A DNA stretch of 64,000 nt from an uncultured Anaerolinea sp. (lineage in GTDB: Bacteria; Chloroflexota; Anaerolineae; Anaerolineales; Anaerolineaceae). A model generated the notes under the pieces. The model did no database searches. It had not been told where the DNA came from and saw only the letters and a list, made by a program, of their open reading frames with translations. The position numbers and the translations under genes are program-made. The stretch is taken from contig CAYPJS010000078.1 in NCBI GenBank assembly GCA_964411135.1, positions 111,495-175,494 of the forward strand. Reading direction: 5' to 3'. The first letter of the stretch is position 1. Each line of letters starts with the position of its first letter. Below are positions 1 to 64,000 of this stretch, in pieces.

Positions 1-600
1 GGCCATAACAATTTCAACAATACTCTCTTCATCCGAGAAGGGTAAACTTTCGCGGTGAAGGATCTTGGCAGCCTGGTCGGCGAAATAATACACCTGAGTC
101 AATCTGTCGCTCAACTGCGTGTGGGAATCAAAACCTAATACCAGGATGCCTACCGGCTCGGTATCGATCCGCATTGGAAATAAAAAAAGGTTGTCGTTCG
201 GGGAAACCCTCAAGACAGCCTGCTGTTCGTAATTTAGAGGTGAAATATGCTGGTCAATGTAGGTAGGTTCATCCGCCAGGATGACACGCTGTAACAGATC
301 CTGGGTGCGATAATGATCGCGGGAAGCCGCGGGACGCAGCGAACCTGTTTTGTACAGTCCGCTGGAGGCCTGAACCCTGAAAGTGCCCCCTTGAGCCAGC
401 ACCAAAATCTGGCACTGCTTTACTTTTAATACTTCGACTACTTTCACAGCCAGTTGATTTAATAAACTAGATGACCCCTCGTAGCTGAACAGGTGCTCGG
501 AAGTCTCGCCAACCTCCACCAAATGTTCAACTGAAGGAGTAAACAGCGGCCGTGATGTCCGCTGTGATTCACCTAATAAACCAGAGCTACCAGATAACAT
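1..600 (-). CDS. GAF-domain signalling protein, N-terminal part only (runs off window start; possibly GAF + HD-GYP)
   Basis: Not in ORF track. Manual translation from ATG at 600 is open to base 1: MLSGSSGLLGESQRTSRPLF...LLNQLAVKVVEVLKVKQCQILVL...NLFLFPMRIDTEPVGILVLG...YFADQAAKILHRESLPFSDEESIVEIVMA. 'LFPMRIDTEPVGILVL...ADQAA' is GAF-like. HD-GYP continuation is inference only. Confidence 0.75.
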   Translation of the reverse strand, partial: MLSGSSGLLGESQRTSRPLFTPSVEHLVEVGETSEHLFSYEGSSSLLNQLAVKVVEVLKVKQCQILVLAQGGTFRVQASSGLYKTGSLRPAASRDHYRTQDLLQRVILADEPTYIDQHISPLNYEQQAVLRVSPNDNLFLFPMRIDTEPVGILVLGFDSHTQLSDRLTQVYYFADQAAKILHRESLPFSDEESIVEIVMA

Positions 601-680
601 GTAAATATTCCTAAAACCCTAATCTCGTTATGAAAGAAAACGCAATAAATGGATGTAAATTATGTCAGTGTGCACAATTC

Positions 681-971
681 TCAGTCGGCGGCGATGGCTG
701 ACATTCCCATTCGGGGAGATTTCATTGCGACATTGAGCTGGGAGGCAAAATCGGCCAGAGAGGTTGCGCGGATAGCGGTCAGGCGATTGCGGTCTTCGTT
801 TTCCAACAGGAATTTCTCGCCGGCAAAACCTACGGACACTGCCATGCCTGGATTGGAGAGCAATAATTGGCGGAATTGTGAGCTGACCACAGCTGCTGAA
901 AGGATCCGGCCATATTCGCGAGTGACATCCTGCTGACGGTTATTCGGACGGGCGAAGATTGTTTGAGACAT
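681..971 (-). CDS. Small protein (96 aa) resembling NHLP-leader (Os1348/Franean1_4349-like) proteins
   Basis: ATG at 971 preceded by AGGAG (minus strand AGGAGAATCAAAATG). 'YGRILSAAVVSSQFRQLLLSNPGMAVSVGFAGEKFLLENEDRNRL' matches the 'II.RA..D.eFR..Ll.nP..al..y.Lt.eE' pattern. Confidence 0.65.
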   Translation of the reverse strand: MSQTIFARPNNRQQDVTREYGRILSAAVVSSQFRQLLLSNPGMAVSVGFAGEKFLLENEDRNRLTAIRATSLADFASQLNVAMKSPRMGMSAIAAD

Positions 972-1557
972 TTTGATTCTCCTGTAAGGTTGAAACGCGC
1001 TCTCTGCCACCGATGGACCACAAAAGCCAGAAGGCACCCAGGGCAATCAGGATGTCGCCGATGGAAAAAGCGACTTTATACGACCAGCCCGCGGGAGTAT
1101 GGATAAAGTCCGAGAGGAACCAAAGGGTGGTGTCCTCTATCAGTAGGACGATATCCTTGCCGTAGCCTAACCGTTCACCCACCTGCCAGGAGTCTGCTGA
1201 ACCTGGCACCAGCCATTCAACGGTTTCGGGACTGATCGGCATCCATCCGCCATTCAAACTGATTACCAGCAGGTTCAGCAGCAAGCCAGTTCCCAGCACC
1301 AAAAAACCAGGGGTTCGGATGTTGGCTGCCACGAAAATGAGGAGCGCAAGTTGTGAAAGTACCAAAATCAATCGGATACCGAGTTCAGGTATGCTTGACC
1401 GCGTCAGTGGAAATGAAAATGCTAACCACTGGGCGGTTATTGCCAAAAATACAAGCCATACGAGTCGCAAAGGGTACGGCTGATAGGACCGTTTGTTTAC
1501 CGCCGCCCGGAGGGTTCCCCCCAGGAGACCGGCGGCGACACCAATAAGTAAAATCAT
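940..1557 (-). CDS. DUF5317-type integral membrane protein; putative signal peptidase II-like aspartic peptidase
   Basis: Multiple hydrophobic helices; motifs LNLLVISLNGGWMP, FLSDFI and FSIGDILIALG characteristic of DUF5317 and alignable to LspA GN..DR..G / VDFI / FNVAD. Confidence 0.75.
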   Translation of the reverse strand: MILLIGVAAGLLGGTLRAAVNKRSYQPYPLRLVWLVFLAITAQWLAFSFPLTRSSIPELGIRLILVLSQLALLIFVAANIRTPGFLVLGTGLLLNLLVISLNGGWMPISPETVEWLVPGSADSWQVGERLGYGKDIVLLIEDTTLWFLSDFIHTPAGWSYKVAFSIGDILIALGAFWLLWSIGGRERVSTLQENQNVSNNLRPSE

Positions 1558-1570
1558 CTAGGCTGGATGA

Positions 1571-1708
1571 TTAGAAACCGATCCCGAAAATCTGGATTTT
1601 TTCGATTACACCACCACCAGCAGAAGGAGCACCAGAGCCGATAACGAACATCGCAACCGTCAGAACGAAGAGGATAATGCGAGCCTTGGAAGCGGATAAT
1701 TTAGCCAT
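1571..1708 (-). CDS. 45-aa signal-peptide-like precursor peptide MAKLSASKARIILFVLTVAMFVIGSGAPSAGGGVIEKIQIFGIGF
   Basis: Below ORF-track length cut-off; translated manually (ATG at 1708, TAA at 1571-1573). RBS-like GGGA upstream (AAAGGGAAATACAAAATG); basic n-region plus 13-residue hydrophobic h-region; ends 13 nt before the DUF5317 start. Confidence 0.8.
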   Translation of the reverse strand: MAKLSASKARIILFVLTVAMFVIGSGAPSAGGGVIEKIQIFGIGF

Positions 1709-1742
1709 TTTGTATTTCCCTTTCAATTTGTGTTTTCAGTTT

Positions 1743-1824
1743 GTTATAGAATTAGTTTACCGAAGGGTAGGCTTCAAAGGTGGCTTCAATAAGGTAGGTT
1801 TTTAAAATTGGTTGAAAATTGGTT
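1743..1824 (-). promoter_or_regulatory. Putative activator-dependent promoter of the peptide operon with direct repeats
   Basis: -10-like TATAAC (minus, 1743-1748) without a good -35 at 17 bp; exact repeat AAAATTGGTT at 1804-1813 and 1815-1824 (11-bp period); GGCTTCAA at 1770-1777 and 1782-1789. Confidence 0.5.
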
Positions 1825-1898
1825 TGATATTAGTATTTTAGAAATGCACTAATCCATTATAAACAAATTGCGTGAAAAAAGGACCTGTGACACAAATT

Positions 1899-4800
1899 CT
1901 AAACTTTTGGATTAACCGTCCGCCGTTCGCGCGTGAGGTTATGAAATAATGTAACCGTTCCCGGGGAAGGCTTGGCATCTAATTCTTCCCGGAGAATTTG
2001 TTTCAATGCATCATACGCCTGGACAACGCCGCTGGTATTTCCCTTGGCTGATTGAGCCCGCATCACAAGGCAGACCATAGGTTCATAAGTCGGGTCAAAA
2101 TTGAGCAGGAGCTGTGATGTGGTGATTACCTGGTCCAGTTCGCCTTGCTGGAGCTGCAATTCTGCCAGCTGCATCATGGCATCCATTGCCATCTGATGAT
2201 AACGTTCCCGTTCTGCAGTAACCCAGTGATCGGACAGTTCGGGCAGGAGATAACCTTTATAAAGCTTCACTGCCGAAGTGAGATACTTAATGCGCTCATT
2301 TATTTTTACTGCACGTCGAGCAGCGGCCAGGTGCTGATTGAAATTTTCATAGTCGGCTTCATAATCCATCCCGCGGTTAAACAGGTAGAGTTCATCCTCA
2401 AATAACACTGCGTCTTTGCCAGCTGCGTGCCTCAAGCGGTAGATCGTATTTTTAAAGCGCAGCTTCAACTCGGAGGGAGTTGAATCTGGCCAGAAGATTT
2501 CACCAATTTCTTCTTTGGTCAAACCCTCAGGGTGCATAAGCAAGAGCAGCAGCAAATCCCGAGCATTTTGAGACATCCACTCGGCCCCGGTAATTGTATG
2601 ATCGCCAATTTTGATTTGAATTTTGCCGAATGTCAGGAAGACCAGCTCTGGCGGAGCCAATCTTACGACCTGCGATTGGCGCCGGATCTGCTTTCGGATA
2701 CCAGGCAGTTTTTGTTCGAAAATCGAAACCTGAGATAAAAGGCCTGAAAATTTCATTGACAGATCTTCAGGAATCGATTTTTGATTTAATGCTTTTTCGA
2801 TACTTCTGCTTTCGGACATCAATAAATGGGTTAATTCTGGATTTTGGATAATGGGTGACAGGTTTTCGAGGATGTGTCGGGTCGAGGTGAATTGTCCAGA
2901 TGCGGCGGTTGCCAATGCCGAAAGGATTCTGCATCGGTTTGCTTCAATATGATGGCCTTCCTGAGCAAAAAATTCCATCGCCTTGCCGAATTCAAAAACG
3001 GCAGTTTCAAAATCATTATTTTCAAAAGCAATTTTCCCTCGCAACAATCCGCAAAGGTTGACCTGGTAGGGTGAGTTCGCGTCACTCGCCAGAGTCATTG
3101 CATCTTCAAGGGCTTCTTCAGCTTTCCGGATAGATTTTCGACCCAGGGCGAGGTCAGCATTGGTGTACTGCAGATAAAAGTGGAGGAATTGATCATCAAT
3201 TTGCCGGTCAATTTCAGCAGCCTTGGCGTAGGCATCCTCAGCCTCCCGCATTGATTTCAAATCGCGGAAAAGGTCTCCCAGACTGGTCAGGGCATAGGCT
3301 TCCAGGCGTTGATATCCCCCCAACCGGGCGTATTGGATGGACTGCTCAAACTCGAAAAAAGCTTTCTCATACTCGCCAACCAAAAAATGAACCACCCCGA
3401 CGTTATTGAGTAAATTGGCCTGCCAAACCACATTCCCGGTTGATTGATAATACGCAAGGACATCCAGATATGTTTGCTCAGCTTCCGCGAATCTTCCCAG
3501 GTACTGCAAATCCCCGCCGATGTCCAGGGCAACTTTTGTTGCGCCTTGTTCATGGCCTGCGTTTTGATAAAGGACCCTGGCTTTTTGCAGCCAATCGAGG
3601 GCATCCACCAGTTTCCCCGATTGGTACAAGGCGGATCCTTTCGCGTGGTAGGCACCAGCGAGAAGAGAACTCAATGAGGTCCCATCCGATAAACGGATAG
3701 CTTCCTCTGCATCCTCCAATGCCTGCTGGAGGTTTCCCGCCAAACGGAAAGCGGTAGAACGTCTCACATGGGTAATAACTGCGATTTCATTGTCAGGCCG
3801 CACTTTCAACAAAGCTAGAGCTTTGCCTGTGAACTGAATACCAGCCTTTGGATCACCCAGCATCATCATCACCGCGCCGTAGATGGATAAAATGATGGCG
3901 GATTCATCCACCAATAACGTCGGTAATTTCTCCAACCAGTCATGAACTGTCAGGAGCCGCCCCTGGGTAATCATGAATTGACCTGCTCGCTCGATCAACC
4001 GTGCGGTCAACTCTTTATCACCAATCCGTTCACAGACCTGATAAGCCCGCTCCCAATCCAATTGTTCCTGGAAATACTCAGCCAATTTAAAGAGGATTAA
4101 TCTTGTTTCATCCGGGTAAAGCCGGCTCATCTGTGCCTGTAAAAAGTCTCTGAACAGATGATGGTATCTCAGCCAGATCCGATCCTCGATCACAGGTAAG
4201 GTAAATAGATTATTGCGCTGGACTGTATCCATTAGCATTTGCCAGTCCGCAGTCATATTGAGGGCAGCCCCAATCACCTTTTCGCACCTGTCAACATCGA
4301 ACTCGTCCAATAGCGAAGATCGGAATAGGAAAAGCTTAACCTCATCAGTTTGATGCTCTAAAACCTGCTGGGCTAGGTAATCGTAGAGGCTGACGCCTGC
4401 CACATGTTTTGCCTGGAAACGTGTGGTCACGCGCCCATTCTTAATTTCGGTCGAGAGCACCAGACCTGTGATCCAACCTTCGGTGAGCGCTGCCAGGTTG
4501 GAAGCATCCGCCTCATTCAGGATGATGCGATGGTTCTGCAGATAAAGGGATTGGATTTCTTCCATCCGGAAGGCCAGGTCTTCGAACCCCAATCCGCCCA
4601 CGGTTGATCGGGCTACCAGCAGGGGCATATCGGAAAGCGGAAGCAGCCTTCTGGAAGAGATGACCATGTGGCAGTTTTCATCGACCATCATCAGGAACCG
4701 GTTGATGAAATAGTTGATATCCTGGGTATCTTCTACCAGATGGTAGTCATCCAGGACGAAGAGGAAGTGCTCGGTTATGGTTTCATAAATATCATTGACA

Positions 4801-5162
4801 ACCAGAGACACCAGCGCATCCAGATTTAATCGTGCCTGCGACATTCCCTGCAAGGCTGGCATGCAGCTCTTACCAAATTCAGGGAAGACGGCATTCATGG
4901 ACGCAATGAAATGGGCAATAAAGCGTTGAGGATCTTTGTCCAGGTCATCCAATGCCAGCCAACACACAGGCTGCAAGGTTTGATTCACAAAGTCAACCAG
5001 TAAGGAGGTTTTTCCATACCCGGCCGGCGCCGCAACGATGATCAGGCGGTTATCGATAGACTCTTCAAGCACACTTAACAATCGTGGCCTTGAGAGTAAT
5101 TCTCCTCGCCGGCGAGGGATTATTAATTTGGTTCGTGTGATCGGAATTGAGATATCCATCAT
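1899..5162 (-). CDS. MalT-like STAND NTPase-TPR transcriptional regulator with C-terminal OmpR-type wHTH and BTAD domain
   Basis: N-terminal TKLIIP..R..LLSRPRL; Walker A APAGYGKT; Walker B FVLDDYH; WLRYHHLFRDFL; TPR repeats; 'LTFGKIQI...ARDLLLLLL...IFWPD...FKNTIYRLR' wHTH; 'LYKGYLLPE...WV..ERE...DPTYE' BTAD. Confidence 0.9.
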   Translation of the reverse strand: MMDISIPITRTKLIIPRRRGELLSRPRLLSVLEESIDNRLIIVAAPAGYGKTSLLVDFVNQTLQPVCWLALDDLDKDPQRFIAHFIASMNAVFPEFGKSCMPALQGMSQARLNLDALVSLVVNDIYETITEHFLFVLDDYHLVEDTQDINYFINRFLMMVDENCHMVISSRRLLPLSDMPLLVARSTVGGLGFEDLAFRMEEIQSLYLQNHRIILNEADASNLAALTEGWITGLVLSTEIKNGRVTTRFQAKHVAGVSLYDYLAQQVLEHQTDEVKLFLFRSSLLDEFDVDRCEKVIGAALNMTADWQMLMDTVQRNNLFTLPVIEDRIWLRYHHLFRDFLQAQMSRLYPDETRLILFKLAEYFQEQLDWERAYQVCERIGDKELTARLIERAGQFMITQGRLLTVHDWLEKLPTLLVDESAIILSIYGAVMMMLGDPKAGIQFTGKALALLKVRPDNEIAVITHVRRSTAFRLAGNLQQALEDAEEAIRLSDGTSLSSLLAGAYHAKGSALYQSGKLVDALDWLQKARVLYQNAGHEQGATKVALDIGGDLQYLGRFAEAEQTYLDVLAYYQSTGNVVWQANLLNNVGVVHFLVGEYEKAFFEFEQSIQYARLGGYQRLEAYALTSLGDLFRDLKSMREAEDAYAKAAEIDRQIDDQFLHFYLQYTNADLALGRKSIRKAEEALEDAMTLASDANSPYQVNLCGLLRGKIAFENNDFETAVFEFGKAMEFFAQEGHHIEANRCRILSALATAASGQFTSTRHILENLSPIIQNPELTHLLMSESRSIEKALNQKSIPEDLSMKFSGLLSQVSIFEQKLPGIRKQIRRQSQVVRLAPPELVFLTFGKIQIKIGDHTITGAEWMSQNARDLLLLLLMHPEGLTKEEIGEIFWPDSTPSELKLRFKNTIYRLRHAAGKDAVLFEDELYLFNRGMDYEADYENFNQHLAAARRAVKINERIKYLTSAVKLYKGYLLPELSDHWVTAERERYHQMAMDAMMQLAELQLQQGELDQVITTSQLLLNFDPTYEPMVCLVMRAQSAKGNTSGVVQAYDALKQILREELDAKPSPGTVTLFHNLTRERRTVNPKV

Positions 5163-5421
5163 ACCCGCGGGCAGGCAGCTACCCTGTCAAATCTGGTGCT
5201 TGTCGCACACCCCGAATAAAAACTTATGTCGGGTCGAAGAACATAAATGGTCGGTCTTAATAATACACGCTAATCAAAATCGATCCAATGGATATTTTGT
5301 TGGTATTTACTAAACAATAAAACACCTGGCAACACTTTTAGAAACAATTCTTACTGTGGGTACTCGGTAAATCGATGTTTCCGATTACAATTCAGAAAGC
5401 ACAATCCTTGAGGAGGTTCGA

Positions 5422-6414
5422 ATGGAATATAAATTCTTGGGGCAGACCGGGGTCAAGGTATCGCAGCTATGTTTCGGCACCATGACCTTCGGCGACGAAG
5501 CCGATGAGGAAATGTCAGCCCAAATGTATAAGCGCTGCCGGGACGCGGGCATCAATTTTTTTGATTGCGCAAATATGTATTCAACGGGGCGTGCAGAAAG
5601 CATACTTGGCAAGTTAATTGAAGGCCAGCGCGAGGAAGTTGTCATTACCTCCAAGGCATATTTCCCGATGGATCAGGACCCAAATGCGCGCGGTGCCTCC
5701 AGGTATCATATTTTTAATTCGGTTAATGCAAGTTTGCGGCGTTTAAATACAGACCGTATCGATGTGTTCTTTATCCACCGTTTTGACGAATATACCGGTA
5801 TGGAAGAAACCTTGCGGGCTTTGGATGACCTGGTCCGCATGGGAAAAATCCTTTATCCGGCAGCCAGCAATTACGCAGCCTGGCAGATAATGAAATCCCT
5901 TGGGATAGCAGATATCCATAATTGGACCCGCTTCTCTGTGATCCAACCGATGTACAACCTGGTAAAGCGTACAGCAGAGGTCGAAATTTTACCCATGGCT
6001 GAGTCAGAAAACCTGGGTGTCATTCCGTATTCTCCTCTGGGTGGCGGTCTCCTTTCCGGAAAATATGCTGGCGGAACCAAACCTGAACAAGGGCGACTGA
6101 TCCGCAGTCTGCGCTATAAAACCCGGTACCAGGAAGGATGGATGCACAAGACCGCCGAAAATCTCAAATCCTTTGCGGAGAAGCTTGGTGTCCATCCCGC
6201 TTCGCTTGCAATTGCCTGGGTTGGGGCCAATCCGGCAGTTACTGCTCCCATAATTGGAGCCCGAAACCTTGACCATCTCGAAACTGCCTTGCGGTCTGTG
6301 GATATCGATATGACGGATGAACTCTACGAACAGGTTACGGCATTATCCCCAACACCGGCTCCGGCAACTGACCGGAACGAAGAGCGTTTGGTCGACACGT
6401 ATGGTCCACGGTAA
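5422..6414 (+). CDS. Aldo/keto reductase
   Basis: LGQTGVKVSQLCFGTMTFG, GINFFDCANMY, SLRRLNTDRID, PYSPLGGGLL, PIIGAR motifs; RBS GAGGAGG. Confidence 0.95.
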   Translation: MEYKFLGQTGVKVSQLCFGTMTFGDEADEEMSAQMYKRCRDAGINFFDCANMYSTGRAESILGKLIEGQREEVVITSKAYFPMDQDPNARGASRYHIFNSVNASLRRLNTDRIDVFFIHRFDEYTGMEETLRALDDLVRMGKILYPAASNYAAWQIMKSLGIADIHNWTRFSVIQPMYNLVKRTAEVEILPMAESENLGVIPYSPLGGGLLSGKYAGGTKPEQGRLIRSLRYKTRYQEGWMHKTAENLKSFAEKLGVHPASLAIAWVGANPAVTAPIIGARNLDHLETALRSVDIDMTDELYEQVTALSPTPAPATDRNEERLVDTYGPR

Positions 6415-6453
6415 GAACACTCACCTGTTTCAGGGTATTGGAGCGTTCATCAG

Positions 6454-8316
6454 ATGGTAGAAATCAGGCCGATAACCGAGATTCGTCCAAAGATAAGCAG
6501 CGAATTCGACCTGGGTGAGTTCGTTCCCCGCACCGAGGCTATCGCCCATGCTTATAGGCTTGGCAAGCAATTGCATGGCGGTCAATTGCGGATGAGTGGT
6601 GAACCTTACTTCGATACGCACTGCGTCTGGGTGGGCGGTTTTCTGGACAAGCTGGTGCAAAACGAAGCCTGGACTATTGCAGGCTTACTGCATGATAGTG
6701 TTGAAGACAGGGGTGAATCACTCGAAAAAATAAAATCCGCCTTTCCTGGCATGCTTGGAGAAGAGGTGGCGTTTATTGTCGACGGCGTAACCAAGATCAG
6801 CAATCCACGGGATGGACGCTCGCGCGAAATTGAAACCTTGCGGAAAATTGCTCAATTCCGCGATCCAGGTGTATTCCTGGTCAAACTTGCCGACAAGAGT
6901 CACAACTTAATGACCCTGGAACACATGCCGGTTGAAAAGGGCCGCCAGAAGGCGACCGAAGCGATACGGGCTTATGGAAAACTGGCGGGAATCTTAAATT
7001 GCTACCGGTGGCGATGCTGGATCGAGGACCTGGCTTTTCCCTTTGCCGAACCGGAAACCTACCAATATGTCCGGTCGCAGATTGACGCCGACCCTAGGTT
7101 GGATACCCGGTTCATTAACCAGATGATGGAGCAGTTGGGTTCTCTCATGGAGAAGGCGGGCATCGACGGACGGGTTGATCTGGTTGTAAATGGTTATTGG
7201 CAGACCTGGCAGAAATTACGCCGGCTGGCGCGAGCCCGAAAAACCTCGATGAATAGTTTTAAAAACATTAATGACTTGATCAGCTTCCGTATGGTCGTGG
7301 CGAGTGATGATCCTACCCAATGCTACAGCCTGCTCCCGCATGTGAACCGTTACCTTGGCGCCTACCTGGATCAAAACAGCTTTGATGACTACATAGCATG
7401 CCCTCAGAACCGTTACCGGGCCTTGCAAATAACTGCCTGGATCCCTGATCGGGGAGCCGTAGAGGTGGCGATAGCCACTGAAGATATGGAAGGCGAAAAC
7501 AACTGGGGAGTGATCCATGCCATCAAAAGAGGGAAAGATATTTCCTCATATTCTCCAGTGGAAATCCTGACGCCGACAGGCGGCGCCCGATTCTTACCAG
7601 AAGGATCTACTGTCCTGGACGCGGTCGCATCAATCCAGCAAGAACTCCTGCTGGATAAAATCAGTTCGGTCAAAGTCAATGGTAGCCTGGCAAGGTTATC
7701 GGACCGTGTTCACCCTGGAGATGTCGTGGAAGTAGTCACAGGCAGCGGGAGACTGATTCCCAATGAGGAGTGGTTAACTTTTGCCAACCCATCGACGGCG
7801 CGGCTCTTGCGCTCAGTGCTGGTTACAGAAGCGTTAAAAAAATCCGCCGAATCTGGCCGTCAAATAATCAAACCAGCTCTGGCTCAGAGGGGAATCCTTG
7901 CGCTAGAGGACGTACAAGCGCTCGAACCTGACCGCTTTGACAACCTTCTCGAGCAACTCGCCTGCGCTTCACTCGAAGATTTGTATGCATCACTCGGCTC
8001 AGGGGCAGTCCGGTTGATTGATTTGGAAAAAGCACTCGATGGGGCCGGAATCGCTGCCCAAGTATTAAATTGGACTACCGTGAATTTTATCGGCACGCAA
8101 GAATCGAACAGGCCGGGGGTTCTGGCACGTCTGGCTTCTTTAATTTCACAGGTTCAGGGCAACATATTGAGATCTGTAAACAATACTCTGCCGTACGGAG
8201 GCTTCTACCTGCGTTTGGTCATTGGAAATCTGACCGCTGAAAACCGGATCGAACTGCGAAAGGCCTTTGAGGAATCCGGAGTCGAATTGGAATCGTTGGA
8301 TATTGCTGGGGTTTGA
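6454..8316 (+). CDS. Long RelA/SpoT homolog (HD hydrolase, degenerate synthetase, TGS, helical, ACT)
   Basis: HGGQLRMSGEPY, LLHDSVED, VDGVTKI, VKLADKSHN; DLISFR, DDYIACP, EVAIAT; TGS LPEGSTVLD...VKVNG; ACT NRPGVLARL. Confidence 0.92.
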   Translation: MVEIRPITEIRPKISSEFDLGEFVPRTEAIAHAYRLGKQLHGGQLRMSGEPYFDTHCVWVGGFLDKLVQNEAWTIAGLLHDSVEDRGESLEKIKSAFPGMLGEEVAFIVDGVTKISNPRDGRSREIETLRKIAQFRDPGVFLVKLADKSHNLMTLEHMPVEKGRQKATEAIRAYGKLAGILNCYRWRCWIEDLAFPFAEPETYQYVRSQIDADPRLDTRFINQMMEQLGSLMEKAGIDGRVDLVVNGYWQTWQKLRRLARARKTSMNSFKNINDLISFRMVVASDDPTQCYSLLPHVNRYLGAYLDQNSFDDYIACPQNRYRALQITAWIPDRGAVEVAIATEDMEGENNWGVIHAIKRGKDISSYSPVEILTPTGGARFLPEGSTVLDAVASIQQELLLDKISSVKVNGSLARLSDRVHPGDVVEVVTGSGRLIPNEEWLTFANPSTARLLRSVLVTEALKKSAESGRQIIKPALAQRGILALEDVQALEPDRFDNLLEQLACASLEDLYASLGSGAVRLIDLEKALDGAGIAAQVLNWTTVNFIGTQESNRPGVLARLASLISQVQGNILRSVNNTLPYGGFYLRLVIGNLTAENRIELRKAFEESGVELESLDIAGV

Positions 8317-8318
8317 AC

Positions 8319-8819
8319 ATGTTGATTGCGGTAATAAGTGACACCCATAACCGTGTTGAAACACTGCAGGCTGCAATTGACTATGTAATTTCGAGACAAA
8401 TTGAGAATATTTTTCACTGCGGTGATGTAACCAATCTTGAAACCGCCCGCCTGCTGGGTGGATTAAATGTCCACTTTGTCTATGGCAATGGAGATTCAGA
8501 CGCTCAAGCAATCACTGAATTTTTGACGTCTATGAATCCAAAGGCCACCGGCGGGCCTATTTTTTCAGGTCAGCTTGCCGGGAAAACCATCGGGGCAACG
8601 CACAGCCATATTACAGGTGTATTAAATTCATTGATTACAGACGGCACCTACGATTATGTTTTTCATGGGCATACCCATATTCAAAGAAATCAGAAAATCG
8701 GAAGGACGAGAGTTATCAATCCTGGCGCGTTGGGTAGTTCTCGGTATAACGGGCAGACCTTATGCGTTCTTGACCTGGAAACCGATCAAGCCGAGTTTCC
8801 AGAATTCGAAGGGGTATAA
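8319..8819 (+). CDS. YfcE-family metallophosphoesterase
   Basis: ISDTH, HCGD, VYGNGD, HSH, HGHTH, INPGA calcineurin-like motifs; ATG at 8319 chosen over TTG 8313. Confidence 0.92.
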   Translation: MLIAVISDTHNRVETLQAAIDYVISRQIENIFHCGDVTNLETARLLGGLNVHFVYGNGDSDAQAITEFLTSMNPKATGGPIFSGQLAGKTIGATHSHITGVLNSLITDGTYDYVFHGHTHIQRNQKIGRTRVINPGALGSSRYNGQTLCVLDLETDQAEFPEFEGV

Positions 8820-8868
8820 CCCCTTTTTAAGGTTAATCACAATGGAACGAATAAGATATAATTTTCAT

Positions 8869-9516
8869 ATGGATGATCGCCCAACTCCTCTCGTCATTGC
8901 CATTGCTGGCGGTTCAGGCTCAGGGAAAACTACTGTAGCCAATGAAATCTTAAAACAGGTTGGCTCGCACCGCATTGCTTATTTACCGCATGACGCCTAT
9001 TATCGGGACCTGACCGATTTACCTTTGAACCAACGCGCTGAAGTAAACTTTGACCACCCCAACTCACTCGAATCCAGTCTGTTGATTGAGCATATTCGAA
9101 AACTAAAACGGTGGGAGCCGGTCGATTTACCGATATATGACTTCACGCACCATAGAAGAACTGGTGAGACTCGGCGAGTCGAGCCCTCAATGGTCATAAT
9201 CGTTGAAGGAATTTTGATCTACGCCGAACCAGAACTTCGCGAAGAATTCGATGTAAAGATCTTCGTAGACACTGATTCGGATTTGCGGTTTATCAGGCGA
9301 CTTGAGCGAGACATTACTGAACGCGGGCGAACCACAGAAACGGTCGTTCGCCAGTACCTGACCACCGTTCGTCCAATGCACATGGATTTTGTAGAGCCGT
9401 CAAAACGTTATGCGGATGTCATAATTCCAGAAGGCGGCTTTAATACCGTTGCCCTCGACATGGTCATTTCCCGCATCGAGTCGCTGCTGCATACCAATCT
9501 TCAAGGCACTAAATGA
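8869..9516 (+). CDS. udk: Uridine kinase
   Basis: IAIAGGSGSGKTT, HDAYY, NFDHP, LPIYDF, EGIL, RRLERD, PSKRYADVIIPEG; start moved to ATG 8869 (8842 also possible). Confidence 0.95.
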   Translation: MDDRPTPLVIAIAGGSGSGKTTVANEILKQVGSHRIAYLPHDAYYRDLTDLPLNQRAEVNFDHPNSLESSLLIEHIRKLKRWEPVDLPIYDFTHHRRTGETRRVEPSMVIIVEGILIYAEPELREEFDVKIFVDTDSDLRFIRRLERDITERGRTTETVVRQYLTTVRPMHMDFVEPSKRYADVIIPEGGFNTVALDMVISRIESLLHTNLQGTK

Positions 9517-10058
9517 CCAAAGAACAGCGCTTAAAATTCCAGCGGATTCTTGCGCTGGTTTTTGCGCTTGCTATTACATTGATTCTCTATTTAAACCGCG
9601 ATAAAGTCCAGGACCTGGAAGGTTTAGGGTATCCTGGTATTTTCCTATTCTCATTACTCTCCAATGCAACTTTGATCTTGCCTCTTCCAGGGGTCTTGTT
9701 TACTTCTGCAATGGGTGCGGTCTTCAATCCATTCTGGGTCGCTGTGGCGGCCGGGAGCGGTGCTGCCTTAGGAGAAATTTCTGGGTACCTGGCAGGCTAC
9801 AGCGGTCAGGGATTGGTCGAACGCACAGCCTGGAGTCAGCGCGTAGAAGGATGGATGCGGAAATATGGAAGCATAACCGTGCTGCTGTTGGCGTTCATTC
9901 CAAATCCGCTATTCGACATCGCCGGGATCACGGCAGGAATTTTAAAAATGCCGCTGCAAATATTTCTTTTCTGGTGTGTGATTGGAAAAATCCTGAAAAT
10001 GCTGGTGTTCGCCCTGGGCGGTTCTTTTATCTTATCCAGAATCCCCTGGCTTCAATAA
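9513..10058 (+). CDS. DedA/VTT (SNARE-associated) family membrane protein
   Basis: LILPLPG, GAALGEISGYLAG, LLLAFIPNPLFDIAGITAG, GKILK motifs; hydrophobic. Confidence 0.88.
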   Translation: MTKEQRLKFQRILALVFALAITLILYLNRDKVQDLEGLGYPGIFLFSLLSNATLILPLPGVLFTSAMGAVFNPFWVAVAAGSGAALGEISGYLAGYSGQGLVERTAWSQRVEGWMRKYGSITVLLLAFIPNPLFDIAGITAGILKMPLQIFLFWCVIGKILKMLVFALGGSFILSRIPWLQ

Positions 10059-10068
10059 ATTCAGGCAG

Positions 10069-10845
10069 CTATTTTAATTTCAATTCAACCTTTTTGGCTG
10101 GCCCCAAATGCTGACGGGCATTCCCGTTCACAACACACAAACTCAGGGCATCCCCGCTGTCGAAGATAGCGACCAGCTCGCCGGGTCGAGCACTGCCAAA
10201 TGTTGTTGAAATACCATGAATCCTTTGATCCCCGCACCGAATTTCTTGCACAATTTCGTCTGCAAGGTCGGTTCTGGTGATATTGGTCACCAGGTTTCCA
10301 AACGTATCTGAATATAGTATTTGCCCCTCAATTACATTGCCTATACGCATAGGCACCGGGGTTTCGATAGAAATAGGATTGTTGATTTTTGGCCCGAAGG
10401 CAGATAAAGGCGTTCCATTGGCAACAAACGCTGCCGCAGGGGCAAAAATATCTCGGCCATGGAATGTGCTGCTGATGGTTTGCAGTTGCAGCTGGGTATT
10501 CTCCAGGGCATACACTTCGACCGGCACCCCTGAGGAGAATGGGACGGTGAACAAACCGTTGTCAGGCCCGACAAAAAATTGATCTCCCGCCCTCGCGATA
10601 AGCCCGCGTCTATTCGTGCCAACACCCGGGTCTACCACGGCAATATGGATCGTACCGGGTGGAAAATAACGATAAGCCCGTCCAAGGATAATGGCACCTT
10701 GTAAAATGTTTTGAGGTTGTACGGCGTGGGTAATATCAGCAATCTGAACGGTGGGGTGGATTTTCCAGATTACCCCTTTCATCACCCCGACAAACTCATC
10801 CTGAATGCCAAAATCAGTCGTTAGAGTTACAACCTGAGTTCGCAT
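10069..10845 (-). CDS. SAM hydroxide adenosyltransferase / DUF62 family (chlorinase/fluorinase superfamily)
   Basis: TLTTDFG, VGVMKGVI, VVDPGVGT.RR, VGPDNG, STFHGRD.FAP, D.FGNL.TNI. Confidence 0.92.
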   Translation of the reverse strand: MRTQVVTLTTDFGIQDEFVGVMKGVIWKIHPTVQIADITHAVQPQNILQGAIILGRAYRYFPPGTIHIAVVDPGVGTNRRGLIARAGDQFFVGPDNGLFTVPFSSGVPVEVYALENTQLQLQTISSTFHGRDIFAPAAAFVANGTPLSAFGPKINNPISIETPVPMRIGNVIEGQILYSDTFGNLVTNITRTDLADEIVQEIRCGDQRIHGISTTFGSARPGELVAIFDSGDALSLCVVNGNARQHLGPAKKVELKLK

Positions 10846-11008
10846 TTATTGATTATAAATGGTTAGGCGCTAGAAGACACCTTTGAAAAGAGATTTTCCA
10901 TGGTTTCCCCACTCTAAGGACTATCCTGCCGGCCGTAATCCAGTACAATCATTTGATATTTTTATATTCTAGAAATGTTCGCCGGATCTTACCAGGATAA
11001 AACGAACT

Positions 11009-12601
11009 TTGCCGCTACATGGAACCTTTCGCCAAACCAGGACGAGACCTGAAATAATAATCATAGTTATGCTGGCCCTGGCCAGCATTTCAGGCTTTCT
11101 CACCGTCGGGTACATGCTCACGATACCGACCGATCCGACGGACAATTTTGTGTTCGGTTTCTCCGCAAAACGTACGGCGATTCTCGCGTTTATCGTGGGC
11201 GCATCTTTTGGATTTCTATTCCTAGTCTTAAAAACACTATTCCGGAGAAGCTGGGCAATTGAGGTTTCGACAGCGCTGTCTGCCATTTTTTCTAAAATCC
11301 AATACCGTTTGATTACATTCTTTGTGCTTAACATCGCGCTGGTGGTTGATTTTTTCATTCTCACCAAACCAATGTACGATGAGACCTTTTTGGATGAATT
11401 CGGAATCCTTTATTCCAGACTTGCCCCTCCCCTCGTTTGGGCAGGATTGATCACCTTTTTTAGTATTCTTGCATTATCTTTGATTGGTATCGAAAATAAT
11501 GGCTCGCGAAAAACCGGGTCCGCCCGAATCGAGTTTCTTGATATCAGCCGCGGGTTTGCGATCCTCCTCGCGATTTCCATCCATATATTCCTCTGGACTG
11601 ATGCGCTCGATATTCTCGGAGGATTTAAACTGGCAATCCTCAGCATCACCAGGACTGGCACCCCTACTTTTATTATATTAACCGGGATTATGGTTGAACT
11701 GGTGTACCTGCGTATCGCGCAGAGTACCAATTTGAGGACTGCTGCAGCCCGTCTGGTTGGACGCTCCTTGATGTGCTACCTTGGTGGTTTAGGGTCAATG
11801 ATCATTCTTGAAATCCGGTATGGAACCACCTTAAGAGAGTTGCTGGATTACGTATTAATGAGGAAAACCTTCGGATATTCATCCATACTTCAGGTTTATA
11901 TTTTTATCCTGCTTCTGATTATCCCAATTCTGTGGCTTAGAATGAAGACCGGGCCTTATTTGGCTCCATTTTCACTAATCGGTTTATGGGTGTTCACGCC
12001 AATTTTTGATCATCTTACCTGGCCAGCAGAGACATCCAACTGGTCAGCTGTCCTTTCCATTCTGACCGGTCACCCGCATGGGTTATCCTCTTTCTCAGCA
12101 TTTCATTTATTGAGTCTTCTGGGTGTTGGGATGATCCTTGGCCGCCTCTTACAAAATGGTTTCCCTGGAAATCATTACCGCCTATTTTCCCGCACCATCA
12201 CCTGGATGATCATTGCTCTTGGTGTGGTAATCATTGGTTTTGGCTTAAAGATTGGTTTTCTGAATTTCCTTTCAGGATACACTGGAAGCTATCGGGTGGA
12301 ACACCACCCCGGATATTACCTGGCTGGGACATTTGGTAGTCTGGTCTTTATCCAAATATTTTTCCTGGCAAGAAGTTCGCGATTAGTAAACTGGATAAAG
12401 CAACCTTTCCTGATCCTCGGGCGTGATTCACTATGGGCATTCGCAGTTGGAAATTCCATCATTTTCCTTTGGCCGATCATCAGGATTGACAACCTCCTCG
12501 AAATGGCGGGTGTATGGCTTGCCCACTGGATGGTGATCCTCTTTATCCTCAATCAAAAACGATTTTTGCTTTCCTGGATTCGAAAACCCGTTGGAAATTA
12601 A
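11009..12601 (+). CDS. Polytopic membrane protein with OpgC-like (acyltransferase-3 clan) C-terminal region and extra N-terminal TM region
   Basis: RIEFLDISRGFAILL..SIH and LGRDSLWAF motifs typical of OpgC; strongly hydrophobic; start codon uncertain. Confidence 0.65.
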   Translation: MPLHGTFRQTRTRPEIIIIVMLALASISGFLTVGYMLTIPTDPTDNFVFGFSAKRTAILAFIVGASFGFLFLVLKTLFRRSWAIEVSTALSAIFSKIQYRLITFFVLNIALVVDFFILTKPMYDETFLDEFGILYSRLAPPLVWAGLITFFSILALSLIGIENNGSRKTGSARIEFLDISRGFAILLAISIHIFLWTDALDILGGFKLAILSITRTGTPTFIILTGIMVELVYLRIAQSTNLRTAAARLVGRSLMCYLGGLGSMIILEIRYGTTLRELLDYVLMRKTFGYSSILQVYIFILLLIIPILWLRMKTGPYLAPFSLIGLWVFTPIFDHLTWPAETSNWSAVLSILTGHPHGLSSFSAFHLLSLLGVGMILGRLLQNGFPGNHYRLFSRTITWMIIALGVVIIGFGLKIGFLNFLSGYTGSYRVEHHPGYYLAGTFGSLVFIQIFFLARSSRLVNWIKQPFLILGRDSLWAFAVGNSIIFLWPIIRIDNLLEMAGVWLAHWMVILFILNQKRFLLSWIRKPVGN

Positions 12602-12706
12602 AACCATTCATTAACCCGATGGGTTTTCTGCTCACGTTGACACAATAATGGGGGCAGGTACTTTTTTCAAACTGGCGCAGCTTGATTGAACCAGTTAAAA
12701 TAAAAG

Positions 12707-12779
12707 AGCCACCGAAGGGATTCGGACCCTTGACCTGGCGTTTACGAAACGTCTGCTCTGCCAGCTGAGCTACGGTGGC
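12707..12779 (-). tRNA. tRNA-Thr (anticodon CGT), no encoded CCA
   Basis: GCCACCG/CGGTGGC acceptor stem, GCTC/GAGC D-stem, anticodon loop TT-CGT-AA, AAGGG/CCCTT T-stem; 73 nt. Confidence 0.9.
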
Positions 12780-12827
12780 CTCGGCCAGATTATACCAGAC
12801 CGATTCAAAAATCAGCAAGGAAACCAC

Positions 12828-14111
12828 ATGAACATCGCTATGCTTTCATACCACACCTGCCCGCTTGCTACCCTGGGTGGGAAAGATACAGGCGGCATGA
12901 ACGTTTACGTTGCCGAACTTACCCGCCACCTTGGAAAGCATGGTGTCCATGTGGATGTTTTTACACGCTCCCAAGATGAGCATGTCCCTCATGTACTGCA
13001 TAATCTGGGATATGGCAACCGCGTAGTCCATATCCCTGCGGGCCCTGAATTTCCTTTGCCTAAACAACAATTGGTCGAACACATCCCGCAGTTCGTGGAA
13101 AATATTCAGCATTTCGCAGAAACGAAAGGCTTGAAATACGATCTCATTCATTCCCATTACTGGATGTCCGGTGTTGCTGCTGAACTGCTGAAAGAGACCT
13201 GGCAGGTTCCGATCATCCAGATGTTCCACACCCTGGTGATGATGAAAAATCGGATCGCCCGCAGTCCTGAAGAAATGGAAGGTCACTACCGTCTCGACGG
13301 CGAGCAGCGAATATTGAAACTTGCTGACCGGATCATTGCTGCGACCCTGGCTGAACAGGCTCAGTTGGAATTTCTTTATCGAGCCGACTCATCCAAAATT
13401 GCCATCATCCCGCCGGGAGTGGATACCAGCAAGTTTTATCCTATTCAAAAGGATGAAGCTAAGGCTGCTATAGGTATGCCAACCGACGGCCAGATGATCC
13501 TTTTCGTCGGACGCATCGAGCCGCTCAAAGGCGTCGATACCTTGCTGAATGCCCTTGCATACATACAAAAAACACGCAACCTGGATTGCTGCCCGCATTA
13601 CCTGGCCATCATTGGCGGTGACCCGGAGGATACTGAGCAAAGGTTGACCCGCGAAATGGGACGTATCAAGACCCTCAGCCAGGAGCTCGGTTTGAGCGAG
13701 ATCGTCATGTTCCTAGGAAAACGCAGCCAGGACTCACTACCCTATTATTATTCGGCCGCCGATGTGGTCGTGGTACCGTCCCATTATGAATCCTTCGGCA
13801 TGGTAGCTCTGGAGGCGATGGCCTGCGGTACTCCGGTAGTTGCCTCGCAGGTTGGTGGATTGGCGTTCCTTGTTCAGGATGGGGTAACCGGGTTCGTGGT
13901 TCCAAACGGCGAACCTGAGTTGCTCGGTCAACACCTGATTGAAATAATCCTCGACCCGGACCTGCGTGACCGGCTGGGGTCGCAGGGGGCAGAAATCGCC
14001 CGCGGTTACTCGTGGGACACAATAGCAGCCAGGATTCTCAAGGTTTACAACGATCTGATTGGATCACCAGTGCATTCCCACCAGGAGATGCATCACAATC
14101 CGGTCGTGTAA
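12828..14111 (+). CDS. GT4 glycosyltransferase, MshA-like
   Basis: SYHTCPLATLGGKDTGGMNVYV, HSHYWMSG, FHTL, FVGRIEPLKG, PSHYESFGMVALEAMACGTPVVAS. Confidence 0.9.
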   Translation: MNIAMLSYHTCPLATLGGKDTGGMNVYVAELTRHLGKHGVHVDVFTRSQDEHVPHVLHNLGYGNRVVHIPAGPEFPLPKQQLVEHIPQFVENIQHFAETKGLKYDLIHSHYWMSGVAAELLKETWQVPIIQMFHTLVMMKNRIARSPEEMEGHYRLDGEQRILKLADRIIAATLAEQAQLEFLYRADSSKIAIIPPGVDTSKFYPIQKDEAKAAIGMPTDGQMILFVGRIEPLKGVDTLLNALAYIQKTRNLDCCPHYLAIIGGDPEDTEQRLTREMGRIKTLSQELGLSEIVMFLGKRSQDSLPYYYSAADVVVVPSHYESFGMVALEAMACGTPVVASQVGGLAFLVQDGVTGFVVPNGEPELLGQHLIEIILDPDLRDRLGSQGAEIARGYSWDTIAARILKVYNDLIGSPVHSHQEMHHNPVV

Positions 14112-14119
14112 ACCAGCGG

Positions 14120-14881
14120 TTAGTAGAGGATTCCGAAGGCAACCGACAATCCAATTAAACCCACCTGCCATAGACCCAGGGCAGCCCAGATCCGGTGAAT
14201 TTTGTAAGAAGCGCGAAAAATCAAGTAGCAGACGCCAAATAATATTCCGGCGGCTGCCAGAAACCCGATGAAATAATACAAAGCGGCCGAGGATGTTCCA
14301 AGGCGAGCCTGGACAAGAATTTGCACCAACAAAATCCGAGTGAACCAGCTGGTCAGGAACGAAAGGAAAAAAAATTTTACGCCCAGAGGTAAAACCGGCC
14401 GCCAGAGGGTGAACCCCAGCCATGTGACCAGCACAAGGATCATTATAGATGCAACTGACCCCAGATTGATATTGGTAAAAACCTGGATCAACAAGAGCGA
14501 GTGCCAGAAAAATTGGCCTGCGATCATACCCGAAACTGCCCGGAACACATCTTGCTGGCTGGAAACCGTGCTCCGATCAAGTGCGATTACCCCCATAATA
14601 ACCGAGATGAAGAAATAAATGAGCAGTCCCTCATTCCGGGCTGAAGCCTGAATAGGGTAAATCATTAAATCCATCACCAGGGTAAGGGCAATTAACAGTA
14701 GAGCCGGCACGACGCCTTCAACAACCCTTTTTGACGCTCCGGGTGGGATATTCCGCCATGAAAGCGGAGTGTGGAGAACCTCAGACCAGGTTTGGCGTAT
14801 GTGTTTTTCGACGGCTGCCGCGTGAGTCGGACCAAAAGTATCCTGATGAATTAATGAATGTGGTGTATCAATTTTTTGCAT
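14120..14881 (-). CDS. Hypothetical polytopic membrane protein
   Basis: 253-aa ORF with about seven hydrophobic segments filling the gap between GT4 and dinB; no family recognised. Confidence 0.75.
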   Translation of the reverse strand: MQKIDTPHSLIHQDTFGPTHAAAVEKHIRQTWSEVLHTPLSWRNIPPGASKRVVEGVVPALLLIALTLVMDLMIYPIQASARNEGLLIYFFISVIMGVIALDRSTVSSQQDVFRAVSGMIAGQFFWHSLLLIQVFTNINLGSVASIMILVLVTWLGFTLWRPVLPLGVKFFFLSFLTSWFTRILLVQILVQARLGTSSAALYYFIGFLAAAGILFGVCYLIFRASYKIHRIWAALGLWQVGLIGLSVAFGILY

Positions 14882-14927
14882 GCTGCCCTCATTTCATGTC
14901 TATCAGGATACGAACAGGCCTAAATCA

Positions 14928-16127
14928 TCAGGGGTCTTTTTCTTTTAGATCTTTCTTTTCCAAAGCGGTCCCGCGCTGTACAATTCGCTTGCCAAACCGC
15001 CCCTTTAACTCATCCACCGCTGCCAGCAGCCTGCGCTCCTTTTCGTCGGGAGTATCCCATAAAGAAAGCTGCCAAGTCTCACTGCTAAGGCCGCTCACCC
15101 CGACCCCAAGCAGCCGGACTTTTCGCGTGCCATCCCAAATGCTTCCCAGCAATCCCTGGGCAGCTTTTAAAATCACCGCGTCTTGCGATGTAGGCTGAGG
15201 AAGCGAAAGTTGACGGGATTGAGTGCTGAAGTCAGGCCATCGGATTTTGATACGAACGGTGAGCGCGGTGAGATTGTTTTTTCGAAGTCGAAAGGCCACC
15301 TGCTCAGCCTGTTCTCTCATAACCCTATCAAGCACTATCGCATCGTCAACATCGCGGTCGAAGGTCACTTCCTGGCTGATGGATTTGATATCATGTTCAG
15401 GTTCAAGCGGGCTGTTATCAATCCCGCGGGCATGACGCGACAGGTCGTGCCCGTACTTGCCAAACAACTTCACCAGGTTCGATTCGGGTTCGCGAGCCAG
15501 ATCACCAATTGTGTGGATCCCCAGACTTTGGAAACGCGCCGCCGATTTAGGTCCAACTCCCCATAATGCCCGTACCGGTAATGGTGCCAGAAAAGCTGCT
15601 TCCCCTCCTAATGGAACTTCCGTTACAGCACATGGAGAGGTAGTGCCGCGGTGGCCCTCTTTTCCTGCATCCGTTGCAATTTTGGCTACCAGCTTGTTGG
15701 ATGCAATTCCGAGTGAGCAGGGCAAGTCCAGTTCCGTGCGAATTACTTGCTGTATTTCTCGTGCAATTTCCACGCCAGGACGCGGGATATCGCTGATATC
15801 CAGGAACGCTTCGTCAATAGAAATCTGTTCAATCAAGCCGGAATATCTTTTGATGATCTCCATTACTCGTTGGGAATAGTCAGAGTAGTGATGATGGTCG
15901 CCAGATATCAGGATCAGGTTTGGACAACGGCGAAGCGCCTGGCCTGTAGGCTGGGCGGAATGCACACCGCACATACGCGCCGCGTACGAACAGCTGGCAA
16001 TCACGCCTCTCGATTCAGCTCTGCCGCCTACAGCGAATGGCTTACCGCGGAGTTCGGGATGGCGCAATTCTTCCACCGAACAAAAGAACGCATCCAGATC
16101 CAGGTGAATAATCCTTCGGGCCGCCAT
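14928..16127 (-). CDS. dinB: DNA polymerase IV
   Basis: IHLDLDAFFCSVE, CSYAAR..GVHSA, SIDEAFLD, SNKLVAKIA, LWGVG, KSISQEVTF, VRLLGVGVS. Confidence 0.97.
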   Translation of the reverse strand: MAARRIIHLDLDAFFCSVEELRHPELRGKPFAVGGRAESRGVIASCSYAARMCGVHSAQPTGQALRRCPNLILISGDHHHYSDYSQRVMEIIKRYSGLIEQISIDEAFLDISDIPRPGVEIAREIQQVIRTELDLPCSLGIASNKLVAKIATDAGKEGHRGTTSPCAVTEVPLGGEAAFLAPLPVRALWGVGPKSAARFQSLGIHTIGDLAREPESNLVKLFGKYGHDLSRHARGIDNSPLEPEHDIKSISQEVTFDRDVDDAIVLDRVMREQAEQVAFRLRKNNLTALTVRIKIRWPDFSTQSRQLSLPQPTSQDAVILKAAQGLLGSIWDGTRKVRLLGVGVSGLSSETWQLSLWDTPDEKERRLLAAVDELKGRFGKRIVQRGTALEKKDLKEKDP

Positions 16128-16222
16128 CGACCGCCACTCCTATAATATATGAATTTCCGTCTGGTTTAAATTTACAAACACTTTGCAGTTTTGCAAATCT
16201 TTTTGTCTCTGCGCAACTCGGA

Positions 16223-16912
16223 TTACGGTTTGGTAGGAGGGTTTTCGAGTCGCAGACCATAGCCTCTAACGGTAACCAGGTACTCATGAGAGCGGTCAAT
16301 TGTCGCAAGCCGGTCGCGCAGGCGGCGTATAAGTGCATCCAGAGCTTGTTCCGATACTCCAGCGGACTCCAGGTCCCCCCAAACCGCCACCACCAATTCC
16401 TGGCGAGAAACAACTTTACCCTGGCTGTTGAAAAGCGCTTCCAATAACCGGAATTGAGGGACCGAAAGCGGTGGATTCAATTCCATGCCGTCCACCCATA
16501 CCCTTCTGGACAACGGCTCGAGAAGTAATCGCCCGGATCTAGCTCCATGCGTCTGGAATATTTCAGGCAGCGGCATCCCGGGTCCCAACGGCATGGTGGA
16601 ATCAGAGCTCAGGTAGACAAAATGCTGGATCATGGCAACCTGGATCTTATCGCCATCCTCCAGGAGGACGGGTTCATCAAGGCGGCTGCCGTTCCGGAAG
16701 GTGCCATTTTTACTTGCAAGGTCCTCTAATACCACCCCCTCTGGCGAAATGGCAATCCGCGCATGATACCGCGAAACCTGGCGGTCCTGGATGATAACCG
16801 AGCACGTTTCATCGCGCCCGATGAGGATTTCGTCAGCAATTTCCCAGCGGTTTCCGTTGAGAGGGCCTGCCTGACCAATGAGTACCGGTAAATCGGCGGT
16901 TACCTTTTTCAC
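16223..16912 (-). CDS. FHA domain + OmpR-type winged-helix transcriptional regulator
   Basis: FHA: IGRD, VSRYHA, SKNGTF; wHTH: VVSRQEL..AVWG, ALDALIRRLRDRL, VTVRGYG. Confidence 0.92.
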   Translation of the reverse strand: MKKVTADLPVLIGQAGPLNGNRWEIADEILIGRDETCSVIIQDRQVSRYHARIAISPEGVVLEDLASKNGTFRNGSRLDEPVLLEDGDKIQVAMIQHFVYLSSDSTMPLGPGMPLPEIFQTHGARSGRLLLEPLSRRVWVDGMELNPPLSVPQFRLLEALFNSQGKVVSRQELVVAVWGDLESAGVSEQALDALIRRLRDRLATIDRSHEYLVTVRGYGLRLENPPTKP

Positions 16913-17072
16913 TTTTCCCTCCCACAGTCCAAAATAGCTATGCCGGGCTTCTACCGGTGTACGGTATAATATAACAAAATTTCAGTGTTTTGTGTAAACG
17001 CTGACCTTTACCTGTCCGATCTGACGCCGAATATGAAGATCGGAATCTCGAATACCCAAGTAGGAAAAATCA

Positions 17073-18056
17073 ATGCCGTTACCCCTTAAATCGGGGGAAA
17101 TCCTGCGCGGTCGATACCGGATAAAACGGATTATCGGCCAGGGAGGGATGGGATCCATCTACCTGGCTGATGACGTCCGGTTGGAAGGCCGTCAGTGTGC
17201 CCTGAAAGAAGTTGAACACGATAAAACCTTACCGCCTGAATTGGCTCGCGAAGCCCGTGACCAATTCCTGCGCGAGGCAACCGTGTTGGCGCGTCTCGAC
17301 CATCCCAATCTTCCCAAGGTATCCGATTTTTTCTCAATCAGCAACCGTGACTACCTGGTTATGGATTATGTCCCTGGAAAAGATCTAAGAGCGTTGATCA
17401 GTGAAGCTCACCAGGAGAACCGGTTTCTTGCTGAAACCGATGTATTGAACTGGTCTGGCCAGCTGGCAAATGCAATTTCTTACCTGCACAGCCAAAATCC
17501 GCCAATATTGCACCGCGATATTAAACCGAGCAACCTCAAAATTACACCCGACGGACTGTTGAAACTCGTTGATTTCGGGCTGGTAAAACTGCTGGCGCCC
17601 GGAGAAATAACCATTACCGTGATGCAGGGCCAGGGGACGGCACTGTATACTCCGCTGGAACAGTATGGGGGAGACAGTGGTCATACGGATCTGCGCAGTG
17701 ACATTTACGCGTTCGGGGCAACCCTGTATCATTTGCTGACCAATGAACCGCCAGCCGACGCTCGCGAACGTTTCCTCAATCCATCAGCATTCATCCCGCC
17801 GCGGCAAATAAATCCCGATGTCAGTTTACGCACAGAACGCGCCATCCTGTGGGCGATGAGCTTACACCCGGATGAACGGCCTGAAACGGTAGAGTTTTTC
17901 CGCCAAAGTCTGATCAGCGATCGCCCAACACTTCCAAGGATGCGCACCAGCCCGACTTCACCCTGGAACTTTGTCAATTTCCCCCTGGAGCGTTCTCTGA
18001 TCGGAATTACGCTCGGATTGACGCTTATCAGTTTGTTGGTTACTTTGCTGCGCTAG
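17073..18056 (+). CDS. Hanks-type Ser/Thr protein kinase with C-terminal TM helix
   Basis: IGQGGMGSIY, ALKE, HRDIKPSN, DFG, GTALYTPLEQY, SDIYAFG; hydrophobic C-terminus. Confidence 0.95.
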   Translation: MPLPLKSGEILRGRYRIKRIIGQGGMGSIYLADDVRLEGRQCALKEVEHDKTLPPELAREARDQFLREATVLARLDHPNLPKVSDFFSISNRDYLVMDYVPGKDLRALISEAHQENRFLAETDVLNWSGQLANAISYLHSQNPPILHRDIKPSNLKITPDGLLKLVDFGLVKLLAPGEITITVMQGQGTALYTPLEQYGGDSGHTDLRSDIYAFGATLYHLLTNEPPADARERFLNPSAFIPPRQINPDVSLRTERAILWAMSLHPDERPETVEFFRQSLISDRPTLPRMRTSPTSPWNFVNFPLERSLIGITLGLTLISLLVTLLR

Positions 18057-20859
18057 GCGGACCTGCATGGTTACGGGCAATCCGGTACTGCCACAACCAT
18101 CCAGCACCCCACCCTACCAATACTCCAACCGCGCAGGCTAATAATACACCCCAGGTTCCTCCGAGTGTGAAAAGGTTGATGGCACTGAACCAGCCTGTGG
18201 CAAGGTACAGGTAAGCCAGCATACCTCCCACTACCGCCATCAATCCCCAGCGTACACCCCAACGCAATGAAACCATTTTTTGACCAATTCGGGTGATGCC
18301 CGCTGCACTGCCCCAGATCAATACCAACGATAGGAACCAGTCCCCGGCATGCGGCCTGACCGGACCGGGATCCACGGGGGTTGGCTCGGGGGTCGGTGAA
18401 GGCTCAATCGTAGGGGTAGGCAGCTGTGTTTCTGTTACTGCAGGAGTCGGGTTGATGGGGGTTACCACCGCTCCTTCTCCCTCTGTAATATTGAGGGTCA
18501 ACCCTTGCGAGAGGATCGCTGGTTCTGAAATTACACGAATCTCAAGGGCACCAATGCCGGTGATCTCATAAGTTCCGTGTGCGATGCCTTCAGTGGTTAC
18601 AGTCTCTTCGATCTGCTGAGTGGTTGAATTCTCGCCTTGCACGGAAAAAACAAAACGAACAACCGTGCCATCCGGCACAGGATTTCCGTTTTTATCAAAA
18701 ATCACGCCGGCACGGAGGGGAATCGTATCGCCAATTTTAAATACCGGAGCCATGTCAGGTTCAGGTGTCCCGGTTCCGCTGAACGGTGTTGGTTCCGGTA
18801 GATCTATGGACAGTGGAATAATCTGATTAGGGTCAGGAGCGGTAGCCTTGATCAAGTCATATCCAACGCCCGGGACCGAGACTGGCAAAGCTCCGGAAGG
18901 GGTCAATTCTTTAAATAATACGCGGGCGGCAACATCCACAAAAGCGCTCGTTTTGGAATAAACTCCAAAATACGCGGTTAACTTGGCAATATCCGTCGCA
19001 TCCAGGTAGTAGGGTGCATTGAAAGCGAAACCCACAAGCTTCTTATCCCGCACCAGATCATAACGCTCTGAGAGAAGTCGGTTCAGGGCACGCGAGCTAT
19101 CCAGCGAAGAAGGCTCATCTTGCATCACAAAGATTACCCAGTCGGACTCAGCAAGATGCACCCCTAAGACTGCCGAACCATCCGGATCATTCAGATAGCT
19201 GATCAAATCCAGATAAGTATAGGCATGAATCATCGATTCATTCATTTGGCCGCCCGCACTCGGGCCAAATAACCGTATGATCGAGTTCTTAAATGCATTC
19301 ACATCCAGATAGGATTGCTCGGCGCAAATGCTGCACTGACGTGCGTTTCGGACATCAGTAAAGATGACGATGGGTTCGTGCGGGTCCGGAGGGTTCGGCA
19401 TCCCCGCCTCCAGGTTTTGCTCGCTTGGGCTAATGAGCGTAATTGCACGGCGTGCGATTTCAAAGGTTGTAGCCTGGGATGTTCCCACATCCTCAATCGC
19501 TTGCGCATCCGGCAGAACAGCCTCAAGGGTAAAATCCGGATAGAGTTTGTATTTCAAAGATAAAATCCGCTCCACAGATCGGTCAACCCGCTCAGCAAAT
19601 GCGGGGTCCTCGCGGTATTTTTGCGCAAAAGAAGCCAGAGTTTTAATGACCGTTGTCTCTTGATTAGGGTCAACGGCTTCAATGAAATTATTCAAATACA
19701 GCAGGTCATTCCCGGCCATAAATGCATTGCGTGCCACTGTTCTGGCGTCGAAGGTCTGCATGGTTGGATCATAAAACCGGCGAACCGCATTGGACCCCAG
19801 GTTATCGCTAACCACCAGGCCTCCCTGTTCATACCAACCGGCAATCGGGTCCAGACTGAGGACCAATTCCAAAGCTGCCGAATCAAGGCTGACCGGAGGG
19901 GTTACATCCCGAATATTATCCCTCAGCCCCTGGTAACGAATATGGGACACCAGCAGACCATCGGCAGTTGATAATGGATCTGTTTCCGGATCGGTTACCG
20001 CAAAGAAAGGTGCTAGATCAACCTGCTTCAATTGTTCAAGGGGTTTTCGAACCGTTGCGACCTCTTCTTCAGGCAAGCGGTCGGAGCTGCCGCGTCCCGG
20101 GAAGTGTTTGGCGATTACCGCAAGCTCCTCGCGGCTGCCCAGGTGAACTCCACGGATGTAAGCCTTACCCATTTCACTTACCCAATATGGGTCTCCCCCG
20201 AAAGTCCGGACCCCGAGGTCATCTCCACTGCCGCTGGCTGTCATCTCAAGGACATCAAGCGATGGCCCAAGCAGCATATTAAAACCGATTGTGCGCAGTT
20301 CCTTGCCCATAACCAGACCAGCCGCCTGCGCCAGCTGTGTATCCCAGGTGGCACCGATTGCCATCATACTTGGAACCGCAGTTAATCCATTCCGAATCTG
20401 GTCAAACGGGTATGAGTCACCTTCCTGCGATATGCCAACAAAAACAGGGATATAAATACCGCTATTGTCCACGTCCGCTTGTCCATCTGGTGGTGTACCA
20501 GCCTGGGTAACCTGCCAGCCGATGGTTTGCAACCCCTTTACCAGCTCCGCTGCGTTCGAGGCCGTATTGTTCGGACCCACAAAATTGTCGTTGTCTGCAC
20601 GTAAAATAACGCCGCCAATGTAATGATCCGCGATTAGCCGGTAAATCCCGGATCCATCGCCGATATCCGTACCATCAAAAGAAACCAGAAAGAGCTGGCC
20701 AACTTTTTGCTCAGGTGTCATATTGACCATCAAAGCCTGCGCTTTGGCAACAGCGTCAACGACCTGACCAGTTTGATCGGCATAAACCTTCCCAGCGAAC
20801 GGCAGACAAAGGGAGGGTATCAATATTAGTAAAAAGATAGCACGCCAATTAAATTTCAT
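18040..20859 (-). CDS. Secreted, C-terminally anchored glycoside hydrolase family 3 (NagZ-like) protein
   Basis: Signal peptide; KVGQLF, QEG, MAIGAT, RTFGGDP, AKHFPG, VSDNL; Pro/Thr linker and three C-terminal TM segments. Confidence 0.88.
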   Translation of the reverse strand: MKFNWRAIFLLILIPSLCLPFAGKVYADQTGQVVDAVAKAQALMVNMTPEQKVGQLFLVSFDGTDIGDGSGIYRLIADHYIGGVILRADNDNFVGPNNTASNAAELVKGLQTIGWQVTQAGTPPDGQADVDNSGIYIPVFVGISQEGDSYPFDQIRNGLTAVPSMMAIGATWDTQLAQAAGLVMGKELRTIGFNMLLGPSLDVLEMTASGSGDDLGVRTFGGDPYWVSEMGKAYIRGVHLGSREELAVIAKHFPGRGSSDRLPEEEVATVRKPLEQLKQVDLAPFFAVTDPETDPLSTADGLLVSHIRYQGLRDNIRDVTPPVSLDSAALELVLSLDPIAGWYEQGGLVVSDNLGSNAVRRFYDPTMQTFDARTVARNAFMAGNDLLYLNNFIEAVDPNQETTVIKTLASFAQKYREDPAFAERVDRSVERILSLKYKLYPDFTLEAVLPDAQAIEDVGTSQATTFEIARRAITLISPSEQNLEAGMPNPPDPHEPIVIFTDVRNARQCSICAEQSYLDVNAFKNSIIRLFGPSAGGQMNESMIHAYTYLDLISYLNDPDGSAVLGVHLAESDWVIFVMQDEPSSLDSSRALNRLLSERYDLVRDKKLVGFAFNAPYYLDATDIAKLTAYFGVYSKTSAFVDVAARVLFKELTPSGALPVSVPGVGYDLIKATAPDPNQIIPLSIDLPEPTPFSGTGTPEPDMAPVFKIGDTIPLRAGVIFDKNGNPVPDGTVVRFVFSVQGENSTTQQIEETVTTEGIAHGTYEITGIGALEIRVISEPAILSQGLTLNITEGEGAVVTPINPTPAVTETQLPTPTIEPSPTPEPTPVDPGPVRPHAGDWFLSLVLIWGSAAGITRIGQKMVSLRWGVRWGLMAVVGGMLAYLYLATGWFSAINLFTLGGTWGVLLACAVGVLVGWGAGWLWQYRIARNHAGPPSAAK

Positions 20860-21830
20860 GCAGATTGATTGAAAGATTTCATCTGTGTATATGGTCGAGA
20901 GATAATCGATTTATGCAGCTCGGGTTGAATATTACCGCCGGAAATGAGGATTACGGCTGGCAAAGCGCTAATCATCCCGTTCAAAACGGCTGCCAGAGAG
21001 ACAGCAGCAGATCCTTCGATAATCTCATGGTGACGCTCCCAGGCATACCGAATGGCTTCTTCAATACTGATTTCACTCACCAAAAGAATTTCGTCTGCCA
21101 TTTCGCGAGTGCCTGGGATTGTGATTGAGTTGGCTTCTATTTTACCCGCAAGACCATCAGCAAGGCTGTCCCATTCTACAACCGAATCCTGCAGATTTCC
21201 ATGAAATACTGCATGCATAAAAGAGGATGCTTCAGATTGAACCCCGATGATCTGGCAGTTGTGTCCGAGAGATCGTAATGCCATCGCCACTCCACAAATC
21301 AATCCTCCCCCGCCAACTGGAACGATTACAGACTTAACATCAAAGGGATCGATTTGTTCCACAAGTTCGAAACCGATGGATGCTTGTCCGGCGATGACCT
21401 GGCCGTCATTGTAAGGTGAAACCCAGGTTCGGCCTGTTTCCTGCGCATATGCCAACCCGGCCGTTTCTGCACCTGCATACCCTCCGGGAACAAAACGCAC
21501 CTCAGCGCCAAGCGCTTGCATGGCTTTGACTTTAGCCTCCACAGCATGATCGCTTGCAAAGATTATGGTCGAGACACCAAATTCGCGGGCAGCATAGGCT
21601 ACACCCTGGCCATGATTCCCGGCAGAGGCAGTTACCAATCCCCGGTCACGTTCCCATGGGAGCAGGTGCGCTACTTTATTCCAGGCACCGCGAACCTTGA
21701 ACGAGCCGGTAAGCTGGCAATTCTCCCACTTGATGTATGAGCTCAGTTCCGGGTCAAACGTGACAGGCGTAACGCGGACCTGGTTTGATAGCGTTCGTCG
21801 GGCTTCCACCAGCCATTCTTGAGGGATCAT
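20856..21830 (-). CDS. PLP-dependent threonine/serine dehydratase family enzyme
   Basis: KWENCQLTGSFKVRGA, ASAGNHGQG, VPVGGGGL, EGSAA, SGGN. Confidence 0.92.
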   Translation of the reverse strand: MIPQEWLVEARRTLSNQVRVTPVTFDPELSSYIKWENCQLTGSFKVRGAWNKVAHLLPWERDRGLVTASAGNHGQGVAYAAREFGVSTIIFASDHAVEAKVKAMQALGAEVRFVPGGYAGAETAGLAYAQETGRTWVSPYNDGQVIAGQASIGFELVEQIDPFDVKSVIVPVGGGGLICGVAMALRSLGHNCQIIGVQSEASSFMHAVFHGNLQDSVVEWDSLADGLAGKIEANSITIPGTREMADEILLVSEISIEEAIRYAWERHHEIIEGSAAVSLAAVLNGMISALPAVILISGGNIQPELHKSIISRPYTQMKSFNQSA

Positions 21831-22576
21831 CCTTCACCGCGGACCGTTAACGCCAGCAGTGGATCGTCGGTGATGATTCCCTCGACTCCCAAACCAATCA
21901 GGCGGCCCATTTCGGCTGAATCGTTAACCGTCCAGACGTTCAATTTCCTGCCAACAGCAGTTTCTCGTTTTAAAAGCTGCGGTGTCACATCTCTAAAGTG
22001 GGGATGCGAATATTCAGGAGAAACCCAACGGCTGAACCCGGATCGGTTGATTGCTCCAGAAAGCCCGGGCAAGGACAGGATTCCCATCGGGGCAGCAGGC
22101 CAGAGCTTACGAACAGCAGACAGATTGGACTGGAGGAATGAAGAAAAGATAACAGTGTCTTCAATTTTGAACTTGCGTACCAAATCAACGGCCTTCTCGG
22201 GTAATCCGTCGAATGGAGATTGATAGTTCGTAAGTTCAATATTGATGATCATCTTCCCACCCACCGCAACAAACACCTCTGCCAGGGTTGGGATCTTTTC
22301 ACCCTTGAAAATTGGTGATTTCCAACTTCCTGCATCCATCATGTGAAGTTGCGCAATGGTCAAATTACGCACCAGCCCCTTATTGCCTGTGGTCCGGTCG
22401 ACAGTTTGATCGTGAATCACCACAATTTCGCCGTCCGCACTTAATTTTGCATCCAACTCGATCCCATCCGCACCTTGATCGAGGGCCAATTTGAAGGCAG
22501 CCAGCGTATTTTCAGGGGCGTAAGCGCTGGCCCCGCGGTGCGCGTAAATCATCGGTCGGACGCGGCCTGTCTTCAT
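21827..22576 (-). CDS. Glycerophosphodiester phosphodiesterase
   Basis: AHRGAS..APENTLAAF, IELD, HD.TVDRTT, IPTL.E, NIELT, WTVND, IITDDP. Confidence 0.93.
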   Translation of the reverse strand: MKTGRVRPMIYAHRGASAYAPENTLAAFKLALDQGADGIELDAKLSADGEIVVIHDQTVDRTTGNKGLVRNLTIAQLHMMDAGSWKSPIFKGEKIPTLAEVFVAVGGKMIINIELTNYQSPFDGLPEKAVDLVRKFKIEDTVIFSSFLQSNLSAVRKLWPAAPMGILSLPGLSGAINRSGFSRWVSPEYSHPHFRDVTPQLLKRETAVGRKLNVWTVNDSAEMGRLIGLGVEGIITDDPLLALTVRGEG

Positions 22577-23919
22577 CAGCCGAGGTCAACAAAGTATGAC
22601 TGGATCGCGCGGTCGATTAATTCAGGGGTCATTTCAGGGTCTTTTCCAAGGTAGCGGGCAATATCCAGAATTTGATCCGCTAAATCGCGGGGATGGTTGG
22701 CACGTAATTTATGATTGCCCTTGACGTAATGTTCCTTCAAAAGGTGGGTTAACCCTGCCTCACTGTACTTGACACCTTTTTGTTCAGTTACCCGTTTAAA
22801 TATTTCCCGGAATTCATCGACGGTTGGATCGATTACTTCGATCTTGTGCCGCAGGCGGCGCAGGAAGGCTTCGTCGACCAGATCGCGTGGGGGAAGGTTG
22901 GTTGAGAAGATCACCAGCACATCGAAAGGCACTTCAAATTTACGACCCGTGTGCATGGTCATGTAATCGATTCGATTTTCAAGGGGAACAATCCAACGGT
23001 TCAGCAGATCGCGCGGACGCACTTGCTGGCGTCCAAAGTCATCAATCAACAGGATGCCGCCGTTGGCTTTTACCTGGAAGGGTGCTTCGTAATATTTAAG
23101 CGTGTCATCAAAAACTAAGTCCAGGCCTGCCATAGTCAACTCACCACCGGTGACAATAAACGGACGGTTGATCTGGACCCACCTTGGATCGCGCCGGTTT
23201 GCCGCCCGCAAGTTGCCTGTACCATTTGAGGTAATATCTTCCTCGCCTGACAGGGTGTGGTTTACCGAGTCGTACAACTTGATTACCTGTCCGTCAACAT
23301 ACAATGCATACGGGATGAACATTTTTTGAACTTGCACCATGTTGCCGACCGCGCGTGCAACGGTGGTTTTGCCATTGCCGGGAGGACCGTACAGGAAGAT
23401 TGATGTTCCCGAATTGACTGCCGGACCCAGCCGGTTGTAGGTTGCCTCAGAAAGAACCAGGGATGATAGCACCTGCCGCATTATACGGTTCGTGACCTGC
23501 ATATGCCCGCGGCTTTGCGCATGGATCGACTCAATATATTTATCCAGTGGAACAGGCGCTGGTCCAGCGTACTGGCTGCGTTCAAGTGCTTCCCGTGCCC
23601 GGGCAATTCCAGCACCAGTAATGGCATACACATAACCGCCTTCTCCAAGGCCCATCTGTGAAGACCGAACCTCAAGCGATTTTTCGCGTTTTAAGGTTTC
23701 CAGGATTTGATCCAAGACGCCAGAGAACGGTAAAGCGATCTCTTCAGCCAGTTTGAATCCACTCATGTACCCCTGAAAGTAATAAATCTTCAAAACAAGG
23801 TCTTGAAGCCAGAGCGGAGACAATCCCGTCTCATCCACGCTGGTAACCGGTGCAGGTGAAAACCCAACATTGGCTTGCGATGGGGAATTTATGGTGGATT
23901 TATTTCCGAAGACGACCAT
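22576..23919 (-). CDS. AAA+ ATPase of unknown function with N-terminal helical/wH region
   Basis: Walker A GPPGNGKT, Walker B ILLIDDFG, sensor-1 FSTNL, Arg finger DEAFLRR, YEAPFQVKANGG. Confidence 0.88.
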   Translation of the reverse strand: MVVFGNKSTINSPSQANVGFSPAPVTSVDETGLSPLWLQDLVLKIYYFQGYMSGFKLAEEIALPFSGVLDQILETLKREKSLEVRSSQMGLGEGGYVYAITGAGIARAREALERSQYAGPAPVPLDKYIESIHAQSRGHMQVTNRIMRQVLSSLVLSEATYNRLGPAVNSGTSIFLYGPPGNGKTTVARAVGNMVQVQKMFIPYALYVDGQVIKLYDSVNHTLSGEEDITSNGTGNLRAANRRDPRWVQINRPFIVTGGELTMAGLDLVFDDTLKYYEAPFQVKANGGILLIDDFGRQQVRPRDLLNRWIVPLENRIDYMTMHTGRKFEVPFDVLVIFSTNLPPRDLVDEAFLRRLRHKIEVIDPTVDEFREIFKRVTEQKGVKYSEAGLTHLLKEHYVKGNHKLRANHPRDLADQILDIARYLGKDPEMTPELIDRAIQSYFVDLG

Positions 23920-24079
23920 TTCGCTTCTCCTTATAATAACAATTCAAAAAATGGATTTGCTATACCTTCACCCCCAGGGTGTGACAGCCCTGCTGGACGA
24001 ACTTGGAATTACCGTCATCCAAAAAATTATAGCACGCATAGCTTGTAATAATGGATTTTTTAGCCTATAATCGGCCCCG

Positions 24080-24763
24080 ATGAACGTTACCGTATTGATC
24101 CCTGCCTACAATGAAATAAAAACGATTCGCGAAATTATCCAGCGGGTGAAAGAAACCGGGAGAATCAGCGAGATTCTGGTGGTCGATGATGGATCGACTG
24201 ATGGTACCCGCGAAATCCTCAAAGAATTAACCGAACATGGTGACATCCGTTCAATCTTTCATGAGAAAAATGGCGGAAAAGGCGCTGCACTGCGCACCGG
24301 AATCCAAAATGCAACCGGGGATGTCATTATCATTCAGGATGCTGACCTGGAATATAACCCAAATGAATACCCGAACCTACTGAAACCTATCGAAGATGGG
24401 ATTGCGGATGTGGTTTACGGTTCACGTTTTTTGGGTCAGGCACGCCGCCCAATCCTGTTCTGGAATATGGTAGCCAACAAGATCCTGACATTCTTCACGA
24501 ATATCTTGTATAACAACATCCTGAGTGACATGGAAACCGGTTACAAGGTCTTCAAACGCGAAATGATTAAGGATATTCCCCTGCGGGCACACCGCTTCGA
24601 TTTTGAACCGGAATTCACCGCCAAAATCCTCAAGCGGAAATTCCGCCTGTATGAGGTACCGATCGCCTTCTACCCGCGGGATTATTCAGAAGGCAAGAAA
24701 ATCAAAATGTGGGATGCGTTTGAAGCTTTATGGGCGCTGATTAAGTACCGCTTTGTGGATTAA
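24080..24763 (+). CDS. Glycosyltransferase family 2 (DPM1-like)
   Basis: [43 protein letters not shown]. Confidence 0.93.
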
Positions 24764-25700
24764 CCTTCTGCAGTCGGCGCAGCTGCACCAACACTGTGCC
24801 AATGGTTACCAGAAGGATTCCCCCGATCTCAAGCCCGCTCAGGTCTTCCCCAGAGAAAATCCAACCTAGAATAGCAATCTGCACTGTCATCGTATTGTTG
24901 ATGACGGAAGTTTCCATCGCAATGAGAGTCCGCTGGGTGTAATTCCATAAAGTGAAGGCGAAAGCGGTGTTCACAACCGCCATCCAGATAATTGCAGCCC
25001 AACTTAAAATACTGATTTTAGGTAATCCCTGGATCAGGATACCGCTGGTAAGCATCAATACGGCACCGATAGCCATGCTTACGCCCGTTACCACAATAGG
25101 TGGGATGCTTCCGGAACGATTGAGCTGCCGACCGACCAATGTCCCGGCTGAATTTGCGAGCATACTGATCAGAATGATGATTATTCCCAACCAATCCTGC
25201 CCTGTGAAGGCAGGCGGGTAAAAGAACAACCCGATCCCTGCCAGGCTGAGTACCACCCCAATCCACTGCAATCGAGTCGGGGCTTCTGCGAGCAGGATTA
25301 CGCCAGCCCCGGCAACCACAATAGCCGTCAGATTCAGCAGCAGGCTGGCAGACGCCATAGAAAGATAAACCAGGCCAAGGTACTGGGCTCCCTGAGCGAT
25401 CGCATAAAACACGATGCCCATCAGAATCAACAATACCCACTGACGGCGGTCCATCCTGCGCATGGATGCACGGGTTTGCGGTCTGAAAAGAAAGGGCAGC
25501 AGACACGCAGCTGCGATCGTATAACGCAGACCTGCAAAGGTCATGGCAGGCACTTCACGCAAGCCGAAGCGGATTAACACCCAGGATGTCGACCACAAAA
25601 ACGTCACAAGCAATGCCAGTCCGATGGCACCGGTACGCGATGGACTCCTGGTTTGCGGAGCAGCAGCGGCGTTAATCTCTGAAGTGGATTCGGTAGTCAT
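24741..25700 (-). CDS. DMT/EamA family transporter
   Basis: LWSTSWV, AGLRY; about ten TM helices with internal duplication; ATG 25700 chosen. Confidence 0.9.
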
Positions 25701-25711
25701 GGGCAAATGGT

Positions 25712-27409
25712 TTAATCATCCGTACCGCTCGGCTTAATGTCAACGACCTTAAGCTGGAGTGATTCCCGCCCGTTATAGATATTTTTCTCAAAATAGTAAG
25801 CAAGGTCGACTTTAGGCGGCAGGCTGTCTACCATGTGACCAAAGCGAAAGGCAATCGCATCGAAATAAAGCTTGCCATCCGTCACGGTCATCTTCAAATG
25901 GGTTTTGTCTCCCACAGCTTTTGGCCGCACAATATTCAAATTCCGTGTACAAAAAACTGCCTCTTTGTTGTTTTGCCCGGTTGGTTGGAGCATTTCCAGA
26001 TAATCCAGCAATTCTGGGTGCATATCTTCAAGTTTTACCTCAAGGTCAATATTAACCACAGGCCGCAAATCTTTGTCCGCCAACTCGCGCCAGGCGATAT
26101 GTTTTAATCGCTCTTGCAGTTCCCCGAGATGTTCTTCCCTGACTGTAAAACCGGCAGCCAGGGCATGCCCTCCGTGGCGAACCATCAAATCCGCGCATTC
26201 ATCCAGTGCCTGGGTAATGTGGAATTCAGCGATGCTGCGGCAGGACGCCCGGATATCCCCATCCATCCATGTCCCAACGATTGCAGGGCGGTGATAACGT
26301 TCTGTCAGCCGAGCAGCCACCAGTCCAACCACACCGGAATTAAATCCCTTATCCAGTGCGAACAAAACAAATTCTTCTTCGCATTCCATCAACAGTTTTT
26401 CTGCCTGGGCTTGCATTTCCTTGGTCTGTTTTTGGCGCTCACGGTTTTGATCATCCAATACCTGAGCCAACTTTCCTGTCTCCATTACTTCCCGTGAAGC
26501 AAGAAGGTTGTATGCCGCAATAGCAGTATCCAGGCGGCCTGCGGCGTTCAAACGCGGGGCGAGCGTGAAACCCACGTCTCCAGCGTTTAATGTGCCAAGT
26601 TTTAAGCCTGCCGCATTTGCCAGTGAAAGCACCCCCTGACGCTGCCCCAACCGCAGCCTGTGTAAGCCTTTGCGCACCAATTGCCGATTCTCTCCGGTTA
26701 GGGGGACCATGTCTGCAATAGTACCTAACGCTACCAGGTCAAGCCACTCCTGGGCACTCTCCCCATTTCCGGTACGCCTGGCGAATAGAGCTTGCGCAAG
26801 CTTGTAGGCAACCCCCACTCCTGCCAGGTTTTTCTCCGGGTAGTTGTCGCCTTCCTGCTTGGGGCAAATAACCGCCTCGGCATCCGGAATTTCCTGAAGC
26901 GGATGGTGATGGTCGGTAATAATCAGGTTGACACCGAGCTGCCTGGCGCGTTCCGCTTCCCGGATTGAGCGTATTCCGCAGTCCACCGTGATGACCAGCT
27001 GCACGCCACTGGCTGCCAGGTGTTCAAGAGCTTCGGTATTTAGCCCGTAGCCTTCATCGAACCGGTTCGGGATATAAGGCTCCACCTGGGCATCGAAGCT
27101 GCGCAGTACCTCTATCAATAGAACAGTGGCGGTTACACCATCGGCATCAAAATCCCCATAGACAGCCATCCGCTCGTGTTTATCGATCGCATAAGATATG
27201 CGGTCTACCGCAGCAGCCATATCTGTCATCAGAAATGGATCGTTTAGTACACTCCGGCCTTCCATGTACCGCAACGCCTGTACCGCATCTTCTATCCCAC
27301 GGTTAACCAGGATTTGGCGCACAATCGGTGGATACATAGCCAGGGATTGGTCTGCTTTTTCTGAGATTCGATCCGCAATTATCCAACGTTTATTTGAAGG
27401 TGGCTGCAT
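25712..27409 (-). CDS. recJ: Single-stranded-DNA-specific exonuclease RecJ
   Basis: YGDFDADG, P.RFDEGYGL, ITVDCG, TDHH, ALGTIADMVPL.GENR, PRLNAAGR, GGHALAAG. Confidence 0.97.
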   Translation of the reverse strand: MQPPSNKRWIIADRISEKADQSLAMYPPIVRQILVNRGIEDAVQALRYMEGRSVLNDPFLMTDMAAAVDRISYAIDKHERMAVYGDFDADGVTATVLLIEVLRSFDAQVEPYIPNRFDEGYGLNTEALEHLAASGVQLVITVDCGIRSIREAERARQLGVNLIITDHHHPLQEIPDAEAVICPKQEGDNYPEKNLAGVGVAYKLAQALFARRTGNGESAQEWLDLVALGTIADMVPLTGENRQLVRKGLHRLRLGQRQGVLSLANAAGLKLGTLNAGDVGFTLAPRLNAAGRLDTAIAAYNLLASREVMETGKLAQVLDDQNRERQKQTKEMQAQAEKLLMECEEEFVLFALDKGFNSGVVGLVAARLTERYHRPAIVGTWMDGDIRASCRSIAEFHITQALDECADLMVRHGGHALAAGFTVREEHLGELQERLKHIAWRELADKDLRPVVNIDLEVKLEDMHPELLDYLEMLQPTGQNNKEAVFCTRNLNIVRPKAVGDKTHLKMTVTDGKLYFDAIAFRFGHMVDSLPPKVDLAYYFEKNIYNGRESLQLKVVDIKPSGTDD

Positions 27410-27530
27410 GAAATTTCCTGAAGGTTGATTGCGCTGAGGGTGCTTGATCGATCCATGACCAGCTCAACGTCGATCTAGTATAAGTCCTGAAAGCCTAATC
27501 GGGCAAGGAATATTCTGGAAACAGCCTTGT

Positions 27531-29381
27531 GTGGAAAAATCGGATTCTATGAATCCGGAGTTGTTCAGCTATAATTCTGAGGTTATGGATTTCCCCGCCA
27601 TCCTGACCTTAATCCTGACCGTTACAGCTGCAATCCTATTAATAACGGAATTGTTGCGCCCGGATATTGTGGCTCTTGCGCTTCTGGTAGTCCTTGGGAT
27701 TACCCGGGTGGTCGAACCAGAGCAAGTGTTTGCCGGGTTCAGCGGATCTGCCGTCATGACCCTGATCGGTATTTCGATGATCGGCGCGGCACTTCACAAA
27801 ACAGGTGTGACCTTACTTCTCAGCCGCTGGATGCAGCGCCTTGGGGGGAAAAACCATTCAACTCTAATCCTTGTTACCTTTCTTACCTCAGCCATCCTAT
27901 CCCTGTTTATGAATAACATTGCTGCTGTTGGAATCCTCCTTCCAGCAGTAATGACCCTGACACGGACATCTGGGGTTTCTCCTTCACGGCTGCTTTTACC
28001 TTTGGCATATGGGACCATCCTGGGGGGGATGGCGACTTTATTTACGACGTCGAACATTATCGTCAGCGGTGCCCTGCGTGAAGCGGGCTTTAAACCATTG
28101 GGGGTTCTTGAATTTTTTCCCATCGGTATTCCATTGGTTGCGGTTGGAGCCATTTATATGGTTACTGCCGGCAAACGCATGCTGCCGAATACACGCCCGG
28201 CAGGGAACCAGCAGGATACACAGCTCGCTTCCCGGCTGGCAGAGCTGTACAAGCTTAAAACCAACCTGTATGAAATCAAAGTACTGCCCACCTGTCCGTT
28301 GGTCGAGAAAACAATCAGCGCAGGGGATTGGCGAAAGAAGGTTGGGGTAAACGTTATCGGGTTAATCCGCAAAGGGCAACCCTATCTGGCGCCCAAACGT
28401 TCGGATGTCATTCGCGCTGGTGACACTTTAATTGTCCAGGGACAAATTGACCCGGAAGAGTTGGTGCTTCTGGGATTGGAACCTGTGACCATTGACAAAT
28501 CTTCCCCGAGTTTTGTGAATGAGGTGGTGAAAATTGCTGAGGTGGTCATACCCCCGCATTCAACCATAATTGGAAAAACCTTGCGCGACCTGGCGTTCCG
28601 CGAGAAGCATCATTTGACCGTAGTTGCCATCTGGCATGCTAATCAGCCTATTTATACAGGCCTGGCTGATGTGCCGATTCAGGCCGGAGATGCCCTGTTG
28701 GTCCAGGGTACCGCCCATCGTATCAGCCTGCTGCGGGCTGAAACCGACATGGCCTTGCTGGAGGAAGATCCTGATGCGGTGCTTGCTCCAGGAAAACTGT
28801 CTCTTGGGATCGGCATCACCCTTGTAACCCTGGTTGTTGCTGCCATTGGCACGTTCCCAGTACCTGAAACCATCCTTGGCGGCGCGATTCTCCTGGTCAT
28901 TACAGGCTGTATGAATATGACGGACGCCTATAAATCCATAGAATGGAAGGCTATCTTCCTGATTGCCGGCATGTGGCCCTTGAGCACAGCGCTGCGGGAG
29001 ACTGGGCTGGCAAGTCTTGGCGTCAATAGCCTGCTGGACATGCTTGGGAATAACGTCGCACCACTGTGGATTGCATTGAGTCTTATTTTGGTGGCGATGA
29101 TTTTCACGCAATTTATGAGCGGGCAGGTCGCCGCCCTGATTGTTGCTCCGCTTGCCCTGGCAGCGGCGGCCTCAGCCCAACTTGATTCACGCGCGCTTGG
29201 CATGGCAGTGGCGTTAGGATGTTCTCTGGCGTTTATGACACCCTACGGGCATCCGGTCAATATCATGGTTATGAGTTCTGGCGGATATCATTTCCGAACC
29301 TTTACACGGATCGGAATCCCGCTCACCATTCTATCGATACTGGTCATCCTGGCCGGTCTCGCAATCTTCTGGGGATTATGA
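27531..29381 (+). CDS. SLC13/CitMHS-family permease with two TrkA-C domains
   Basis: LRPDIVA, FAGFS, SLFMNN, LLLPLAYGTILGG..TLF.TSNII, two RCK-C-like repeats, FMTPYGHP.N; start may be 27549 or 27585. Confidence 0.92.
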   Translation: MEKSDSMNPELFSYNSEVMDFPAILTLILTVTAAILLITELLRPDIVALALLVVLGITRVVEPEQVFAGFSGSAVMTLIGISMIGAALHKTGVTLLLSRWMQRLGGKNHSTLILVTFLTSAILSLFMNNIAAVGILLPAVMTLTRTSGVSPSRLLLPLAYGTILGGMATLFTTSNIIVSGALREAGFKPLGVLEFFPIGIPLVAVGAIYMVTAGKRMLPNTRPAGNQQDTQLASRLAELYKLKTNLYEIKVLPTCPLVEKTISAGDWRKKVGVNVIGLIRKGQPYLAPKRSDVIRAGDTLIVQGQIDPEELVLLGLEPVTIDKSSPSFVNEVVKIAEVVIPPHSTIIGKTLRDLAFREKHHLTVVAIWHANQPIYTGLADVPIQAGDALLVQGTAHRISLLRAETDMALLEEDPDAVLAPGKLSLGIGITLVTLVVAAIGTFPVPETILGGAILLVITGCMNMTDAYKSIEWKAIFLIAGMWPLSTALRETGLASLGVNSLLDMLGNNVAPLWIALSLILVAMIFTQFMSGQVAALIVAPLALAAAASAQLDSRALGMAVALGCSLAFMTPYGHPVNIMVMSSGGYHFRTFTRIGIPLTILSILVILAGLAIFWGL

Positions 29382-30505
29382 GTCAACATAACTATTTTCA
29401 ATTTTCACGAATTGCGCAGAACAAGCGCGCCCGGGCAGGGATATTTTCCACACCCCACGGCGACCTGCAGACACCCGTCTTTGCGCCGGTTGGAACTCAG
29501 GCAACTGTAAAAGCTGTTTCCCCGGATCAACTGCGGGAAACCGGTGCTACCCTGGTATTATCCAATACCTACCACCTGTATCTTCGTCCCGGGTCTGACC
29601 TGGTTCGCGACCAGGGCGGTCTGCATACCTTCATGCAGTGGAACGGCCCCATGCTGACCGACTCAGGCGGTTTCCAGGTCTTTTCGCTGTCAGACATGCG
29701 TAAGATCGATGAAGACGGTGTGACCTTTAAGAGTCATATTGATGGTTCAATGCACCGCTTTACCCCAGAAAAATCGATTGAAATTCAGGAAAACTTGGGG
29801 GCAGACATCATCATGGCCTTTGACGAATGTGCTCCGCCTTACGATCAGGAGTACAACCAAAGGGCCATAAAACGTACGCATGCCTGGGCTGAACGCTGTT
29901 TAAAGGCACACCAGCGAAGCGATCAGGCCCTGTTCGGCATCGTTCAAGGCGGCGTGTTCCCGGATTTACGAGAGCAATCAGCAGCCCACATCGCATCCCT
30001 GGGATTTCCTGGACACGCGATCGGAGGACTTTCGGTCGGTGAGACCAAACCCGAAATGCACGCCATGATCGAGGTTGTGGATGCCATCCTCCCTGAGGAT
30101 AAACCACGCTATCTGATGGGAGTCGGGTCGCCGGAAGATTTAATTAATGGCATTTGGCGCGGTATCGATATTTTTGATTGTGTGCTCCCAACGCGCCTGG
30201 CACGCCACCAGGCTGCTATGACCCGCACAGGCCGGATCAATTTGATGAATGCAATCCATGCCCGGGATTCTGCACCGATCGATAAGAACTGTTCCTGTTA
30301 CACCTGCCGCCATTTTACTCGGGCTTACCTTCGACATTTGATTGTGGCCAAGGAAATCCTGGCATCCACGCTCATCTCCATTCATAATATCCAGACGCTG
30401 GTAACTCTGGTCCAGGAAGCCCGAGAATACATCCTGGCTGGCACTTATGACGAATTTGCCCGGGATTTTCTTGCTCATTACACTCCACAAGGGAAAAAAC
30501 CATGA
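29378..30505 (+). CDS. tgt: tRNA-guanine transglycosylase
   Basis: TPVFAPVGTQATVK, SNTYHL, TDSGGFQVFS, DIIMAFDEC, FGIVQGG, KPRYLMGVG, DIFDCVLPTR, C.CYTC; ATG 29378 overlaps the upstream stop. Confidence 0.97.
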   Translation: MSQHNYFQFSRIAQNKRARAGIFSTPHGDLQTPVFAPVGTQATVKAVSPDQLRETGATLVLSNTYHLYLRPGSDLVRDQGGLHTFMQWNGPMLTDSGGFQVFSLSDMRKIDEDGVTFKSHIDGSMHRFTPEKSIEIQENLGADIIMAFDECAPPYDQEYNQRAIKRTHAWAERCLKAHQRSDQALFGIVQGGVFPDLREQSAAHIASLGFPGHAIGGLSVGETKPEMHAMIEVVDAILPEDKPRYLMGVGSPEDLINGIWRGIDIFDCVLPTRLARHQAAMTRTGRINLMNAIHARDSAPIDKNCSCYTCRHFTRAYLRHLIVAKEILASTLISIHNIQTLVTLVQEAREYILAGTYDEFARDFLAHYTPQGKKP

Positions 30506-31320
30506 CCATTATCCAAGCAATCATTCTGGGAATAATCCAGGGCGTTACCGAGTTTCTACCCGTATCCAGCTCGGCACATCTTGTCATCGCTCCATATCTT
30601 TTCGGCTGGGACCTTCAGCCGGATATCGTTTTTCCTTTTGACATCCTGGTCCAAATTGGCACCCTGGTTGCGGTTATTGTTTACTTTTGGCGGGACCTTT
30701 GGCAAATCGTTACCGCAGTGGTCGATGGGCTGCGTAAACGAAAACCATTCGAGACTCAGCCTGCCAAACTCGGTTGGCTGCTGATCCTTGCCACGATACC
30801 AGCGGGTATTGCCGGATTATTCTTGAAGGACACCGTCGAAGCATTGTTTTCCGACCCGGCTGCAACTGCCGTCTTTCTAATTGGGACTGCCGTCTTGCTG
30901 GTGATCGCTGAAGTGGTCGGGAAGCGAAACCGCGAGATTGAATCCATGAATTGGAAAGATGCCCTTTGGATTGGCGCAGCTCAAATTCTTTCTCTCCTGC
31001 CAGGTATTTCCCGCTCGGGGTCAACCATGACGGGCGGAATGACCCGGAATCTGACCAGACCTGCTGCCGCGCGCTTTTCTTTCCTCATGTCCATCCCCAT
31101 AATGCTTGCCGCGGGGTTGGTAAGTGTACTGGACCTATTGGAACTACCAAATCTCAGCAGCGTGCTTCCTGCAGTCGCAGCCGGATTCATCGCAGCGGCA
31201 CTGGTCGGCTACTTTGCCATAAAATGGCTGCTCCACTTCCTGGGGAAACGGCCGCTTTATATCTTTTCAGCATATTGCGTGCTGCTCGCTGCCGTAACGT
31301 TGTTGGTTTATTATGTCTAA
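30502..31320 (+). CDS. uppP: Undecaprenyl-diphosphate phosphatase
   Basis: QGVTEFLPVSSSAH, PGISRSGST, AARFSFLMSIP. Confidence 0.96.
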   Translation: MTIIQAIILGIIQGVTEFLPVSSSAHLVIAPYLFGWDLQPDIVFPFDILVQIGTLVAVIVYFWRDLWQIVTAVVDGLRKRKPFETQPAKLGWLLILATIPAGIAGLFLKDTVEALFSDPAATAVFLIGTAVLLVIAEVVGKRNREIESMNWKDALWIGAAQILSLLPGISRSGSTMTGGMTRNLTRPAAARFSFLMSIPIMLAAGLVSVLDLLELPNLSSVLPAVAAGFIAAALVGYFAIKWLLHFLGKRPLYIFSAYCVLLAAVTLLVYYV

Positions 31321-32032
31321 ATGGTTATACTGGGTTGTTCTGGTTATGACCCTCGCTGGCTGCCAGGGTCAACCTGTCGAACCCACCACTCCAATAGAAT
31401 TAATGGATGTGGAGGTGGACCCGGCTCTGGCCTGGATAACCCCAGTCATGGCTAAATGTGCTTTGGAAACATCGGTCAATTTAAATGTCAAAGAAATCGA
31501 ACCAATTGACCAATCTTTTGATGGTGCCGACATTCTAATTCGCTGGACGACTTCAACGACTGAGGGTGGAGAAAGCTTCAATTTAGGGCAGGATCGGCTT
31601 GCCATCATCGTGCACCCTGAAAACCCGGTTTCCGAAATTTCCGAAACGCAATTGGTTGAAATCTATTCAGGATTGCTGCCAGACTGGTCAAACCTGGATG
31701 CTAACCACTCCGGATCGATCCATTCCTGGGTTTATCCAATTAATTCCGATCTGCAGGGTTTTTTCAGTCAGATTGTCCTGCCGCTTGAGGAGTTGACGAA
31801 CCTGAATTTTATTGCTCCAAACCCAGAGTCCTTGCTGGAAGCAGTCAGCCAGGACCCAACAGCCGTTGGATTCGTTCCATCTCGGTGGCTGAATCCATCG
31901 GTCAAAGAACTTCCGGTGAATGGACCTGGAAATGCAGGGTGGAGCCGGCCCATCCTGGCTGTCACCAAAACCTCTCCTGAAGGGAGTTTACGGGATTGGC
32001 TGCTGTGTATCCAGGACGTGGTTGGGCAGTAA
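31313..32032 (+). CDS. Lipoprotein with PstS-like substrate-binding (PBP) domain
   Basis: Lipobox LAGC; D.LAIIVHPENPV..IS..QL..IYSG...DW; VSQDPTAVGF. Confidence 0.8.
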   Translation: MSKWLYWVVLVMTLAGCQGQPVEPTTPIELMDVEVDPALAWITPVMAKCALETSVNLNVKEIEPIDQSFDGADILIRWTTSTTEGGESFNLGQDRLAIIVHPENPVSEISETQLVEIYSGLLPDWSNLDANHSGSIHSWVYPINSDLQGFFSQIVLPLEELTNLNFIAPNPESLLEAVSQDPTAVGFVPSRWLNPSVKELPVNGPGNAGWSRPILAVTKTSPEGSLRDWLLCIQDVVGQ

Positions 32033-32080
32033 ATCAGCCGGAGGGGTTATGTTACAATGATTCCACCTTGATTTCTGGAG

Positions 32081-32281
32081 GTGGATTTGCCTGTAAAACT
32101 AATCCTGCGCAAGCAGGAATACCTGGTTGAGGGAACAATAACGGTCAAGGAAGCCCTCAAACGGCTGAATTTATCAATTGAATCCCACCTTGTTGTCCGT
32201 GATGGGCATTTGTTAACGGAAAATGATTCCCTGCGAAACGGTGAAACAGTCAAGATCATCTCTGCCATTTCCGGGGGTTGA
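32081..32281 (+). CDS. Ubiquitin-like sulfur carrier (ThiS/MoaD/TtuB type)
   Basis: 66 aa ending ISAISGG; directly upstream of ttuA. Confidence 0.9.
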   Translation: MDLPVKLILRKQEYLVEGTITVKEALKRLNLSIESHLVVRDGHLLTENDSLRNGETVKIISAISGG

Positions 32282-32284
32282 CAG

Positions 32285-33229
32285 GTGACCACCATGGTTT
32301 GCAATACCTGTGGTGCGCGGGCAGTTATTCGTATGCGCCAGCACCGGTTATCCCTTTGCCAGGTGCATTATCTGGCCTGGATCGTCGATCAAACCCAACG
32401 TTTCATCAAGAAATATGAAATGTTATCTGTTGAGGACCGAATTCTGGTCGCGGTTTCCGGCGGCAAGGATTCGCTGGGATTGTGGGATGTATTATGGCGG
32501 CTTGGATACCAGACTGAAGGGCTATACCTGAATCTAGGCATTGATGGTGAAGATCATTATTCGGTAACATCTTTGGCGTACGCCACGGACTTCGCACAGG
32601 CTCGGCAGCTTAAACTCCATGTTGTGGAAGTGAAGCAGCTGCATGGTCAGACTGTGCCTGAGCTCGCCAGGATTACACCCCGCGGCCGGGGCAAACCCTG
32701 CTCGGTTTGCGGTATGGTCAAACGGCAAGGTATGAACCGTACTGCAGTCGAGTTGGGTTTTGATGTTCTGGCGACTGCCCATAACCTGGACGATGAGGCT
32801 GCCTTCCTTTACGGAAACGTTATGGACTGGAATATCCGCCAGATGCGGCGACAGGCTGTCGTTTTACCCGAAAAGGAGGGATTTGCCCGAAAGGTGAAAC
32901 CTTTTTTCCGTTTTACCGAGCGTGAAACGGCGGCTTATGCCTTGCTGCGCGGGATCGATTATATTGAAGAAGAATGCCCTTATGCCATTGGCACCAAGCA
33001 AATTGATTACAAAATTCTGCTTAATCAAATGGAAGAAGCCCAGCCCGGTTCCAAACTGCGCTTTGTTCTGGGTTTTTTACAAATGAGGGCGGAAGGGTAT
33101 TTTCCATCCGAGACTTATGAAGAGGACGGGCTTTTATTGCGGCCTTGCCCTGGGTGCGGACAGCAGACATCCAGTGAAGGCTTGTGCAGCTTGTGCCGAC
33201 TGATCGAACAGCCAAAAAAGGAAGCTTAA
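32285..33229 (+). CDS. ttuA: tRNA 2-thiolation enzyme, TtuA/Ncs6 type
   Basis: N-terminal CNTC...LC..H, PP-loop SGGKDS, CSVC, ATAHNLDDE, EECPY, C-terminal CPGC...CSLC. Confidence 0.88.
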   Translation: MTTMVCNTCGARAVIRMRQHRLSLCQVHYLAWIVDQTQRFIKKYEMLSVEDRILVAVSGGKDSLGLWDVLWRLGYQTEGLYLNLGIDGEDHYSVTSLAYATDFAQARQLKLHVVEVKQLHGQTVPELARITPRGRGKPCSVCGMVKRQGMNRTAVELGFDVLATAHNLDDEAAFLYGNVMDWNIRQMRRQAVVLPEKEGFARKVKPFFRFTERETAAYALLRGIDYIEEECPYAIGTKQIDYKILLNQMEEAQPGSKLRFVLGFLQMRAEGYFPSETYEEDGLLLRPCPGCGQQTSSEGLCSLCRLIEQPKKEA

Positions 33230-33232
33230 ATT

Positions 33233-33262
33233 AAGAGGAGCATTTCTGCAAATGCTCCTCTT
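33233..33262. terminator. Bidirectional intrinsic terminator between ttuA and glnA
   Basis: Perfect inverted repeat AAGAGGAGCATTT-CTGC-AAATGCTCCTCTT between convergent genes. Confidence 0.85.
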
Positions 33263-33282
33263 TCACAATTACCCTGCAATCC

Positions 33283-34620
33283 TCACGCTGTTTGCAGGAA
33301 GTTGCTGATTTCCCAATCTGTTACATGGATCCGATAGTCGTCCCATTCAGCACGTTTTGCCCTGAGGAAGGTTTCGAACAACGAAGCGGGGAATGCACTT
33401 TTCACTACTTCGTCCTTCTCAGCTTCATCCAGTGCCTCCTTGAGCGAGCCAGGGAGTTCTGAAACACCCAGTTCAATTCGCTCGTCGCGTGATAGTTCGT
33501 AAACATTGATGTTGTTCAATGGATTTGCCGGTTTCAGATCGCGGTCCAAACCATCCAGTGCGCAAGCCAGCATGGCGGTCAGCGCCATATAAGGGTTGCA
33601 GGATGGATCCGGGCAGCGCAGTTCTGCACGGACCGCTTTCTCCTGCCCGGGGGTGTATCGCGGGATGCGGATAAGCGCCGAGCGGTTTACCTGCGCCCAT
33701 CCGACATAAACCGGCGCTTCATACCCTGGAACAAGCCGCTTATAGGAATTGACGGTCGGTGCAACCATTGCGGACAAGCCGCGGGCATGATCAAGCTGGC
33801 CGGCAATAAAACCGTAAGCCAATTTCGATAGTTTGAATGGATCACTGTCATCAAAGAACAGGTTGTTGCCAGCTTTGTCAAAAATCGATTGATGGCAGTG
33901 CATCCCGGAACCATTGATCCCGTAAATGGGCTTGGGCATAAAGGAAGCAATCAGTCCATTCTGGGCAGCGATCGCCTTTACAGTGTATTTGAGGGTTTGG
34001 ACGTTGTCGGCTGCCCGCAGCGCGTCTGCAAAGCGGAAATCGATCTCGTGTTGACCCAAGGCTACCTCGTGATGCCCGACCTCGATTTCAAGCCCCATCT
34101 GGTCAAGAGCTTCCATGAGCTCGGTTCGCACTCGCACCGCCTCATCGTTGGGTGAAAAATCAAAATAGCCGCCAACATCGTGAGGTACCGGGTGGATGGA
34201 TTGTCCACCGTTCTGGCGGAAGAGGAAAAATTCCGGTTCTGGACCAATATTGTAGGTCCAGCCGCGATCCTTTAACTTTGCCAGCAGTCCTTTGAGGTTT
34301 CCGCGCGGGTCGCCGGGAAAAGGTGTCCCATCCGGCTGATAAATGTCGCAGAAAATACGGGCGCGGCGGAGCTCCGGAGGGGTCCACGGCAAAACCGCAT
34401 AGGTATCCACATCGAGCCGCAGATGCATATCGGACTCTTGTATACGGGCAAATCCCTCCACGGACGAGCCGTCGAACCATACCCCATTTTCGAGCGCGCC
34501 TTTTAGCTGTGAAACCGGCGCATCGACTGATTTCACAACCCCCATCACATCCACAAATTGATAGGAAACGAATTTGACGTTATCAGCTTTAACACGTTCC
34601 AAAATATCTTTTGTTTCCAT
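33283..34620 (-). CDS. glnA: Glutamine synthetase type I
   Basis: FDGSSVEGF, ESDM, GPEPEFFLF, HHEVA.GQHEI, FMPKP..G.NGSGMH.H, NSYKRLVPGYEAP, NRSALIRIP, ELR.PDP; ATG 34620 with GAGGG RBS. Confidence 0.97.
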   Translation of the reverse strand: METKDILERVKADNVKFVSYQFVDVMGVVKSVDAPVSQLKGALENGVWFDGSSVEGFARIQESDMHLRLDVDTYAVLPWTPPELRRARIFCDIYQPDGTPFPGDPRGNLKGLLAKLKDRGWTYNIGPEPEFFLFRQNGGQSIHPVPHDVGGYFDFSPNDEAVRVRTELMEALDQMGLEIEVGHHEVALGQHEIDFRFADALRAADNVQTLKYTVKAIAAQNGLIASFMPKPIYGINGSGMHCHQSIFDKAGNNLFFDDSDPFKLSKLAYGFIAGQLDHARGLSAMVAPTVNSYKRLVPGYEAPVYVGWAQVNRSALIRIPRYTPGQEKAVRAELRCPDPSCNPYMALTAMLACALDGLDRDLKPANPLNNINVYELSRDERIELGVSELPGSLKEALDEAEKDEVVKSAFPASLFETFLRAKRAEWDDYRIHVTDWEISNFLQTA

Positions 34621-34649
34621 GAGAACCCTCTTTTCGTACCTCATTAAAT

Positions 34650-34967
34650 AAAAAAGCATGCCCGGGCATGCCTTGATTTAATGATCCGATTTCAACATGG
34701 CAGCCCTTCCAACGAACACCAGAAACACTTAAAGCTGTGTTTCTGATCACTATGCAGGACTTGTGCATGACGTCGCCGTCAGTTTTCGTCCAAGCATTTC
34801 TCGGAAGGGAGAAGGGAGCCTGTGATCGGGCTCCGAAGGCATCCGCTGATCGATCGATTTTTCCCTGTATCAGGGTTAGCGCCCTCCTCGCGGAGGGGAA
34901 CCTTCACCTCGTTACCTCACCCATTGGATGAGGTTCAGCCGCTCTCTCACCATATTTAATTGTTAGA
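34650..34967 (-). promoter_or_regulatory. Structured glnA 5' leader ending in an intrinsic terminator (candidate attenuator/riboswitch)
   Basis: Hairpins at 34914-34934, 34882-34897 (GCGA tetraloop), 34863-34875, 34815-34834, 34720-34745; terminator GCAUGC-CCGG-GCAUGC-UUUUUU at 34650-34671. Confidence 0.6.
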
Positions 34968-34973
34968 TGCCCT

Positions 34974-35002
34974 ATGCTACCGAGTATCCAGGAAAATGTC
35001 AA
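34974..35002 (-). promoter_or_regulatory. Sigma70-type promoter of glnA
   Basis: TTGACA (34997-35002) - 17 nt - TAGCAT (34974-34979) on the minus strand. Confidence 0.75.
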
Positions 35003-35031
35003 TAGCTGCCATCAGAAAAACTCGCTGAGTT

Positions 35032-35361
35032 TTATTTTTTGGGAAGAGATAAAGCAAATTTGATCCCTTCTTCTACCCATTTTTTTAATTCGGTATCGTC
35101 CTGAAGACCTGCCGGCTCGACATACAGCCACCCTTTCATAGGCTTCCCGGTCAAATCAAACGGCCGTGTAAACGGCTGTTTCAGTGCCCGCTCATAGATT
35201 TCAACGCCTACCCGGACAATCAGATTATCCCCATATACACCGCATGCCATGTTCCCATTGACCAAATACCCAATCCCGCCAAACATCCTTTTCTCGGCGA
35301 AATGGATTGTTAATGGCAGGATTTTTAAGATTCGTTCCGCAAGTTTTAGGTCGTTTGCCAT
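35032..35361 (-). CDS. TfoX/Sxy N-terminal family protein
   Basis: EKRMFGGIGYLVNGNM, LIVRVG, PF..TGKPMKGW, W. Confidence 0.9.
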   Translation of the reverse strand: MANDLKLAERILKILPLTIHFAEKRMFGGIGYLVNGNMACGVYGDNLIVRVGVEIYERALKQPFTRPFDLTGKPMKGWLYVEPAGLQDDTELKKWVEEGIKFALSLPKK

Positions 35362-35523
35362 TTGTCCCCGATTTCTGGTAGGAACATTTACTTTTTTTCC
35401 TAGTCAACATAATCGTTTGGAAATTTCCAGTCCTATTACAGAGTCCAAAAATCAATAAGAGGCTGTTTTACAATCTGGAATTTAAACCAATGGGTCAACT
35501 TGATCTATTATTCGGAATAAAAA

Positions 35524-36237
35524 TTAATAGACCCCTGGAAAGAATTTATAACGAACTCGCTGAGCATATACATGATAACCCTGGAGTTCCTCCTTTAACA
35601 TCCGATCTTCGAGTTCAGTGCGAGTGATGATCAAGATGAGAGCAATTAATGCCGGAATAATTGTCCAATAAGATTCCAATAGAAGGATGACGCCTGCCAT
35701 TGCCAGGACATTCCCTGAATAACCCGGGTGACGCACAATACGGTAAGGCCCTGTGTCACAGACGGTGTGACCTCGGTCTGCCTGGATTCTAACAGTACTT
35801 GTGAAAAACTTGTTCTCCACCAGAGCCCAAATGGCAATTCCATACCCGGCTATGCACAACGCTAAACCAATAATTTCCACAAAAAAGGGGAAATCTGGTG
35901 ACCAGCGATTAAGGTGGTCCAAACCCGCAACGATATATAACGGGAAAGAAATACTGATCGATACGAGCGGTGCCAGAATCTTATCCCATTTTTTTACGCC
36001 TATTGCCCCTTTATATTTGGTGCGCTCCATCATCAAACCTGGATGAGCCATTTCTGCAAGAGCTCGACCCCCTACCCCTGCGATGAAAACAACAACCGAG
36101 TAAATCCAAGCCTGCCACCAAAAGAAGTCCCTCGCGGATAAGATTAACGCTACCGGAACAAGAAGGTAAACGAAGATCAAACCGAGCCAAATTTTAATGG
36201 AGGGTTCTTGAGGTTGTTTTTTCTGATCAGGTAACAT
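35524..36237 (-). CDS. Isoprenylcysteine carboxyl methyltransferase (ICMT/PEMT) family membrane protein
   Basis: ENKFFTSTVRIQ..RGH.V.DTGPYRIVRHPGYSG, RT.LED..L..EL.GY..Y. Confidence 0.9.
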   Translation of the reverse strand: MLPDQKKQPQEPSIKIWLGLIFVYLLVPVALILSARDFFWWQAWIYSVVVFIAGVGGRALAEMAHPGLMMERTKYKGAIGVKKWDKILAPLVSISISFPLYIVAGLDHLNRWSPDFPFFVEIIGLALCIAGYGIAIWALVENKFFTSTVRIQADRGHTVCDTGPYRIVRHPGYSGNVLAMAGVILLLESYWTIIPALIALILIITRTELEDRMLKEELQGYHVYAQRVRYKFFPGVY

Positions 36238-36330
36238 ATCGTCTCCCGTTCAGTTCTTGGTAATTCGCTAATCTCATATTACGCCATTTTTATAACAAAT
36301 AAATATTGAAAGATGAAACTGTAAACCAAA

Positions 36331-36358
36331 TTGACAAATTGAACAAATGTACTATAAT
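36331..36358 (+). promoter_or_regulatory. recA promoter with LexA-box-like site in the spacer
   Basis: TTGACA (36331-36336) - 16 nt - TATAAT (36353-36358); GAAC-AAAT-GTAC at 36341-36352 resembles the GAAC-N4-GTTC Gram-positive/Chloroflexi-type SOS box. Confidence 0.8.
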
Positions 36359-36440
36359 TAAGAAGGCTTTTACAATTGGTTCTCAACTTTAAAATGGATA
36401 TAATCATCTTATTGATTTCGCATAAAGGAGTTAAAACATA

Positions 36441-37544
36441 ATGGCGCGTAAACCTACCACGCCCAACCAACCGCTCTCCTCAGGTTCCACAAACATCGGT
36501 GAAGGACGCCGCGCCATGCTGGACAAAGCGCTTGGCGATATCATCAAACGTTACGGCGAAGGCTCGATCATGCGCATGGGTGAAGCTGCACACCTGCAGG
36601 TTGAAGTCATCCCGACCGGTTCGCTTTCGCTGGATATAGCCCTGGGTGTCGGGGGCCTTCCCCGCGGACGCATTACCGAGATCTTTGGCCCAGAATCCTC
36701 CGGGAAAACCACGCTCTGCCTCCACCTGGTTGCCGAATGCCAGAAGATGGGTGGAACCGCTGCCTATGTGGATATGGAGCATGCCCTCGACCCAGTTTAT
36801 GCTTCAAAATTAGGCGTGGATATCCAGAATTTACTGGTTTCACAGCCAGATATGGGCGAACAGGCATTGGAGATCACCGAAACACTGGTCCGCTCTGGCG
36901 CGATTGATATTGTTGTGGTTGACTCAGTTGCCGCGCTTGTTCCTCGCAACGAAATTGAAGGCGACATGGGTGATGCCACCATGGGCATGCAGGCACGCCT
37001 GATGTCTCAGGCATTACGCAAACTCTCCGGGGCGATCAACCAGACAAAAACCGCTGTAGTATTTACCAATCAGCTGCGCCAGAAAATCGGCATCATGTTC
37101 GGCAACCCGGAAACGACCCCCGGCGGCCTGGCCTTGAAATTCTACGCATCGGTCCGCCTGGACATCCGCCGTGTACAATCAATTAAAGTTGGAACCGAAA
37201 TCATTGGCAATCGAGTTCGGGTACGGGTGGTTAAAAATAAAGTCGCAGCCCCCTTCCGAACTGCTGAATTCGACATTATGTACAACGAAGGCATTTCGAA
37301 ATCCGGCGACATTCTTGACCTGGCGACAGAATTGGAAATCATCACCAAACGTGGTGCTTTCTTCTCTTACGGAGATGTACGGCTTGGACAGGGCCGCGAA
37401 AATGCCAAAGAGTACCTGCGGCAGAACCTCGAACTCTCCATGGAAATCGAACAGGCAGTACGCCAGCGCGCTGTAGGTGGAGAAATCCCGATCGCCTTAG
37501 CTGGCGGTGGTGAAGACGAAGGATCGTACGACGACGAGGCTTAG
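36441..37544 (+). CDS. recA: Recombinase RecA
   Basis: [71 protein letters not shown]. Confidence 0.99.
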
Positions 37545-37569
37545 AGGAACGGCTGCAGGGACAGATATC

Positions 37570-38130
37570 GTGCCGGGTTTGATTAGTAAATCCAGGCGGT
37601 TCAGGTTCCTGCAGCCGTATCTTTTTTTCTTAATTGTGCTCCCGCTGTGTGTAGCCGGGTGTAATGCCTTTCCATTGGAGAAAGAGGTTCCTGGTGCAAC
37701 CCTCACACCATATTTTGTTGCCCCATCAAAAGTTCAGCCGTCCCCAGTTCCGAAAATTGAAATTGTCCCGTCAGACACCCCAGGAGCTGTCTGCGATCGT
37801 GGATTGACATTTATTGCAGACCTGAGCCTGCCAGACGGCATCACAGCAGGGACCTCTGTCCAATTAAAGAAACTTTGGAAGGTCCAGAACAGCGGGACCT
37901 GTAATTGGGATGTATCGTACTCGTTCCGTTTAATATCGGGAGCTGAGATGAGCGCTGGGAAAATTCAGCGGCTTTATCCGGCCCGAACTGGAACGGAGGC
38001 CATCCTGGAGATTAATATGGTTACACCCGACGAGCCAGGCAGATATACTGCCACCTGGCAAGCATTCGACCCACAGGATAACCCGTTTGGTGATCCGTTG
38101 ATTATCGATATAATAGTTGTCAGCGAATAA
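37570..38130 (+). CDS. Lipoprotein with NBR1-Ig-like domain
   Basis: Signal peptide ending VAGC; FIADLSLPDG...KKLWKVQNSGTCNW...PG.Y.A.WQ..D..G..FG; GTG 37570 with AGGGA upstream chosen as start. Confidence 0.8.
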   Translation: MPGLISKSRRFRFLQPYLFFLIVLPLCVAGCNAFPLEKEVPGATLTPYFVAPSKVQPSPVPKIEIVPSDTPGAVCDRGLTFIADLSLPDGITAGTSVQLKKLWKVQNSGTCNWDVSYSFRLISGAEMSAGKIQRLYPARTGTEAILEINMVTPDEPGRYTATWQAFDPQDNPFGDPLIIDIIVVSE

Positions 38131-38159
38131 TCAACTCAGTCCATCGACGGATCATTGGA

Positions 38160-39107
38160 ATGCACAAAACCCGCCTGCGAATGCTGCTGCACCCAAAGGC
38201 GCAGTGGACCATCGTTTTTTCTTTACTGGTTGTTATATTGGCTGGTCTGACCATTTTATTGGCGGCAATCGCTGCGGATACATTTTATCCGGGCGGAGCC
38301 AATGCTGTCCTCGGCATGGTTCTGGGTACCGAGCAATTTGTGCCCACAGCTGGTCCAAGTGAAACAACCCTTGCAGCCACAAATACTCCGTTCAAACCAC
38401 TTCCAACCAACACTATAACACCCACTCCCACAAAGACTCCCACCCCAACTGCCACACCCACTTCCACCAACACCCCGGAGCCGACCGTCACTTCCACGCC
38501 AGAGCCCCCGACCCTGGCTCCAAACACACCGCCGCCCAGTTATTCGGAAAGTGCGAACAGCGTACTGATCGGCAACATCACTGGTTATCCGCAGTCCTAC
38601 AACCTTTCGTGTGAGTCTCGTTCTGCCTCCGATTGGTCGCGTTATTTTGGGTTCGACATCGGTGAAACAGAATTCCTTTTTGCTCTTCCTTCATCCGATG
38701 ATCCTAATCAGGGTTTTGTTGGCAGCGTTTATGACCTCCCCGGGCAAATTCCGCCAAACGGCTACGGCGTACACGCGGATCCTGTAGCACGGCTTTTGCG
38801 CTCCTATGGGCTTCCGGCCGAAGCTGTATACGGAATGTCAGCAGACGACATCCGGAATGAGCTCAATGATGGTCAGCCGATCATAGCCTGGGTGATTACT
38901 GGTACCGTCCCAGGTTATGCTGTCAATTACACAACCCAGGCTGGAGATGATGTCCGGGTGGCACCGAATGAACACACCGTTATCATTATCGGCTACGATC
39001 CAGACGGTGTCACTATCCTCGACGGCGCGTGGACCTACTGGCGAAGCTGGGACGCTTTTTTCGCTTCCTTCGGCGTCCTGGGGAATATGGCAGTGATTCA
39101 TAATTGA
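38160..39107 (+). CDS. Membrane-anchored C39-like cysteine peptidase with Pro/Thr linker
   Basis: N-terminal TM, TPTPTKTPTPT linker, Q..NLSCE (catalytic Cys), EHTV.IIGYD (His), ILD. Confidence 0.85.
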   Translation: MHKTRLRMLLHPKAQWTIVFSLLVVILAGLTILLAAIAADTFYPGGANAVLGMVLGTEQFVPTAGPSETTLAATNTPFKPLPTNTITPTPTKTPTPTATPTSTNTPEPTVTSTPEPPTLAPNTPPPSYSESANSVLIGNITGYPQSYNLSCESRSASDWSRYFGFDIGETEFLFALPSSDDPNQGFVGSVYDLPGQIPPNGYGVHADPVARLLRSYGLPAEAVYGMSADDIRNELNDGQPIIAWVITGTVPGYAVNYTTQAGDDVRVAPNEHTVIIIGYDPDGVTILDGAWTYWRSWDAFFASFGVLGNMAVIHN

Positions 39108-39120
39108 AGGTTTCAAAAAA

Positions 39121-39148
39121 CAAATGACAGCCGAATGGCTGCCATTTG
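39121..39148. terminator. Probable terminator between the C39 gene and ahcY
   Basis: Inverted repeat CAAATGACAGCC-GAAT-GGCTGCCATTTG (one mismatch) between convergent genes. Confidence 0.6.
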
Positions 39149-39179
39149 TATCTATCCCAAAATTACCGGTGAGTTTGAT

Positions 39180-40439
<1,260 letters not shown>

Positions 40440-41423
40440 TTACACTCCTCCAGAAACTTTACGGAAATCCACCAGGGCATCGAGAACGCCCTGGTCGTCA
40501 TAAAAAGTACGGAACCTTTCGATAAACTGCCTGGTTGTATAAACATGCCCTTGTGGGCCGTTATTTTCAAGGCAATATACAGCTGCCAGATTGCCCATTT
40601 GGACACAAATCTTTAGATCAAATCCCATTTGGTACCCTCGCAAGAATCCACCTCGGAAGGCATCCCCGACGCCTGTCGGATCGACAATCCGATTTTCAGT
40701 GCAGGCAGGATACAAATAGGTTTCACCGTTTTTATGAATTTTCACCCCGTTTTTTCCCAGGGTGATCACCACGAGCGGCACGAGCGAAAGGATTTGTCCA
40801 GCCGACAGGCCAGTGTGCTTTTGCACGAGTTCCCATTCGTACTCATTGACAAACAGGATGGACGCATTCTCTACACCGCGTTTTATTTCCTCTCCGCTGG
40901 AGCGGGCAACTTGCTGGCCTGGATCGTAAAGATATGGAATTCCAGCACCTTTGCATTCTGCCACATAGCGGTCCATCGCCTGAGGATCGTTGGGAGAGAT
41001 TACAATCAGCCTTGGATTTTCACCCTTGACTTCGTCCAATGAATAATTGCGGGCGTGAGCCATGGCTCCAGTGTAAAAGCTGGAAATCTGGTTGTTCGAC
41101 CGGTCTGTGTTGGCAAAGAAGGATGCAGTAAAAACACCGGGTACGGTTTTAATATACCGGGTATCGATTCCCTGCTGGTTCAACCAGGTTACATATTCGC
41201 CGGCATCTTCACCCACGGTTCCAAAAACCAACGGACTTCCACCAAGCAATGCCATGGTGTAAGCAATGTTAGGCGCAACTCCCCCGCGAAGTCTGACGAG
41301 CTGGTCAACCAGGAAGGACAGTGTGATCGAGTCCAGGTGTTCTGGTACAATGTGATCGCGGAAATGACCCGGATACGTCATCAGGTAATCAAACGCGATC
41401 GAACCGGTTATTACAACTGTCAT
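40440..41423 (-). CDS. PfkB-family kinase (adenosine kinase-like)
   Basis: TGSIAFDYLM, GGVAPNIAY, DPGQQ, NEYE, TLGKNG, DPTGVGDAFRGG; ATG 41423 chosen. Confidence 0.92.
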   Translation of the reverse strand: MTVVITGSIAFDYLMTYPGHFRDHIVPEHLDSITLSFLVDQLVRLRGGVAPNIAYTMALLGGSPLVFGTVGEDAGEYVTWLNQQGIDTRYIKTVPGVFTASFFANTDRSNNQISSFYTGAMAHARNYSLDEVKGENPRLIVISPNDPQAMDRYVAECKGAGIPYLYDPGQQVARSSGEEIKRGVENASILFVNEYEWELVQKHTGLSAGQILSLVPLVVITLGKNGVKIHKNGETYLYPACTENRIVDPTGVGDAFRGGFLRGYQMGFDLKICVQMGNLAAVYCLENNGPQGHVYTTRQFIERFRTFYDDQGVLDALVDFRKVSGGV

Positions 41424-41611
41424 GTGTCCACCAAATTGGTAAATATTGACCCAAAGATCGGGTAGAATCATCAAAACCGCTCCCTCGCGGGAGCTCGAAC
41501 ATTATACCATTAGAAACAGGCTTTACCCTTTTGATTTTTTGAAAGTTGCAAAGAGCAACCGGGTAATTAATTGCTTTGAGACCACCGGTAAAACAACACG
41601 TAAAGGTGAAA

Positions 41612-44026
41612 ATGATTAACCACCGCACAATTTGGCGGATTGCCATCATTGGAACGTTAATCCTCTCCAGCTGTTCTTTTCCGATCTTCAACAACCGACC
41701 AACGGATCCAGAATCCCTGACCGGGATTCCGACAGCCGACTCAGGCTTGCCCACATCGACCGCTACCCTGGCGCCAACACCTACCCCTACTCCTGAAGCA
41801 CGTATCGACTCTGGAGATTTGGCCATCCTTGAAGGTGACACGGAACGGGCTCGTGCGGAATACCGCAGCGGATCGCTGGATACTCAGGATATCGAGATTC
41901 AAGCAGCGGCTTTACTGGGCATTGGCCGATCTTACATCATGGACCGCGAGTACGAAATGGCGATCGAAAATCTGAATGCATTGATTTTCGAGCACCCTGC
42001 GAACAGATCTGTGGCAAACGCCTATTACTTCCTGGCGCAGGCTCATCTGGCCAAAGAAGAATTTTCCCTCGCGGCAGATGCATTCGCCAAATATGTTGAG
42101 CTCAATCCTGGCATCATCGATGAATTCATTCAGGAAGAGCGGGGAGATGCGCTCCAGGCAGCTGGAGATTTTACTGGAGCAATTGCAGCTTATGAAGCTG
42201 CCGTTGCAGCCAGCAGTGGCGGGACAGGCAGCCTGCGCCTAAAAATCGGGCAAGCTTACGCAGCTTCCAGCGATCATTCCAATGCTGTCCGGGTCTATCT
42301 CGATGTTCTGGAAACCGGTGACAACGATTTCCAGAAGGCACAGGCAAACCTGTTAGCAGGCCAATCCTATCTGACCCTGGGGTTCCCCGAGCAGGCCTAT
42401 GCGCGATATCTGGATTCCGTCACACGTTTCCCCACCGCGTATGACAGCTACTCCGGGTTGGTGACCCTGGTCAATGCCGGCATTCCCGTCAGCGACCTGG
42501 ACCGCGGCATTGTTGATTATTATGCCGGGCAGTACGGATACGCCAGCGAAGCCCTCAAGCGCTTTCTGGATGCCGGCGGGGCACACACCGGCCTACCCCA
42601 TTATCTTCTTGGGCTCTCATATCGGGAACTGGATGAGCCGCAAGCAGCCATTTCAGCCTGGCAGGCGCTGATCAATGATCACCCTGAAGATGAAAATTGG
42701 ATTGACGCCTGGAATCAAATTGCCTATACGCAATGGGCCTGGCTCGACCAGTTTGACACTGCCGCAGAAACCCTCCTTTCGCTGGTTGCATTGCAGCCAG
42801 ACCATCCAGATTCGGCGGAAGCCCTCTTCAACGCCGGTCGCATCCTTGAACGCGGCGGCAGGTTAACTCGGGCTGCAGAGATTTGGGAACGCCTGATTGA
42901 CGAGTATCCTTCTGCTGAAATCACGCCCTACGGTCACTTGTTGGCCGGCGTTACCTATTTCCGCCTGCAAAAATTCAATCAGGCTCAAACGGTATTTCAA
43001 AGGAATGCTGTTCTAAGCGTCACCGCTGAGGAGCAGAGTGCTGCCCTGATGTGGCTTGGCAAAGCTCAATCCGCAATGGGTGAACCAGATGCTGCCCGGG
43101 AGACCTGGCTGCAGGCGGCTGCGCTCGACCCGACCGGATATTATTCGCAAAGGTCCAGCGAATTAGCCCTCGGGCAAAATGTGCTGCATGAGCCAGTGCA
43201 ATTCAGTCTCGGTGTGGATTTTGAGGGAGAGCGGGAAGACGCTCAGGATTGGCTTCAAACGACGTTTACACTGCCTGCCGATACGGATTTTGGTACATTA
43301 GGCGTACTGAGTGAGGACCCGCAGTTCAAGCGGGCGAAGGCTTTATGGGAAATCGGTGAGTATCAGATGGCACGCAATGAATATGAGGCCTTACGCACCT
43401 CCCTTGAGCAGGATCCGCTCTACACTTACCGTTTGATGAACCATTGTCTGGAAATCGGCGCATACCGTACAGCTATCTTTGCAGCCCGGCAGATCCTTAC
43501 TTTGGCCGGCATGGATAATAACCAAACCCTGGATGCCCCCATTTATTTCAACCACATCCGTTTCGGAGCTTATTTTCGAGAGCTGGTCGTTGAGGAAGCG
43601 AATAGGGTCGATGTTAATCCGCTCTTGCTGCTCAGTGTGATCCGCCAGGAAAGTTTCTTTGAGGGGTTTGTATTTTCTGGCGCTAATGCGCGTGGATTAA
43701 TGCAAGTCCTTCCAGAAACCGGACAGGATCTGGTAAATCGCTACAATTGGCCTGCAGATTACACAACCGCTGATTTATTGAACCCCTCAGTGAATTTGAG
43801 GTTGGGAACCACCTACCTGTTTGAACAATACACCTACTTCGGCGACCTGTATGTTGCGCTGGCAGCCTATAATGGCGGACCCGGAAATGCCAATATCTGG
43901 CATGAACTGGCGGGCGACGATCCGGACCTTTTCCTGGAAGTAATCCGTTTCGAGGAAACCCGAAATTACATCAAGAACATTGCCGAGTTTATGAACCTCT
44001 ACCGCAGGTTCTATTCCGAACCTTGA
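41612..44026 (+). CDS. TPR-rich lipoprotein with C-terminal soluble lytic transglycosylase (Slt) domain
   Basis: Lipobox LSSC; TPR repeats; IRQES.F, A.GLMQV, N..LG..YL, ALAAYNGGPG, ETRNYI. Confidence 0.92.
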   Translation: MINHRTIWRIAIIGTLILSSCSFPIFNNRPTDPESLTGIPTADSGLPTSTATLAPTPTPTPEARIDSGDLAILEGDTERARAEYRSGSLDTQDIEIQAAALLGIGRSYIMDREYEMAIENLNALIFEHPANRSVANAYYFLAQAHLAKEEFSLAADAFAKYVELNPGIIDEFIQEERGDALQAAGDFTGAIAAYEAAVAASSGGTGSLRLKIGQAYAASSDHSNAVRVYLDVLETGDNDFQKAQANLLAGQSYLTLGFPEQAYARYLDSVTRFPTAYDSYSGLVTLVNAGIPVSDLDRGIVDYYAGQYGYASEALKRFLDAGGAHTGLPHYLLGLSYRELDEPQAAISAWQALINDHPEDENWIDAWNQIAYTQWAWLDQFDTAAETLLSLVALQPDHPDSAEALFNAGRILERGGRLTRAAEIWERLIDEYPSAEITPYGHLLAGVTYFRLQKFNQAQTVFQRNAVLSVTAEEQSAALMWLGKAQSAMGEPDAARETWLQAAALDPTGYYSQRSSELALGQNVLHEPVQFSLGVDFEGEREDAQDWLQTTFTLPADTDFGTLGVLSEDPQFKRAKALWEIGEYQMARNEYEALRTSLEQDPLYTYRLMNHCLEIGAYRTAIFAARQILTLAGMDNNQTLDAPIYFNHIRFGAYFRELVVEEANRVDVNPLLLLSVIRQESFFEGFVFSGANARGLMQVLPETGQDLVNRYNWPADYTTADLLNPSVNLRLGTTYLFEQYTYFGDLYVALAAYNGGPGNANIWHELAGDDPDLFLEVIRFEETRNYIKNIAEFMNLYRRFYSEP

Positions 44027-44049
44027 TTGCCTAAAGAGTTCCTTAAAAA

Positions 44050-44080
44050 AACAAAGACGGTGTTAGGAACCGTCTTTGTT
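44050..44080. terminator. Bidirectional intrinsic terminator
   Basis: AACAAAGACGG-TGTTAGGAA-CCGTCTTTGTT between convergent slt-like gene and pdhC. Confidence 0.85.
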
Positions 44081-44098
44081 TGTTATTGATTGACTTAA

Positions 44099-45394
44099 TT
44101 AGAGGAGCAGCCTGATTGGGTTCTCGATGAATTCGCCCAGACTGTTCATAAAACGGGCAGCTTCAGCGCCGTCTGTAACGCGATGGTCTGCCGATATGGT
44201 CATCCTGACCTGCGTCCCAACCTTTACCTCGTCGCCGACCACAACCGGAGTTGGTTTTGCGGACCCAATGGCAAGGATGGCAGCTTCCGGGGGATTAATG
44301 ATGGCTGCAAAATCTTCGACATTGTACATTCCCAGGTTGCTGATGGAGAAGCTCGATCCTTCAATATCCTCCGGACGTACTTTTCCGGAACGCGCACGAG
44401 CAGCCATCTCCCGCATTTCCTGAGCAATGATGCGTACGGGTTTTTGATCAGCATCCTTCACCACGACCGTCATCAAGCCGGCATCCAACGCCACCGCCAC
44501 GCCAATGTTGATATGGCCGCGACGGATGATCTCCTTTTCGGTAATGGAAGCGTTAATATTTGGATACATCCGAAGGGTTAGAGACGCTGCTTTGATGATG
44601 AAATCATTCAGAGACACCTTTGAATCCTCGGGAAGCTGACCATTGACCTCCTGACGTAACTTCAATAAAGGCGCTGCATCGTAAGCCGAGGTGATATAGA
44701 AATGCGGAACCTGCTGTTTCGATTCGAGCATGCGTTTCCCGATGATCGCACGCAGTTTTTCAACCGGAATGTGCTCATCCGCCGGGACAGCTCCTGAGGG
44801 CACCCAGACTGCGGAGGGTACTGGAGCTTTGTCTGGTTGAACCTGCTGGGCAGCCACCGTTTTGGATCCCGCTGGTTGAACACCGCCAGCTGCACTTTCT
44901 ACATCCCGCTTGACAATACGCCCGCCCGGCCCTGAACCGCTGATATTTCGTAAATTGACGTTCTTCTCTGCGGCAATTTTTTTGGCGAGCGGAGAAGCTT
45001 TCAATGGACCAATGTCTGGCTGAGGTTCCTGACGAGCAAGTTCAGCCTGAGCACCATCAATCGTTTGATTTGAGCCGATTCCAACCGCAATTTCAGCTGG
45101 TTTAACCTCAACTGCCGCCTCGCCGCCAGCCCCAGGAACATCCGCGACTTCTTCGCCGGGTGCAGCAATCACGGCAATCGGCGTTCCGACCGGAACTACG
45201 GATCCCTCAGCCACCAGCTGTTTATGCAAAATTCCGCTGGCACTGGCTTCGACCTCGACCGTTGCCTTATCTGTTTCGATTTCTGCCAACACAGCGCCTT
45301 TTGCGACCTCGCCGCCCTCCAGAATCACCCAGCGCACCAGAGTACCTTCGGCCATGTCAAAACCGAGTTTTGGCATCGCAATGATTTCAGCCAT
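44099..45394 (-). CDS. pdhC: Dihydrolipoamide acetyltransferase (E2)
   Basis: Lipoyl domain EIETDKATVE, E3-binding ASPLAKK...GSGPGGRI.K.D, catalytic ISADHRV.DG. Confidence 0.96.
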   Translation of the reverse strand: MAEIIAMPKLGFDMAEGTLVRWVILEGGEVAKGAVLAEIETDKATVEVEASASGILHKQLVAEGSVVPVGTPIAVIAAPGEEVADVPGAGGEAAVEVKPAEIAVGIGSNQTIDGAQAELARQEPQPDIGPLKASPLAKKIAAEKNVNLRNISGSGPGGRIVKRDVESAAGGVQPAGSKTVAAQQVQPDKAPVPSAVWVPSGAVPADEHIPVEKLRAIIGKRMLESKQQVPHFYITSAYDAAPLLKLRQEVNGQLPEDSKVSLNDFIIKAASLTLRMYPNINASITEKEIIRRGHINIGVAVALDAGLMTVVVKDADQKPVRIIAQEMREMAARARSGKVRPEDIEGSSFSISNLGMYNVEDFAAIINPPEAAILAIGSAKPTPVVVGDEVKVGTQVRMTISADHRVTDGAEAARFMNSLGEFIENPIRLLL

Positions 45395-46365
45395 TACAAC
45401 ACCTCCTTGACAGCGCTGATGATATCTTCCAACTTGGGCAGCGCTAATTGTTCGAGGGTGCGGTTATACGGTAGAGGCACTTCCATCTGCGCTACGCGTT
45501 TAATTGGAGCATCAACGTAATCGAATGCTTCCTCGTAAATGCGGGCTGCCACTTCAGAGCCAACCCCGTAGGATTTCCAGCCTTCCTCCACAATAACCGC
45601 CCGGTTGGTCTTTTTGAACGATTCAATAACCGGACCCATATCCAGGGGACGCAGAGAGCGCAGATCCACGATTTCAACGTCAATCCCGTTTTTCGCGAGC
45701 TCATCAGCTGCTTTAAGGGAGGTCTCAAGCATCTTGCTGTAGGTCACGATCGTCACATCCTTGCCGGTTCGGGCTACAGAAGATTTTCCTATCGGCACAA
45801 CATAATCGCCTTCCGGCACCTCGCCTCGGCTCTGGTATAGCGTGGCGTGTTCAATAAACAAAATCGGGTCATCACTCCGGATTGCCGCTTTCAGAAGACC
45901 TTTAGCGTCTGCAGGGGTTCCGGGTGCCACAACCTTCAGCCCGGGGAAATGGGCAAATATCGCATCGGGAGTTTGCGAGTGGGTAGCGCCGAGCTGGCGT
46001 CCACCCCCGCCCACTGCCCGAATTACCATTGGCACGGTCATTTGCCCGCCGAACATGGCGTGCATTTTTGCTGCCTGGTTGACAATGTGGTCAAATGCTG
46101 AAAAGGCGAAGTTGATGGTCATCATTTCTGCAATCGGCCGCAAGCCGGTCAAAGCCGCTCCGATTGCTCCGCCGATGATAGCAGCCTCTGAAATGGGAGT
46201 ATCCCTCACGCGATCTGCACCAAAATGGTCATAGAAACCTTTTGTTACAGCGTACGTGCCGCCCCACAATCCTACTTCCTCGCCCATGATGAAGACGTTT
46301 GGATCACGTTCCATTTCTTCCCAGAGGGCCTGTGAAATTGCTTCACGCATTGTAATTCTTGCCAT
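45394..46365 (-). CDS. pdhB: Pyruvate dehydrogenase E1 beta subunit
   Basis: MGEEVG, DTPISEAAI.G, RPIAE, HSQ, DLRSLRPLD. Confidence 0.95.
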   Translation of the reverse strand: MARITMREAISQALWEEMERDPNVFIMGEEVGLWGGTYAVTKGFYDHFGADRVRDTPISEAAIIGGAIGAALTGLRPIAEMMTINFAFSAFDHIVNQAAKMHAMFGGQMTVPMVIRAVGGGGRQLGATHSQTPDAIFAHFPGLKVVAPGTPADAKGLLKAAIRSDDPILFIEHATLYQSRGEVPEGDYVVPIGKSSVARTGKDVTIVTYSKMLETSLKAADELAKNGIDVEIVDLRSLRPLDMGPVIESFKKTNRAVIVEEGWKSYGVGSEVAARIYEEAFDYVDAPIKRVAQMEVPLPYNRTLEQLALPKLEDIISAVKEVL

Positions 46366-46379
46366 GATGCTGCCTCGCC

Positions 46380-47339
46380 TTAATTCTCTACATAAATATT
46401 ATTGAGCACGACATCCATCGTCGGCTCCGGGCTGGCTTCGGCGAACACCACCGCCTCGTTTACTTCCTGCTCCGCCTGGTCAGCCAGTTTATTCAACTCA
46501 TCATCGCTGGCGATGTTCATTTCCACTAATCTTTTATGGTAAATCCCAATCGGATCATTCTCCTGCCAGCGGTGAACCTCATCTGAAGTACGATAGCGCT
46601 CAGGGTCGCCCATCGAATGCCCGCGGAAACGGTAGGTGTCCACTTCCAGGAACTGAGGGCCGCTGCCATTGCGAATTTCATCAAACAGCTGCTCGGCCAC
46701 TTCTCGCACCTTTAGAATGTCCATTCCGTCCACCGCCATATTTTTCATAGCGTATCCGTCCGCTTTTTGGCGGATCTCGGCTACAGCCGAAGCGCGTTCC
46801 ACTGATGTTCCCATGCCGTACTGGTTGTTTTCACAAACCCATAATACGGGTAGATTCCAGACTTTAGAAAGATTCAGGGCTTCATGAAAATAGCCGATAT
46901 TGGTCGCACCGTCGCCGAACATACACATCGTGACCGCTTTTTGGTTGCGGTACACATCGCCAAGCGCCAGACCTGCAGCGATCGGCAAATGAGCGCCCAC
47001 AATTGCGTGCCCGCCCCAGTAGTTCTTGCTGACATCCGCCATGTGCATCGACCCACCCATACCTTTTGATATCCCGGTGGCCTTACCCAGCAGTTCTGCA
47101 ATGACTTCCTTGGCGCTCAGCCCGCAATTGATCGCGACACCATGGTCGCGGTAAGCGGTGATGATGCGGTCCTCCGGCTTGCGCACCGAGATTAAACCGG
47201 TGCTGACGGCTTCCTGCCCGATATAAAGGTGCAAGAATCCCCCAATTTTCCCCTGCTGGTATAGCTCAGCGGCACGTTCCTCAACCCGCCGGATTACCAC
47301 CATTTGATGATAAAGATTTAGATACTCGCTTTTCTCCAT
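46380..47339 (-). CDS. pdhA: Pyruvate dehydrogenase E1 alpha subunit
   Basis: GKIGGFLHLYIGQEA, YRDHG, GGSMH, FGDGATN.GYFHEALN, ENNQYGMGT, TYRFRGHSMGDP. Confidence 0.96.
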   Translation of the reverse strand: MEKSEYLNLYHQMVVIRRVEERAAELYQQGKIGGFLHLYIGQEAVSTGLISVRKPEDRIITAYRDHGVAINCGLSAKEVIAELLGKATGISKGMGGSMHMADVSKNYWGGHAIVGAHLPIAAGLALGDVYRNQKAVTMCMFGDGATNIGYFHEALNLSKVWNLPVLWVCENNQYGMGTSVERASAVAEIRQKADGYAMKNMAVDGMDILKVREVAEQLFDEIRNGSGPQFLEVDTYRFRGHSMGDPERYRTSDEVHRWQENDPIGIYHKRLVEMNIASDDELNKLADQAEQEVNEAVVFAEASPEPTMDVVLNNIYVEN

Positions 47340-47430
47340 CCTTGGAGCTCCTTCTACGGTACACCCGTGATAAAACCCCGAAATCGGGGTTTCTCCTTGG
47401 GACCGAATTATTATGGTTTTTATTATCTAA

Positions 47431-47459
47431 ATTATACCAAAAAGGTTTCTATAAGTCCA
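47431..47459 (-). promoter_or_regulatory. Sigma70-type promoter of pdhABC
   Basis: TGGACT (47454-47459) - 17 nt - TATAAT (47431-47436), minus strand. Confidence 0.6.
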
Positions 47460-47514
47460 AATTTTCACTAAAACAGGCGTCGAATGGGCGATTTTTCGGT
47501 CCCCGCCAGGTAAC

Positions 47515-47556
47515 CAAAACGCTCCTCCCTGGATTTCAGGAAGGAGCGTTTTTGGT
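47515..47556 (-). terminator. Probable ppdK terminator
   Basis: Imperfect inverted repeat CCAAAACGCTCCTCCCT...AGGAAGGAGCGTTTTTGG just after the ppdK stop. Confidence 0.65.
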
Positions 47557-47565
47557 AGCAGATGC

Positions 47566-50340
47566 TTAATTGGCAGCGTGCTTGATTGCTGCGTGAGCCG
47601 CAGCCAGCCTCGCCACAGGAACTCTGAACGGGGAGCAGCTGACGTAGTTGTTCCCGAGAATGTGGCAGAACTCAATCGAATTGGGATCGCCGCCATGCTC
47701 GCCGCAAATACCAACCTCTAGGTTGGGGCGTGCAGCCCGGCCTTTTTCAACTGCGATTTTCATCATGCCGCCAACGCCTTCCCGATCGATAGTCTGGAAG
47801 GGGTTCTTGGGAAGGATACCCTGTTCGATGTAAGTCATGAGGAAGCTGCGCTCAGCATCATCACGGCTGTAGCCGAAGGTCATCTGGGTCAGATCGTTGG
47901 TGCCAAAGGAGAAGAATTCGGCTACCTCGGCAATTTCATCGGCGGTCACACAGGCACGTGGGATTTCGATCATTGTGCCGAACTTGTAGCTCAGATCTGC
48001 AATGCCTTTTTCTTCCATGACGGCTTTGGCAATGCGTTCCAGGCGCGGTTGAACCCAGGTGAGTTCATTCACGTGTCCGGTCAAGGGGATCATAACCTCA
48101 GGTTTTGGTTCAAGCCCCTTCAGTTTGATATTGCAAGCGGCCTCAAAGATAGCGCGTACCTGCATCTCCACGATTTCCGGCATGGCTACACTCAAGCGCA
48201 CGCCGCGCAGACCCATCATCGGGTTGCTTTCATGCAGACTTTCGACTGCATTGAGCATGACTTCCATGTCCTTAACTTCCTTCGGTTCGCTTTTCCCGAG
48301 GAGATAACCGGCCATGGCTTCAACGCGCTTCGTAATGATCTGGGCTTCTAAATCGTTGGCAGCCGGCAGGAACTCATGCAGCGGCGGGTCGATCAAGCGG
48401 ATGATCACCGGTAACCCGGTCATAGCCTCGAATAAGCCTTCGAAATCCTCGCGCTGATAAGGCAGCAGTTCATCCAGGGCTTCCTTGCGAATTTCGCTCG
48501 TCTTGGCAAGGATCATACGCTGCACGATCGGCAAGCGGGCGGGTTCGAAGAACATGTGCTCGGTTCGGCAAAGTCCAATTCCCTTAGCGCCGTACGAGCG
48601 GGCGCGTCGTGCATCTTTCGGGTAATCGGCATTCGCCCACACCTGCAGGCCGGAAGTAGGCCAGCCTTCGGGGTTCTTGCGCAGCCCGGGTTTGGCGCAC
48701 AACTCATCGGCCCATCCGAGCAGAGTCATCAGATCGGTCTGTTCTTCCAGCGATGCCGCGGTCAGGGTTAATTTTCCGGTGAATACTTCGCCCGTTGTGC
48801 CATCCATCGACAGCCAATCGCCTTCACGCACAACCTGACCATTGACTTCCATCAAGCGTTTGTCAAGGTCGATACGGATGGCAGAAGCTCCAACCACGCA
48901 GGGCACGCCGAATTGTCGGGCGACGACTGCCGCATGCGATGTAGCCCCACCTTCACTGGTGACGATTCCCTTGGCAGAGAGCATGCCGTGGACGTCATCC
49001 GGTTTGGTGAACGGACGAACCATGACCACATCCTGTTTGAATTCCTTATGCATGCGCTCGGTGGTATCAGCATCGAAATAAACCTGCCCGACAGCCGCCC
49101 CGGGGGAAGCATTCACACCGGTGGCGAACATGCGCCCTGCCTTCTTGGCATCTTTTATAGTCTCGGGATTGAACTGGGGGTGCAGCAGCGTGTCCACGTC
49201 TTCCGGGCGAATGCGCAGGATGGCTTCTTCTTTGGTGATCAGGCCTTCATTGACCATATCCACCGCAGCCTTGACAGCAGCGCGCGCAGTGCGCTTGCCG
49301 TTGCGTGTTTGCAGCATGAACAGCCGCCCGTTTTCAATGGTGAACTCGACGTCCTGCAGATCTTTGTAATGCTTTTCCAGCCTGCTGGTAATCTCCAGGA
49401 ATTCAGCATAGGCTTTGGGCATGTCTTTGGCCAGGTTTTCGATGGTTTCCGTGTTGCGAATGCCGGCAACAACGTCTTCGCCCTGGGCATTAATCAAATA
49501 ATCGCCGTACATTTTACGTTCACCGGTAGCCGGATTGCGTGTGAAGGCCACACCGGTAGCGGATGTATTGCCGGTATTCCCGAAGACCATGGTCTGGATA
49601 TTCACAGCCGTACCCAAAGTGTGGGGAATGTTGGTTGCATTCCGGTAATCATAGGCGCGTTTTCCATTCCAGGAGCGGAACACCGCTTCGGCAGCCAGTT
49701 TCAATTGTTCCAGCGGGTCACTGGGGAAATCGATGCCTTTTTCCTTGCGGACTACTTTCTTGAAAATGCCGGTCAATTCTTTCAAGTCAGCGGCGGTCAG
49801 ATCGGTATCAGCAGTTATGCCGCGTTCCTTTTTCATCTCGTCGAGCTTTTCCTCGAATGGTTCGTCGGGGATCTCGAGCACGACCGACCCGAACATTTGC
49901 ACCAGGCGGCGGTAAGAGTCATACACAAATCGTTCGTTGCCAGTCAACTTGACCATGGCAGCTGCTGTCTCGTCGTTCAGACCGATATTGAGTACCGTGT
50001 CCATCATGCCTGGCATGGAGAACTTTGCGCCTGAACGGCAGGAAACCAGCAGCGGATTTTCGCTGCCGCCAAATTTCTTGCCTGCCGCTGTCTCGGTCGC
50101 TTTCAAAGCGACCAGCACCTGATCCCAAAGACCCTCGGGGAATCGGTTGCCGTTTTCCAAATATGCATTACAGGCTTCTGTGGTGATCGTAAAACCCGGA
50201 GGAACTGGAACTCCCAGCCGGGTCATTTCAGCCAGGTTAGCGCCTTTTCCACCCAGTAATCCTCGTACTTTTTCCCAATCTCCCCCCACGAATTGTTCAG
50301 CTTTCTGGACTTCATTGAACAGGTAAACCCACTGTTTCAT
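47566..50340 (-). CDS. ppdK: Pyruvate, phosphate dikinase
   Basis: LLGGKGANLAEM, VPPGFTITT, LLVSCRSGA..SMPGMMDT, LQTRNGKRT, GG.TSHAAVVAR, GIGLCRTEHMF, GTNDLTQ, CGEHGGDP; ATG 50340 with GGAG RBS. Confidence 0.98.
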   Translation of the reverse strand: MKQWVYLFNEVQKAEQFVGGDWEKVRGLLGGKGANLAEMTRLGVPVPPGFTITTEACNAYLENGNRFPEGLWDQVLVALKATETAAGKKFGGSENPLLVSCRSGAKFSMPGMMDTVLNIGLNDETAAAMVKLTGNERFVYDSYRRLVQMFGSVVLEIPDEPFEEKLDEMKKERGITADTDLTAADLKELTGIFKKVVRKEKGIDFPSDPLEQLKLAAEAVFRSWNGKRAYDYRNATNIPHTLGTAVNIQTMVFGNTGNTSATGVAFTRNPATGERKMYGDYLINAQGEDVVAGIRNTETIENLAKDMPKAYAEFLEITSRLEKHYKDLQDVEFTIENGRLFMLQTRNGKRTARAAVKAAVDMVNEGLITKEEAILRIRPEDVDTLLHPQFNPETIKDAKKAGRMFATGVNASPGAAVGQVYFDADTTERMHKEFKQDVVMVRPFTKPDDVHGMLSAKGIVTSEGGATSHAAVVARQFGVPCVVGASAIRIDLDKRLMEVNGQVVREGDWLSMDGTTGEVFTGKLTLTAASLEEQTDLMTLLGWADELCAKPGLRKNPEGWPTSGLQVWANADYPKDARRARSYGAKGIGLCRTEHMFFEPARLPIVQRMILAKTSEIRKEALDELLPYQREDFEGLFEAMTGLPVIIRLIDPPLHEFLPAANDLEAQIITKRVEAMAGYLLGKSEPKEVKDMEVMLNAVESLHESNPMMGLRGVRLSVAMPEIVEMQVRAIFEAACNIKLKGLEPKPEVMIPLTGHVNELTWVQPRLERIAKAVMEEKGIADLSYKFGTMIEIPRACVTADEIAEVAEFFSFGTNDLTQMTFGYSRDDAERSFLMTYIEQGILPKNPFQTIDREGVGGMMKIAVEKGRAARPNLEVGICGEHGGDPNSIEFCHILGNNYVSCSPFRVPVARLAAAHAAIKHAAN

Positions 50341-50640
50341 GTTGTTGCTCCCTTTCTTTGTGTATGAAAATGATTGCAATACTCAGGATGCTGAGTTAAT
50401 TTTTAAGCCATTAAGTCTATGATTTTACCATAAAGGTATATTTTTTCACAATTAGAAGCTGGCTGATGGTTTAGACAACCTTTGCCTGGGGTTAGCTGCT
50501 GGTGGGGGCAACGACCTTCCCATTACCTACGACGGCAGATCGCCCGGAAAGGGGGGGCTTTTGTAAACCAGTTGAAAGGAAAAAAAGGTCTTTATTGCCT
50601 GATAATGGAGGAAGGAAAAAGACCTCTCGCCGGAGATTAC

Positions 50641-51033
50641 ATGGAAATTCTTATTATTGATGACGACCCAGCGATGACCGATCTGCTCCAAATTCAACTG
50701 CAAACCACTGAATTTGGGATTAAAGTTGCGCATTCCGGTGCCGAAGGGCTCAAATCTACTCAGAAAAACAAACCTGACATCATCATTTTAGATCTACTCA
50801 TGCCTGATATGAACGGGTTGGATATCTGCAGGGAGCTTCGCAGATTCACCCAATCTCCAATATTAATATTAAGCGCGCTCGACCAACCCATGATGGTTGC
50901 CAATGCTCTGGATGCAGGCGCCGATGATTATCTGGTCAAGCCAGTCTCGAGTGCGATGTTAATCGCCCACCTGCAAAATCTATCGCGAAGAATCAAAGCC
51001 AATAACCGATCGATTTCAGCCGCAATAATCTAG
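50641..51033 (+). CDS. Single-domain response regulator (receiver only)
   Basis: IIDDD, ILDLLMP, LSA, GADDYLVKP; no output domain; ATG 50641. Confidence 0.92.
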   Translation: MEILIIDDDPAMTDLLQIQLQTTEFGIKVAHSGAEGLKSTQKNKPDIIILDLLMPDMNGLDICRELRRFTQSPILILSALDQPMMVANALDAGADDYLVKPVSSAMLIAHLQNLSRRIKANNRSISAAII

Positions 51034-51168
51034 CCGCACTCTTTTGTCACAAAATAACCGGTTGTAGTAAAATTTACATATTGGCTCCCCAATATCTTTT
51101 TTGGGGTACCCTGCCGCAGGCTAGATAGCAGCATCTCACACCAAGAAAGACGACGAAAGGGATTAAAC

Positions 51169-51465
51169 GTGCAGACCTGTTCTTTATGTCACACCCAGGC
51201 ACCTGATTCTGCGGCGGTTTGCCCCAAGTGCGGTGCCGACCTGCAGCAAAATTCTGTAATTGCCGTTGCAACCCAGAAAATGCGGGATAACAAGCGCGTG
51301 AAAAACCTGCGGCTGGTCGTGGCAAATGACGCCTGCCCGGCATGCCAGGCTCACGAAGGTACTTATTCCAAAGATAAGCTTCCAAAACTGCCAGTCGAAG
51401 GCTGCAGCCACGCCAACGGCTGCCGCTGTTTCTTTGAGCCGATGCTGGACGAAATTTATCCCTAA
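51169..51465 (+). CDS. Small Cys-rich protein with two predicted Zn-binding modules
   Basis: CSLC...CPKC zinc ribbon; CPAC...CSHANGCRC; GTG start after GGGA. Confidence 0.8.
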   Translation: MQTCSLCHTQAPDSAAVCPKCGADLQQNSVIAVATQKMRDNKRVKNLRLVVANDACPACQAHEGTYSKDKLPKLPVEGCSHANGCRCFFEPMLDEIYP

Positions 51466-51485
51466 AACGATAAGCAAGATGTTAA

Positions 51486-51519
51486 TTATAAAAAGACGGC
51501 CTGAGCCGTCTTTTTATAA
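51486..51519. terminator. Bidirectional intrinsic terminator
   Basis: Perfect 15-bp inverted repeat TTATAAAAAGACGGC-CTGA-GCCGTCTTTTTATAA between convergent genes. Confidence 0.88.
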
Positions 51520-51530
51520 TCTAATAACGA

Positions 51531-52307
51531 TTACGGACACCCTCGAACGTGACAAATCAGTTGTTTGAGTGCGTCAATGACCACTTGAGGTTTTTCAAGC
51601 ATGGGCATGTGCCCGGCGTCTGAAATTTCCACCAGCCAACCCTTGCTCAACATTTGCGCCATCGTCTGAGCACGCTCTAGAGATACGAGTTTGTCTTTAG
51701 CACCGGCAACCACGACCGCCGGAACTTTTATCGAGGGCAGCCATAGATTGGCGTCGCTGCGTTCAGCCATCCCCTTCAGGGAACTTATGATCGCTCCTGG
51801 ACGGTTCGTCAGCATCAAATCCATCATTTTCTTCTGGATTTCAGGATCGTCGGTTAATTTGGCCGGCATGCCATGGGCAATAAAGCTTGCGCCGCGCCTT
51901 TTGGTCTCGCGTGCGCTCACCAGCCGTCCTTGACGCTTTTCGGGGCTGTCTGGATCAGCCTGAGTAGACACTAAACCAAGTGCTGAAAGCCGGGCTGGAT
52001 AAGCATTGGCGAACGCCAGGGCAGCATAACCACCCATAGAATGCCCGACAAGAATTACCTTTTCAAGCCCAAGACGTTCAATTAGTGCATGCAGATCCTC
52101 AGCCAGAAGCCGCATCGTGTACACATCCTCAGTATACGGCGACTTGCCATGCCCGCGTAAATCCGGCATTATGACTCTGGCTTCAGCTTTTAAACCTTCA
52201 GCGACCGGTTCCCAGATGGTGCGGTCCAGAGGAAAACCATGCACCAGTACAACAGGGATGCCGTGTCCAACCTCTTCATAATTTAACTCCACCGGTTTAA
52301 TGTCCAT
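51531..52307 (-). CDS. Alpha/beta hydrolase
   Basis: LVHGFP, PDLRGHG, GHSMGG nucleophile elbow, G.KD, AGHMP; ATG 52307 with AGGA RBS. Confidence 0.93.
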   Translation of the reverse strand: MDIKPVELNYEEVGHGIPVVLVHGFPLDRTIWEPVAEGLKAEARVIMPDLRGHGKSPYTEDVYTMRLLAEDLHALIERLGLEKVILVGHSMGGYAALAFANAYPARLSALGLVSTQADPDSPEKRQGRLVSARETKRRGASFIAHGMPAKLTDDPEIQKKMMDLMLTNRPGAIISSLKGMAERSDANLWLPSIKVPAVVVAGAKDKLVSLERAQTMAQMLSKGWLVEISDAGHMPMLEKPQVVIDALKQLICHVRGCP

Positions 52308-53829
52308 CGCTCTTCCTTGTCGTCTCAATACTTTTAGATTCCAGTAAATTCCTGGCGAGTAGAAGGCCCTGTTCACGCGACTGAACCTGTCCGATGGCTT
52401 GAGCTTCGTGCAGTTCTTCGAGAAGTTCCCCAACGATTTTCCCGGGTTGGAGATTTAGCTCATCGAGGATATCGGTGCCGTTAACAAGCCATTTCGGCTG
52501 GATAATTTCTTCGTGCATATTAAACCAGGCGTCCAGCAGTTGGCGGCACACCGTCAATTCTTTCTGCCACTCTGCCGGGGTAATTGTAACACCATACGTG
52601 GCGGTCTTATCGGCCAGCGAGAGCAGCACCAGGTCCACTCCTGCGGCTCCAAGATCCCGAAAGTAGCGGTAGATGGCACGCTTACTCACATTTTCGCCGG
52701 ACTTAGCCAGCCAATGAATGCGCATGTGCTGGCGGACAAGGACCTTTAGATAGTCGACCTCTGGGATTGAGAGAGCCAAATCACGGGCATGCTGCTCCGC
52801 CATATCACCCGCAATACCATCATGGTTATAAAAATGCATCCGGCCTTCCTGGTCATGGGTGCGCACGTAGGGTTTGGCAGCATCATGCAGCAGCCCTGCC
52901 AGCATTAACAGACCAAAACGGCTGCGGTCAGGGTTCAGGCGGGCAGAAAAGTGCTCTGCAAGCTGACGGCGGAAGCGGCCAAGCTCCGTGACCGCCATTC
53001 CAAAAATCAGGTTGGAGACTTTTTCTTCAACGTATGGCTCGACCAGGAGATCATACAACCGCGGAAGGGCTGTCACCAGCGCCAGGGTATGTTCAAAAAC
53101 GTCGTGTACGTGCGGCGGCCCCTGAACTTCCCCCTGCAATGCTTTTACTTCAGGCAGTAAGGTGTCGAACACATCCAGGGCAAAACCAGTACGTATACCT
53201 GCTGCAGCCTGCTTGCTCTGCAAGATATGGAACAATTCATCCCGTTGACGTTCAATGGACACCCGCCCCAGGTCGAGCGAGGCTTCCTTAAGGTGCGCGA
53301 TAGTGGGCGGGGTGATGCGCAGCCCTATTTCGGCTGCAAGTCGTACTGCGCGGATTACCCGCAGCGGGTCATCGGTAAAAGAATTCGGGCTGCACATACG
53401 CAGCCAGCCATCCTTGATATCCTGAGAGCCTTTCATTGGATCAATCAGGCTGCCTGGATCGCGCAAATCGATGGCGATGGCGTTTATAGTAAAATCCCGC
53501 CTGTGAAGGTCCTCGAGAATGGTGTCCCCGCGGAGCGCTGAAAAATCCAAGTGCCAGCGGTGGCCAGCCTCGTCTTCATAGATCAAGCGGGCTGTTTGCC
53601 GGGCCATGTCCATTACGTAAAAGGCTGCCCCGATTTCATCCGCAACCTTGCGTGCCAGGCGCAGCACATCCCCGTCGGCGACAAAGTCCAGATCCTTCCC
53701 ATTTCGCTGCAGCAGCATATCGCGAACCGCCCCACCCACCAGATATACCTGCTGGTACTCAGAAATCCCATTCTGCAGGGATTCTAAAATCCGGGGGTTA
53801 GGGAAAAGGTCCTGAAATGCGCTAATCAT
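52297..53829 (-). CDS. Class II tRNA nucleotidyltransferase with HD domain (probably CC-adding type)
   Basis: VGGAVRD, DLDF, EDL.RRDFTINA, DDPLRVIRA, ER..DE, HD domain (EHT...LLHDAAK...H). Confidence 0.9.
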   Translation of the reverse strand: MISAFQDLFPNPRILESLQNGISEYQQVYLVGGAVRDMLLQRNGKDLDFVADGDVLRLARKVADEIGAAFYVMDMARQTARLIYEDEAGHRWHLDFSALRGDTILEDLHRRDFTINAIAIDLRDPGSLIDPMKGSQDIKDGWLRMCSPNSFTDDPLRVIRAVRLAAEIGLRITPPTIAHLKEASLDLGRVSIERQRDELFHILQSKQAAAGIRTGFALDVFDTLLPEVKALQGEVQGPPHVHDVFEHTLALVTALPRLYDLLVEPYVEEKVSNLIFGMAVTELGRFRRQLAEHFSARLNPDRSRFGLLMLAGLLHDAAKPYVRTHDQEGRMHFYNHDGIAGDMAEQHARDLALSIPEVDYLKVLVRQHMRIHWLAKSGENVSKRAIYRYFRDLGAAGVDLVLLSLADKTATYGVTITPAEWQKELTVCRQLLDAWFNMHEEIIQPKWLVNGTDILDELNLQPGKIVGELLEELHEAQAIGQVQSREQGLLLARNLLESKSIETTRKSDGH

Positions 53830-54400
53830 TTTTCCTGTTCAGGCTCTCGCGATACTTTTCCTCGTTTACAACCCCCACAAAGGGCAAGTTGCGGTAGAGC
53901 TCATCCAGATCAAGCCCATAACCGAAGACAAATTTATTAGGAATCTGGAAACCGACATAGCGGATCGGGACATAGACTTCGCGCCGCTCGGTTTTATCCA
54001 AAAGCGTACAAACGCTCATCGAGCGCGGCTTGCGGGCTGACAGGAGATCCAGCACCGAGGAAAGCGTGCGCCCTGAGTCAACGATGTCTTCGACCAGGAT
54101 GACGTCCCGATCGAAGATATTCACATTCAGGTCGAGCGTGATGCGCACCTGCCCGGAGGTTTCGCGGCTGCCAGCGCCGTAGGACGAGACCGCCATGAAT
54201 TCAACTGCATGCGGTACGCTGATCTGACGCATCAGGTCAGTCAGGAAGAGAACCCCGCCGCGCAGGATACAGATCAATACCAGCCGGTCGGAATTTCGAA
54301 AATCTTCGCTGATTTTCGAACCCAGCTCTGCGATACGGTTTTGCAGCAGCCCCTCAGGAACCAGTATTTCTTCGAGAAAGTCGTGGTAATCACCCATCAA
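53822..54400 (-). CDS. hpt: Hypoxanthine phosphoribosyltransferase
   Basis: ILRGGVLFLTDL, SSYG, ILVEDIVDSG.TL, FVFGYGLD..E.YRNLP. Confidence 0.97.
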   Translation of the reverse strand: MMGDYHDFLEEILVPEGLLQNRIAELGSKISEDFRNSDRLVLICILRGGVLFLTDLMRQISVPHAVEFMAVSSYGAGSRETSGQVRITLDLNVNIFDRDVILVEDIVDSGRTLSSVLDLLSARKPRSMSVCTLLDKTERREVYVPIRYVGFQIPNKFVFGYGLDLDELYRNLPFVGVVNEEKYRESLNRKND

Positions 54401-54406
54401 ACCCTC

Positions 54407-54979
54407 TTAGTCGCGCGGAACTTCATGATGCTTACGGCAGCGGGCTTCGTACATTTCGGAAGCCCCTACAATAATGATCGGGTCATCAGACCGAGCCGGG
54501 CGTCCATTGACCAGACGCTGCGTGCGCGAGGCAGATTCGCCGCAGGTCATACAAATCGCCTGCAGCTTGGTCACTTGCTCCGCAATCGCCATCAGGTCGG
54601 GCATGCACCCAAACGGCTCACCGCGGAAATCCGTGTCCAACCCGGCAACAATCACCCGGATGTTCTTGCTTGCCAGATCCTGAACGATCGCAACCACTGA
54701 TCCTTCAAAAAATTGAGCCTCGTCAATTGCCACCACAGTTGTGTTTGGTTCCAGATGCTCGTACAGATCTTCAATCCGTTCGATCGGTATAGCGTCGAAG
54801 GCTGTGCCGGCATGCGAGGTCACTCGTTCCACCTGGTAGCGGTTATCGATAACCGGCTTGAACACCTGCACCTTTTGCCGGGCGATGGTCGCGCGCCGCA
54901 AGCGGCGGATCATCTCGTCGGTCTTGCCGCTGAACATGGACCCTGTAATGACTTCAACCGAGCCAGTATGATGCTTCAT
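54407..54979 (-). CDS. tdk: Thymidine kinase
   Basis: [44 protein letters not shown]; ATG 54979. Confidence 0.97.
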
Positions 54980-55056
54980 GCTTCCCTCGAATAGGATTGT
55001 TTGCATCGATTCTACCGCATCTTACCGTGCGGCGCTGTGCAAACTTCCTTAAATAA

Positions 55057-55084
55057 AAAGACAGACGGTGTTCCGTCTGTCTTT
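55057..55084 (-). terminator. Intrinsic terminator of rplU-rpmA-rpmE
   Basis: AAAGACAGACGG-TGTT-CCGTCTGTCTTT; U-run follows on the minus strand. Confidence 0.85.
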
Positions 55085-55102
55085 CATGCGCATTAAGACG
55101 CT

Positions 55103-55579
55103 CTAGACCGCAACATCCTCGGCGGCAGCCGGGAGTTTGTAGCCTAACTGGCGCAGGGTTTTCTTCAAATCGATGAGTGATTTCCGGCCGAAACCATCCA
55201 CCTCGAGCAGGGCAGCCTCACCGGCTTCCAGCTTCTCGATAACCTGACCAACCGTGGTAATTCCGGCTTTTGCCAGAGCGTCGGTTGGGCGGGAACCAAG
55301 ACCGAGTTCAGCAACGGTCCGGTCGGGGGAGGTGCGCACAGTTTCGCGAGCCTTGACGGTTTCCACATAGTCCTGGCGGGCTTGCAAACGCTTGTAGAAG
55401 CGGTCCACCTGACCTTCGATGTCGAGGATGCGCTGCTGCTGACCGGTAAAGAAAGGATGGCACTTCGAGCAAACCTCGGTGCGGATCTCTTTACGAGTTG
55501 AACCTGTTTTCCAGGTGTTGCCGCAGGCGCAAACCACTGTGGCGTCAGGGTAATAAGTTGGGTGAATGTCTTTTCTCAT
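55103..55579 (-). CDS. rpmE: 50S ribosomal protein L31 (Zn-binding type) fused to an RNA polymerase alpha-CTD-like domain
   Basis: Residues 1-~68: [25 protein letters not shown]; residues ~84-149: [28 protein letters not shown]...[21 protein letters not shown]. Confidence 0.93.
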
Positions 55580-55658
55580 TTCAGAGGGTACCTTTTCTTA
55601 GGATTCCATTGCTTCCGGGCGGCGCTGGTTCGGCCGGCGGTGCAAGGACAACCATTCT

Positions 55659-55925
55659 TTACTCAGCTGCGACTTCGGGCAGCACACTGACCAGTTTGCG
55701 GCCGTTCGGCAGGGTTTCAAAAACCACAACGCCATCGGCAGTCGCAAACAACGTGTCATCCCGCCCAACCCCAACGTTGACGCCGGGTTTGATGTGGGTG
55801 CCGCGCTGGCGGACAAGAATGTTACCGGAAAGAACGACCTGGCCTGCGTAGCGCTTCACGCCAAGGCGTTGTGCATTGCTATCGCGGCCGTTACGACTGG
55901 AACCACCACCTTTTTTATGTGCCAT
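55659..55925 (-). CDS. rpmA: 50S ribosomal protein L27
   Basis: [43 protein letters not shown]. Confidence 0.98.
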
Positions 55926-55930
55926 GATTC

Positions 55931-56248
55931 TTACTCCACAACAATAGATTCGATCTTGAGGCGGGTGTACTGCTGGCGGTGACCAGTTTTGACACGGTAG
56001 TGCTTCTTCGCGCGGTAATTGAAGATGATCAATTTGGGACCCTTGAAATGATCTTCAACCGTGGTGCGAACCTTGACGCCTTTGACGGTAGGCGTACCCA
56101 CCTGTACACTTCCGTCCTCAACAACCAGAAGGACAGAGTCCAGTAAAACCTGCCCACCGACCTCGGTTTGCAGTTTGTCCACATCAATTGTGGCACCTTC
56201 GACGGCGCGGTACTGTTTACCGCCACTTTCAACAATCGCGTACTTCAT
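55931..56248 (-). CDS. rplU: 50S ribosomal protein L21
   Basis: [22 protein letters not shown]....GHRQ.YT.L.I; ATG 56248 with GGAG RBS. Confidence 0.97.
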
Positions 56249-56368
56249 AAGCTCCAATCTCCAATCTTCACTTCACCGTTCATCCCGCGGCCAATCCGCC
56301 GGTGGACGGGGAAGTTGGGGATACAAACCCTTGCCCCAGCAAAATGCGCCGGGGCGACAGCGGAAGGT

Positions 56369-56397
56369 ATTATAAGGGATGCGGGGATTTAAGTCAA
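56369..56397 (-). promoter_or_regulatory. Sigma70-type promoter of rplU operon
   Basis: TTGACT (56392-56397) - 17 nt - TATAAT (56369-56374), minus strand. Confidence 0.8.
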
Positions 56398-56445
56398 TAA
56401 GAAGGTTGGGGAATGGAAGTCTAGTTTTTCTGTTAATTAATTGCC

Positions 56446-58341
56446 CTATCCCCCTGCCTTGCCCCCCAGCTTCCGCACGTCCCCATCCCGTACGGTCACG
56501 CCTATCGCGTCCAGATGCTCCAGGAACGCCAGGGCGTACTTGCGGCTGGTATTGAACCGGTCGCGGAACTGCGCAGCCGTCAGGCTGCCTTCCTGCTCCA
56601 GGGTCTGCAGCACGGTTTCGCGCATCTGCTGGTAGTCCTCCAGGCGGAAGAGTACCTCAGGTGAAACTGCGATCAAGTCGCCGCGTTCGATCAACCCGGC
56701 CAGCAGCTCCTCGCCAACCAACGCGGCGCTGTCCTTGACGCTGGGCGTGGCGTACGGTGCAGCGGCAAACTGGCGCAGCAGGGCGTCCGCTCTGGCTTGC
56801 TGGGCAGGCGAGAACTTGATCTCGAAATCGGGCAGTTTTAATGTCTGACCGGTTTCGGCCAGCTTCCCGTTCTTAAGCAGCTCCGAAACCAGCATCTGGA
56901 AGATGCGCGGGGTTAGCTTGAGACGGCTTTTGAGCATCTCGCGCGGCATGCCGGCGCGCAGCGGATTTCCGGCATGGAAGTTGGCTACTTCCTGCTGCAA
57001 GCGGCCTATTTCGCGATTCCAGACGGCTGTATGCGCCGCCAGCCCGTCGGGGGTATCCTTTTCCAGCAGAAGCAGCTGTCCAGCCGGGACAACCTCGTCC
57101 AAAGCTGCCTTTGCCTGCTGATCGTCCAGCCGGGCGCGGCGCAACATGTCACGCAGCGAGACGATGCCCAGCGTCAGTGCAGCCTGCAGCAGCACTTCGG
57201 CAGGCGTGCCGGCCGTCAGGGCTTTAAGGCGGTCAAGCATGGCAGGGTCCTGGCGCCTGTGCCGTCCCTTCGGGTCGGGGTCAAGCACCACGCCGCCGCC
57301 GAGCGTTTCTCCAGGAGAGGGTCTGCGCAGAATATAGCGGTCGCCGCGCACTGCCGCTACCGGATCGCGCAGTTCGATTTGCAGGAAACCTTCATCCCCG
57401 GGAATCATCTGATCCGCCCCCAACACACGTACACGCCCAAGGATCTCGCTGCTGCCAACAAACACTTTGACCTCGCTGCTATGTTTAAGCGGACCTGCAA
57501 GGTCCTTCAACATGCGGAAGCTGACGTCCAACCGCTGACTGGCGTGATACTGCCCGGGCCGGGTCAACACGTCGCCGCGCTTAATCTGGCTGACATCCAG
57601 CCCGCTGACATTAACCGCCGTCCGGCTGCCCGGAGCTGCCAGGGATTCCTTTTGCCTGTGGGTTTGCAGTCCGCGCACCCTGCCGCGGTAACCCGACGGC
57701 ACAATTTCGAGTTCATCGCCTGTTTTCAGACTGCCATCCACCAGCGTGCCTGTGACGATGGTGCCAAACCCTGACATGGTAAAGACCCTGTCAACCGGCA
57801 GCCTGGGCCGTCCGAGGTCTGGTTTGGTAGGAGTCTCTTCCAGCAGGGCTGCCAACGCTTGCTTGAGGGTGTCAAGCCCCGCACCTGTCCGGGCAGAAAC
57901 CCGCACCACAGCCGAGTCCTGCAGGACCGTGCCTGCCAGCGTATCGCGCATATCAGTTTCCACCAGATCCAGCCAGTCGTCGTCCGGCACCAGATCGATC
58001 TTGGTCAGCACGATCAGGCCGCGTTGAACCTGCAGCAAGTCGAGGATCGCCAGATGCTCGCGGGTCTGGGGCATGACGCCCTCATCCGCTGCCACCACAA
58101 ACAGGGCAGCATCAATGCCGCCCACACCCGCCAGCATATTCTCAATAAAGTCGCGATGTCCGGGCACATCGATTATTCCAACGGTTTCGCCGTTGGGCAG
58201 CGGCAGCCAGCCGAAGCCCAGGTCGATGGTCATTTCCCGTTCGCGTTCCTCGCGCAGCCGGTCAGGATGGACGCCGGTTAATGCTGCAATCAGCGTTGAT
58301 TTTCCGTGATCAACATGCCCGGCAGTCCCAATTACGTGCAT
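56446..58341 (-). CDS. selB: Selenocysteine-specific elongation factor SelB
   Basis: GTAGHVDHGKS, DRL.EE..R.MTIDLGF, DVPGH, P.DRVFT..G.GT.VTGT, R.A.N, C-terminal winged helices ending TSRKYA..FLEHLD. Confidence 0.97.
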   Translation of the reverse strand: MHVIGTAGHVDHGKSTLIAALTGVHPDRLREEREREMTIDLGFGWLPLPNGETVGIIDVPGHRDFIENMLAGVGGIDAALFVVAADEGVMPQTREHLAILDLLQVQRGLIVLTKIDLVPDDDWLDLVETDMRDTLAGTVLQDSAVVRVSARTGAGLDTLKQALAALLEETPTKPDLGRPRLPVDRVFTMSGFGTIVTGTLVDGSLKTGDELEIVPSGYRGRVRGLQTHRQKESLAAPGSRTAVNVSGLDVSQIKRGDVLTRPGQYHASQRLDVSFRMLKDLAGPLKHSSEVKVFVGSSEILGRVRVLGADQMIPGDEGFLQIELRDPVAAVRGDRYILRRPSPGETLGGGVVLDPDPKGRHRRQDPAMLDRLKALTAGTPAEVLLQAALTLGIVSLRDMLRRARLDDQQAKAALDEVVPAGQLLLLEKDTPDGLAAHTAVWNREIGRLQQEVANFHAGNPLRAGMPREMLKSRLKLTPRIFQMLVSELLKNGKLAETGQTLKLPDFEIKFSPAQQARADALLRQFAAAPYATPSVKDSAALVGEELLAGLIERGDLIAVSPEVLFRLEDYQQMRETVLQTLEQEGSLTAAQFRDRFNTSRKYALAFLEHLDAIGVTVRDGDVRKLGGKAGG

Positions 58342-58353
58342 CCCATGCCCCTC

Positions 58354-59532
58354 TTAGCGGCTGGTCGGAATCGCCTGTTCGTGCTTTTCTGCCCAATCAC
58401 GCGCGATTCCCAGCAGGCTGTTGAGCCGCTTCTGGGTTTCATCCGCCATCTGATGCACCAGATCCTGCATCTCCTGCATTTGATCCTCCAACAGGATCAG
58501 GCGTTCCTCGAGTTTTCCGAACTGGCGGGTCAACTCCCGATTCTGCTCTTCCTGAGCCAGGGTGTAATTCGTCCAGCGCTTTTGATCGTCAGCCTTGAAG
58601 CCCACCCATTCCTGACGGAAGCGGTCCTCGATCAGGCGCTGCATTTCGGTGATCTCGTTGATGCGGCGTTCGAAACGCGCAGTAATTTCATCGAAGGCTT
58701 CCTGCGAACGTTTGACCGCCCGGTGGGTGGCGTCCAACGACTGAAGCTGCGACTCTAGGTTTTGCGACTGGCTCTCGACCTGCTCGAAGCGCCCCTGCAT
58801 CTCGCGCCAGACCCGGTCACGTTCCATGATGGCCATATTTTGCTTTTCCATGAAAGCCACCTGGCTTTGCCGCCGCTCATTCTCTCCCGCCAGGATTTCG
58901 CTGATGCGCAATTCCAACTTACGCATGGAATCGGTGGTCAGGTCAGTACGCCCGCGCTGCTCCTCAATCCGCTTGCGTATGGCACTTACCTCGCCCTGAA
59001 GATCGGTCAGGCGTTTGGCATCCTGCCGCTGACCTTCGTCCAGCAATTTGATCTGGCGGCGGTACTCCTCGTCCGAGCGGCGGATGGAGGCCAGTTTTGT
59101 GGCCAGTTCTTCGATCTCCGTTCCCAGCCGGTTCTCTCCCTCAATGCGAGCCTGCAGCCCTTTTTTAAGATCGGGGATTCCTTCCTGGCTCTTACGGATT
59201 TCTCCCATGGTTCGGTTAAGCGATTCCAAATCTGCCAGCCGAACTTTTTCATGGTCGCGTTCTCGTTCAGCGCGCAGTTTTTCAACTTCCTGAACCTGCC
59301 GCGATGAATCCACCCGCAATTGGCCAATGCTGTTTTCAATCTGTTCAAAGCGCGTAAGGGACATGCTCACCCGGGCGAGATCGCCTTCAAGGGTGCCAAT
59401 TTTTTGATCTACCGGCGTGATGCGTTCCTCGAGATCGGCAATCCTGTCCTGCAGGGTCGCGATCAGCAGTTTATCTTTACGCCGTTCCTCATCCAGCCAG
59501 TCCAGCTGTTTTTTAACTTGATCTGTATCCAT
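58354..59532 (-). CDS. Long coiled-coil protein of unknown function
   Basis: 392 aa, almost entirely E/Q/R/K/L-rich heptad-like sequence; no enzymatic motif or TM. Confidence 0.85.
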   Translation of the reverse strand: MDTDQVKKQLDWLDEERRKDKLLIATLQDRIADLEERITPVDQKIGTLEGDLARVSMSLTRFEQIENSIGQLRVDSSRQVQEVEKLRAERERDHEKVRLADLESLNRTMGEIRKSQEGIPDLKKGLQARIEGENRLGTEIEELATKLASIRRSDEEYRRQIKLLDEGQRQDAKRLTDLQGEVSAIRKRIEEQRGRTDLTTDSMRKLELRISEILAGENERRQSQVAFMEKQNMAIMERDRVWREMQGRFEQVESQSQNLESQLQSLDATHRAVKRSQEAFDEITARFERRINEITEMQRLIEDRFRQEWVGFKADDQKRWTNYTLAQEEQNRELTRQFGKLEERLILLEDQMQEMQDLVHQMADETQKRLNSLLGIARDWAEKHEQAIPTSR

Positions 59533-59694
59533 TGGAATTCCTCGTAAAGGGGAAAATTTTCAATATTTCGTTATCATACCCGTGACGATATTAATATTAT
59601 ACGTGATCGCAGGAGTGGCAGGAATTGTACCATCTCAAAAAAAAATATCTGGGGAGCGGGACGGGGTTCCAGACCCTTTCCTTGAGTTACAAAA

Positions 59695-61089
59695 TTAGAA
59701 TATCTGGGGAAAAGCCTGCAGGATAAAAATAATCGAGTGATAAAACGTTTGTGGAAAGATTCCAAACAACAACAGGAACAGGATTCCACCAATCAGAATC
59801 ACCCGCTCCGGCCAGTTTTCACCCAGGTGCCAGGATCGGTCCTCAGAATGCACCAACTCTGAGAGCACCTGGATAGCGCTGAAAACCAGTCCCGCAGTGC
59901 CGACTGCAGCCCCAATGAATGCGGTTTGAGAAATTTCAGCCAGCTGCTCGAATACCTCCAACCGCACCGGCAGCCCGGCCAGCAAAGGGAAGCCGGCGAT
60001 CGAAAGCAGGGAACTCAACAGGCCAAGGGAAATCAACGGATACTTGTGTGCCAATCCGCGCACACCAGCCAGTGTCAGGGGTATAGCATGATTTTCAAGG
60101 CTGGCGAGGGAGAATGCCAGAACCAGAAGGGCCAGCAGCCGCGGCATGAACGACGCCGCGAACAGCATCCATCCCGGCAGATTGTTCAAACTAATGGCAA
60201 ACAGGGCAAACCCCGTCTCAAAGATAACGGCGTAGCCAAAAATTCGCGCCAGGTTAACTTGAAACATAGCCCACAACCCGGCGGTGAAAACCATCATTAC
60301 AGCCACAACCCGCAGCACATTATAAAGATCTTCAGAAGAGCGTAAGAAAGGCGTGGCATTGATAAAGTCCAGGCCGAGCAGCAGGATGGCAGTGGGCAAA
60401 AGACTGAGGACGAAACCAACCGGGAACGGATGGGTTTCCGTCATCATCATCGGCAGCCAGTTATAAAATGGGAAAACCGCGAGCCAGAAGGCAAAACCCA
60501 GTCCAAGGAAGAGACCCGCACGGTTGAAAGAGGCTGTCTCAGCTGGATTAACGCCAGCAGCATTCATCAACCACCCAGCAAAAAGGATAGCTGGCACAGC
60601 CAGAGTTTGAAAGATAAGGTACCGCTGCAATCCCGGTCCAACTGGCCTGCCAGGCGGTGACAAAAATGGGATGCTGAACAGGACGGCGGTTTCGACTAAT
60701 AAAGCCGCATACAGGAAGGGTTCAACAGCCAATGCTGCTACCAACGCAGCCAGCATACCCAGGCCAAAAGGCGCAAACAATCGGTGGGGCCAGGCCATCA
60801 ATGCCAGCCCAAACCAGACTGCGCCAATACCGTACAGCAGTGTCAGGATCATCCGGTCTTCAGGTGACAGGATAAAACGCCGTCCCAGAACCGGCAGCGT
60901 GGACGACAGGGTAAAACTGAGGCTGCCCAGATTCACTGGAGCGTTGATTGGAATGACTGCAGCTGCCAAACTCAAAATAAAGCACAATCCAGCAGACAAT
61001 CCCAGCGTCAGATTTTGATTTCTACGCAGGGACCACAGAAACAAACCTCCCGCGGCGGGGACCACTACCCATAAAACCGGTGCACTCAA
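59695..61089 (-). CDS. Proton-conducting-transporter (NuoN/MrpD-like) membrane subunit, degenerate
   Basis: About 14 TM; RYLIFQ, FPFYNWLP, Q.NL.RIFGYA, SIAGFPLLAG align with antiporter-like subunit motifs. Confidence 0.8.
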   Translation of the reverse strand: MSAPVLWVVVPAAGGLFLWSLRRNQNLTLGLSAGLCFILSLAAAVIPINAPVNLGSLSFTLSSTLPVLGRRFILSPEDRMILTLLYGIGAVWFGLALMAWPHRLFAPFGLGMLAALVAALAVEPFLYAALLVETAVLFSIPFLSPPGRPVGPGLQRYLIFQTLAVPAILFAGWLMNAAGVNPAETASFNRAGLFLGLGFAFWLAVFPFYNWLPMMMTETHPFPVGFVLSLLPTAILLLGLDFINATPFLRSSEDLYNVLRVVAVMMVFTAGLWAMFQVNLARIFGYAVIFETGFALFAISLNNLPGWMLFAASFMPRLLALLVLAFSLASLENHAIPLTLAGVRGLAHKYPLISLGLLSSLLSIAGFPLLAGLPVRLEVFEQLAEISQTAFIGAAVGTAGLVFSAIQVLSELVHSEDRSWHLGENWPERVILIGGILFLLLFGIFPQTFYHSIIFILQAFPQIF

Positions 61090-61670
61090 GGCTGTTCCTC
61101 CACTGGGAGGAGGCTTAACCAGTAAGCGCCGGTCAGGGCTATGCCGAGAGTAACCAGTGCCAGCAGGCCGGCCACTAGGATGGACGAGACGACCGCCGCA
61201 TAGATGATTTCAAAACCACATAATACATTCATCAGGCCAAGGATGATACGGAATGGCCCGGAGGTCATGCCCAACTGCAGCAGCCCCATTCCGATCAGCA
61301 GGATACTGCTGAATAGTGCAGGAAAGGTCAATGGAATCCAATCGGTGCCATTCGGGGCAACGGAAAAAGCCAGAATGACCGACAAACTGGCTGCCAGGAT
61401 TCGGAAAATTTTTCCCGAAACGGCGGTGGTTGGCACGGGCAATCCGCCCAAGGCGTTGACAGAGGAGCCAAGGATTGCAGCCGCCATCCAGCCTGAAATC
61501 AACTTTACAGACGCCAGCCCGATCGGCCATACCTGAGCTACAAACCAAAACACGCCCAGGTACTGGATTGCCACAGCTAAAATGTTGATGCGCCATTTCT
61601 CAGTCCAGAGCAGAGAAATGGAAGCCCCAAGCACAAGGACGGCTGCGATGATGTCGAAGATCTGCATCAA
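61086..61670 (-). CDS. Small polytopic membrane protein, distantly HyfE/NuoK-like
   Basis: 194 aa with about six TM, sandwiched between two antiporter-like genes; family call tentative. Confidence 0.65.
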   Translation of the reverse strand: MMQIFDIIAAVLVLGASISLLWTEKWRINILAVAIQYLGVFWFVAQVWPIGLASVKLISGWMAAAILGSSVNALGGLPVPTTAVSGKIFRILAASLSVILAFSVAPNGTDWIPLTFPALFSSILLIGMGLLQLGMTSGPFRIILGLMNVLCGFEIIYAAVVSSILVAGLLALVTLGIALTGAYWLSLLPVEEQP

Positions 61671-61671
61671 G

Positions 61672-63267
61672 TTATCCTGTCCGAGTCGCGAGCAGAGTCA
61701 GCATCAAAGCCAGGAGCAGGAAAGCCCAAAGGACACCGCCCTCCCCCTCGAACAAAATAGTCAGAAAACTAACAAGGCGCCGTAATCCGCGATAAATGAA
61801 CCATAAAAAATTGGAGAGCCAGGTCAGGCGGAAAATCCCAGAAATGCGACTCCACCAAACCTTCGCTGACGCCCAATTACCGGAAGCTGAAATTGCCATT
61901 GGAAGGGCTATAAACCGTGCTCGCGCACCGGTGAATATGGCAGCCAATGCAAAAACAGCCAGACCGATCAACCAAGGACCGATTTGCATTCCTCCTTCGA
62001 TCCCCAACCAGACGGTAACCCAGCCGCTGACGATCAAGAGGATTAAACCCAGGGGGTAGGTCCCTCGCACCCAGCCATCCAGTTGTGAAAAATTCTCATC
62101 GTTGCGGAAGGCGTGTTTGATAAATCCGGCCAGGGTGAGCGCCGTAGTCAAAATAACCAGGATCTCGCCAAAACCGACGGGCTGTACAAACAACCCTGAC
62201 CAACCCCTGGCTGGGATGCTAAATGGCAAGCCGCTAATCATCAAAGTGGCAAGGATGGGCAAGAATACCAGGTTCCGCCCTCTTGCCGAAAAAAGAAAGA
62301 GAAATGTCCCGCCGAAAATTAACATCAAACCCCAGGGCAGTACCTGTAAAGGATTGCCCTGTAAAACACACAGAAAACCAAGCCCGGCGGTGGTCAATAA
62401 CCAATACTGCCTGCCTTCGATTTCATTGTGTGCAGACAGCCACATGGAAGCGCCGTACAAACTTAAAACCACCATCACCCCATACATCAATGAATGCCAA
62501 TTTTCCAACCCTTGCAGGCTTGAAATGCGGGCTAAGGCAGCCATCCCGCCTGCGTATGCAGCAACGCGTAAGAATGATATTAATCCCCGCTGGAAAGGAA
62601 TATCAACCGCAAACGTCAAGTTCAGGGGCAGCAGCCCAAGCCGTATCCCGATAGCTAACAGCACCAACAAACTGGCGGTAGCATTCATGGTGGAAAATTC
62701 CAGGGGGAATCCATCCGTCCTCTGATACACCAACGCCCCAACAATCAAAAAAGTACTGATACTTTTAACTACGAATACCATCAAACCGCGTGAGGTAAAC
62801 CGCCATGTCCGCGATAATCTCAAAACCACCAGGAAATCGAGCGTATCTAATGGAACCAACGCCAACACAAATGCCAGCGGGGTTTCGGCCATCACAACCA
62901 GAATCCCAAGTGCAGCAACGCCCATGTTTGCAGCCCAAGTGGCCGGGTTGGAGCGTAGCTGCAAGCGTGCACTGGCTGTCATCAAAATTGCAAGGCAGGC
63001 ACTGACCAGGGCAAGGCTAAACGGCCAGGAAATCTCATCCCATCCATAGCGAATTGGGTCTGCCGTAATCGGGTCAAATGGCCGCCAGGGGGCAATTTCG
63101 ATCGGGGTCAGCGAAAGCCAATGGGATGCCAGCACCCCTCCCCAGATGATCAACATCATTATTATCGATGTAAGGTAGGCATAACCTGTGCCGCGAGGTA
63201 AAAAGCGCAGGGTGAACACCACCAGGGCTGAGAGTAACAGCAGGATGACAGGCAGCAATGTTAACAT
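61672..63267 (-). CDS. Large membrane protein, highly divergent NuoL/MrpA-like antiporter subunit
   Basis: About 16 TM; LAIGIRLGLLPL resembles KSAQ.P/KLG..P; AASMWLS...ISGLPFS resemble later antiporter motifs; tentative. Confidence 0.65.
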   Translation of the reverse strand: MLTLLPVILLLLSALVVFTLRFLPRGTGYAYLTSIIMMLIIWGGVLASHWLSLTPIEIAPWRPFDPITADPIRYGWDEISWPFSLALVSACLAILMTASARLQLRSNPATWAANMGVAALGILVVMAETPLAFVLALVPLDTLDFLVVLRLSRTWRFTSRGLMVFVVKSISTFLIVGALVYQRTDGFPLEFSTMNATASLLVLLAIGIRLGLLPLNLTFAVDIPFQRGLISFLRVAAYAGGMAALARISSLQGLENWHSLMYGVMVVLSLYGASMWLSAHNEIEGRQYWLLTTAGLGFLCVLQGNPLQVLPWGLMLIFGGTFLFLFSARGRNLVFLPILATLMISGLPFSIPARGWSGLFVQPVGFGEILVILTTALTLAGFIKHAFRNDENFSQLDGWVRGTYPLGLILLIVSGWVTVWLGIEGGMQIGPWLIGLAVFALAAIFTGARARFIALPMAISASGNWASAKVWWSRISGIFRLTWLSNFLWFIYRGLRRLVSFLTILFEGEGGVLWAFLLLALMLTLLATRTG

Positions 63268-63274
63268 GGACAGC

Positions 63275-64000
63275 CTAGATCAATTCCTCGAAAGGTTTTC
63301 GATGAATGAATTGACCCATTCCGGCCTGACCGTACCATTGACCCTCATTGACAATCAATTTACCCCGCAGAAAGACCTTTTCGATCGCCCCATCCAATTT
63401 CCACCCTTCGTAAAGGTTGTAATCGGTGCGCTGAGCTGAATGTGCAGTACCGTAGGTTAAATTCCTCTTCGGATCCAGAATGATCAGGTCAGCATCTGCA
63501 CCCGGGTTGATATTTCCCTTTTGAGGATACATACCGAAGATCTTTGCGGGGTTGGTACTGGTTAATTCCACAAAGCGATTGGGGGTAATCCGACCGCTGG
63601 CAACTGCTTTGCTCCAAAACACTGGCATGCGGTCACCAACTCCTGGCAGGCCGTTTGGAATTCTGGTGAAATCGTCTTTGCCAAGTTCTTTTCCCGGGAT
63701 GGCTATTTGGGTGCCCTCATACGATATGGCATGCGCACCGTCGAAGAAAAACGGACAGTGATCGGTTGCCAGTACCTGAATGGTACCATCCTCAATCCCC
63801 TGCCACAATCGAGCCTGGTCTGGTTCACCGCGCAGGGGGGGCGAACAAACAAATTTTGCACCATCCTTTTGGGCCAGATTGTCCTCAGTAAAAAAGAGAT
63901 ACTGCGGGCAGGTCTCCCCCATGACAGACAATCCATTTTCACGGGCATATTCAAGCATGTCAACTTCACCGCCCACGTTCATATGCACGATGTACAATGG
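63275..64000 (-). CDS. hydA: Dihydropyrimidinase / D-hydantoinase, C-terminal part (gene starts beyond the window)
   Basis: YIVH, GETCPQYL, KFVCSPPLR, ATDHCPF, IPNGLPGV, STNPAKIFGMYP.KG.I.PGADAD. Confidence 0.9.
   Translation of the reverse strand, partial: PLYIVHMNVGGEVDMLEYARENGLSVMGETCPQYLFFTEDNLAQKDGAKFVCSPPLRGEPDQARLWQGIEDGTIQVLATDHCPFFFDGAHAISYEGTQIAIPGKELGKDDFTRIPNGLPGVGDRMPVFWSKAVASGRITPNRFVELTSTNPAKIFGMYPQKGNINPGADADLIILDPKRNLTYGTAHSAQRTDYNLYEGWKLDGAIEKVFLRGKLIVNEGQWYGQAGMGQFIHRKPFEELI

What the first reader, a model, noticed from the sequence alone, without database searches (positions are those of the whole stretch)
6454..8316. Long RSH with intact (p)ppGpp hydrolase, eroded synthetase and no zinc finger
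Seen: hydrolase residues retained (R in LRMSGEPY, TH, HDSVED, LAD..HN). Synthetase motifs altered versus canonical Rel: GRPKHIYS to LVVNGYWQT, RFKDYI to SFDDYI, PKANGYQSIH to PQNRYRALQ, EIQIRT to EVAIAT, AEYG to NNWG. The two acidic residues (NDLISFR, EV) remain but most basic ATP/GDP-binding residues are lost. TGS, helical and ACT domains are present; no CC/ZFD 'CC.P..GD' segment. Established: hydrolase-only long RSHs with a pseudo-synthetase are known in Moraxellaceae SpoT. Inference: an independent hydrolase-only lineage, implying a separate synthetase elsewhere in the genome or a different substrate.
Basis: partly seen in the sequence, partly recalled or inferred. Interest (0 to 1): 0.62.

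Follow-up and report, generated by a model that had tools for sequence, protein, structure and literature searches.

The report
Hydrolase-only alarmone enzyme of CPR origin
This gene encodes a second, shortened RelA/SpoT-type enzyme that most likely only breaks down the bacterial starvation signal (p)ppGpp, and it belongs to an apparently undescribed family shared between ultra-small CPR bacteria and one family of Chloroflexota.

Summary
Window 6454-8316 (+) encodes a 620-aa long RelA/SpoT homologue. All eight hydrolase residues checked are intact, the synthetase motifs are non-canonical, and there is no zinc-finger domain.

"Eroded" is the wrong word, however. The synthetase-like domain is remodelled and conserved. 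It keeps the D264, E323, Y308, N306, K251 and R269 equivalents. It lacks the Q and R of EVQIRT and the K243, R241 and H312 equivalents. It carries family-specific invariant residues (N349, G352, D213, R215) and evolves under purifying selection.

The protein also lacks the ~35-aa Core linker and the tRNA-sensing histidine of the TGS domain.

It is not a decayed copy of the resident Rel. It belongs to a family of at least ~80 clusters of ~600-aa proteins. Every member I could assign to a lineage outside the window's family is Patescibacteria (Microgenomates). Within Chloroflexota it occurs in 44 of 101 genomes of one family and in none of 120 others from the class, which points to old horizontal transfer.

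Best reading: a ribosome-independent (p)ppGpp hydrolase with a regulatory pseudo-synthetase. It is a new variant of a known kind, and no biochemistry has been done.

The parts
6454..8316 (+). Gene for the 620-aa short long-RSH (HD + pseudo-SYNTH + TGS + helical + ACT/RRM; no Core, no ZFD)
   Evidence: ORF; Pfam and NCBIfam hits; AF2 model with pLDDT 87.7; Foldseek top hit 7qpr, full-length SpoT
6541..7038 (+). HD hydrolase domain (about residues 30-195), with R46, H56, H80, D81, E84, D85, D147, N151
   Evidence: PF13328 70.9 bits. All eight residues are present here, and these columns are 78-81 of 81 conserved across family representatives
7168..7533 (+). Pseudo-synthetase domain (about residues 239-360). 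Keeps K254, D274, R279, N319, Y321, E337. Lacks the R241, K243, H312, Q325 and R327 equivalents. Family-specific NxWG at 349-352
   Evidence: PF04607 35.9 bits; residue table; dN/dS about 0.10; the N-terminal half superposes on Rel catalytic fragments with TM 0.81-0.85
7090..7098 (+). D213-P214-R215 loop. D and R are invariant in the short family and variable in canonical Rel
   Evidence: 80/80 against variable in 45 canonical Rels; function unknown
7555..7743 (+). TGS domain (about residues 368-430), with Q395 in place of the tRNA CCA-sensing His
   Evidence: PF02824 29.7 bits; His in 45/45 canonical Rels against 0/80 in the short family; role of H420/H432 from PMC7797070
7744..8067 (+). Helical region (about residues 431-538), roughly 36 aa shorter than in canonical Rel and running straight into the ACT domain with no zinc finger between
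   Evidence: Segment lengths; helices in the AF2 model
8071..8307 (+). C-terminal ACT/RRM-like domain with a beta-alpha-beta-beta-alpha-beta fold (about residues 540-618)
   Evidence: Secondary structure E540-547, H556-566, E570-578, E584-591, H595-606, E612-617 at pLDDT about 90; Pfam ACT hits are below threshold only
8319..8819 (+). YfcE-family metallophosphoesterase gene. ATG lies 2 nt after the RSH stop (an alternative TTG at 8313 overlaps the stop by 4 nt)
   Evidence: PF12850 97.6 bits; TIGR00040 63.9 bits against cutoff 56.25; directly downstream of the RSH in 6 of 11 other family loci
8842..9516 (+). Uridine kinase gene, same strand, 22 nt after the phosphoesterase
   Evidence: PF00485 141.2 bits; same order in the two genomes of the same genus (L021, L022)
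9513..10058 (+). VTT/DedA-family membrane protein gene, overlapping the uridine kinase stop by 4 nt
   Evidence: PF09335 68.2 bits; conserved in L021 and L022
5422..6414 (+). Aldo/keto reductase gene, 39 nt upstream on the same strand
   Evidence: PF00248 241.5 bits; upstream neighbour in L021, L022 and L023

Best explanation
The gene encodes a stand-alone, ribosome-independent (p)ppGpp 3'-pyrophosphohydrolase of the long-RSH type.

Shown by sequence:
- The Mn-binding and catalytic residues of the HD domain are complete.
- The synthetase-fold domain lacks half of the ATP adenine clamp (R241), a phosphate-binding lysine (K243), the Gln and Arg of the EVQIRT strand, and H312.
- The Core linker, the zinc-finger domain and the tRNA CCA-sensing His of TGS are all absent.

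Inferred:
- The protein cannot make (p)ppGpp.
- It is not switched by starved ribosomes.
- Together with a small alarmone hydrolase, it degrades alarmone made by the genome's canonical Rel.
- The synthetase-like domain keeps the guanine-nucleotide pocket residues (Y308, N306), both acidic residues, and new invariant residues, and it is under purifying selection. It therefore most likely serves as an allosteric or scaffolding module that sets hydrolase activity, as the pseudo-SYNTH of Acinetobacter SpoT does. The ACT domain may provide a second input.

Evolution: the gene is a member of a ~600-aa family whose identifiable members are Microgenomates-type Patescibacteria. It entered an ancestor within the window's family (Anaerolineaceae, judging by the names of close homologues) by horizontal transfer, and it has been inherited vertically since.
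For: Hydrolase:
- All eight residues are present here. These columns are 78-81 of 81 conserved across family representatives.

Synthetase (short family, 81 representatives):
- Q325 is A in 72/81.
- R327 is never R.
- K243 is K in only 12/81.
- H312 is Q in 55/81.
- The query's clade additionally lost R241 and K304.
- PMC9974481 names the EVQIRT Gln (RelTt Q347) and D272 as catalytic. [quoted passage not shown]
- PMC7983052 gives R241/R269 as the adenine clamp.

Architecture (median lengths, canonical versus short family):
- Core linker 53 versus 18 aa.
- ZFD 28 versus 5 aa.
- The TGS His is present in 45/45 canonical Rels and 0/80 short-family members. Its role is given in PMC7797070.

Domain under selection:
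- dN/dS is about 0.10, against 0.07 for HD and 0.19 for HEL and ACT.
- Family-specific invariant residues are N349, G352, D213 and R215.

Structure:
- The AF2 model has pLDDT 87.7 and pTM 0.75.
- The best full-length Foldseek match is hydrolase-only SpoT, 7qpr, at E = 3.7e-23.

Partner synthetase:
- The genome has a canonical Rel.
- Canonical Rel is present in 18/18 genomes with the short RSH that were checked.

Evolution:
- The short family and canonical Rels split with 100/100 support. The query's clade is sister to P0123 with 100/100 support.
- P0362, from the same 90% cluster as P0123, lies on a contig whose AspRS is closest to Microgenomates and other CPR.
- Named distant members are Woese-, Shapiro- and Collierbacteria and Patescibacteria.
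- The gene is in 0 of 120 other genomes of the class but 44 of 101 of the family.
- Its identity tracks that of Rel across 18 genomes (Pearson 0.81).
Against: - There is no biochemical or genetic evidence.
- Both Mg-coordinating acidic residues (the D264 and E323 equivalents) are retained in 79/81 and 75/81 family members, together with Y308, K251 and R269. In Acinetobacter SpoT, by contrast, D272 itself is replaced. Residual or altered transferase activity therefore cannot be excluded.
- In 8 of 14 CPR MAGs no partner with a strong synthetase domain was found. MAG incompleteness confounds this.
- In SpoTAb the Core is needed to activate the hydrolase (PMC9974481). A Core-less hydrolase must use a different activation mechanism, which I cannot specify.
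- dS is saturated in most pairs, so the dN/dS values are rough.
- The direction of transfer rests on parsimony and on a root assumed to lie outside the short family. Most unnamed representatives were not checked taxonomically.
Confidence: 0.7

Rival explanations
1. The protein is bifunctional. The remodelled SYNTH domain is an active pyrophosphokinase with a non-canonical ATP site. It would make (p)ppGpp or a related nucleotide such as (p)ppApp or pGpp, using the retained Asp/Glu pair and the new invariant Asn/Asp/Arg residues.
For: - The D264, E323, Y308, N306, K251 and R269 equivalents are conserved in 72-80 of 81 family members.
- N349 and G352 are invariant in 81/81, and D213 and R215 in 80/80.
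- The domain is under purifying selection.
- 8 of 14 CPR MAGs show no other strong synthetase.
Against: - The EVQIRT Gln (called catalytic in PMC9974481) and Arg are lost family-wide.
- K243 and S247 are lost, and R241 is lost in the query's clade.
- The Core, reported as required for SYNTH activity, is absent.
- CPR copies without a detected partner show no reversion to canonical residues.
- All 18 Anaerolineaceae carriers that were checked keep a canonical Rel.
Confidence: 0.1
2. The HD domain is active, but its physiological substrate is not (p)ppGpp. Candidates are (p)ppApp, pGpp, or a non-alarmone phosphoester as for Mesh1 with NADPH. The operon with a YfcE phosphodiesterase and uridine kinase would then reflect nucleotide salvage rather than stringent control.
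For: - The gene is translationally coupled to a YfcE-family phosphodiesterase and followed by uridine kinase.
- The genome already has two other potential (p)ppGpp hydrolases, Rel and an SAH.
- SAH/Mesh1-type HD domains are known to be promiscuous (titles: PMC9765508, PMC9166373).
Against: - All residues that define (p)ppGpp hydrolases of long RSHs are retained.
- The closest structural matches are Rel and SpoT, not Mesh1.
- The phosphoesterase neighbour is absent next to the CPR copies and in 3 of 9 untruncated family loci, so the linkage is not a family-wide feature.
Confidence: 0.12
3. The gene is a decaying relic of a duplicated Rel, or a non-enzymatic scaffold, with no selected catalytic function.
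For: - Family-model scores are low: TIGR00691 251 bits against a cutoff of 499, and PF04607 35.9 bits.
- The gene has a patchy distribution within the family, 44 of 101 genomes.
Against: - The frame is intact in the orthologues found in 44 of 101 family genomes, apart from three fragmentary matches.
- Identity tracks that of Rel, with a mean of 64% against 66%.
- dN/dS is about 0.1 overall.
- Catalytic HD residues are invariant across about 80 divergent clusters.
- The tree excludes a recent duplication of the resident Rel.
Confidence: 0.03

Closest known systems
SpoT[Hs] of Moraxellaceae (Acinetobacter baumannii SpoT, PDB 7QPR/7QPS; PMC9974481)
   Same: Both are long RSHs with an intact HD hydrolase and a retained but non-catalytic-looking synthetase-fold domain. 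Each co-exists with a dedicated synthetase, and the EVQIRT Gln is replaced in both. 7QPR is the best full-length Foldseek hit (E = 3.7e-23).
   Different: SpoTAb has a Core domain and a ZFD, both reported as important for its hydrolase activity, and it has lost D272. The window's protein lacks the Core and the ZFD, keeps the Asp, and has its own invariant NxWG and DxR signatures. Sequence similarity to SpoTAb (E = 1.3e-26) is weaker than to Rel proteins (8e-51). The lineage is Patescibacteria/Chloroflexota, not Gammaproteobacteria.
Bifunctional Rel[HS] (B. subtilis 6YXA, S. equisimilis 1VJ7, T. thermophilus 6S2T-V; the genome's own 735-aa Rel)
   Same: The order of HD, SYNTH-fold, TGS, helical and ACT/RRM domains is the same. 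The N-terminal half superposes on Rel catalytic fragments with TM 0.81-0.85 normalised to the target. The hydrolase residues are identical.
   Different: The R241, K243, S247, H312, Q325 and R327 equivalents are missing, as are the AExGxAAHWxYK motif, the Core linker (18 aa against 53), the ZFD and the TGS His. The two groups are separated in the tree with 100/100 support.
Domain-loss long RSHs listed by Atkinson et al. [quoted passage not shown]
   Same: These are long RSHs that have lost part of the C-terminal regulatory region. The H. ducreyi-type SpoT likewise keeps ACT without the CC domain.
   Different: Those are isolated cases inside Rel/SpoT subgroups with [HS] synthetase motifs. Here the ZFD and Core losses are shared by a whole deep-branching family with a remodelled synthetase domain.
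RelA[hS]/SpoT[HS] subfunctionalisation in Beta/Gammaproteobacteria
   Same: In the CPR genomes the short [Hs]-type protein can be paired with a ~450-500-aa HD+SYNTH+TGS protein. The hydrolase motifs of that partner are degenerate in 2 of 4 cases examined. This parallels the split into a synthetase specialist and a hydrolase specialist.
   Different: The origin is independent and the domain losses differ. The synthetase partner lacks the whole C-terminal region, and the hydrolase partner lacks the Core and ZFD. In the window's genome the partner is a complete Rel whose HD and SYNTH motifs are both canonical.

Membership tests
RelA/SpoT homologue superfamily, long RSH class | N-terminal HD (p)ppGpp-hydrolase domain | tested here: met
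   PF13328 70.9 bits against cutoff 27.2; all eight catalytic and metal residues present
RelA/SpoT homologue superfamily, long RSH class | RelA_SpoT synthetase-fold domain following the HD domain | tested here: met
   PF04607 35.9 bits against cutoff 27; the N-terminal half superposes on Rel catalytic fragments with TM 0.81-0.85
RelA/SpoT homologue superfamily, long RSH class | C-terminal TGS and ACT/RRM regulatory domains | tested here: met
   TGS 29.7 bits; ACT seen only as a beta-alpha-beta-beta-alpha-beta fold in the AF2 model, with Pfam ACT hits below threshold
RelA/SpoT homologue superfamily, long RSH class | Conserved-cysteine / zinc-finger domain between the helical region and ACT | tested here: not met
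   5 residues against 28 in the CC..HxxxC segment; absent in all 80 short-family representatives
RelA/SpoT homologue superfamily, long RSH class | Passes NCBIfam TIGR00691 (spoT_relA) curated cutoff | tested here: not met
   251.1 bits against cutoff 499.2; the genome's own Rel scores 749.7
Bifunctional Rel[HS] | Complete synthetase catalytic and ATP-binding set (R241, K243, K251, D264, R269, E323, Q325, R327; RelSeq numbering) | tested here: not met
   V244, N246, A339 and A341 replace R241, K243, Q325 and R327; K254, D274, R279 and E337 are retained
Bifunctional Rel[HS] | Core linker between SYNTH and TGS, reported as required for SYNTH activity (PMC9974481) | tested here: not met
   17 residues against a median of 53 in canonical Rels; no helix-turn-helix between H343-358 and strand 369 in the model
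Bifunctional Rel[HS] | TGS histidine that stacks on the tRNA 3' CCA end (B. subtilis H420 / E. coli RelA H432) | tested here: not met
   Q395; His in 45/45 canonical Rels against 0/80 in the short family
Bifunctional Rel[HS] | (p)ppGpp synthesis activity | not testable with these tools
   Needs an enzyme assay or ppGpp0 complementation
SpoT[Hs] (Moraxellaceae hydrolase-only SpoT) | Intact HD with a SYNTH-incompetent pseudo-synthetase | tested here: inconclusive
   The HD is intact. The EVQIRT Gln is replaced as in SpoTAb, but the D272 equivalent is retained, unlike in SpoTAb. Activity was not assayed
SpoT[Hs] (Moraxellaceae hydrolase-only SpoT) | Core and ZFD present and wrapped around the hydrolase (tau state) | tested here: not met
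   Both are absent
SpoT[Hs] (Moraxellaceae hydrolase-only SpoT) | Descent from the proteobacterial SpoT clade | tested here: inconclusive
   No named SpoT sequence was in my trees. The short family is a separate clan (100/100). By phmmer it is less similar to 7qpr (1.3e-26) than to Rel proteins (8e-51)
Small alarmone hydrolase (SAH / Mesh1) | Single-domain HD protein of roughly 180-230 aa | tested here: not met
   620 aa with four further domains. A true SAH of 224 aa lies elsewhere in the genome
Short ~600-aa RSH family (defined here) | HD intact, NxWG replacing AExG, EVQIRT Gln and Arg lost, invariant D213 and R215, no Core, no ZFD, length 570-670 aa | tested here: met
   The query carries all of these features and falls inside the clan with 100/100 support

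The most novel reading that the evidence does not exclude
The ~600-aa proteins form an unrecognised long-RSH subfamily that arose in Microgenomates-type CPR bacteria. There it pairs with a C-terminally truncated Rel in a RelA/SpoT-like division of labour that evolved independently of Proteobacteria. Its remodelled synthetase-fold domain is not a dead relic. It would be a working nucleotide-binding module, either a sensor or a catalyst, built around the retained Asp/Glu/Tyr and the new invariant Asn/Gly/Asp/Arg residues. It would control a hydrolase that functions without the Core domain, which is currently thought necessary for hydrolase activation. The gene then moved from CPR into Anaerolineaceae.
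Probability: 0.3. Interest if true: 0.72.

Novelty: new variant of a known kind. Interest (0 to 1): 0.55.

Why it matters
Hydrolase-only long RSHs are so far documented mainly for Moraxellaceae SpoT. The structural model for how such enzymes are activated relies on the Core and zinc-finger domains, and this family lacks both.

- **Mechanism.** If the protein is an active hydrolase, long-RSH hydrolase control can be built differently, and the family offers a minimal scaffold for studying pseudo-synthetase allostery.
- **CPR physiology.** The family gives a first handle on alarmone metabolism in CPR bacteria. Some of their genomes appear to pair a truncated synthetase-type Rel with this hydrolase-type protein, and others seem to carry only the latter.
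- **Gene flow.** It documents a likely old transfer from CPR to Chloroflexota of a core stress-signalling gene. Long RSHs were considered rarely transferred (PMC3153485).
- **Annotation.** These proteins are currently labelled either 'bifunctional (p)ppGpp synthetase/hydrolase' or just 'HD domain-containing protein'. The first label is probably wrong.

Tried and rejected
Searches that did not work or gave nothing useful:
- The back-translated DNA scan with the full 81-sequence family alignment failed because the alignment is too diverse. I replaced it with a pseudo-SYNTH fragment alignment.
- The profile search of the named protein collection was swamped by the abundant Anaerolineaceae clade and gave no taxonomy for distant members.
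- PF04607 searches across the class cannot trace the short family. The loose first pass missed the weak domain even in G000. That search only showed that canonical Rel is near-universal (118 of 121 genomes).
- The census of Patescibacteria with the narrow A2 profile found strong matches in only 1 of 201 genomes at phylum level and 2 of 151 at class level. This is a lower bound and shows only that the family is patchy in CPR.
- The promoter/terminator scan of 5200-10300 was uninformative. It found no promoter-like sites, and terminator-like sites were at chance level.
- No supplementary tables are held for Jimmy et al. 2020. I could not check whether their 13 long-RSH subfamilies already include this group.

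Hypotheses considered and rejected:
- Local duplication and decay of the resident Rel. This is rejected by the tree and by the gene's absence from 120 other genomes of the class.
- Pseudogene or relic. This is rejected by the conservation and dN/dS results.
- Recent transfer. The gene's GC of 0.515 equals the window mean of 0.513, and its divergence tracks that of Rel, so any transfer is old.

Full report

Pfam finds HD_4 at 70.9 bits and RelA_SpoT at 35.9 bits, just above its cutoff of 27. It also finds TGS at 29.7 bits, and only sub-threshold ACT and AH/RIS matches. The NCBIfam RelA/SpoT model scores 251 bits against a cutoff of 499. By sequence, the best solved-structure relatives are Rel proteins (8fr8 at 8e-51, B. 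subtilis 6yxa at 2.4e-47). Acinetobacter SpoT (7qpr) is much weaker at 1.3e-26. The cluster representative P0001, used in several analyses, differs from the window's protein only at residue 341 (T instead of A). Neither is the canonical Arg.

**RSH inventory of the genome.** The assembly (3.1 Mb, 98% complete) has three RSH genes.
- The query.
- A 735-aa Rel on contig C158 with GRPKHIYS, EVQIRT, AEFGIAAHWRYK and a CCNPAPGD...HRQDCPN zinc finger. It scores 749.7 bits on TIGR00691 and has strong HD, SYNTH, TGS and ACT domains.
- A 224-aa single-domain HD protein, a small alarmone hydrolase.

**Residue-level anatomy.** I aligned the query, the genome's own Rel and 129 full-length representatives from an exhaustive search of 1.84 billion cluster representatives. 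The hits fall into two groups.
- About 45 canonical Rels with a median length of 728 aa.
- About 80 proteins of 569-671 aa (median 609) that align end to end with the query at 27-37% identity and rank above the canonical Rels.

In this short family the hydrolase residues are essentially invariant. These are R44, H53, H77, D78, E81, D82, D144 and N148 in RelSeq numbering.

The synthetase-fold domain has a consistent pattern of its own (counts out of 81 representatives).

| RelSeq residue | Short family | Query |
|---|---|---|
| K251 | K in 78 | kept (K254) |
| D264 | D in 79 | kept (D274) |
| R269 | R in 72 | kept (R279) |
| N306 | N in 73 | kept (N319) |
| Y308 | Y in 80 | kept (Y321) |
| E323 | E in 75 | kept (E337) |
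| Q325 | A in 72 | A339 |
| R327 | never R | A341 |
| K243 | N, G or K | N246 |
| H312 | Q in 55 | Q325 |
| S310 | A in 72 | A323 |
| AExGIAAHWxYK motif | NxWG, with N and G in 81/81 | NNWG 349-352 |

A second family-specific signature is D213 and R215, invariant in 80/80 and variable in canonical Rels. The query's own clade has additionally lost R241 (V, T or M) and K304 (Q).

Published roles of these residues are as follows.
- D264 and E323 coordinate Mg2+ (PMC7983052).
- R241 and R269 clamp the ATP adenine (PMC7983052).
- Y308 stacks on the guanine (PMC7983052).
- The EVQIRT Gln (RelTt Q347) and D272 are called catalytic, and both are replaced in hydrolase-only SpoT of A. baumannii (PMC9974481).

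**Architecture.** I counted residues between conserved landmarks.

| Segment | Canonical Rel (median aa) | Short family (median aa) | Query (aa) |
|---|---|---|---|
| SYNTH-to-TGS Core linker | 53 | 18 | 17 |
| Helical region | 142 | 106 | 107 |
| Zinc-finger segment | 28 | 5 | 5 |
| C-terminal domain | 100 | 74 | 80 |

[quoted passage not shown] It also states that the Core, TGS and Mn2+ align the hydrolase site of SpoTAb.

In the TGS domain, the His that stacks on the tRNA 3' CCA end is present in 45/45 canonical Rels. It is never present in the short family, and the query has Q395. This is B. subtilis H420 and E. coli RelA H432 (PMC7797070).

An AlphaFold2 model built on a 31-sequence alignment is confident (mean pLDDT 87.7, pTM 0.75). 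It shows these elements.
- A helical HD domain.
- An alpha/beta synthetase-fold domain.
- A TGS beta-grasp that starts only about 10 residues after the last SYNTH helix.
- A helical bundle.
- A beta-alpha-beta-beta-alpha-beta ACT/RRM fold.

The top Foldseek hit is full-length SpoT (7qpr, E = 3.7e-23). The N-terminal half superposes on Rel catalytic fragments with TM 0.81-0.85.

**Selection.** I compared seven orthologues from the window's family.

| Domain | Amino-acid identity | dN/dS |
|---|---|---|
| HD | 78% | about 0.07 |
| Pseudo-SYNTH | 71% | about 0.10 |
| Helical | 58% | about 0.19 |
| ACT | 51% | about 0.19 |

dS is saturated in most pairs, so these ratios are rough. Across 18 genomes, identity of the short RSH to the query tracks identity of the canonical Rel to the genome's Rel (Pearson 0.81, Spearman 0.74, means 64% and 66%). 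All 18 genomes have a canonical Rel. The domain is therefore maintained, not decaying.

**Distribution and origin.** Close homologues (54-84% identity) are very numerous in metagenomes. Where they are named, the names are Anaerolineaceae, Thermanaerothrix, Bellilinea, Anaerolineae or Chloroflexota.

In whole genomes the counts are as follows.
- The orthologue is in 44 of 101 genomes of the window's family, 29 of 54 high-quality genomes, and 31 of 74 genera.
- It is in none of 120 other genomes drawn evenly from the class, including three from the same order.
- Canonical Rel is in 118 of 121 of those class genomes.

The distant members that carry names are Candidatus Woesebacteria, Shapirobacteria and Collierbacteria, and 'Patescibacteria group'. 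Four further genomes of 0.7-1.2 Mb are labelled Pseudomonadales or Gammaproteobacteria. One of them clusters tightly with a Patescibacteria sequence, so these labels are probably wrong.

A careful ML tree (59 sequences, 596 columns, LG+C20 PMSF) and an earlier quick tree of 83 sequences give the following results.
- The short family and all canonical Rels split with 100/100 support.
- The genome's own Rel lies among the canonical Rels (99/97).
- The Anaerolineaceae clade has 100/100 support.
- P0123 is its sister with 100/100 support.
- The deeper branches of the short family are unresolved.

P0362 is a member of the same 90% cluster as P0123. It lies on a 22.6-kb contig whose neighbouring AspRS is 69% identical to a 'Microgenomates group bacterium' protein. 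That AspRS otherwise matches Collier-, Ryan- and Sungbacteria and Parcubacteria, apart from one hit labelled Spirochaetia at 59%.

With the root on the canonical side, the window's clade sits inside CPR diversity. The simplest history is one old transfer from a Microgenomates-type CPR lineage into an ancestor within the family, followed by vertical descent and losses. The gene's GC equals the window mean, which fits an old event. The family is patchy in CPR too. A narrow pseudo-SYNTH profile found clear members in only 2 of 151 genomes of the class of one carrier, and that figure is a lower bound.

**A parallel in CPR.** Of the 14 CPR genomes that carry a short-family gene, six also have a ~450-507-aa frame with a strong synthetase domain (102-123 bits). 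Eight do not, but these are incomplete MAGs.

The four partners I extracted are HD+SYNTH+TGS proteins without the C-terminal region. Their synthetase motifs are canonical, and two of them have degenerate hydrolase motifs: HDTVDH with IASRIHN in one, and LHHCFKN in the other. This resembles the RelA/SpoT split but has an independent origin. CPR short-family copies without a detected partner show no reversion toward canonical synthetase residues.

**Genomic context.** The RSH stop is followed within 2 nt by a YfcE-family metallophosphoesterase gene, or is overlapped by 4 nt if the TTG start is used. That gene scores 97.6 bits on PF12850 and passes TIGR00040. After it come uridine kinase and an overlapping VTT/DedA gene. 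An aldo/keto reductase gene lies 39 nt upstream.

The phosphoesterase is directly downstream in 6 of 11 other family loci, two of which are truncated, at only 37-43% identity. It is not next to the CPR copies. The linkage is therefore a feature of the Anaerolineaceae clade and not of the whole family. Earlier first-reader notes from this scan describe the same pairing in other genomes.

**Mechanism.**
- Shown by sequence: a complete HD active site, an incomplete ATP/catalytic set in the SYNTH fold, and no Core, ZFD or CCA-sensing His.
- Inferred: the protein hydrolyses (p)ppGpp, cannot synthesise it, and is not regulated by starved ribosomes.
- Inferred: its conserved pseudo-SYNTH, and possibly its ACT domain, tune the hydrolase allosterically or structurally. 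The retained guanine-pocket and acidic residues would suit binding of a guanine nucleotide.
- Not explained: how the hydrolase gate is stabilised without a Core, and what D213/R215 and N349 do.

**Rivals.**

| Rival | Confidence | Comment |
|---|---|---|
| Non-canonical but active synthetase | about 0.10 | Motivated by the retained Asp/Glu/Tyr and by CPR genomes with no detected partner |
| A different hydrolase substrate | about 0.12 | Motivated by the nucleotide-metabolism operon and by two other hydrolases in the genome |
| Decaying relic or inert scaffold | about 0.03 | Contradicted by the conservation data |

**Novelty.** Hydrolase-only long RSHs are a known kind: SpoT[Hs] of Moraxellaceae (PMC3153485, PMC9974481), and plant RSH1 from my own knowledge.

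This is an independently evolved family with a different architecture and its own signatures. Its phyletic pattern, CPR plus one Chloroflexota family, is unusual. I found no description of it in the searchable literature. Atkinson et al. 2011 list only Rel for Chloroflexi. I could not inspect the subfamily tables of Jimmy et al. 2020, so prior classification under some name cannot be excluded.

I rate it a new variant of a known kind, with moderate interest.

Noticed in passing
L032 (G009:C6), L033 (G008:C41), L034 (G013:C25), L037 (G007:C17): CPR genomes that carry the short RSH can also encode a ~450-500-aa HD+SYNTH+TGS 'mini-Rel'. It has canonical synthetase motifs and no helical, ZFD or ACT region. 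In two of the four (L034, L037) the hydrolase motifs are degenerate, which is a RelA-like [hS] state.
   Followed up: partly
L005 1387..2061 (-) = G000 contig C141: The window's genome also encodes a 224-aa single-domain HD_4 protein, a small alarmone hydrolase with LLHDTLED. That makes three potential (p)ppGpp hydrolases in one 3.1-Mb genome.
   Followed up: partly
window 7090-7098 (residues 213-215) and 7498-7509 (residues 349-352): D213 and R215, and N349 and G352, are invariant across about 80 divergent family clusters but have no counterpart in canonical Rel. They may mark a new site or an interdomain latch.
   Followed up: partly
L007, L010, L017, L019 (records titled 'uncultured Pseudomonadales' or 'Gammaproteobacteria'): These MAGs are only 0.7-1.2 Mb and carry CPR-type short RSH genes. 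L017 clusters with a Patescibacteria sequence at 100% support, so the taxonomic labels of these records look wrong.
   Followed up: no
window 1899..5162 (-): A 1087-aa ORF has an N-terminal P-loop (AAPAGYGKTSLL), a long repeat-rich middle part and a C-terminal region that looks like a transcriptional activator. It looks like a large ATPase-type regulator and was not analysed.
   Followed up: no
window 60001-64000: AT skew is strongly positive (0.34 and 0.16 in 2-kb bins) compared with values between about -0.12 and +0.11 elsewhere in the window. This is a compositional oddity at the end of the window.
   Followed up: no
cluster of P0123: The 90% cluster of the 646-aa RSH P0123 also lists two 53-aa proteins, one named from Haloferax chudinovii. 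This looks like a clustering artefact in the protein collection.
   Followed up: no
window 10069..10845 (-): A SAM hydroxide adenosyltransferase gene (PF01887 plus PF20257) lies convergent to the RSH-YfcE-udk-dedA gene string.
   Followed up: no

What the first reader, a model, noticed from the sequence alone, without database searches (positions are those of the whole stretch)
34620..35002. ~350-nt structured glnA leader with premature terminator: candidate new nitrogen-responsive riboswitch or attenuator
Seen: near-consensus promoter (TTGACA-17-TAGCAT) placing the start about 350 nt before the ATG. A GCUGA/UCAGC helix (34935-34939 with 34845-34849) encloses three hairpins, one with a GNRA (GCGA) tetraloop, joined by purine-rich linkers (AACGAGGUGAAGGUU, CGCUAA, AAAAAUCGAUCGA). 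Further hairpins follow, then GCAUGC-CCGG-GCAUGC-U6 ending 30 nt before the start codon. By eye it does not match the cyanobacterial glnA glutamine riboswitch, a T-box (no UGGNACC), c-di-AMP, glycine, TPP, SAM or M-box consensus. Inference: a cis-regulatory RNA controlling read-through into glnA, or a stand-alone sRNA co-transcribed with it.
Basis: partly seen in the sequence, partly recalled or inferred. Interest (0 to 1): 0.62.

Follow-up and report, generated by a model that had tools for sequence, protein, structure and literature searches.

The report
glmS-type ribozyme controlling glutamine synthetase
The long structured leader before this bacterium's glutamine synthetase gene is a diverged copy of the glmS self-cleaving ribozyme joined to a transcription terminator, so an RNA enzyme that reviews place only before the amino-sugar gene glmS seems to have been re-used to control nitrogen assimilation.

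Summary
On the minus strand there is a conserved sigma-70 promoter (35002-34974), a leader of about 347 nt, and a terminator hairpin with a U6 tail (34674-34646) 30 nt before the glnA ATG (34620).

It is not a new riboswitch class. Rfam's glmS ribozyme model (RF00234) matches 34954-34742 over its full length at 25.4 bits, E 6e-4. That is below the gathering score of 37.

The genome holds a second copy in front of the true glmS gene. In 40 relatives, 26 of 55 hits lie before glnA and 29 before glmS, and the two sets separate on one tree branch (95/94 support).

Covariation supports P1, P2a, P3, P3.1, P4 and P4.1. The catalytic strands (A^GCG, ACGAGG, AUCGA, GCGGAUGCC) are invariant.

The glnA type differs from the canonical ribozyme in four ways:
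- a shifted bulge in P2.2;
- two extra hairpins in the P2 loop;
- a P0 helix that ties the 5' leader to a pyrimidine tract between P3 and P4;
- a chain of overlapping helices, P0 / P5 / antiterminator / terminator.

Inferred mechanism: ligand-triggered cleavage (probably glucosamine-6-phosphate) frees the tract, P5 forms, the antiterminator breaks and the terminator forms, turning glnA off. Nothing here was tested biochemically. I found no published description.

The parts
34974..35002 (-). Sigma-70-type promoter: TTGACA (35002-34997), 17 nt, TAGCAT (34979-34974). Predicted transcription start is near 34967.
   Evidence: 10 of 12 consensus positions. Both hexamers are conserved in most of 26 related glnA leaders.
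34945..34951 (-). P0 5' strand, GG(U)GAGA, directly 5' of the cleavage site. It pairs with UCUCCC at 34812-34807 in the pyrimidine tract.
   Evidence: Duplex of -7.3 kcal/mol in the window. In 26 glnA leaders 85.7% of cells pair, with 2 pairs changed on both sides. The same helix covaries clearly in the glmS-linked copies: GGGAUAGA/UCUAUCCC, GGGGAAU/AUUCCCC, GGGAAGG/CCUUCCC.
34942..34943 (-). Predicted self-cleavage site, between A-1 (34943) and G1 (34942) of the invariant AGCG.
   Evidence: Aligned to the A^GCG of RF00234. AGCG is invariant in 26 of 26 leaders. Cleavage itself was not tested.
34935..34941 (-). P2.2 5' strand, CGGCUGA. It pairs with UCAGCG at 34849-34844, leaving one G (34940 or 34939) bulged.
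   Evidence: 98.5% of cells pair and the sequence is almost invariant. The canonical ribozyme has CGCCAGA with A6 bulged (PMC7125110).
34914..34934 (-). P1 hairpin.
   Evidence: 7 of 9 pairs show compensatory double changes.
34899..34913 (-). Core strand AACGAGG followed by the P2 5' strand. AACGAGG corresponds to the canonical GACGAGG and carries the P2.1 5' strand and the candidate general-base G at 34907. The P2 5' strand is GAAGG (34905-34901), followed by the conserved UU (34900-34899).
   Evidence: ACGAGG is invariant in 26 of 26 leaders and matches the RF00234 consensus. P2 is 100% paired with one pair changed on both sides.
34863..34897 (-). Two extra hairpins inserted in the P2 loop: P2a (34897-34882, GCGA tetraloop) and P2b (34875-34863).
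   Evidence: Rfam aligns this region as a 49-nt insertion. P2a has 5 of 6 pairs changed on both sides and P2b has 1. Both hairpins also occur in the glmS-linked copies of this order.
34835..34862 (-). Core 3' strands: AAAAAUCGA (P2.1 3' strand, cofactor-pocket UCG at 34857-34855), UCAGCG (P2.2 3' strand), GGAUGCC, and CCUUC (P2 3' strand, 34839-34835).
   Evidence: AAAAUCG and AUCAGCGGA.GCCU are invariant, and the U of GGAUGCC is nearly invariant. The region matches the RF00234 consensus CGGaUGcCuC.
34815..34834 (-). P3 hairpin, GGAGCC/GGCUCC. Its loop supplies GAUCAC (34827-34822), the 5' strand of the P3.1 pseudoknot.
   Evidence: P3 has 3 of 6 pairs changed on both sides. P3.1 is 97.4% paired with one pair changed on both sides: GGUCAC/GUGACC, GACCAC/GUGGUC.
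34803..34814 (-). Pyrimidine tract (Y-tract), CUUCUCCCUUCC, between P3 and P4. The canonical ribozyme has about 4 nt here. Its 5' part pairs with the leader (P0). Its 3' part, CCCUUCC (34809-34803), pairs with GGAAGGG (P5).
   Evidence: Nearly invariant. P5 is 97.3% paired. P5 shows compensatory variants in more distant relatives: CCCUUCU/AGAAGGG in L081, CCCUUUC/GAAAGGG in L129, and covarying flanks.
34745..34797 (-). P4/P4.1 domain with a GCGA tetraloop and purine-rich internal-loop strands (GAAAAC and ACAAG), then GUGAUC (34750-34745), the P3.1 3' strand.
   Evidence: P4 has 8 of 8 pairs and P4.1 has 4 of 5 pairs changed on both sides. AAA, the GNRA loop and ACA-AG align to the RF00234 consensus.
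34721..34744 (-). Variable hairpin, AGAAACAC...GUGUUUCU, between the ribozyme and the R element.
   Evidence: A hairpin is present at this position in relatives, but its sequence and length vary. The column-based count is poor (54% paired) because the alignment is unreliable there.
34699..34710 (-). R element, GGAAGGGCUGCC. GGAAGGG (34710-34704) is the P5 3' strand. GGGCUGCC (34706-34699) is the antiterminator strand that pairs with the terminator 5' arm. The two share GGG.
   Evidence: Nearly invariant. The antiterminator duplex is -14.7 kcal/mol and is found at the same columns in 22 of 26 leaders. It is 98.4% paired with one pair changed on both sides. Further compensatory variants occur in L082, L084 and L129.
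34646..34674 (-). Terminator-like hairpin, AAGGCAUGC-CCGG-GCAUGCUUU, with a U-rich tail. Its 5' arm GGCAUGCCC (34672-34664) is also the antiterminator partner.
   Evidence: 9-bp stem, 4-nt loop, T-rich tail. The hairpin is 100% paired in relatives with 3 of 8 pairs changed on both sides.
33283..34630 (-). Shine-Dalgarno GAGGG (34630-34626) and glnA (ATG 34620, stop 33283), a type I glutamine synthetase.
   Evidence: TIGR00653 at 533 bits against a cut-off of 429.

Best explanation
The glnA leader (minus strand, about 34967-34621) is a paralogous variant of the glmS metabolite-dependent self-cleaving ribozyme, fused to a transcription terminator/antiterminator platform.

Shown:
- It is homologous to glmS ribozymes in sequence and architecture: P1, P2, P2.1, P2.2, P3, P3.1, P4 and P4.1, the catalytic strands, the purine-rich internal loop of P4, and a GNRA loop on P4.1.
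- It is conserved upstream of glnA across several families of the order.
- It forms a lineage separate from the copy upstream of glmS in the same genomes.
- It contains four conserved helices that overlap in a chain. P0 and P5 share CCC (34809-34807). P5 and the antiterminator share GGG (34706-34704). The antiterminator and the terminator share the whole 5' arm (34672-34664).

Inferred:
- While the RNA is uncleaved, the leader strand (34951-34945) holds the pyrimidine tract in P0.
- The R element is then free to pair with the terminator's 5' arm as it emerges, so RNA polymerase reads through into glnA.
- When the cofactor is abundant, the ribozyme cuts between A34943 and G34942. The cofactor is most likely glucosamine-6-phosphate, made by GlmS from glutamine.
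- The short 5' fragment is then held only by P0 and leaves.
- The tract pairs fully with GGAAGGG (P5), the antiterminator loses its G-C clamp, the terminator forms, and glnA is switched off.
- Full-length transcripts that are cut later would carry a 5'-OH end and could be degraded by RNase J, as in Bacillus.

The physiological logic is that GlcN6P reports sufficiency of glutamine and amino sugars, so it represses glutamine synthesis.
For: Identity:
- RF00234 matches over its full length, 1-167. The per-genome E-value is 6.8e-4. At E <= 0.01 the control genomes hit only in the two that score over the family's cut-off, B. subtilis and D. radiodurans.
- A second copy in the same genome scores 39.3 bits and lies directly before glmS, whose product begins MCGIVGYIG.
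- The two copies share the core strands and the extra P2a and P2b hairpins.
- All 55 hits in 41 genomes lie before glnA (26) or glmS (29).
- Covariation: 40 of 78 pairs changed on both sides, and 0 of 500 shuffles reach the observed values.
- The seven positions (G1, C2, G3, A27, C28, G56, G57) at which ten non-cleaving single mutants were reported (PMC7125110) keep the consensus base in all 26 leaders.
- The shifted P2.2 bulge resembles rearrangements that partly rescue activity in vitro.

Separate lineage: the glnA-linked and glmS-linked copies split on one branch with 95/94 support, in 96% of bootstrap trees.

Platform:
- Antiterminator complementarity was found independently in 22 of 26 leaders. 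It is 98.4% paired and has compensatory variants in distant relatives.
- P5 has compensatory variants.
- P0 covaries, most clearly in the glmS-linked copies.
- In constrained folding, removing the leader shifts the balance toward the terminator in 23 of 26 leaders, by a mean of -3.2 kcal/mol.

Parallel logic elsewhere:
- In glmS-linked copies of other families, the 3' half of the same tract (UCCCUCC) is complementary to the glmS Shine-Dalgarno GGAGGGA, with covarying flanks and z of -3 to -5.7.
- In Brevefilum-type glnA leaders that lack a terminator, the tract is complementary to the glnA Shine-Dalgarno region: CCUUUUU with AAAAAGG in L143.

Other points: RNase J is encoded in this genome at 576 bits. 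No other promoter serves glnA.
Against: - No biochemical or transcript evidence exists here.
- The window's Rfam score is below the gathering threshold.
- P2.2 and P5 are almost invariant within the 26 close leaders, so they are backed by conservation and only a few compensatory events.
- The third base pair next to the cleavage site (C4-G54), reported as important, is replaced by a bulged G. This could lower activity or change the cofactor pocket.
- P0 and P5 overlap by only 2-3 nt, so P0 may not exclude P5.
- Unconstrained minimum-energy folding predicts terminator plus P5 both before and after cleavage in 25 of 26 leaders. Any switch would therefore have to be kinetic.
- In Thermanaerothrix the U-tract lies about 6 nt from the stem, so the hairpin may not be a classical terminator everywhere.
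- The ligand is assumed by homology.
Confidence: 0.6

Rival explanations
1. The two modules work independently. The ribozyme acts as in Bacillus, where cleavage gives a 5'-OH end and RNase J degrades the mRNA. The terminator is a constitutive attenuator, or it is governed by another signal such as a protein binding the conserved GGAAGGGCUGCC element. P0 and P5 would then be architectural helices that stabilise the unusually long P3-P4 junction.
For: - P0 also exists in glmS-linked copies that have no terminator.
- P0 and P5 overlap by only 2-3 nt.
- Unconstrained folding gives terminator plus P5 whether or not the leader is present.
- RNase J is present.
Against: - The strict overlap chain P0/P5/antiterminator/terminator is conserved.
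- The same tract is complementary to the Shine-Dalgarno region in lineages without a terminator. That points to an effector role for the tract rather than a purely structural one.
- Leader removal shifts the computed balance toward the terminator in 23 of 26 leaders.
Confidence: 0.2
2. The fold is the same but the ligand differs. The glnA-linked lineage has retuned the cofactor pocket and responds to another amine-bearing metabolite that reports nitrogen status, not to GlcN6P.
For: - Invariant lineage-specific changes sit next to the active site. These are the G4 bulge in P2.2, A6 to U with G53 to A, a U in place of the conserved A after GACGAGG, and a variable G26 position.
- The two lineages have stayed separate across the order.
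- Variant riboswitch classes with altered specificity are known for guanine (PMC9295807, listed).
Against: - The nucleotides reported to form the cofactor pocket and active site are all unchanged. These are G1, C2-G56, G57, the UCG of P2.1, and A27-C28.
- GlcN6P is a sensible signal for glutamine sufficiency.
Confidence: 0.12
3. It is a non-catalytic relic or a stand-alone small RNA. The element no longer cleaves and acts as a ligand-binding riboswitch, or the terminated RNA of about 315 nt has a function in trans.
For: - The Rfam score is below threshold.
- P2.2 is altered.
- The terminator would release a discrete RNA.
Against: - The cleavage-site and catalytic nucleotides are invariant across families. 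That is hard to explain without catalysis.
- The element always sits directly upstream of a gene in the same orientation.
Confidence: 0.05
4. It is an entirely new riboswitch class unrelated to known families.
For: No Rfam family reaches its gathering score in this region.
Against: - RF00234 matches over its full length at E 6e-4.
- A paralogue lies before glmS in the same genome.
- The core strands and architecture are shared.
Confidence: 0.02

Closest known systems
Canonical glmS ribozyme / GlcN6P riboswitch (Rfam RF00234; Bacillus subtilis, B. anthracis, Thermoanaerobacter tengcongensis)
   Same: - The cleavage-site motif A^GCG.
- The nested double pseudoknot P2/P2.1/P2.2, with the strands ACGAGG, AUCGA and GCGGAUGCC.
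- The P1 hairpin.
- The peripheral P3/P3.1/P4/P4.1 domain, with a purine-rich internal loop and a GNRA tetraloop.
- A position in the 5' UTR of a gene whose product is metabolically tied to the ligand (glutamine is the GlmS substrate).
- RNase J is present in the host.
   Different: - It sits upstream of glnA, not glmS. A 2019 review states that the class is found only in glmS 5' UTRs (PMC6765202).
- The P2.2 bulge has moved from A6 to G3/G4.
- Two extra hairpins lie in the P2 loop.
- The P3-P4 junction is about 17 nt and pyrimidine-rich, against about 4 nt.
- A P0 helix ties the 5' cleavage product to that junction.
- A P5/antiterminator/terminator platform follows. Canonical glmS ribozymes have no expression platform and act through mRNA decay.
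- It scores below the Rfam gathering threshold.
The glmS-linked ribozyme of the same genome and order (G000 contig C24:38545-38731; loci L001, L003-L011 and others)
   Same: - The extra P2a and P2b hairpins.
- The GAUCAGCGGAUGCC strand.
- The P0 helix and a pyrimidine tract after P3.
   Different: - The 5' strand of P2.2 is AGCGCAUGG, keeping the three canonical proximal pairs, rather than AGCGGCUGA.
- It has GAGGAUGAAGG rather than GAGGUGGAGG.
- It has no R element and no terminator.
- In several families its tract is complementary to the glmS Shine-Dalgarno region instead.
- It lies on the other side of the 95/94 branch.
Deinococcus-Thermus structural variants of glmS ribozymes (McCown, Roth and Breaker 2011, RNA 17:728; recalled from the abstract, paper not readable here)
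   Same: They are rare phylum-specific variants with additional stems in or near the catalytic core and altered supporting substructures.
   Different: As I recall, those variants still reside in glmS mRNAs, and no terminator platform was described. I could not check the paper.
Terminator/antiterminator expression platforms of transcriptional riboswitches
   Same: There is a mutually exclusive antiterminator and an intrinsic terminator hairpin with a U tract just upstream of the regulated gene.
   Different: The proposed trigger is not a ligand-induced aptamer rearrangement. It is release of a strand after RNA self-cleavage, passed on through a relay of overlapping helices.
Glutamine riboswitch (glnA RNA, RF01739) of cyanobacteria
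   Same: It is a leader RNA that controls nitrogen-assimilation genes.
   Different: There is no sequence or structure match, even at E <= 10. The fold, size and presumed ligand are unrelated.

Membership tests
glmS ribozyme (RF00234) | Covariance-model score at or above the curated gathering score of 37 bits | tested here: not met
   The window scores 25.4 bits, E 6e-4, over the full model 1-167. Two glnA-linked relatives pass, at 39.1 and 37.9 bits, and the rest score 22-36 bits. The deficit comes mainly from the 49-nt and 26-nt insertions and from the altered P2.2.
glmS ribozyme (RF00234) | Cleavage-site A^GCG followed by the P2.2 pseudoknot strand | tested here: met
   AGCG at 34943-34940 is invariant in 26 of 26 leaders. 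CGGCUGA pairs with UCAGCG in 98.5% of cells. The bulge position differs from the canonical A6.
glmS ribozyme (RF00234) | Conserved catalytic and cofactor-pocket nucleotides: G1, C2, G3, A27, C28, G56, G57, the UCG of P2.1, and the general-base G of GACGAGG | tested here: met
   All are present in the window and invariant across 26 leaders. The list of essential positions comes from PMC7125110 and PMC11602151.
glmS ribozyme (RF00234) | Helices P1, P2, P3, P3.1, P4 and P4.1 supported by covariation; purine-rich internal loop in P4; GNRA loop on P4.1 | tested here: met
   pairs changed on both sides are P1 7 of 9, P2 1 of 5, P3 3 of 6, P3.1 1 of 6, P4 8 of 8, and P4.1 4 of 5. The GCGA loop and the GAAAAC and ACAAG strands align to the model.
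glmS ribozyme (RF00234) | Location in the 5' UTR of glmS | tested here: not met
   The downstream gene is glnA. The genome's glmS gene has its own separate copy.
glmS ribozyme (RF00234) | GlcN6P-dependent self-cleavage | not testable with these tools
   This needs an in vitro cleavage assay.
Intrinsic terminator with antiterminator (transcriptional attenuation platform) | G+C-rich hairpin followed directly by a U tract, upstream of the regulated gene | tested here: met
   9-bp stem, 4-nt loop, U6 and more. The hairpin is 100% paired in 26 leaders with 3 pairs changed on both sides. The U tract is interrupted or displaced in some relatives.
Intrinsic terminator with antiterminator (transcriptional attenuation platform) | A conserved alternative pairing that sequesters one terminator arm | tested here: met
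   GGGCUGCC (34706-34699) pairs with GGCAUGCCC (34672-34664) at -14.7 kcal/mol. The pairing is found in 22 of 26 leaders and is 98.4% paired with one pair changed on both sides. Further compensatory variants occur in L082, L084 and L129.
Intrinsic terminator with antiterminator (transcriptional attenuation platform) | Ligand- or cleavage-dependent change in termination | not testable with these tools
   Only energy modelling was possible. Removing the leader favours the terminator by a mean of 3.2 kcal/mol, but unconstrained minimum-energy folds do not switch.
Glutamine riboswitch (RF01739), T-box and other known riboswitch families | A covariance-model match | tested here: not met
   No such family appears at gathering thresholds or at E <= 10 in 34500-35150.

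The most novel reading that the evidence does not exclude
Self-cleavage is used here as an allosteric trigger, not only as a decay signal. In the glmS-class ribozymes of this order (named relatives are Anaerolineales), the 5' cleavage product is a sequestering strand (P0) for a pyrimidine tract. Scission frees the tract. It then flips a terminator through a relay of overlapping helices (the glnA type in this window), or it masks the Shine-Dalgarno sequence (glmS-linked copies of other families and Brevefilum-type glnA leaders). This would be a cleavage-gated expression platform of a kind not described. It would also make glucosamine-6-phosphate, or a related amine, a master signal that controls glutamine synthetase in a whole bacterial order.
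Probability: 0.4. Interest if true: 0.85.

Novelty: new variant of a known kind. Interest (0 to 1): 0.75.

Why it matters
The glmS ribozyme is the only known natural ribozyme that uses a metabolite as a cofactor. Reviews describe it as found only in the 5' UTR of glmS and as working without an expression platform (PMC6765202; PMC5473149).

This finding shows a conserved, separately evolving lineage of the same ribozyme in front of glutamine synthetase, wired to a terminator/antiterminator switch. Three consequences would follow:
- It would extend the ribozyme's biology from amino-sugar feedback to central nitrogen assimilation.
- It would suggest how Anaerolineae regulate glnA.
- It would offer a natural example of RNA cleavage coupled to a conformational switch. 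That is directly testable in vitro and useful as a design principle for synthetic RNA devices.

It also shows that current Rfam thresholds miss most of this lineage.

Tried and rejected
- Rfam at gathering thresholds found only a tRNA in the window. The glmS match appeared only in the E-value scan.
- I first called the GCUGA/UCAGC helix P2.1. After reading PMC7125110 and PMC11602151 I corrected it to P2.2.
- I looked for antiterminator partners of the terminator by eye and found none convincing. Candidates were the R element with the U tail, the pyrimidine tract with the base of the terminator's 5' arm, and CAGC mimics of P2.2. The systematic duplex search then showed the bulged GGGCUGCC / GGCAUGCCC pairing.
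- Unconstrained minimum-energy folding does not reproduce a cleavage-dependent switch, except in the window's own sequence. Only constrained folding gives a consistent, modest shift.
- The column-based P0 count is weak for the window's own subgroup, because its register differs by a bulged U.
- The class-wide pattern search also returned six chance hits that lack the P1 hairpin and look like coding sequence, L062-L067. I discarded them.
- McCown 2011, McCown 2012, Cochrane 2007 and Ferre-D'Amare 2010 could not be read. The statement that all but two known glmS ribozymes lie in glmS mRNAs therefore rests on my memory of the abstract.
- A 2026 preprint that mentions both glmS and Chloroflexota does not describe this element.
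Full report
**1. Observation**

glnA lies on the minus strand, with its ATG at 34620 and stop at 33283. It encodes 445 aa and matches TIGR00653 type I glutamine synthetase at 533 bits.

- TTGACA-17-TAGCAT at 35002-34974;
- the GCUGA (34939-34935) / UCAGC (34849-34845) helix;
- three enclosed hairpins, one with a GCGA loop;
- further hairpins downstream;
- a hairpin GCAUGC-CCGG-GCAUGC with U6 at 34674-34646, ending 30 nt before the ATG.

No promoter-like site lies between this hairpin and the ATG.

The 322-nt leader folds 4 standard deviations better than dinucleotide shuffles.

The 458-aa ORF listed from 34659 starts inside the terminator. The conserved N-terminus METKDIL begins at 34620.

**2. 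Identity**

Rfam at gathering thresholds finds nothing here. A permissive scan of 34500-35150 gives one significant match:
- the family is RF00234, the glmS ribozyme;
- it spans 34954-34742 on the minus strand and covers model positions 1-167;
- it scores 25.4 bits against a gathering score of 37, with E 6e-4.

The alignment recovers the diagnostic strands:
- A^GCG, ACGAGG and CGGAUGCCU;
- the AAA and ACA-AG internal-loop strands;
- the GNRA loop.

It also shows a 49-nt insertion in the P2 loop and a 26-nt insertion after P3.

The whole genome holds exactly two matches. One is this element. The other scores 39.3 bits on contig C24 and lies about 90 nt upstream of a gene whose product begins MCGIVGYIG, which is the real glmS. 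The two copies share the core strands and the two extra hairpins.

**3. Conservation**

In 40 related genomes (same genus, family and order), RF00234 gives 55 hits in 39 genomes. tblastn of the downstream DNA places 26 hits about 110-160 nt upstream of glnA and 29 upstream of glmS. None lies elsewhere.

A tree of the core region separates the glnA-linked ('N') and glmS-linked ('S') copies on a single branch with 95/94 support. They are therefore old paralogues, not recent duplicates.

A signature pattern searched in 400 genomes sampled across the class recovers the N type only in the window's own order. Hits include a further family (f15), where it again precedes glnA.

Of the 80 nearest glnA loci in a species-level genome collection, about 50 carry the N-type core within 520 nt upstream. 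Their records are named Bellilinea, Anaerolinea, Thermanaerothrix (including the isolates T. daxensis GNS-1 and T. solaris), Leptolinea, Longilinea, Pelolinea and Brevefilum. All are Anaerolineae (Chloroflexota).

**4. Structure**

I worked on a MAFFT alignment of 26 glnA leaders (A2). The glmS architecture plus the terminator is paired in 91.8% of cells. Forty of 78 pairs show changes on both sides, and no shuffle of 500 reaches the observed values. Sliding the partners by 1-3 columns drops pairing to about 40-44%.

| Helix | Pairs changed on both sides |
|---|---|
| P1 | 7 of 9 |
| P2a | 5 of 6 |
| P3 | 3 of 6 |
| P3.1 | 1 of 6 |
| P4 | 8 of 8 |
| P4.1 | 4 of 5 |
| Terminator | 3 of 8 |

P2.2 and P5 are nearly invariant in this set, so these counts say nothing for or against them.

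I used the nomenclature and mutational maps of PMC7125110 and PMC11602151. P2.1 is the CG of ACGAGG pairing with the CG of AAAAUCGA.

The seven positions at which ten non-cleaving single mutants were reported are G1, C2, G3, A27, C28, G56 and G57. All seven, together with the pocket strand UCG and the last G of GACGAGG, are present and invariant.

The main deviations near the active site are these:
- C4 is replaced by a bulged G.
- A6 becomes U and G53 becomes A, so the canonical A6 bulge is moved inward.
- A U replaces the conserved A after GACGAGG.

Andreasson et al. report that shifted P2.2 bulges partly rescue activity. An active ribozyme is therefore plausible but not assured.

**5. What is added to the ribozyme**

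(a) P0. The purine run directly 5' of the cleavage site pairs with the 5' half of a pyrimidine tract that replaces the short P3-P4 junction.
- In most N copies the run is GGAGAAA. In the window it is GG(U)GAGA (34951-34945), pairing with 34812-34807.
- In the N set, 85.7% of cells pair and two pairs change on both sides.
- In the S set the covariation is plain: GGGAUAGA/UCUAUCCC, GGGGAAU/AUUCCCC, GGGAAGG/CCUUCCC, GAGGGA/UCCCUC.

(b) P5. The 3' half of the tract, CCCUUCC (34809-34803), pairs with GGAAGGG (34710-34704).
- 97.3% of cells pair in the close set.
- More distant leaders have compensatory variants: CCCUUCU/AGAAGGG in L081, CCCUUUC/GAAAGGG in L129, and covarying flanks such as CCUGG/CCAGG.

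(c) Antiterminator. GGGCUGCC (34706-34699) pairs with the terminator's 5' arm GGCAUGCCC (34672-34664), with one bulged base.
- The duplex is -14.7 kcal/mol. An unbiased duplex search finds it at the same columns in 22 of 26 leaders.
- It is 98.4% paired, with one compensatory change in the close set.
- It is re-shaped but kept in Thermanaerothrix (CCCAUU/AAUGGG), in family f15 (GGGCGU/ACGCCC) and in L129.

(d) Terminator at 34674-34646.

Neighbouring helices share nucleotides. P0 and P5 share CCC. P5 and the antiterminator share GGG. The antiterminator and the terminator share the whole 5' arm.

**6. Mechanism (inferred)**

The chain suggests a relay.
1. While the leader is attached, P0 holds the tract.
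2. The R element is then free and captures the terminator's 5' arm as it is transcribed, so RNA polymerase reads through.
3. After ligand-dependent cleavage, the 5' fragment of about 25 nt is held only by 6-7 base pairs and can leave.
4. P5 then forms fully, the antiterminator loses its G-C clamp, and the terminator forms.

Constrained folding supports the direction of this effect. With native helices enforced and pseudoknot strands blocked, removing the leader shifts the terminator-versus-antiterminator balance toward the terminator in 23 of 26 leaders, by a mean of -3.2 kcal/mol.

Unconstrained folding does not support an equilibrium switch. It predicts the terminator state in both forms for 25 of 26 leaders. 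Any switch would therefore have to be kinetic and co-transcriptional.

The timing is feasible in principle. About 185 nt separate completion of the core from the U tract, and glmS ribozymes cleave at up to about 0.1-0.4 per second in vitro.

Independent support for the tract as an effector arm comes from relatives.
- In S copies of other families, its 3' half UCCCUCC is complementary to the glmS Shine-Dalgarno GGAGGGA over 7-9 bp, with covarying flanks and z of -3 to -5.7.
- In glnA leaders of the Brevefilum type, which lack the R element and the terminator, the tract is complementary to the glnA Shine-Dalgarno region (L143: CCUUUUU/AAAAAGG).

RNase J is encoded in this genome. The classical decay route for 5'-OH products is therefore also available.

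The ligand is assumed by homology to be GlcN6P, because the pocket nucleotides are unchanged. GlcN6P is made from glutamine, so repression of glutamine synthetase by GlcN6P makes physiological sense.

**7. Rivals**

- The ribozyme and the terminator may act independently, with P0 and P5 as structural helices (0.2).
- The N lineage may have a changed ligand, given the invariant changes beside the active site (0.12).
- It may be a non-cleaving relic or an sRNA (0.05).
- A wholly new class is excluded (0.02).

**8. Novelty**

Full-text searches found no description of this arrangement. They combined glmS ribozyme with glnA, glutamine synthetase, Chloroflexi, Chloroflexota, Anaerolineae or nitrogen assimilation.

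[quoted passage not shown] A 2017 survey describes it as regulating glmS. From memory of its abstract, McCown et al. 2011 reported 'all but two' of 463 representatives in glmS mRNAs, and structural variants in Deinococcus-Thermus. I could not read that paper.

Earlier AI notes from this scan report the same kind of element before glnA in other Anaerolineae genomes. I reached the glmS identification before reading them. I took the P0 idea from one of them and tested it here. They are not independent evidence.

**9. Verdict**

This is a real, conserved cis-regulatory RNA. It is a new variant of a known kind: a glmS-class ribozyme with a new target gene, a new helix, and a terminator platform.

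My confidence by claim:

| Claim | Confidence |
|---|---|
| Homology to glmS ribozymes | about 0.93 |
| Ligand-dependent self-cleavage | about 0.65 |
| Terminator/antiterminator control of glnA | about 0.6 |
| Cleavage-release coupling | about 0.45 |

Noticed in passing
G000 contig C24:38545-38731 (locus L001 1501-1687, minus strand): The genome's second glmS-class ribozyme scores 39.3 bits and lies about 90 nt upstream of the real glmS gene. It shares the extra P2a and P2b hairpins, the P0 helix and a pyrimidine tract with the glnA copy. It has no R element and no terminator.
   Followed up: yes
Loci L003, L004, L008, L010, L013, L016, L017, L023, L025, L026, L030, L050 (glmS leaders of other families in the order): The 3' half of the pyrimidine tract after P3 (UCCCUCC) is complementary over 7-9 bp to the glmS Shine-Dalgarno region (GGAGGGA), with covarying flanks and z of -3 to -5.7. 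This suggests a Shine-Dalgarno-masking platform on glmS ribozymes of this order. It is absent in the window's own genus.
   Followed up: partly
Loci L143, L141, L138, L124, L119 (Brevefilum and related glnA leaders): These are glnA-linked ribozyme copies without GGAAGGG or a terminator. Their shortened pyrimidine tract is complementary to the glnA Shine-Dalgarno region (L143: CCUUUUU with AAAAAGG), and P0 covaries (AGGAAA with UUUCCU).
   Followed up: partly
Loci L059 (G038) and L060 (G418): Complete N-type elements with a terminator precede genes other than glnA. One is an EamA-like membrane transporter. The other is an AraC/methyltransferase (Ada-like) protein. I named both from their sequence by eye, without a family search.
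   Followed up: no
Loci L082, L085, L077 (Thermanaerothrix): The terminator-like hairpin is followed by AUAAAC before the U run. It may therefore not be an efficient intrinsic terminator in that genus. The antiterminator pairing is re-shaped (CCCAUU with AAUGGG) but kept.
   Followed up: no
G000 contig C127:62922-64301 (+): A second glutamine-synthetase-like gene, 38% identical to the window's GlnA, has no glmS-type RNA match nearby. Only one of the two paralogues carries the ribozyme.
   Followed up: no
window 34621-34659 (minus strand): The mechanical ORF for glnA starts at an ATG at 34659, inside the terminator stem. An automatic annotation could over-extend glnA by 13 codons across the terminator.
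   Followed up: yes
window 32285-33229 (+) and 35032-35361 (-): A TtuA-like tRNA 2-thiolation gene converges on the 3' end of glnA (NF049949 at 274 bits, below its cut-off). A 109-aa ORF with no family match ends 30 nt before the glnA promoter.
   Followed up: no
window 12707-12779 (-): A tRNA gene. It is the only Rfam match in the window at gathering thresholds.
   Followed up: no

Follow-up and report, generated by a model that had tools for sequence, protein, structure and literature searches.

A ribosomal protein bL31 gene of the Anaerolineae encodes, behind a complete zinc-ribbon L31, an additional folded domain whose sequence profile and predicted structure place it in the family of the C-terminal domain of the RNA polymerase alpha subunit (alpha-CTD). 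By sequence comparison, the fusion is a ribosomal protein to which one lineage has added a domain, and the donor, the transcription machinery, is unusual. What is new here is the finding that NusA of the same clade, as far as profile matches can tell, bears the L31-type domain subtype once or twice. Our literature searches returned no description of an L31/alpha-CTD fusion, nor of alpha-CTD-type repeats on NusA; databases already list both Pfam matches, yet the protein is named there as "L31" alone. bL31 makes the sole known protein-protein bridge between the 50S central protuberance and the mobile head of the 30S subunit, and a folded, conserved domain at the end that lies on the head would be expected to influence head movements or link the ribosome elsewhere. 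The fusion hints at a putative physical link between the ribosome and the transcription machinery in Anaerolineae, and the module found on L31 and NusA could serve as an experimental handle on the communication between ribosome and RNA polymerase outside model organisms.

The rpmE fusion gene, its operon and its distribution

The window, that is, the whole stretch of 64,000 nucleotides that was analyzed, holds one L31 and one alpha-CTD-type sequence (tblastn), and the features of the locus are collected in Table 1. Pfam matched Ribosomal_L31 (PF01197) to residues 1-65 of the window protein with 93.3 bits (E 1e-26; cut-off 27; model positions 1-64/65), and the NCBIfam L31 equivalogs NF000612 (91.1 bits; cut-off 70) and TIGR00105 (85.1 bits; cut-off 38.35) agreed with this assignment. 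The cysteines of the zinc ribbon, C17, C19, C37 and C40, form the CxC...CxxC pattern of type A and are invariant in 42 relatives. In a model that AlphaFold2 produced from 42 relatives (mean pLDDT 74.8; 77-85 in the CTD region), the spacer lies inside a predicted helix spanning residues 42-82. The description of a complete Zn-type L31 followed by a charged helical linker, given in an earlier reading of the same DNA (hereafter the sequence-only reading), is borne out by the Pfam score, the four cysteines and the modeled helix. By every sequence and synteny test applied, the window protein is a bL31. The tail is kept as (A/S)AA(E/D)(E/D)I.V in alignments of close relatives, and nine JGI metagenome contigs encode the exact window protein amid unchanged neighbours. 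To the factual statements of the sequence-only reading, our analysis added only the strand of the fusion gene, which is minus.

Table 1. Features of the fusion locus, given in window positions and in minus-strand order
Feature	Position	Strand	Details and evidence
Sigma-70-like promoter candidate 5' of rplU	56369..56397	minus	TTGACT, 17 nt, TATAAT; 11/12 consensus matches, consensus match only
rplU (ribosomal protein L21), first operon gene	55931..56257	minus	Pfam Ribosomal_L21p, E 9.6e-35; synteny
rpmA (ribosomal protein L27)	55659..55925	minus	Pfam Ribosomal_L27, E 2.6e-36; synteny
rpmE fusion gene: bL31, linker and alpha-CTD-type domain	55103..55579	minus	158 aa plus stop; ATG start
bL31 domain, aa 1-65, Zn-ribbon type	55385..55579	minus	Pfam PF01197; Foldseek, bL31 chains of 70S structures
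Charged spacer, aa 66-81	55337..55384	minus	Predicted helical; same length in all of 31 Anaerolineae sequences
Alpha-CTD-type (HhH)2 domain, aa 82-150	55130..55336	minus	PF03118; PDB profile; Foldseek; residue signature
C-terminal tail AAAEDVAV, aa 151-158, plus stop	55103..55129	minus	Short, acidic/hydrophobic; alignments
Intrinsic-terminator-like hairpin, then TTTTATTT	55059..55078	minus	Closes the rplU-rpmA-rpmE unit before tdk; sequence

On the minus strand, the promoter-like site is followed by rplU, rpmA, the fusion gene, the hairpin, tdk, hpt and a gene for a CCA-adding-type nucleotidyltransferase. Because the gap between rpmA and rpmE measures 79 nt and a search of the window found no promoter-like site between the two genes, rpmE is probably co-transcribed. 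An Rfam scan of positions 54000-57000 detected no L21-leader, its sole match being a sub-threshold chance hit to sau-63 (23.8 bits against a threshold of 100), and no conserved leader was found for the rpmE fusion gene. The order rplU-rpmA-rpmE-tdk(-hpt) is kept in 33/33 fusion loci, and the same slot houses a plain L31 of 63-104 aa in Dehalococcoidia, Chloroflexia and one unclassified member of the Chloroflexota (loci L034, L036, L045, L063 and L074). The occurrence of plain L31 in this slot of the sister classes makes the fusion a positional orthologue of the main L31 and argues that, in the Anaerolineae lineage, it was the L31 gene already in place that received the domain. Along with the presence of a single L31 in the window, this synteny strengthens the earlier proposal that the fusion is probably the main L31. 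The same proposal had spoken of a normal rplU-rpmA operon; rplU and rpmA indeed precede the gene on the same strand, an arrangement that is normal for Chloroflexota. In E. coli and B. subtilis, rpmE does not usually lie behind rplU-rpmA. A Cys-less, non-zinc L31 with the same add-on also occurs in this slot (locus L032; protein P0144 in loci L093 and L094). With E. coli RpoA as the tblastn query, neither the window nor loci L001-L080 yielded an rpoA.

The fusion is widespread in the lineage. The best 120 clusters retrieved from a collection of 5.8 billion proteins, including those of Bellilinea caldifistulae and of Anaerolineaceae MAGs and several from multi-Mb contigs, were 158-174 aa long (exactly 158 aa in 117 of them), contained both Pfam domains and were 76-97% identical, and a HMMER scan of 1.84 billion representatives returned 22 clusters below 1e-30. 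In all, over 120 independent clusters at 90% identity contained the fusion, and complete chromosomes are among its sources. With one genome taken per GTDB species, the full fusion (149-166 aa) was present in 33 loci, which are all the Anaerolineae loci fetched; absence of the fusion from relatives, which the sequence-only reading had named as a finding that would count against it, was thereby checked and not observed. The labels of these 33 loci, which for MAGs are the depositors' own, read Anaerolineae, Anaerolineales, Anaerolineaceae, Leptolinea, or an imprecise MAG name such as "Chloroflexi/Chloroflexota/Chloroflexia". Among the fetched loci, plain L31 proteins of 63-108 aa belonged to Dehalococcoidia, Ktedonobacterales, Chloroflexia, Clostridia, CPR and others.

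At least two further kinds of appendage were found at the same end of the protein. The representative search recovered L31 fused to DUF4332, another HhH domain, as 240-aa proteins in about 27 clusters, with a DUF4332 part about 70% identical to stand-alone Chloroflexi proteins of 134 aa, as well as L31 with tails of 120-225 residues rich in Arg, Lys, Pro and Ala. One example each of L31-DUF4332 (L087) and of a basic-tail L31 (L091) occupies the rplU-rpmA-rpmE-tdk slot, which suggests that the C-terminus of Chloroflexota bL31 is a recurrent attachment point for appendages of nucleic-acid-binding type.

The three parts of the fusion differ in how strongly they are constrained. Mean pairwise identity among 32 Anaerolineae sequences was 73% for the L31 domain, 52% for the CTD and 41% for the spacer, and the spacer showed zero indels in 31 Anaerolineae sequences, the total protein length being mostly 157-159 aa. 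Approximate dN/dS values of 0.07 (L31), 0.26 (spacer) and 0.15 (CTD), which can be read only qualitatively because synonymous sites are saturated (dS ~1.7), point to purifying selection. From the combination of fixed length, predicted helix and variable sequence, we infer that the spacer would act as a ruler rather than as a floppy tether.

Identity of the added domain and its kinship with NusA repeats

The add-on of 65 residues is assigned, by sequence profile and predicted fold, to the alpha-CTD family of RNA polymerase as a genuine (HhH)2 domain. Pfam matched RNA_pol_A_CTD (PF03118) to residues 82-143 with 36.1 bits (gathering cut-off 23.8; E 5.5e-9). The window protein itself is not RpoA, since its N-terminus is L31 and it is without an alpha-NTD; the NCBIfam rpoA models matched it with their last ~80 positions only, far under the cut-off. 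A phmmer search of all PDB sequences with the C-terminal 85 residues returned almost exclusively RpoA, with B. subtilis alpha-CTD chains as the best matches (2e-5), and in a search of the PDB with the domain profile, 51 RpoA sequences ranked first (best E 4.5e-18) and all matches below E 1e-4 were RpoA CTDs. Foldseek searches of the PDB mirrored this result, with the N-terminal half of the model resembling bL31 chains of 70S structures and the C-terminal half resembling RpoA CTDs only (top 50); the modeled CTD superposed on the alpha-CTDs 7vpd_S, 3n97_B and 3k4g_A at 0.9 Å over 58 aa, 1.4 Å over 65 aa and 2.1 Å over 65 aa, respectively. The agreement of Pfam, PDB profile, and AlphaFold2 with Foldseek upholds the view that the C-terminal part is an alpha-CTD homologue. 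A generic HhH domain, raised by the sequence-only reading as the competing identity, was not what Pfam, the PDB searches or Foldseek returned: HHH_5 fell under its cut-off, and all PDB matches below E 1e-4, as well as all non-L31 matches in the Foldseek top 50, were RpoA CTDs. Neither the profile (E <= 10) nor the single sequence (E <= 1) retrieved any NusA chain, E. coli AR1/AR2 included, from the PDB, and AR1/AR2 of E. coli were discarded as the nearest relatives of the domain for want of a PDB match by profile.

A further kinship emerged within the Chloroflexota. PF03118 is precomputed in 118 of the best 120 NusA clusters, several of which are named Anaerolineae, Anaerolineales or Chloroflexi. 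In a sample of 121 Chloroflexota NusA proteins, biased toward relatives of locus L092, an HMM of the L31 CTDs matched one repeat in 104 proteins and two in 17, with a median of 58 bits (range 50-62); the same HMM gave the RpoA alpha-CTDs of E. coli, B. subtilis and M. tuberculosis 30, 40 and 37 bits. In reverse, with an HMM of the NusA repeats and with RpoA represented by species from outside the Chloroflexota, the B. subtilis alpha-CTD equaled the L31 CTDs in score. The L31 CTDs and the Chloroflexota NusA repeats have in common a 3-residue insertion, near aa 117-120 of the window protein, which lies between helices 3 and 4 and is absent in every solved RpoA CTD (63 profile positions against 60 residues). 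Judged by this common insertion, the window CTD belongs with the subtype of the Chloroflexota NusA-type repeats, and the occurrence of the subtype on NusA of the same clade suggests that the domain was recruited from the transcription apparatus. The domain is too short for a tree to resolve its history; it may have passed from RpoA to NusA to L31, or from RpoA to both.

Locus L092 offers a direct view of exchange between the two genes. In this divergent L31-CTD lineage (P0138/P0293), nusA adjoins rplU-rpmA-rpmE in divergent orientation and encodes a NusA of 667 aa whose C-terminal end consists of two PF03118 repeats (122 bits). Over 201 nt of DNA, the L31 CTD of L092 shares 82.6% identity with the second nusA repeat (80% in protein), with 35 identical codons, 18 synonymous changes and 13 non-synonymous changes among 66 codons; the identity of the lineage to the window L31 CTD is about 42% in protein (cluster-mate P0138). 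The high DNA identity argues that this lineage took or re-copied the domain from nusA, and such an exchange indicates that the module can be swapped between the ribosome and a transcription factor. Together with the variety of add-ons, this re-acquisition points to recurrent selection for an appendage of nucleic-acid-binding type at this point of the ribosome.

The residue signature of the L31-borne copies nevertheless sets them apart from the NusA repeats. In E. coli, the alpha-CTD contacts UP-element DNA through R265, N268, N294, G296, K298 and S299. According to the alignments, R97 of the window protein is equivalent to R265, D100 to N268, G129 to N294, and G131-R132-K133-S134 to G296-K297-K298-S299, and the domain further has a basic helix with K139, K140 and R143. 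The alignments are therefore in line with the earlier observation that the DNA-contacting Arg and the G-x-K-S motif are kept (R97; G131, K133 and S134) and that the Asn is replaced by Asp (D100). When 37 L31 copies were compared with 138 NusA repeats, position 265 was R/K in 37/37 and R in 138/138, respectively, and G296 and K298 were kept in both groups; S299 was mostly kept in the L31 copies. The two groups diverged at N268 (N in 0/37 L31 copies, where E 11, D 8, A 6 and T 4 lead the replacements, against 119/138 NusA repeats) and at N294 (G in 37/37, against N in 77 and G in 41). The same held for position 297 (R in 27/37 against P in 130/138), position 305 (K/R in 34/37 against E/D in 125/138) and position 308 (R in 34/37 against Q in 122/138). 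The complete 265 determinant (R265, N268, N294, G296, K298 and S299) is consequently not present in the window domain, both Asn being gone, while the L31 copies have gained a basic face composed of R297, K304, K305 and R308. E261 is not conserved in the L31 copies, and the insertion occupies the place of the 287 determinant. Relative to its nusA donor, the L31 copy of L092 shows the same two substitutions, N268 to D and N294 to G, in an independent acquisition, and by sequence these count as parallel change. The pattern, in which the residues that grip the phosphate backbone (R265, G296 and K298) persist, suggests that the L31 copies present an altered predicted nucleic-acid-binding surface rather than a preserved reader of UP elements.

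Possible roles of the domain on the ribosome

The N-terminal domain of bL31 binds uL5 in the 50S central protuberance and its C-terminal part binds uS13 in the 30S head, forming bridge B1b (PMC10931766), so that a domain added behind the C-terminal part would emerge at the head. We favor, tentatively and with a probability of roughly 0.4, the reading that the domain is a putative ribosome-resident, sequence-independent nucleic-acid-binding module, because the spacer is fixed, the basic surface is specific to the L31 copies, the Asn residues are lost and sister lineages carry generic binders. The probably rigid spacer would hold the domain at a set distance from its anchor on the 30S head, where the domain would most likely grip RNA on or near the ribosome. 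This RNA would be either mRNA or the rRNA that belongs to the head or the central protuberance, and such a grip would reinforce or tune the bridge between head and central protuberance. The L31 domain would probably not read UP-element DNA in the manner of RpoA. The sole ground for placing the domain in a docked state on the ribosome is that the spacer keeps a fixed length. Two points count against RNA binding: HhH domains are classically DNA rather than RNA binders, and the net charge of the domain, ~0 to +4, overlaps that of the NusA repeats. Net charge was also discarded as a means of telling the two groups apart, its means being +0.7 for L31 copies and -1.1 for NusA repeats with widely overlapping ranges. 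Given the kinship with NusA and the repeated exchange, a transcription-linked partner fits at least as naturally as rRNA.

Such a partner would be found if the L31 domain projected from the 30S head, bound the NusA repeat(s), the RpoA alpha-CTD or DNA, and tethered the lead ribosome to RNA polymerase. This coupling, already proposed by the sequence-only reading, is the main rival and is held to be only somewhat less probable than the favored reading. Its strongest form, a hard-wired docking of the ribosome on the elongation complex via (HhH)2-(HhH)2 pairing or via DNA and independently of NusG, is given a similarly modest probability. The true homology of the domain to alpha-CTD speaks for coupling, as does the single or double presence of this subtype, insertion included, on 121/121 of the Chloroflexota NusA proteins examined and, circumstantially, the exchange of the module between nusA and rpmE in L092. 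Position 261 and the 287 determinant, which contact sigma and CAP, are on the other hand not conserved or broken by the insertion, and the systematic differences between L31 and NusA copies at N268, N294, 297, 305 and 308 argue for a different partner surface. The DUF4332 domains or basic tails of sister lineages are more easily explained by generic nucleic-acid binding, and the fixed-length, probably rigid spacer departs from the flexible tether of RpoA. In expressome structures, moreover, the C-terminus of bL31 lies on the interface side of the head, far from the mRNA entry site where RNA polymerase docks. A molecular precedent for coupling nonetheless exists in E. coli, where AR2 of NusA, an (HhH)2 module, binds both alpha-CTD and NusG, the alpha-CTD contact being made via the UP-element site (PMC4937328 and a reference cited therein), of which R265, G296 and K298 are kept on the L31 copies.

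The ability of (HhH)2 domains to pair, as AR2 does with alpha-CTD in E. coli, would also suit a domain that dimerises or recruits a protein, and thereby docks ribosomes to one another or to a factor in hibernation, polysome packing or the work of a lineage-specific translation factor. The conserved C-terminal peptide behind the domain in close relatives and the L31-specific surface changes are consistent with this, but conservation in the domain is highest at the hairpin Gly and Lys, which in alpha-CTD contact the phosphate backbone, and the basic low-complexity tails of sister lineages point to nucleic acid; we hold it to be improbable. More improbable still is a role off the ribosome, also raised by the sequence-only reading, in which the free protein autoregulates its own mRNA or, as a decoy or a transcription factor, competes with the RpoA alpha-CTD or NusA. 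The homology to alpha-CTD would suit such a role, and E. coli bL31 does autoregulate the translation of rpmE, although its repressor activity resides in the N-terminal segment and not in the C-terminus (PMC10931766). The scan of positions 54000-57000 revealed neither an Rfam element nor a conserved leader, rpmE is probably co-transcribed with rpmA, and a function on the ribosome is favored both by the constant length of the spacer and by the fact that the fusion is universally present in the primary rpmE slot. An assembly artefact is ruled out by the recurrence of the fusion in the clusters, in the species genomes and on the nine JGI contigs. Taken together with a functionless, neutral passenger domain, it is left with a negligible probability by the more than 120 independent 90%-identity clusters, the complete chromosomes and multi-Mb contigs, the 33 GTDB species genomes, the purifying selection and the invariant length.

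Comparison with known systems

Among the closest known counterparts of the window domain is the RpoA alpha-CTD (PF03118), with which it has the family, the fold (0.9-2.1 Å), both HhH hairpins and residues R265, G296, K298 and S299 in common. The RpoA domain sits behind the alpha-NTD, whereas the window domain sits behind bL31, and the L31 copies differ further in that positions 268 and 294 are never Asn, the 3-residue insertion lies at the place of the 287 determinant, E261 shows no conservation and additional basic residues (K304, K305 and R308) mark helix 4. The RpoA linker is flexible, in contrast to the conserved, fixed-length and predicted helical spacer of the L31 fusion. The repeats of Chloroflexota NusA (for example L092:936-2939; P0473, P0513 and P0544) match the L31 copies in subtype and in the 3-residue insertion; unlike the L31 copies, they retain N268 in 119/138 cases and often N294, have P297, E/D305 and Q308, and precede a long acidic tract with a basic motif at the C-terminus. 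E. coli AR1/AR2 stand where NusA of the Chloroflexota has its repeats and are also (HhH)2 modules, and the binding of AR2 to alpha-CTD and the NusG-NTD sets a precedent for protein docking by (HhH)2 domains in transcription, but their sequence similarity to the L31/NusA-type CTD profile is not detectable in the PDB search (E <= 10).

Canonical bL31 of type A (RpmE) has the same zinc ribbon, the same full-length domain and, in the sister classes, the same gene slot, and it is without the ~90 extra C-terminal residues, the plain L31 proteins of the fetched loci measuring 63-108 aa. L31-DUF4332 and the basic-tail L31 proteins carry their add-ons in the same slot and at the same protein end as the window protein, and all of these are nucleic-acid-binding in type, although they are unrelated or only distantly related to the window domain. 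Should the domain couple the two machines, NusG and RfaH would provide a possible analogy as bridges between ribosome and RNA polymerase in which one polypeptide contacts both; they have no homology to the L31 fusion, and the putative bridge described here would be built into a ribosomal protein.

Alternative C-terminal extensions of L31

The alpha-CTD-type domain was also found on Cys-less (non-zinc) L31 variants (CNG..V...WSGNHPF), whose genes lay downstream of rplU-rpmA in relatives L032 and L093/L094; the add-on is therefore independent of the zinc form. Fusion of L31 to an HhH domain, DUF4332, was represented by about 27 clusters, and in locus L087 the fused gene occupied the rplU-rpmA-rpmE-tdk slot, as the alpha-CTD-type fusion does. 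Its DUF4332 part was approximately 70% identical to 134-aa stand-alone Chloroflexi proteins, and stand-alone DUF4332 genes in L088-L090 were located downstream of molybdopterin-oxidoreductase and NADH-dehydrogenase-like genes. Further L31 proteins, 177-290 aa in length, ended in a low-complexity extension with a high content of Arg, Lys, Pro, Ala, and Glu; P0179, the sole tailed protein whose neighborhood was examined, was encoded in the same rplU-rpmA-rpmE-tdk slot.

Features by position in the window or in fetched loci of relatives (L0xx), with protein clusters from database searches (P0xxx)
Feature	Position	Strand	Clusters
L31 with low-complexity C-terminal tail	L091:4001-4873		P0154, P0157-P0162, P0177-P0179, P0191, P0243
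L31 + DUF4332 fusion, 240 aa	L087:5001-5723		
Cys-less L31 + alpha-CTD-type domain	L032:3498-3950; L093/L094:4001-4450		P0144 (L093/L094)
L31 fusion gene, out of frame	L033:6001-6489		
NusA with alpha-CTD-type repeats	L092:936-2939	-	also P0473, P0513, P0518, P0491, P0544
rplU leader, ~110 nt	window 56258-56397	-	
Terminator-like hairpin in rplU leader	window 56362-56347	-	
SelB, complete	window 56446-58341	-	
392-aa ORF, highly charged, coiled-coil-like	window 58354-59532	-	
194-aa ORF	window 61086-61670	-	

Other carriers of the alpha-CTD-type domain

One or two alpha-CTD-type (PF03118) repeats formed the C-terminal part of Chloroflexota NusA (570-680 aa), followed by a long acidic tract rich in Glu, Val, and Ala and, beyond it, a conserved basic motif at the C-terminus (approximately LVYDEELGK.VAKRRRKPGRRREEWEDY). 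A literature search gave no description, for Chloroflexota NusA, of these repeats or of the acidic tract and basic motif behind them.

The profile search also returned P0183, a stand-alone 246-aa protein composed of canonical alpha-CTD repeats, three in tandem (PF03118 match in three stretches, 179 bits), with no N-terminal part of the L31, NusA, or RpoA type. In the 145-aa P0262, the C-terminal end of PMSR (methionine sulfoxide reductase) was directly joined to the L31-type spacer and CTD, a junction that may stem from chimeric assembly, from rearrangement, or from an error in gene calling. In L033, on a 3.7-Mb MAG contig, the L31 fusion gene lost its reading frame within the CTD, probably through a sequencing indel rather than as a pseudogene.

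Surroundings of the rplU operon in the window

The rplU leader region contained a strong sigma-70-like promoter match (11/12), and its hairpin could be regarded as a candidate attenuator; an Rfam scan of window positions 54000-57000 gave no L21-leader match. Neither the 392-aa nor the 194-aa ORF was assigned a Pfam family at E <= 1e-5. The selenocysteine-specific elongation factor SelB was encoded directly upstream of the rplU operon, which it also adjoined in relatives L005, L011, L015, and L020, lying <=3 kb away in L010. The presence of this gene implies that the window organism synthesizes selenoproteins.
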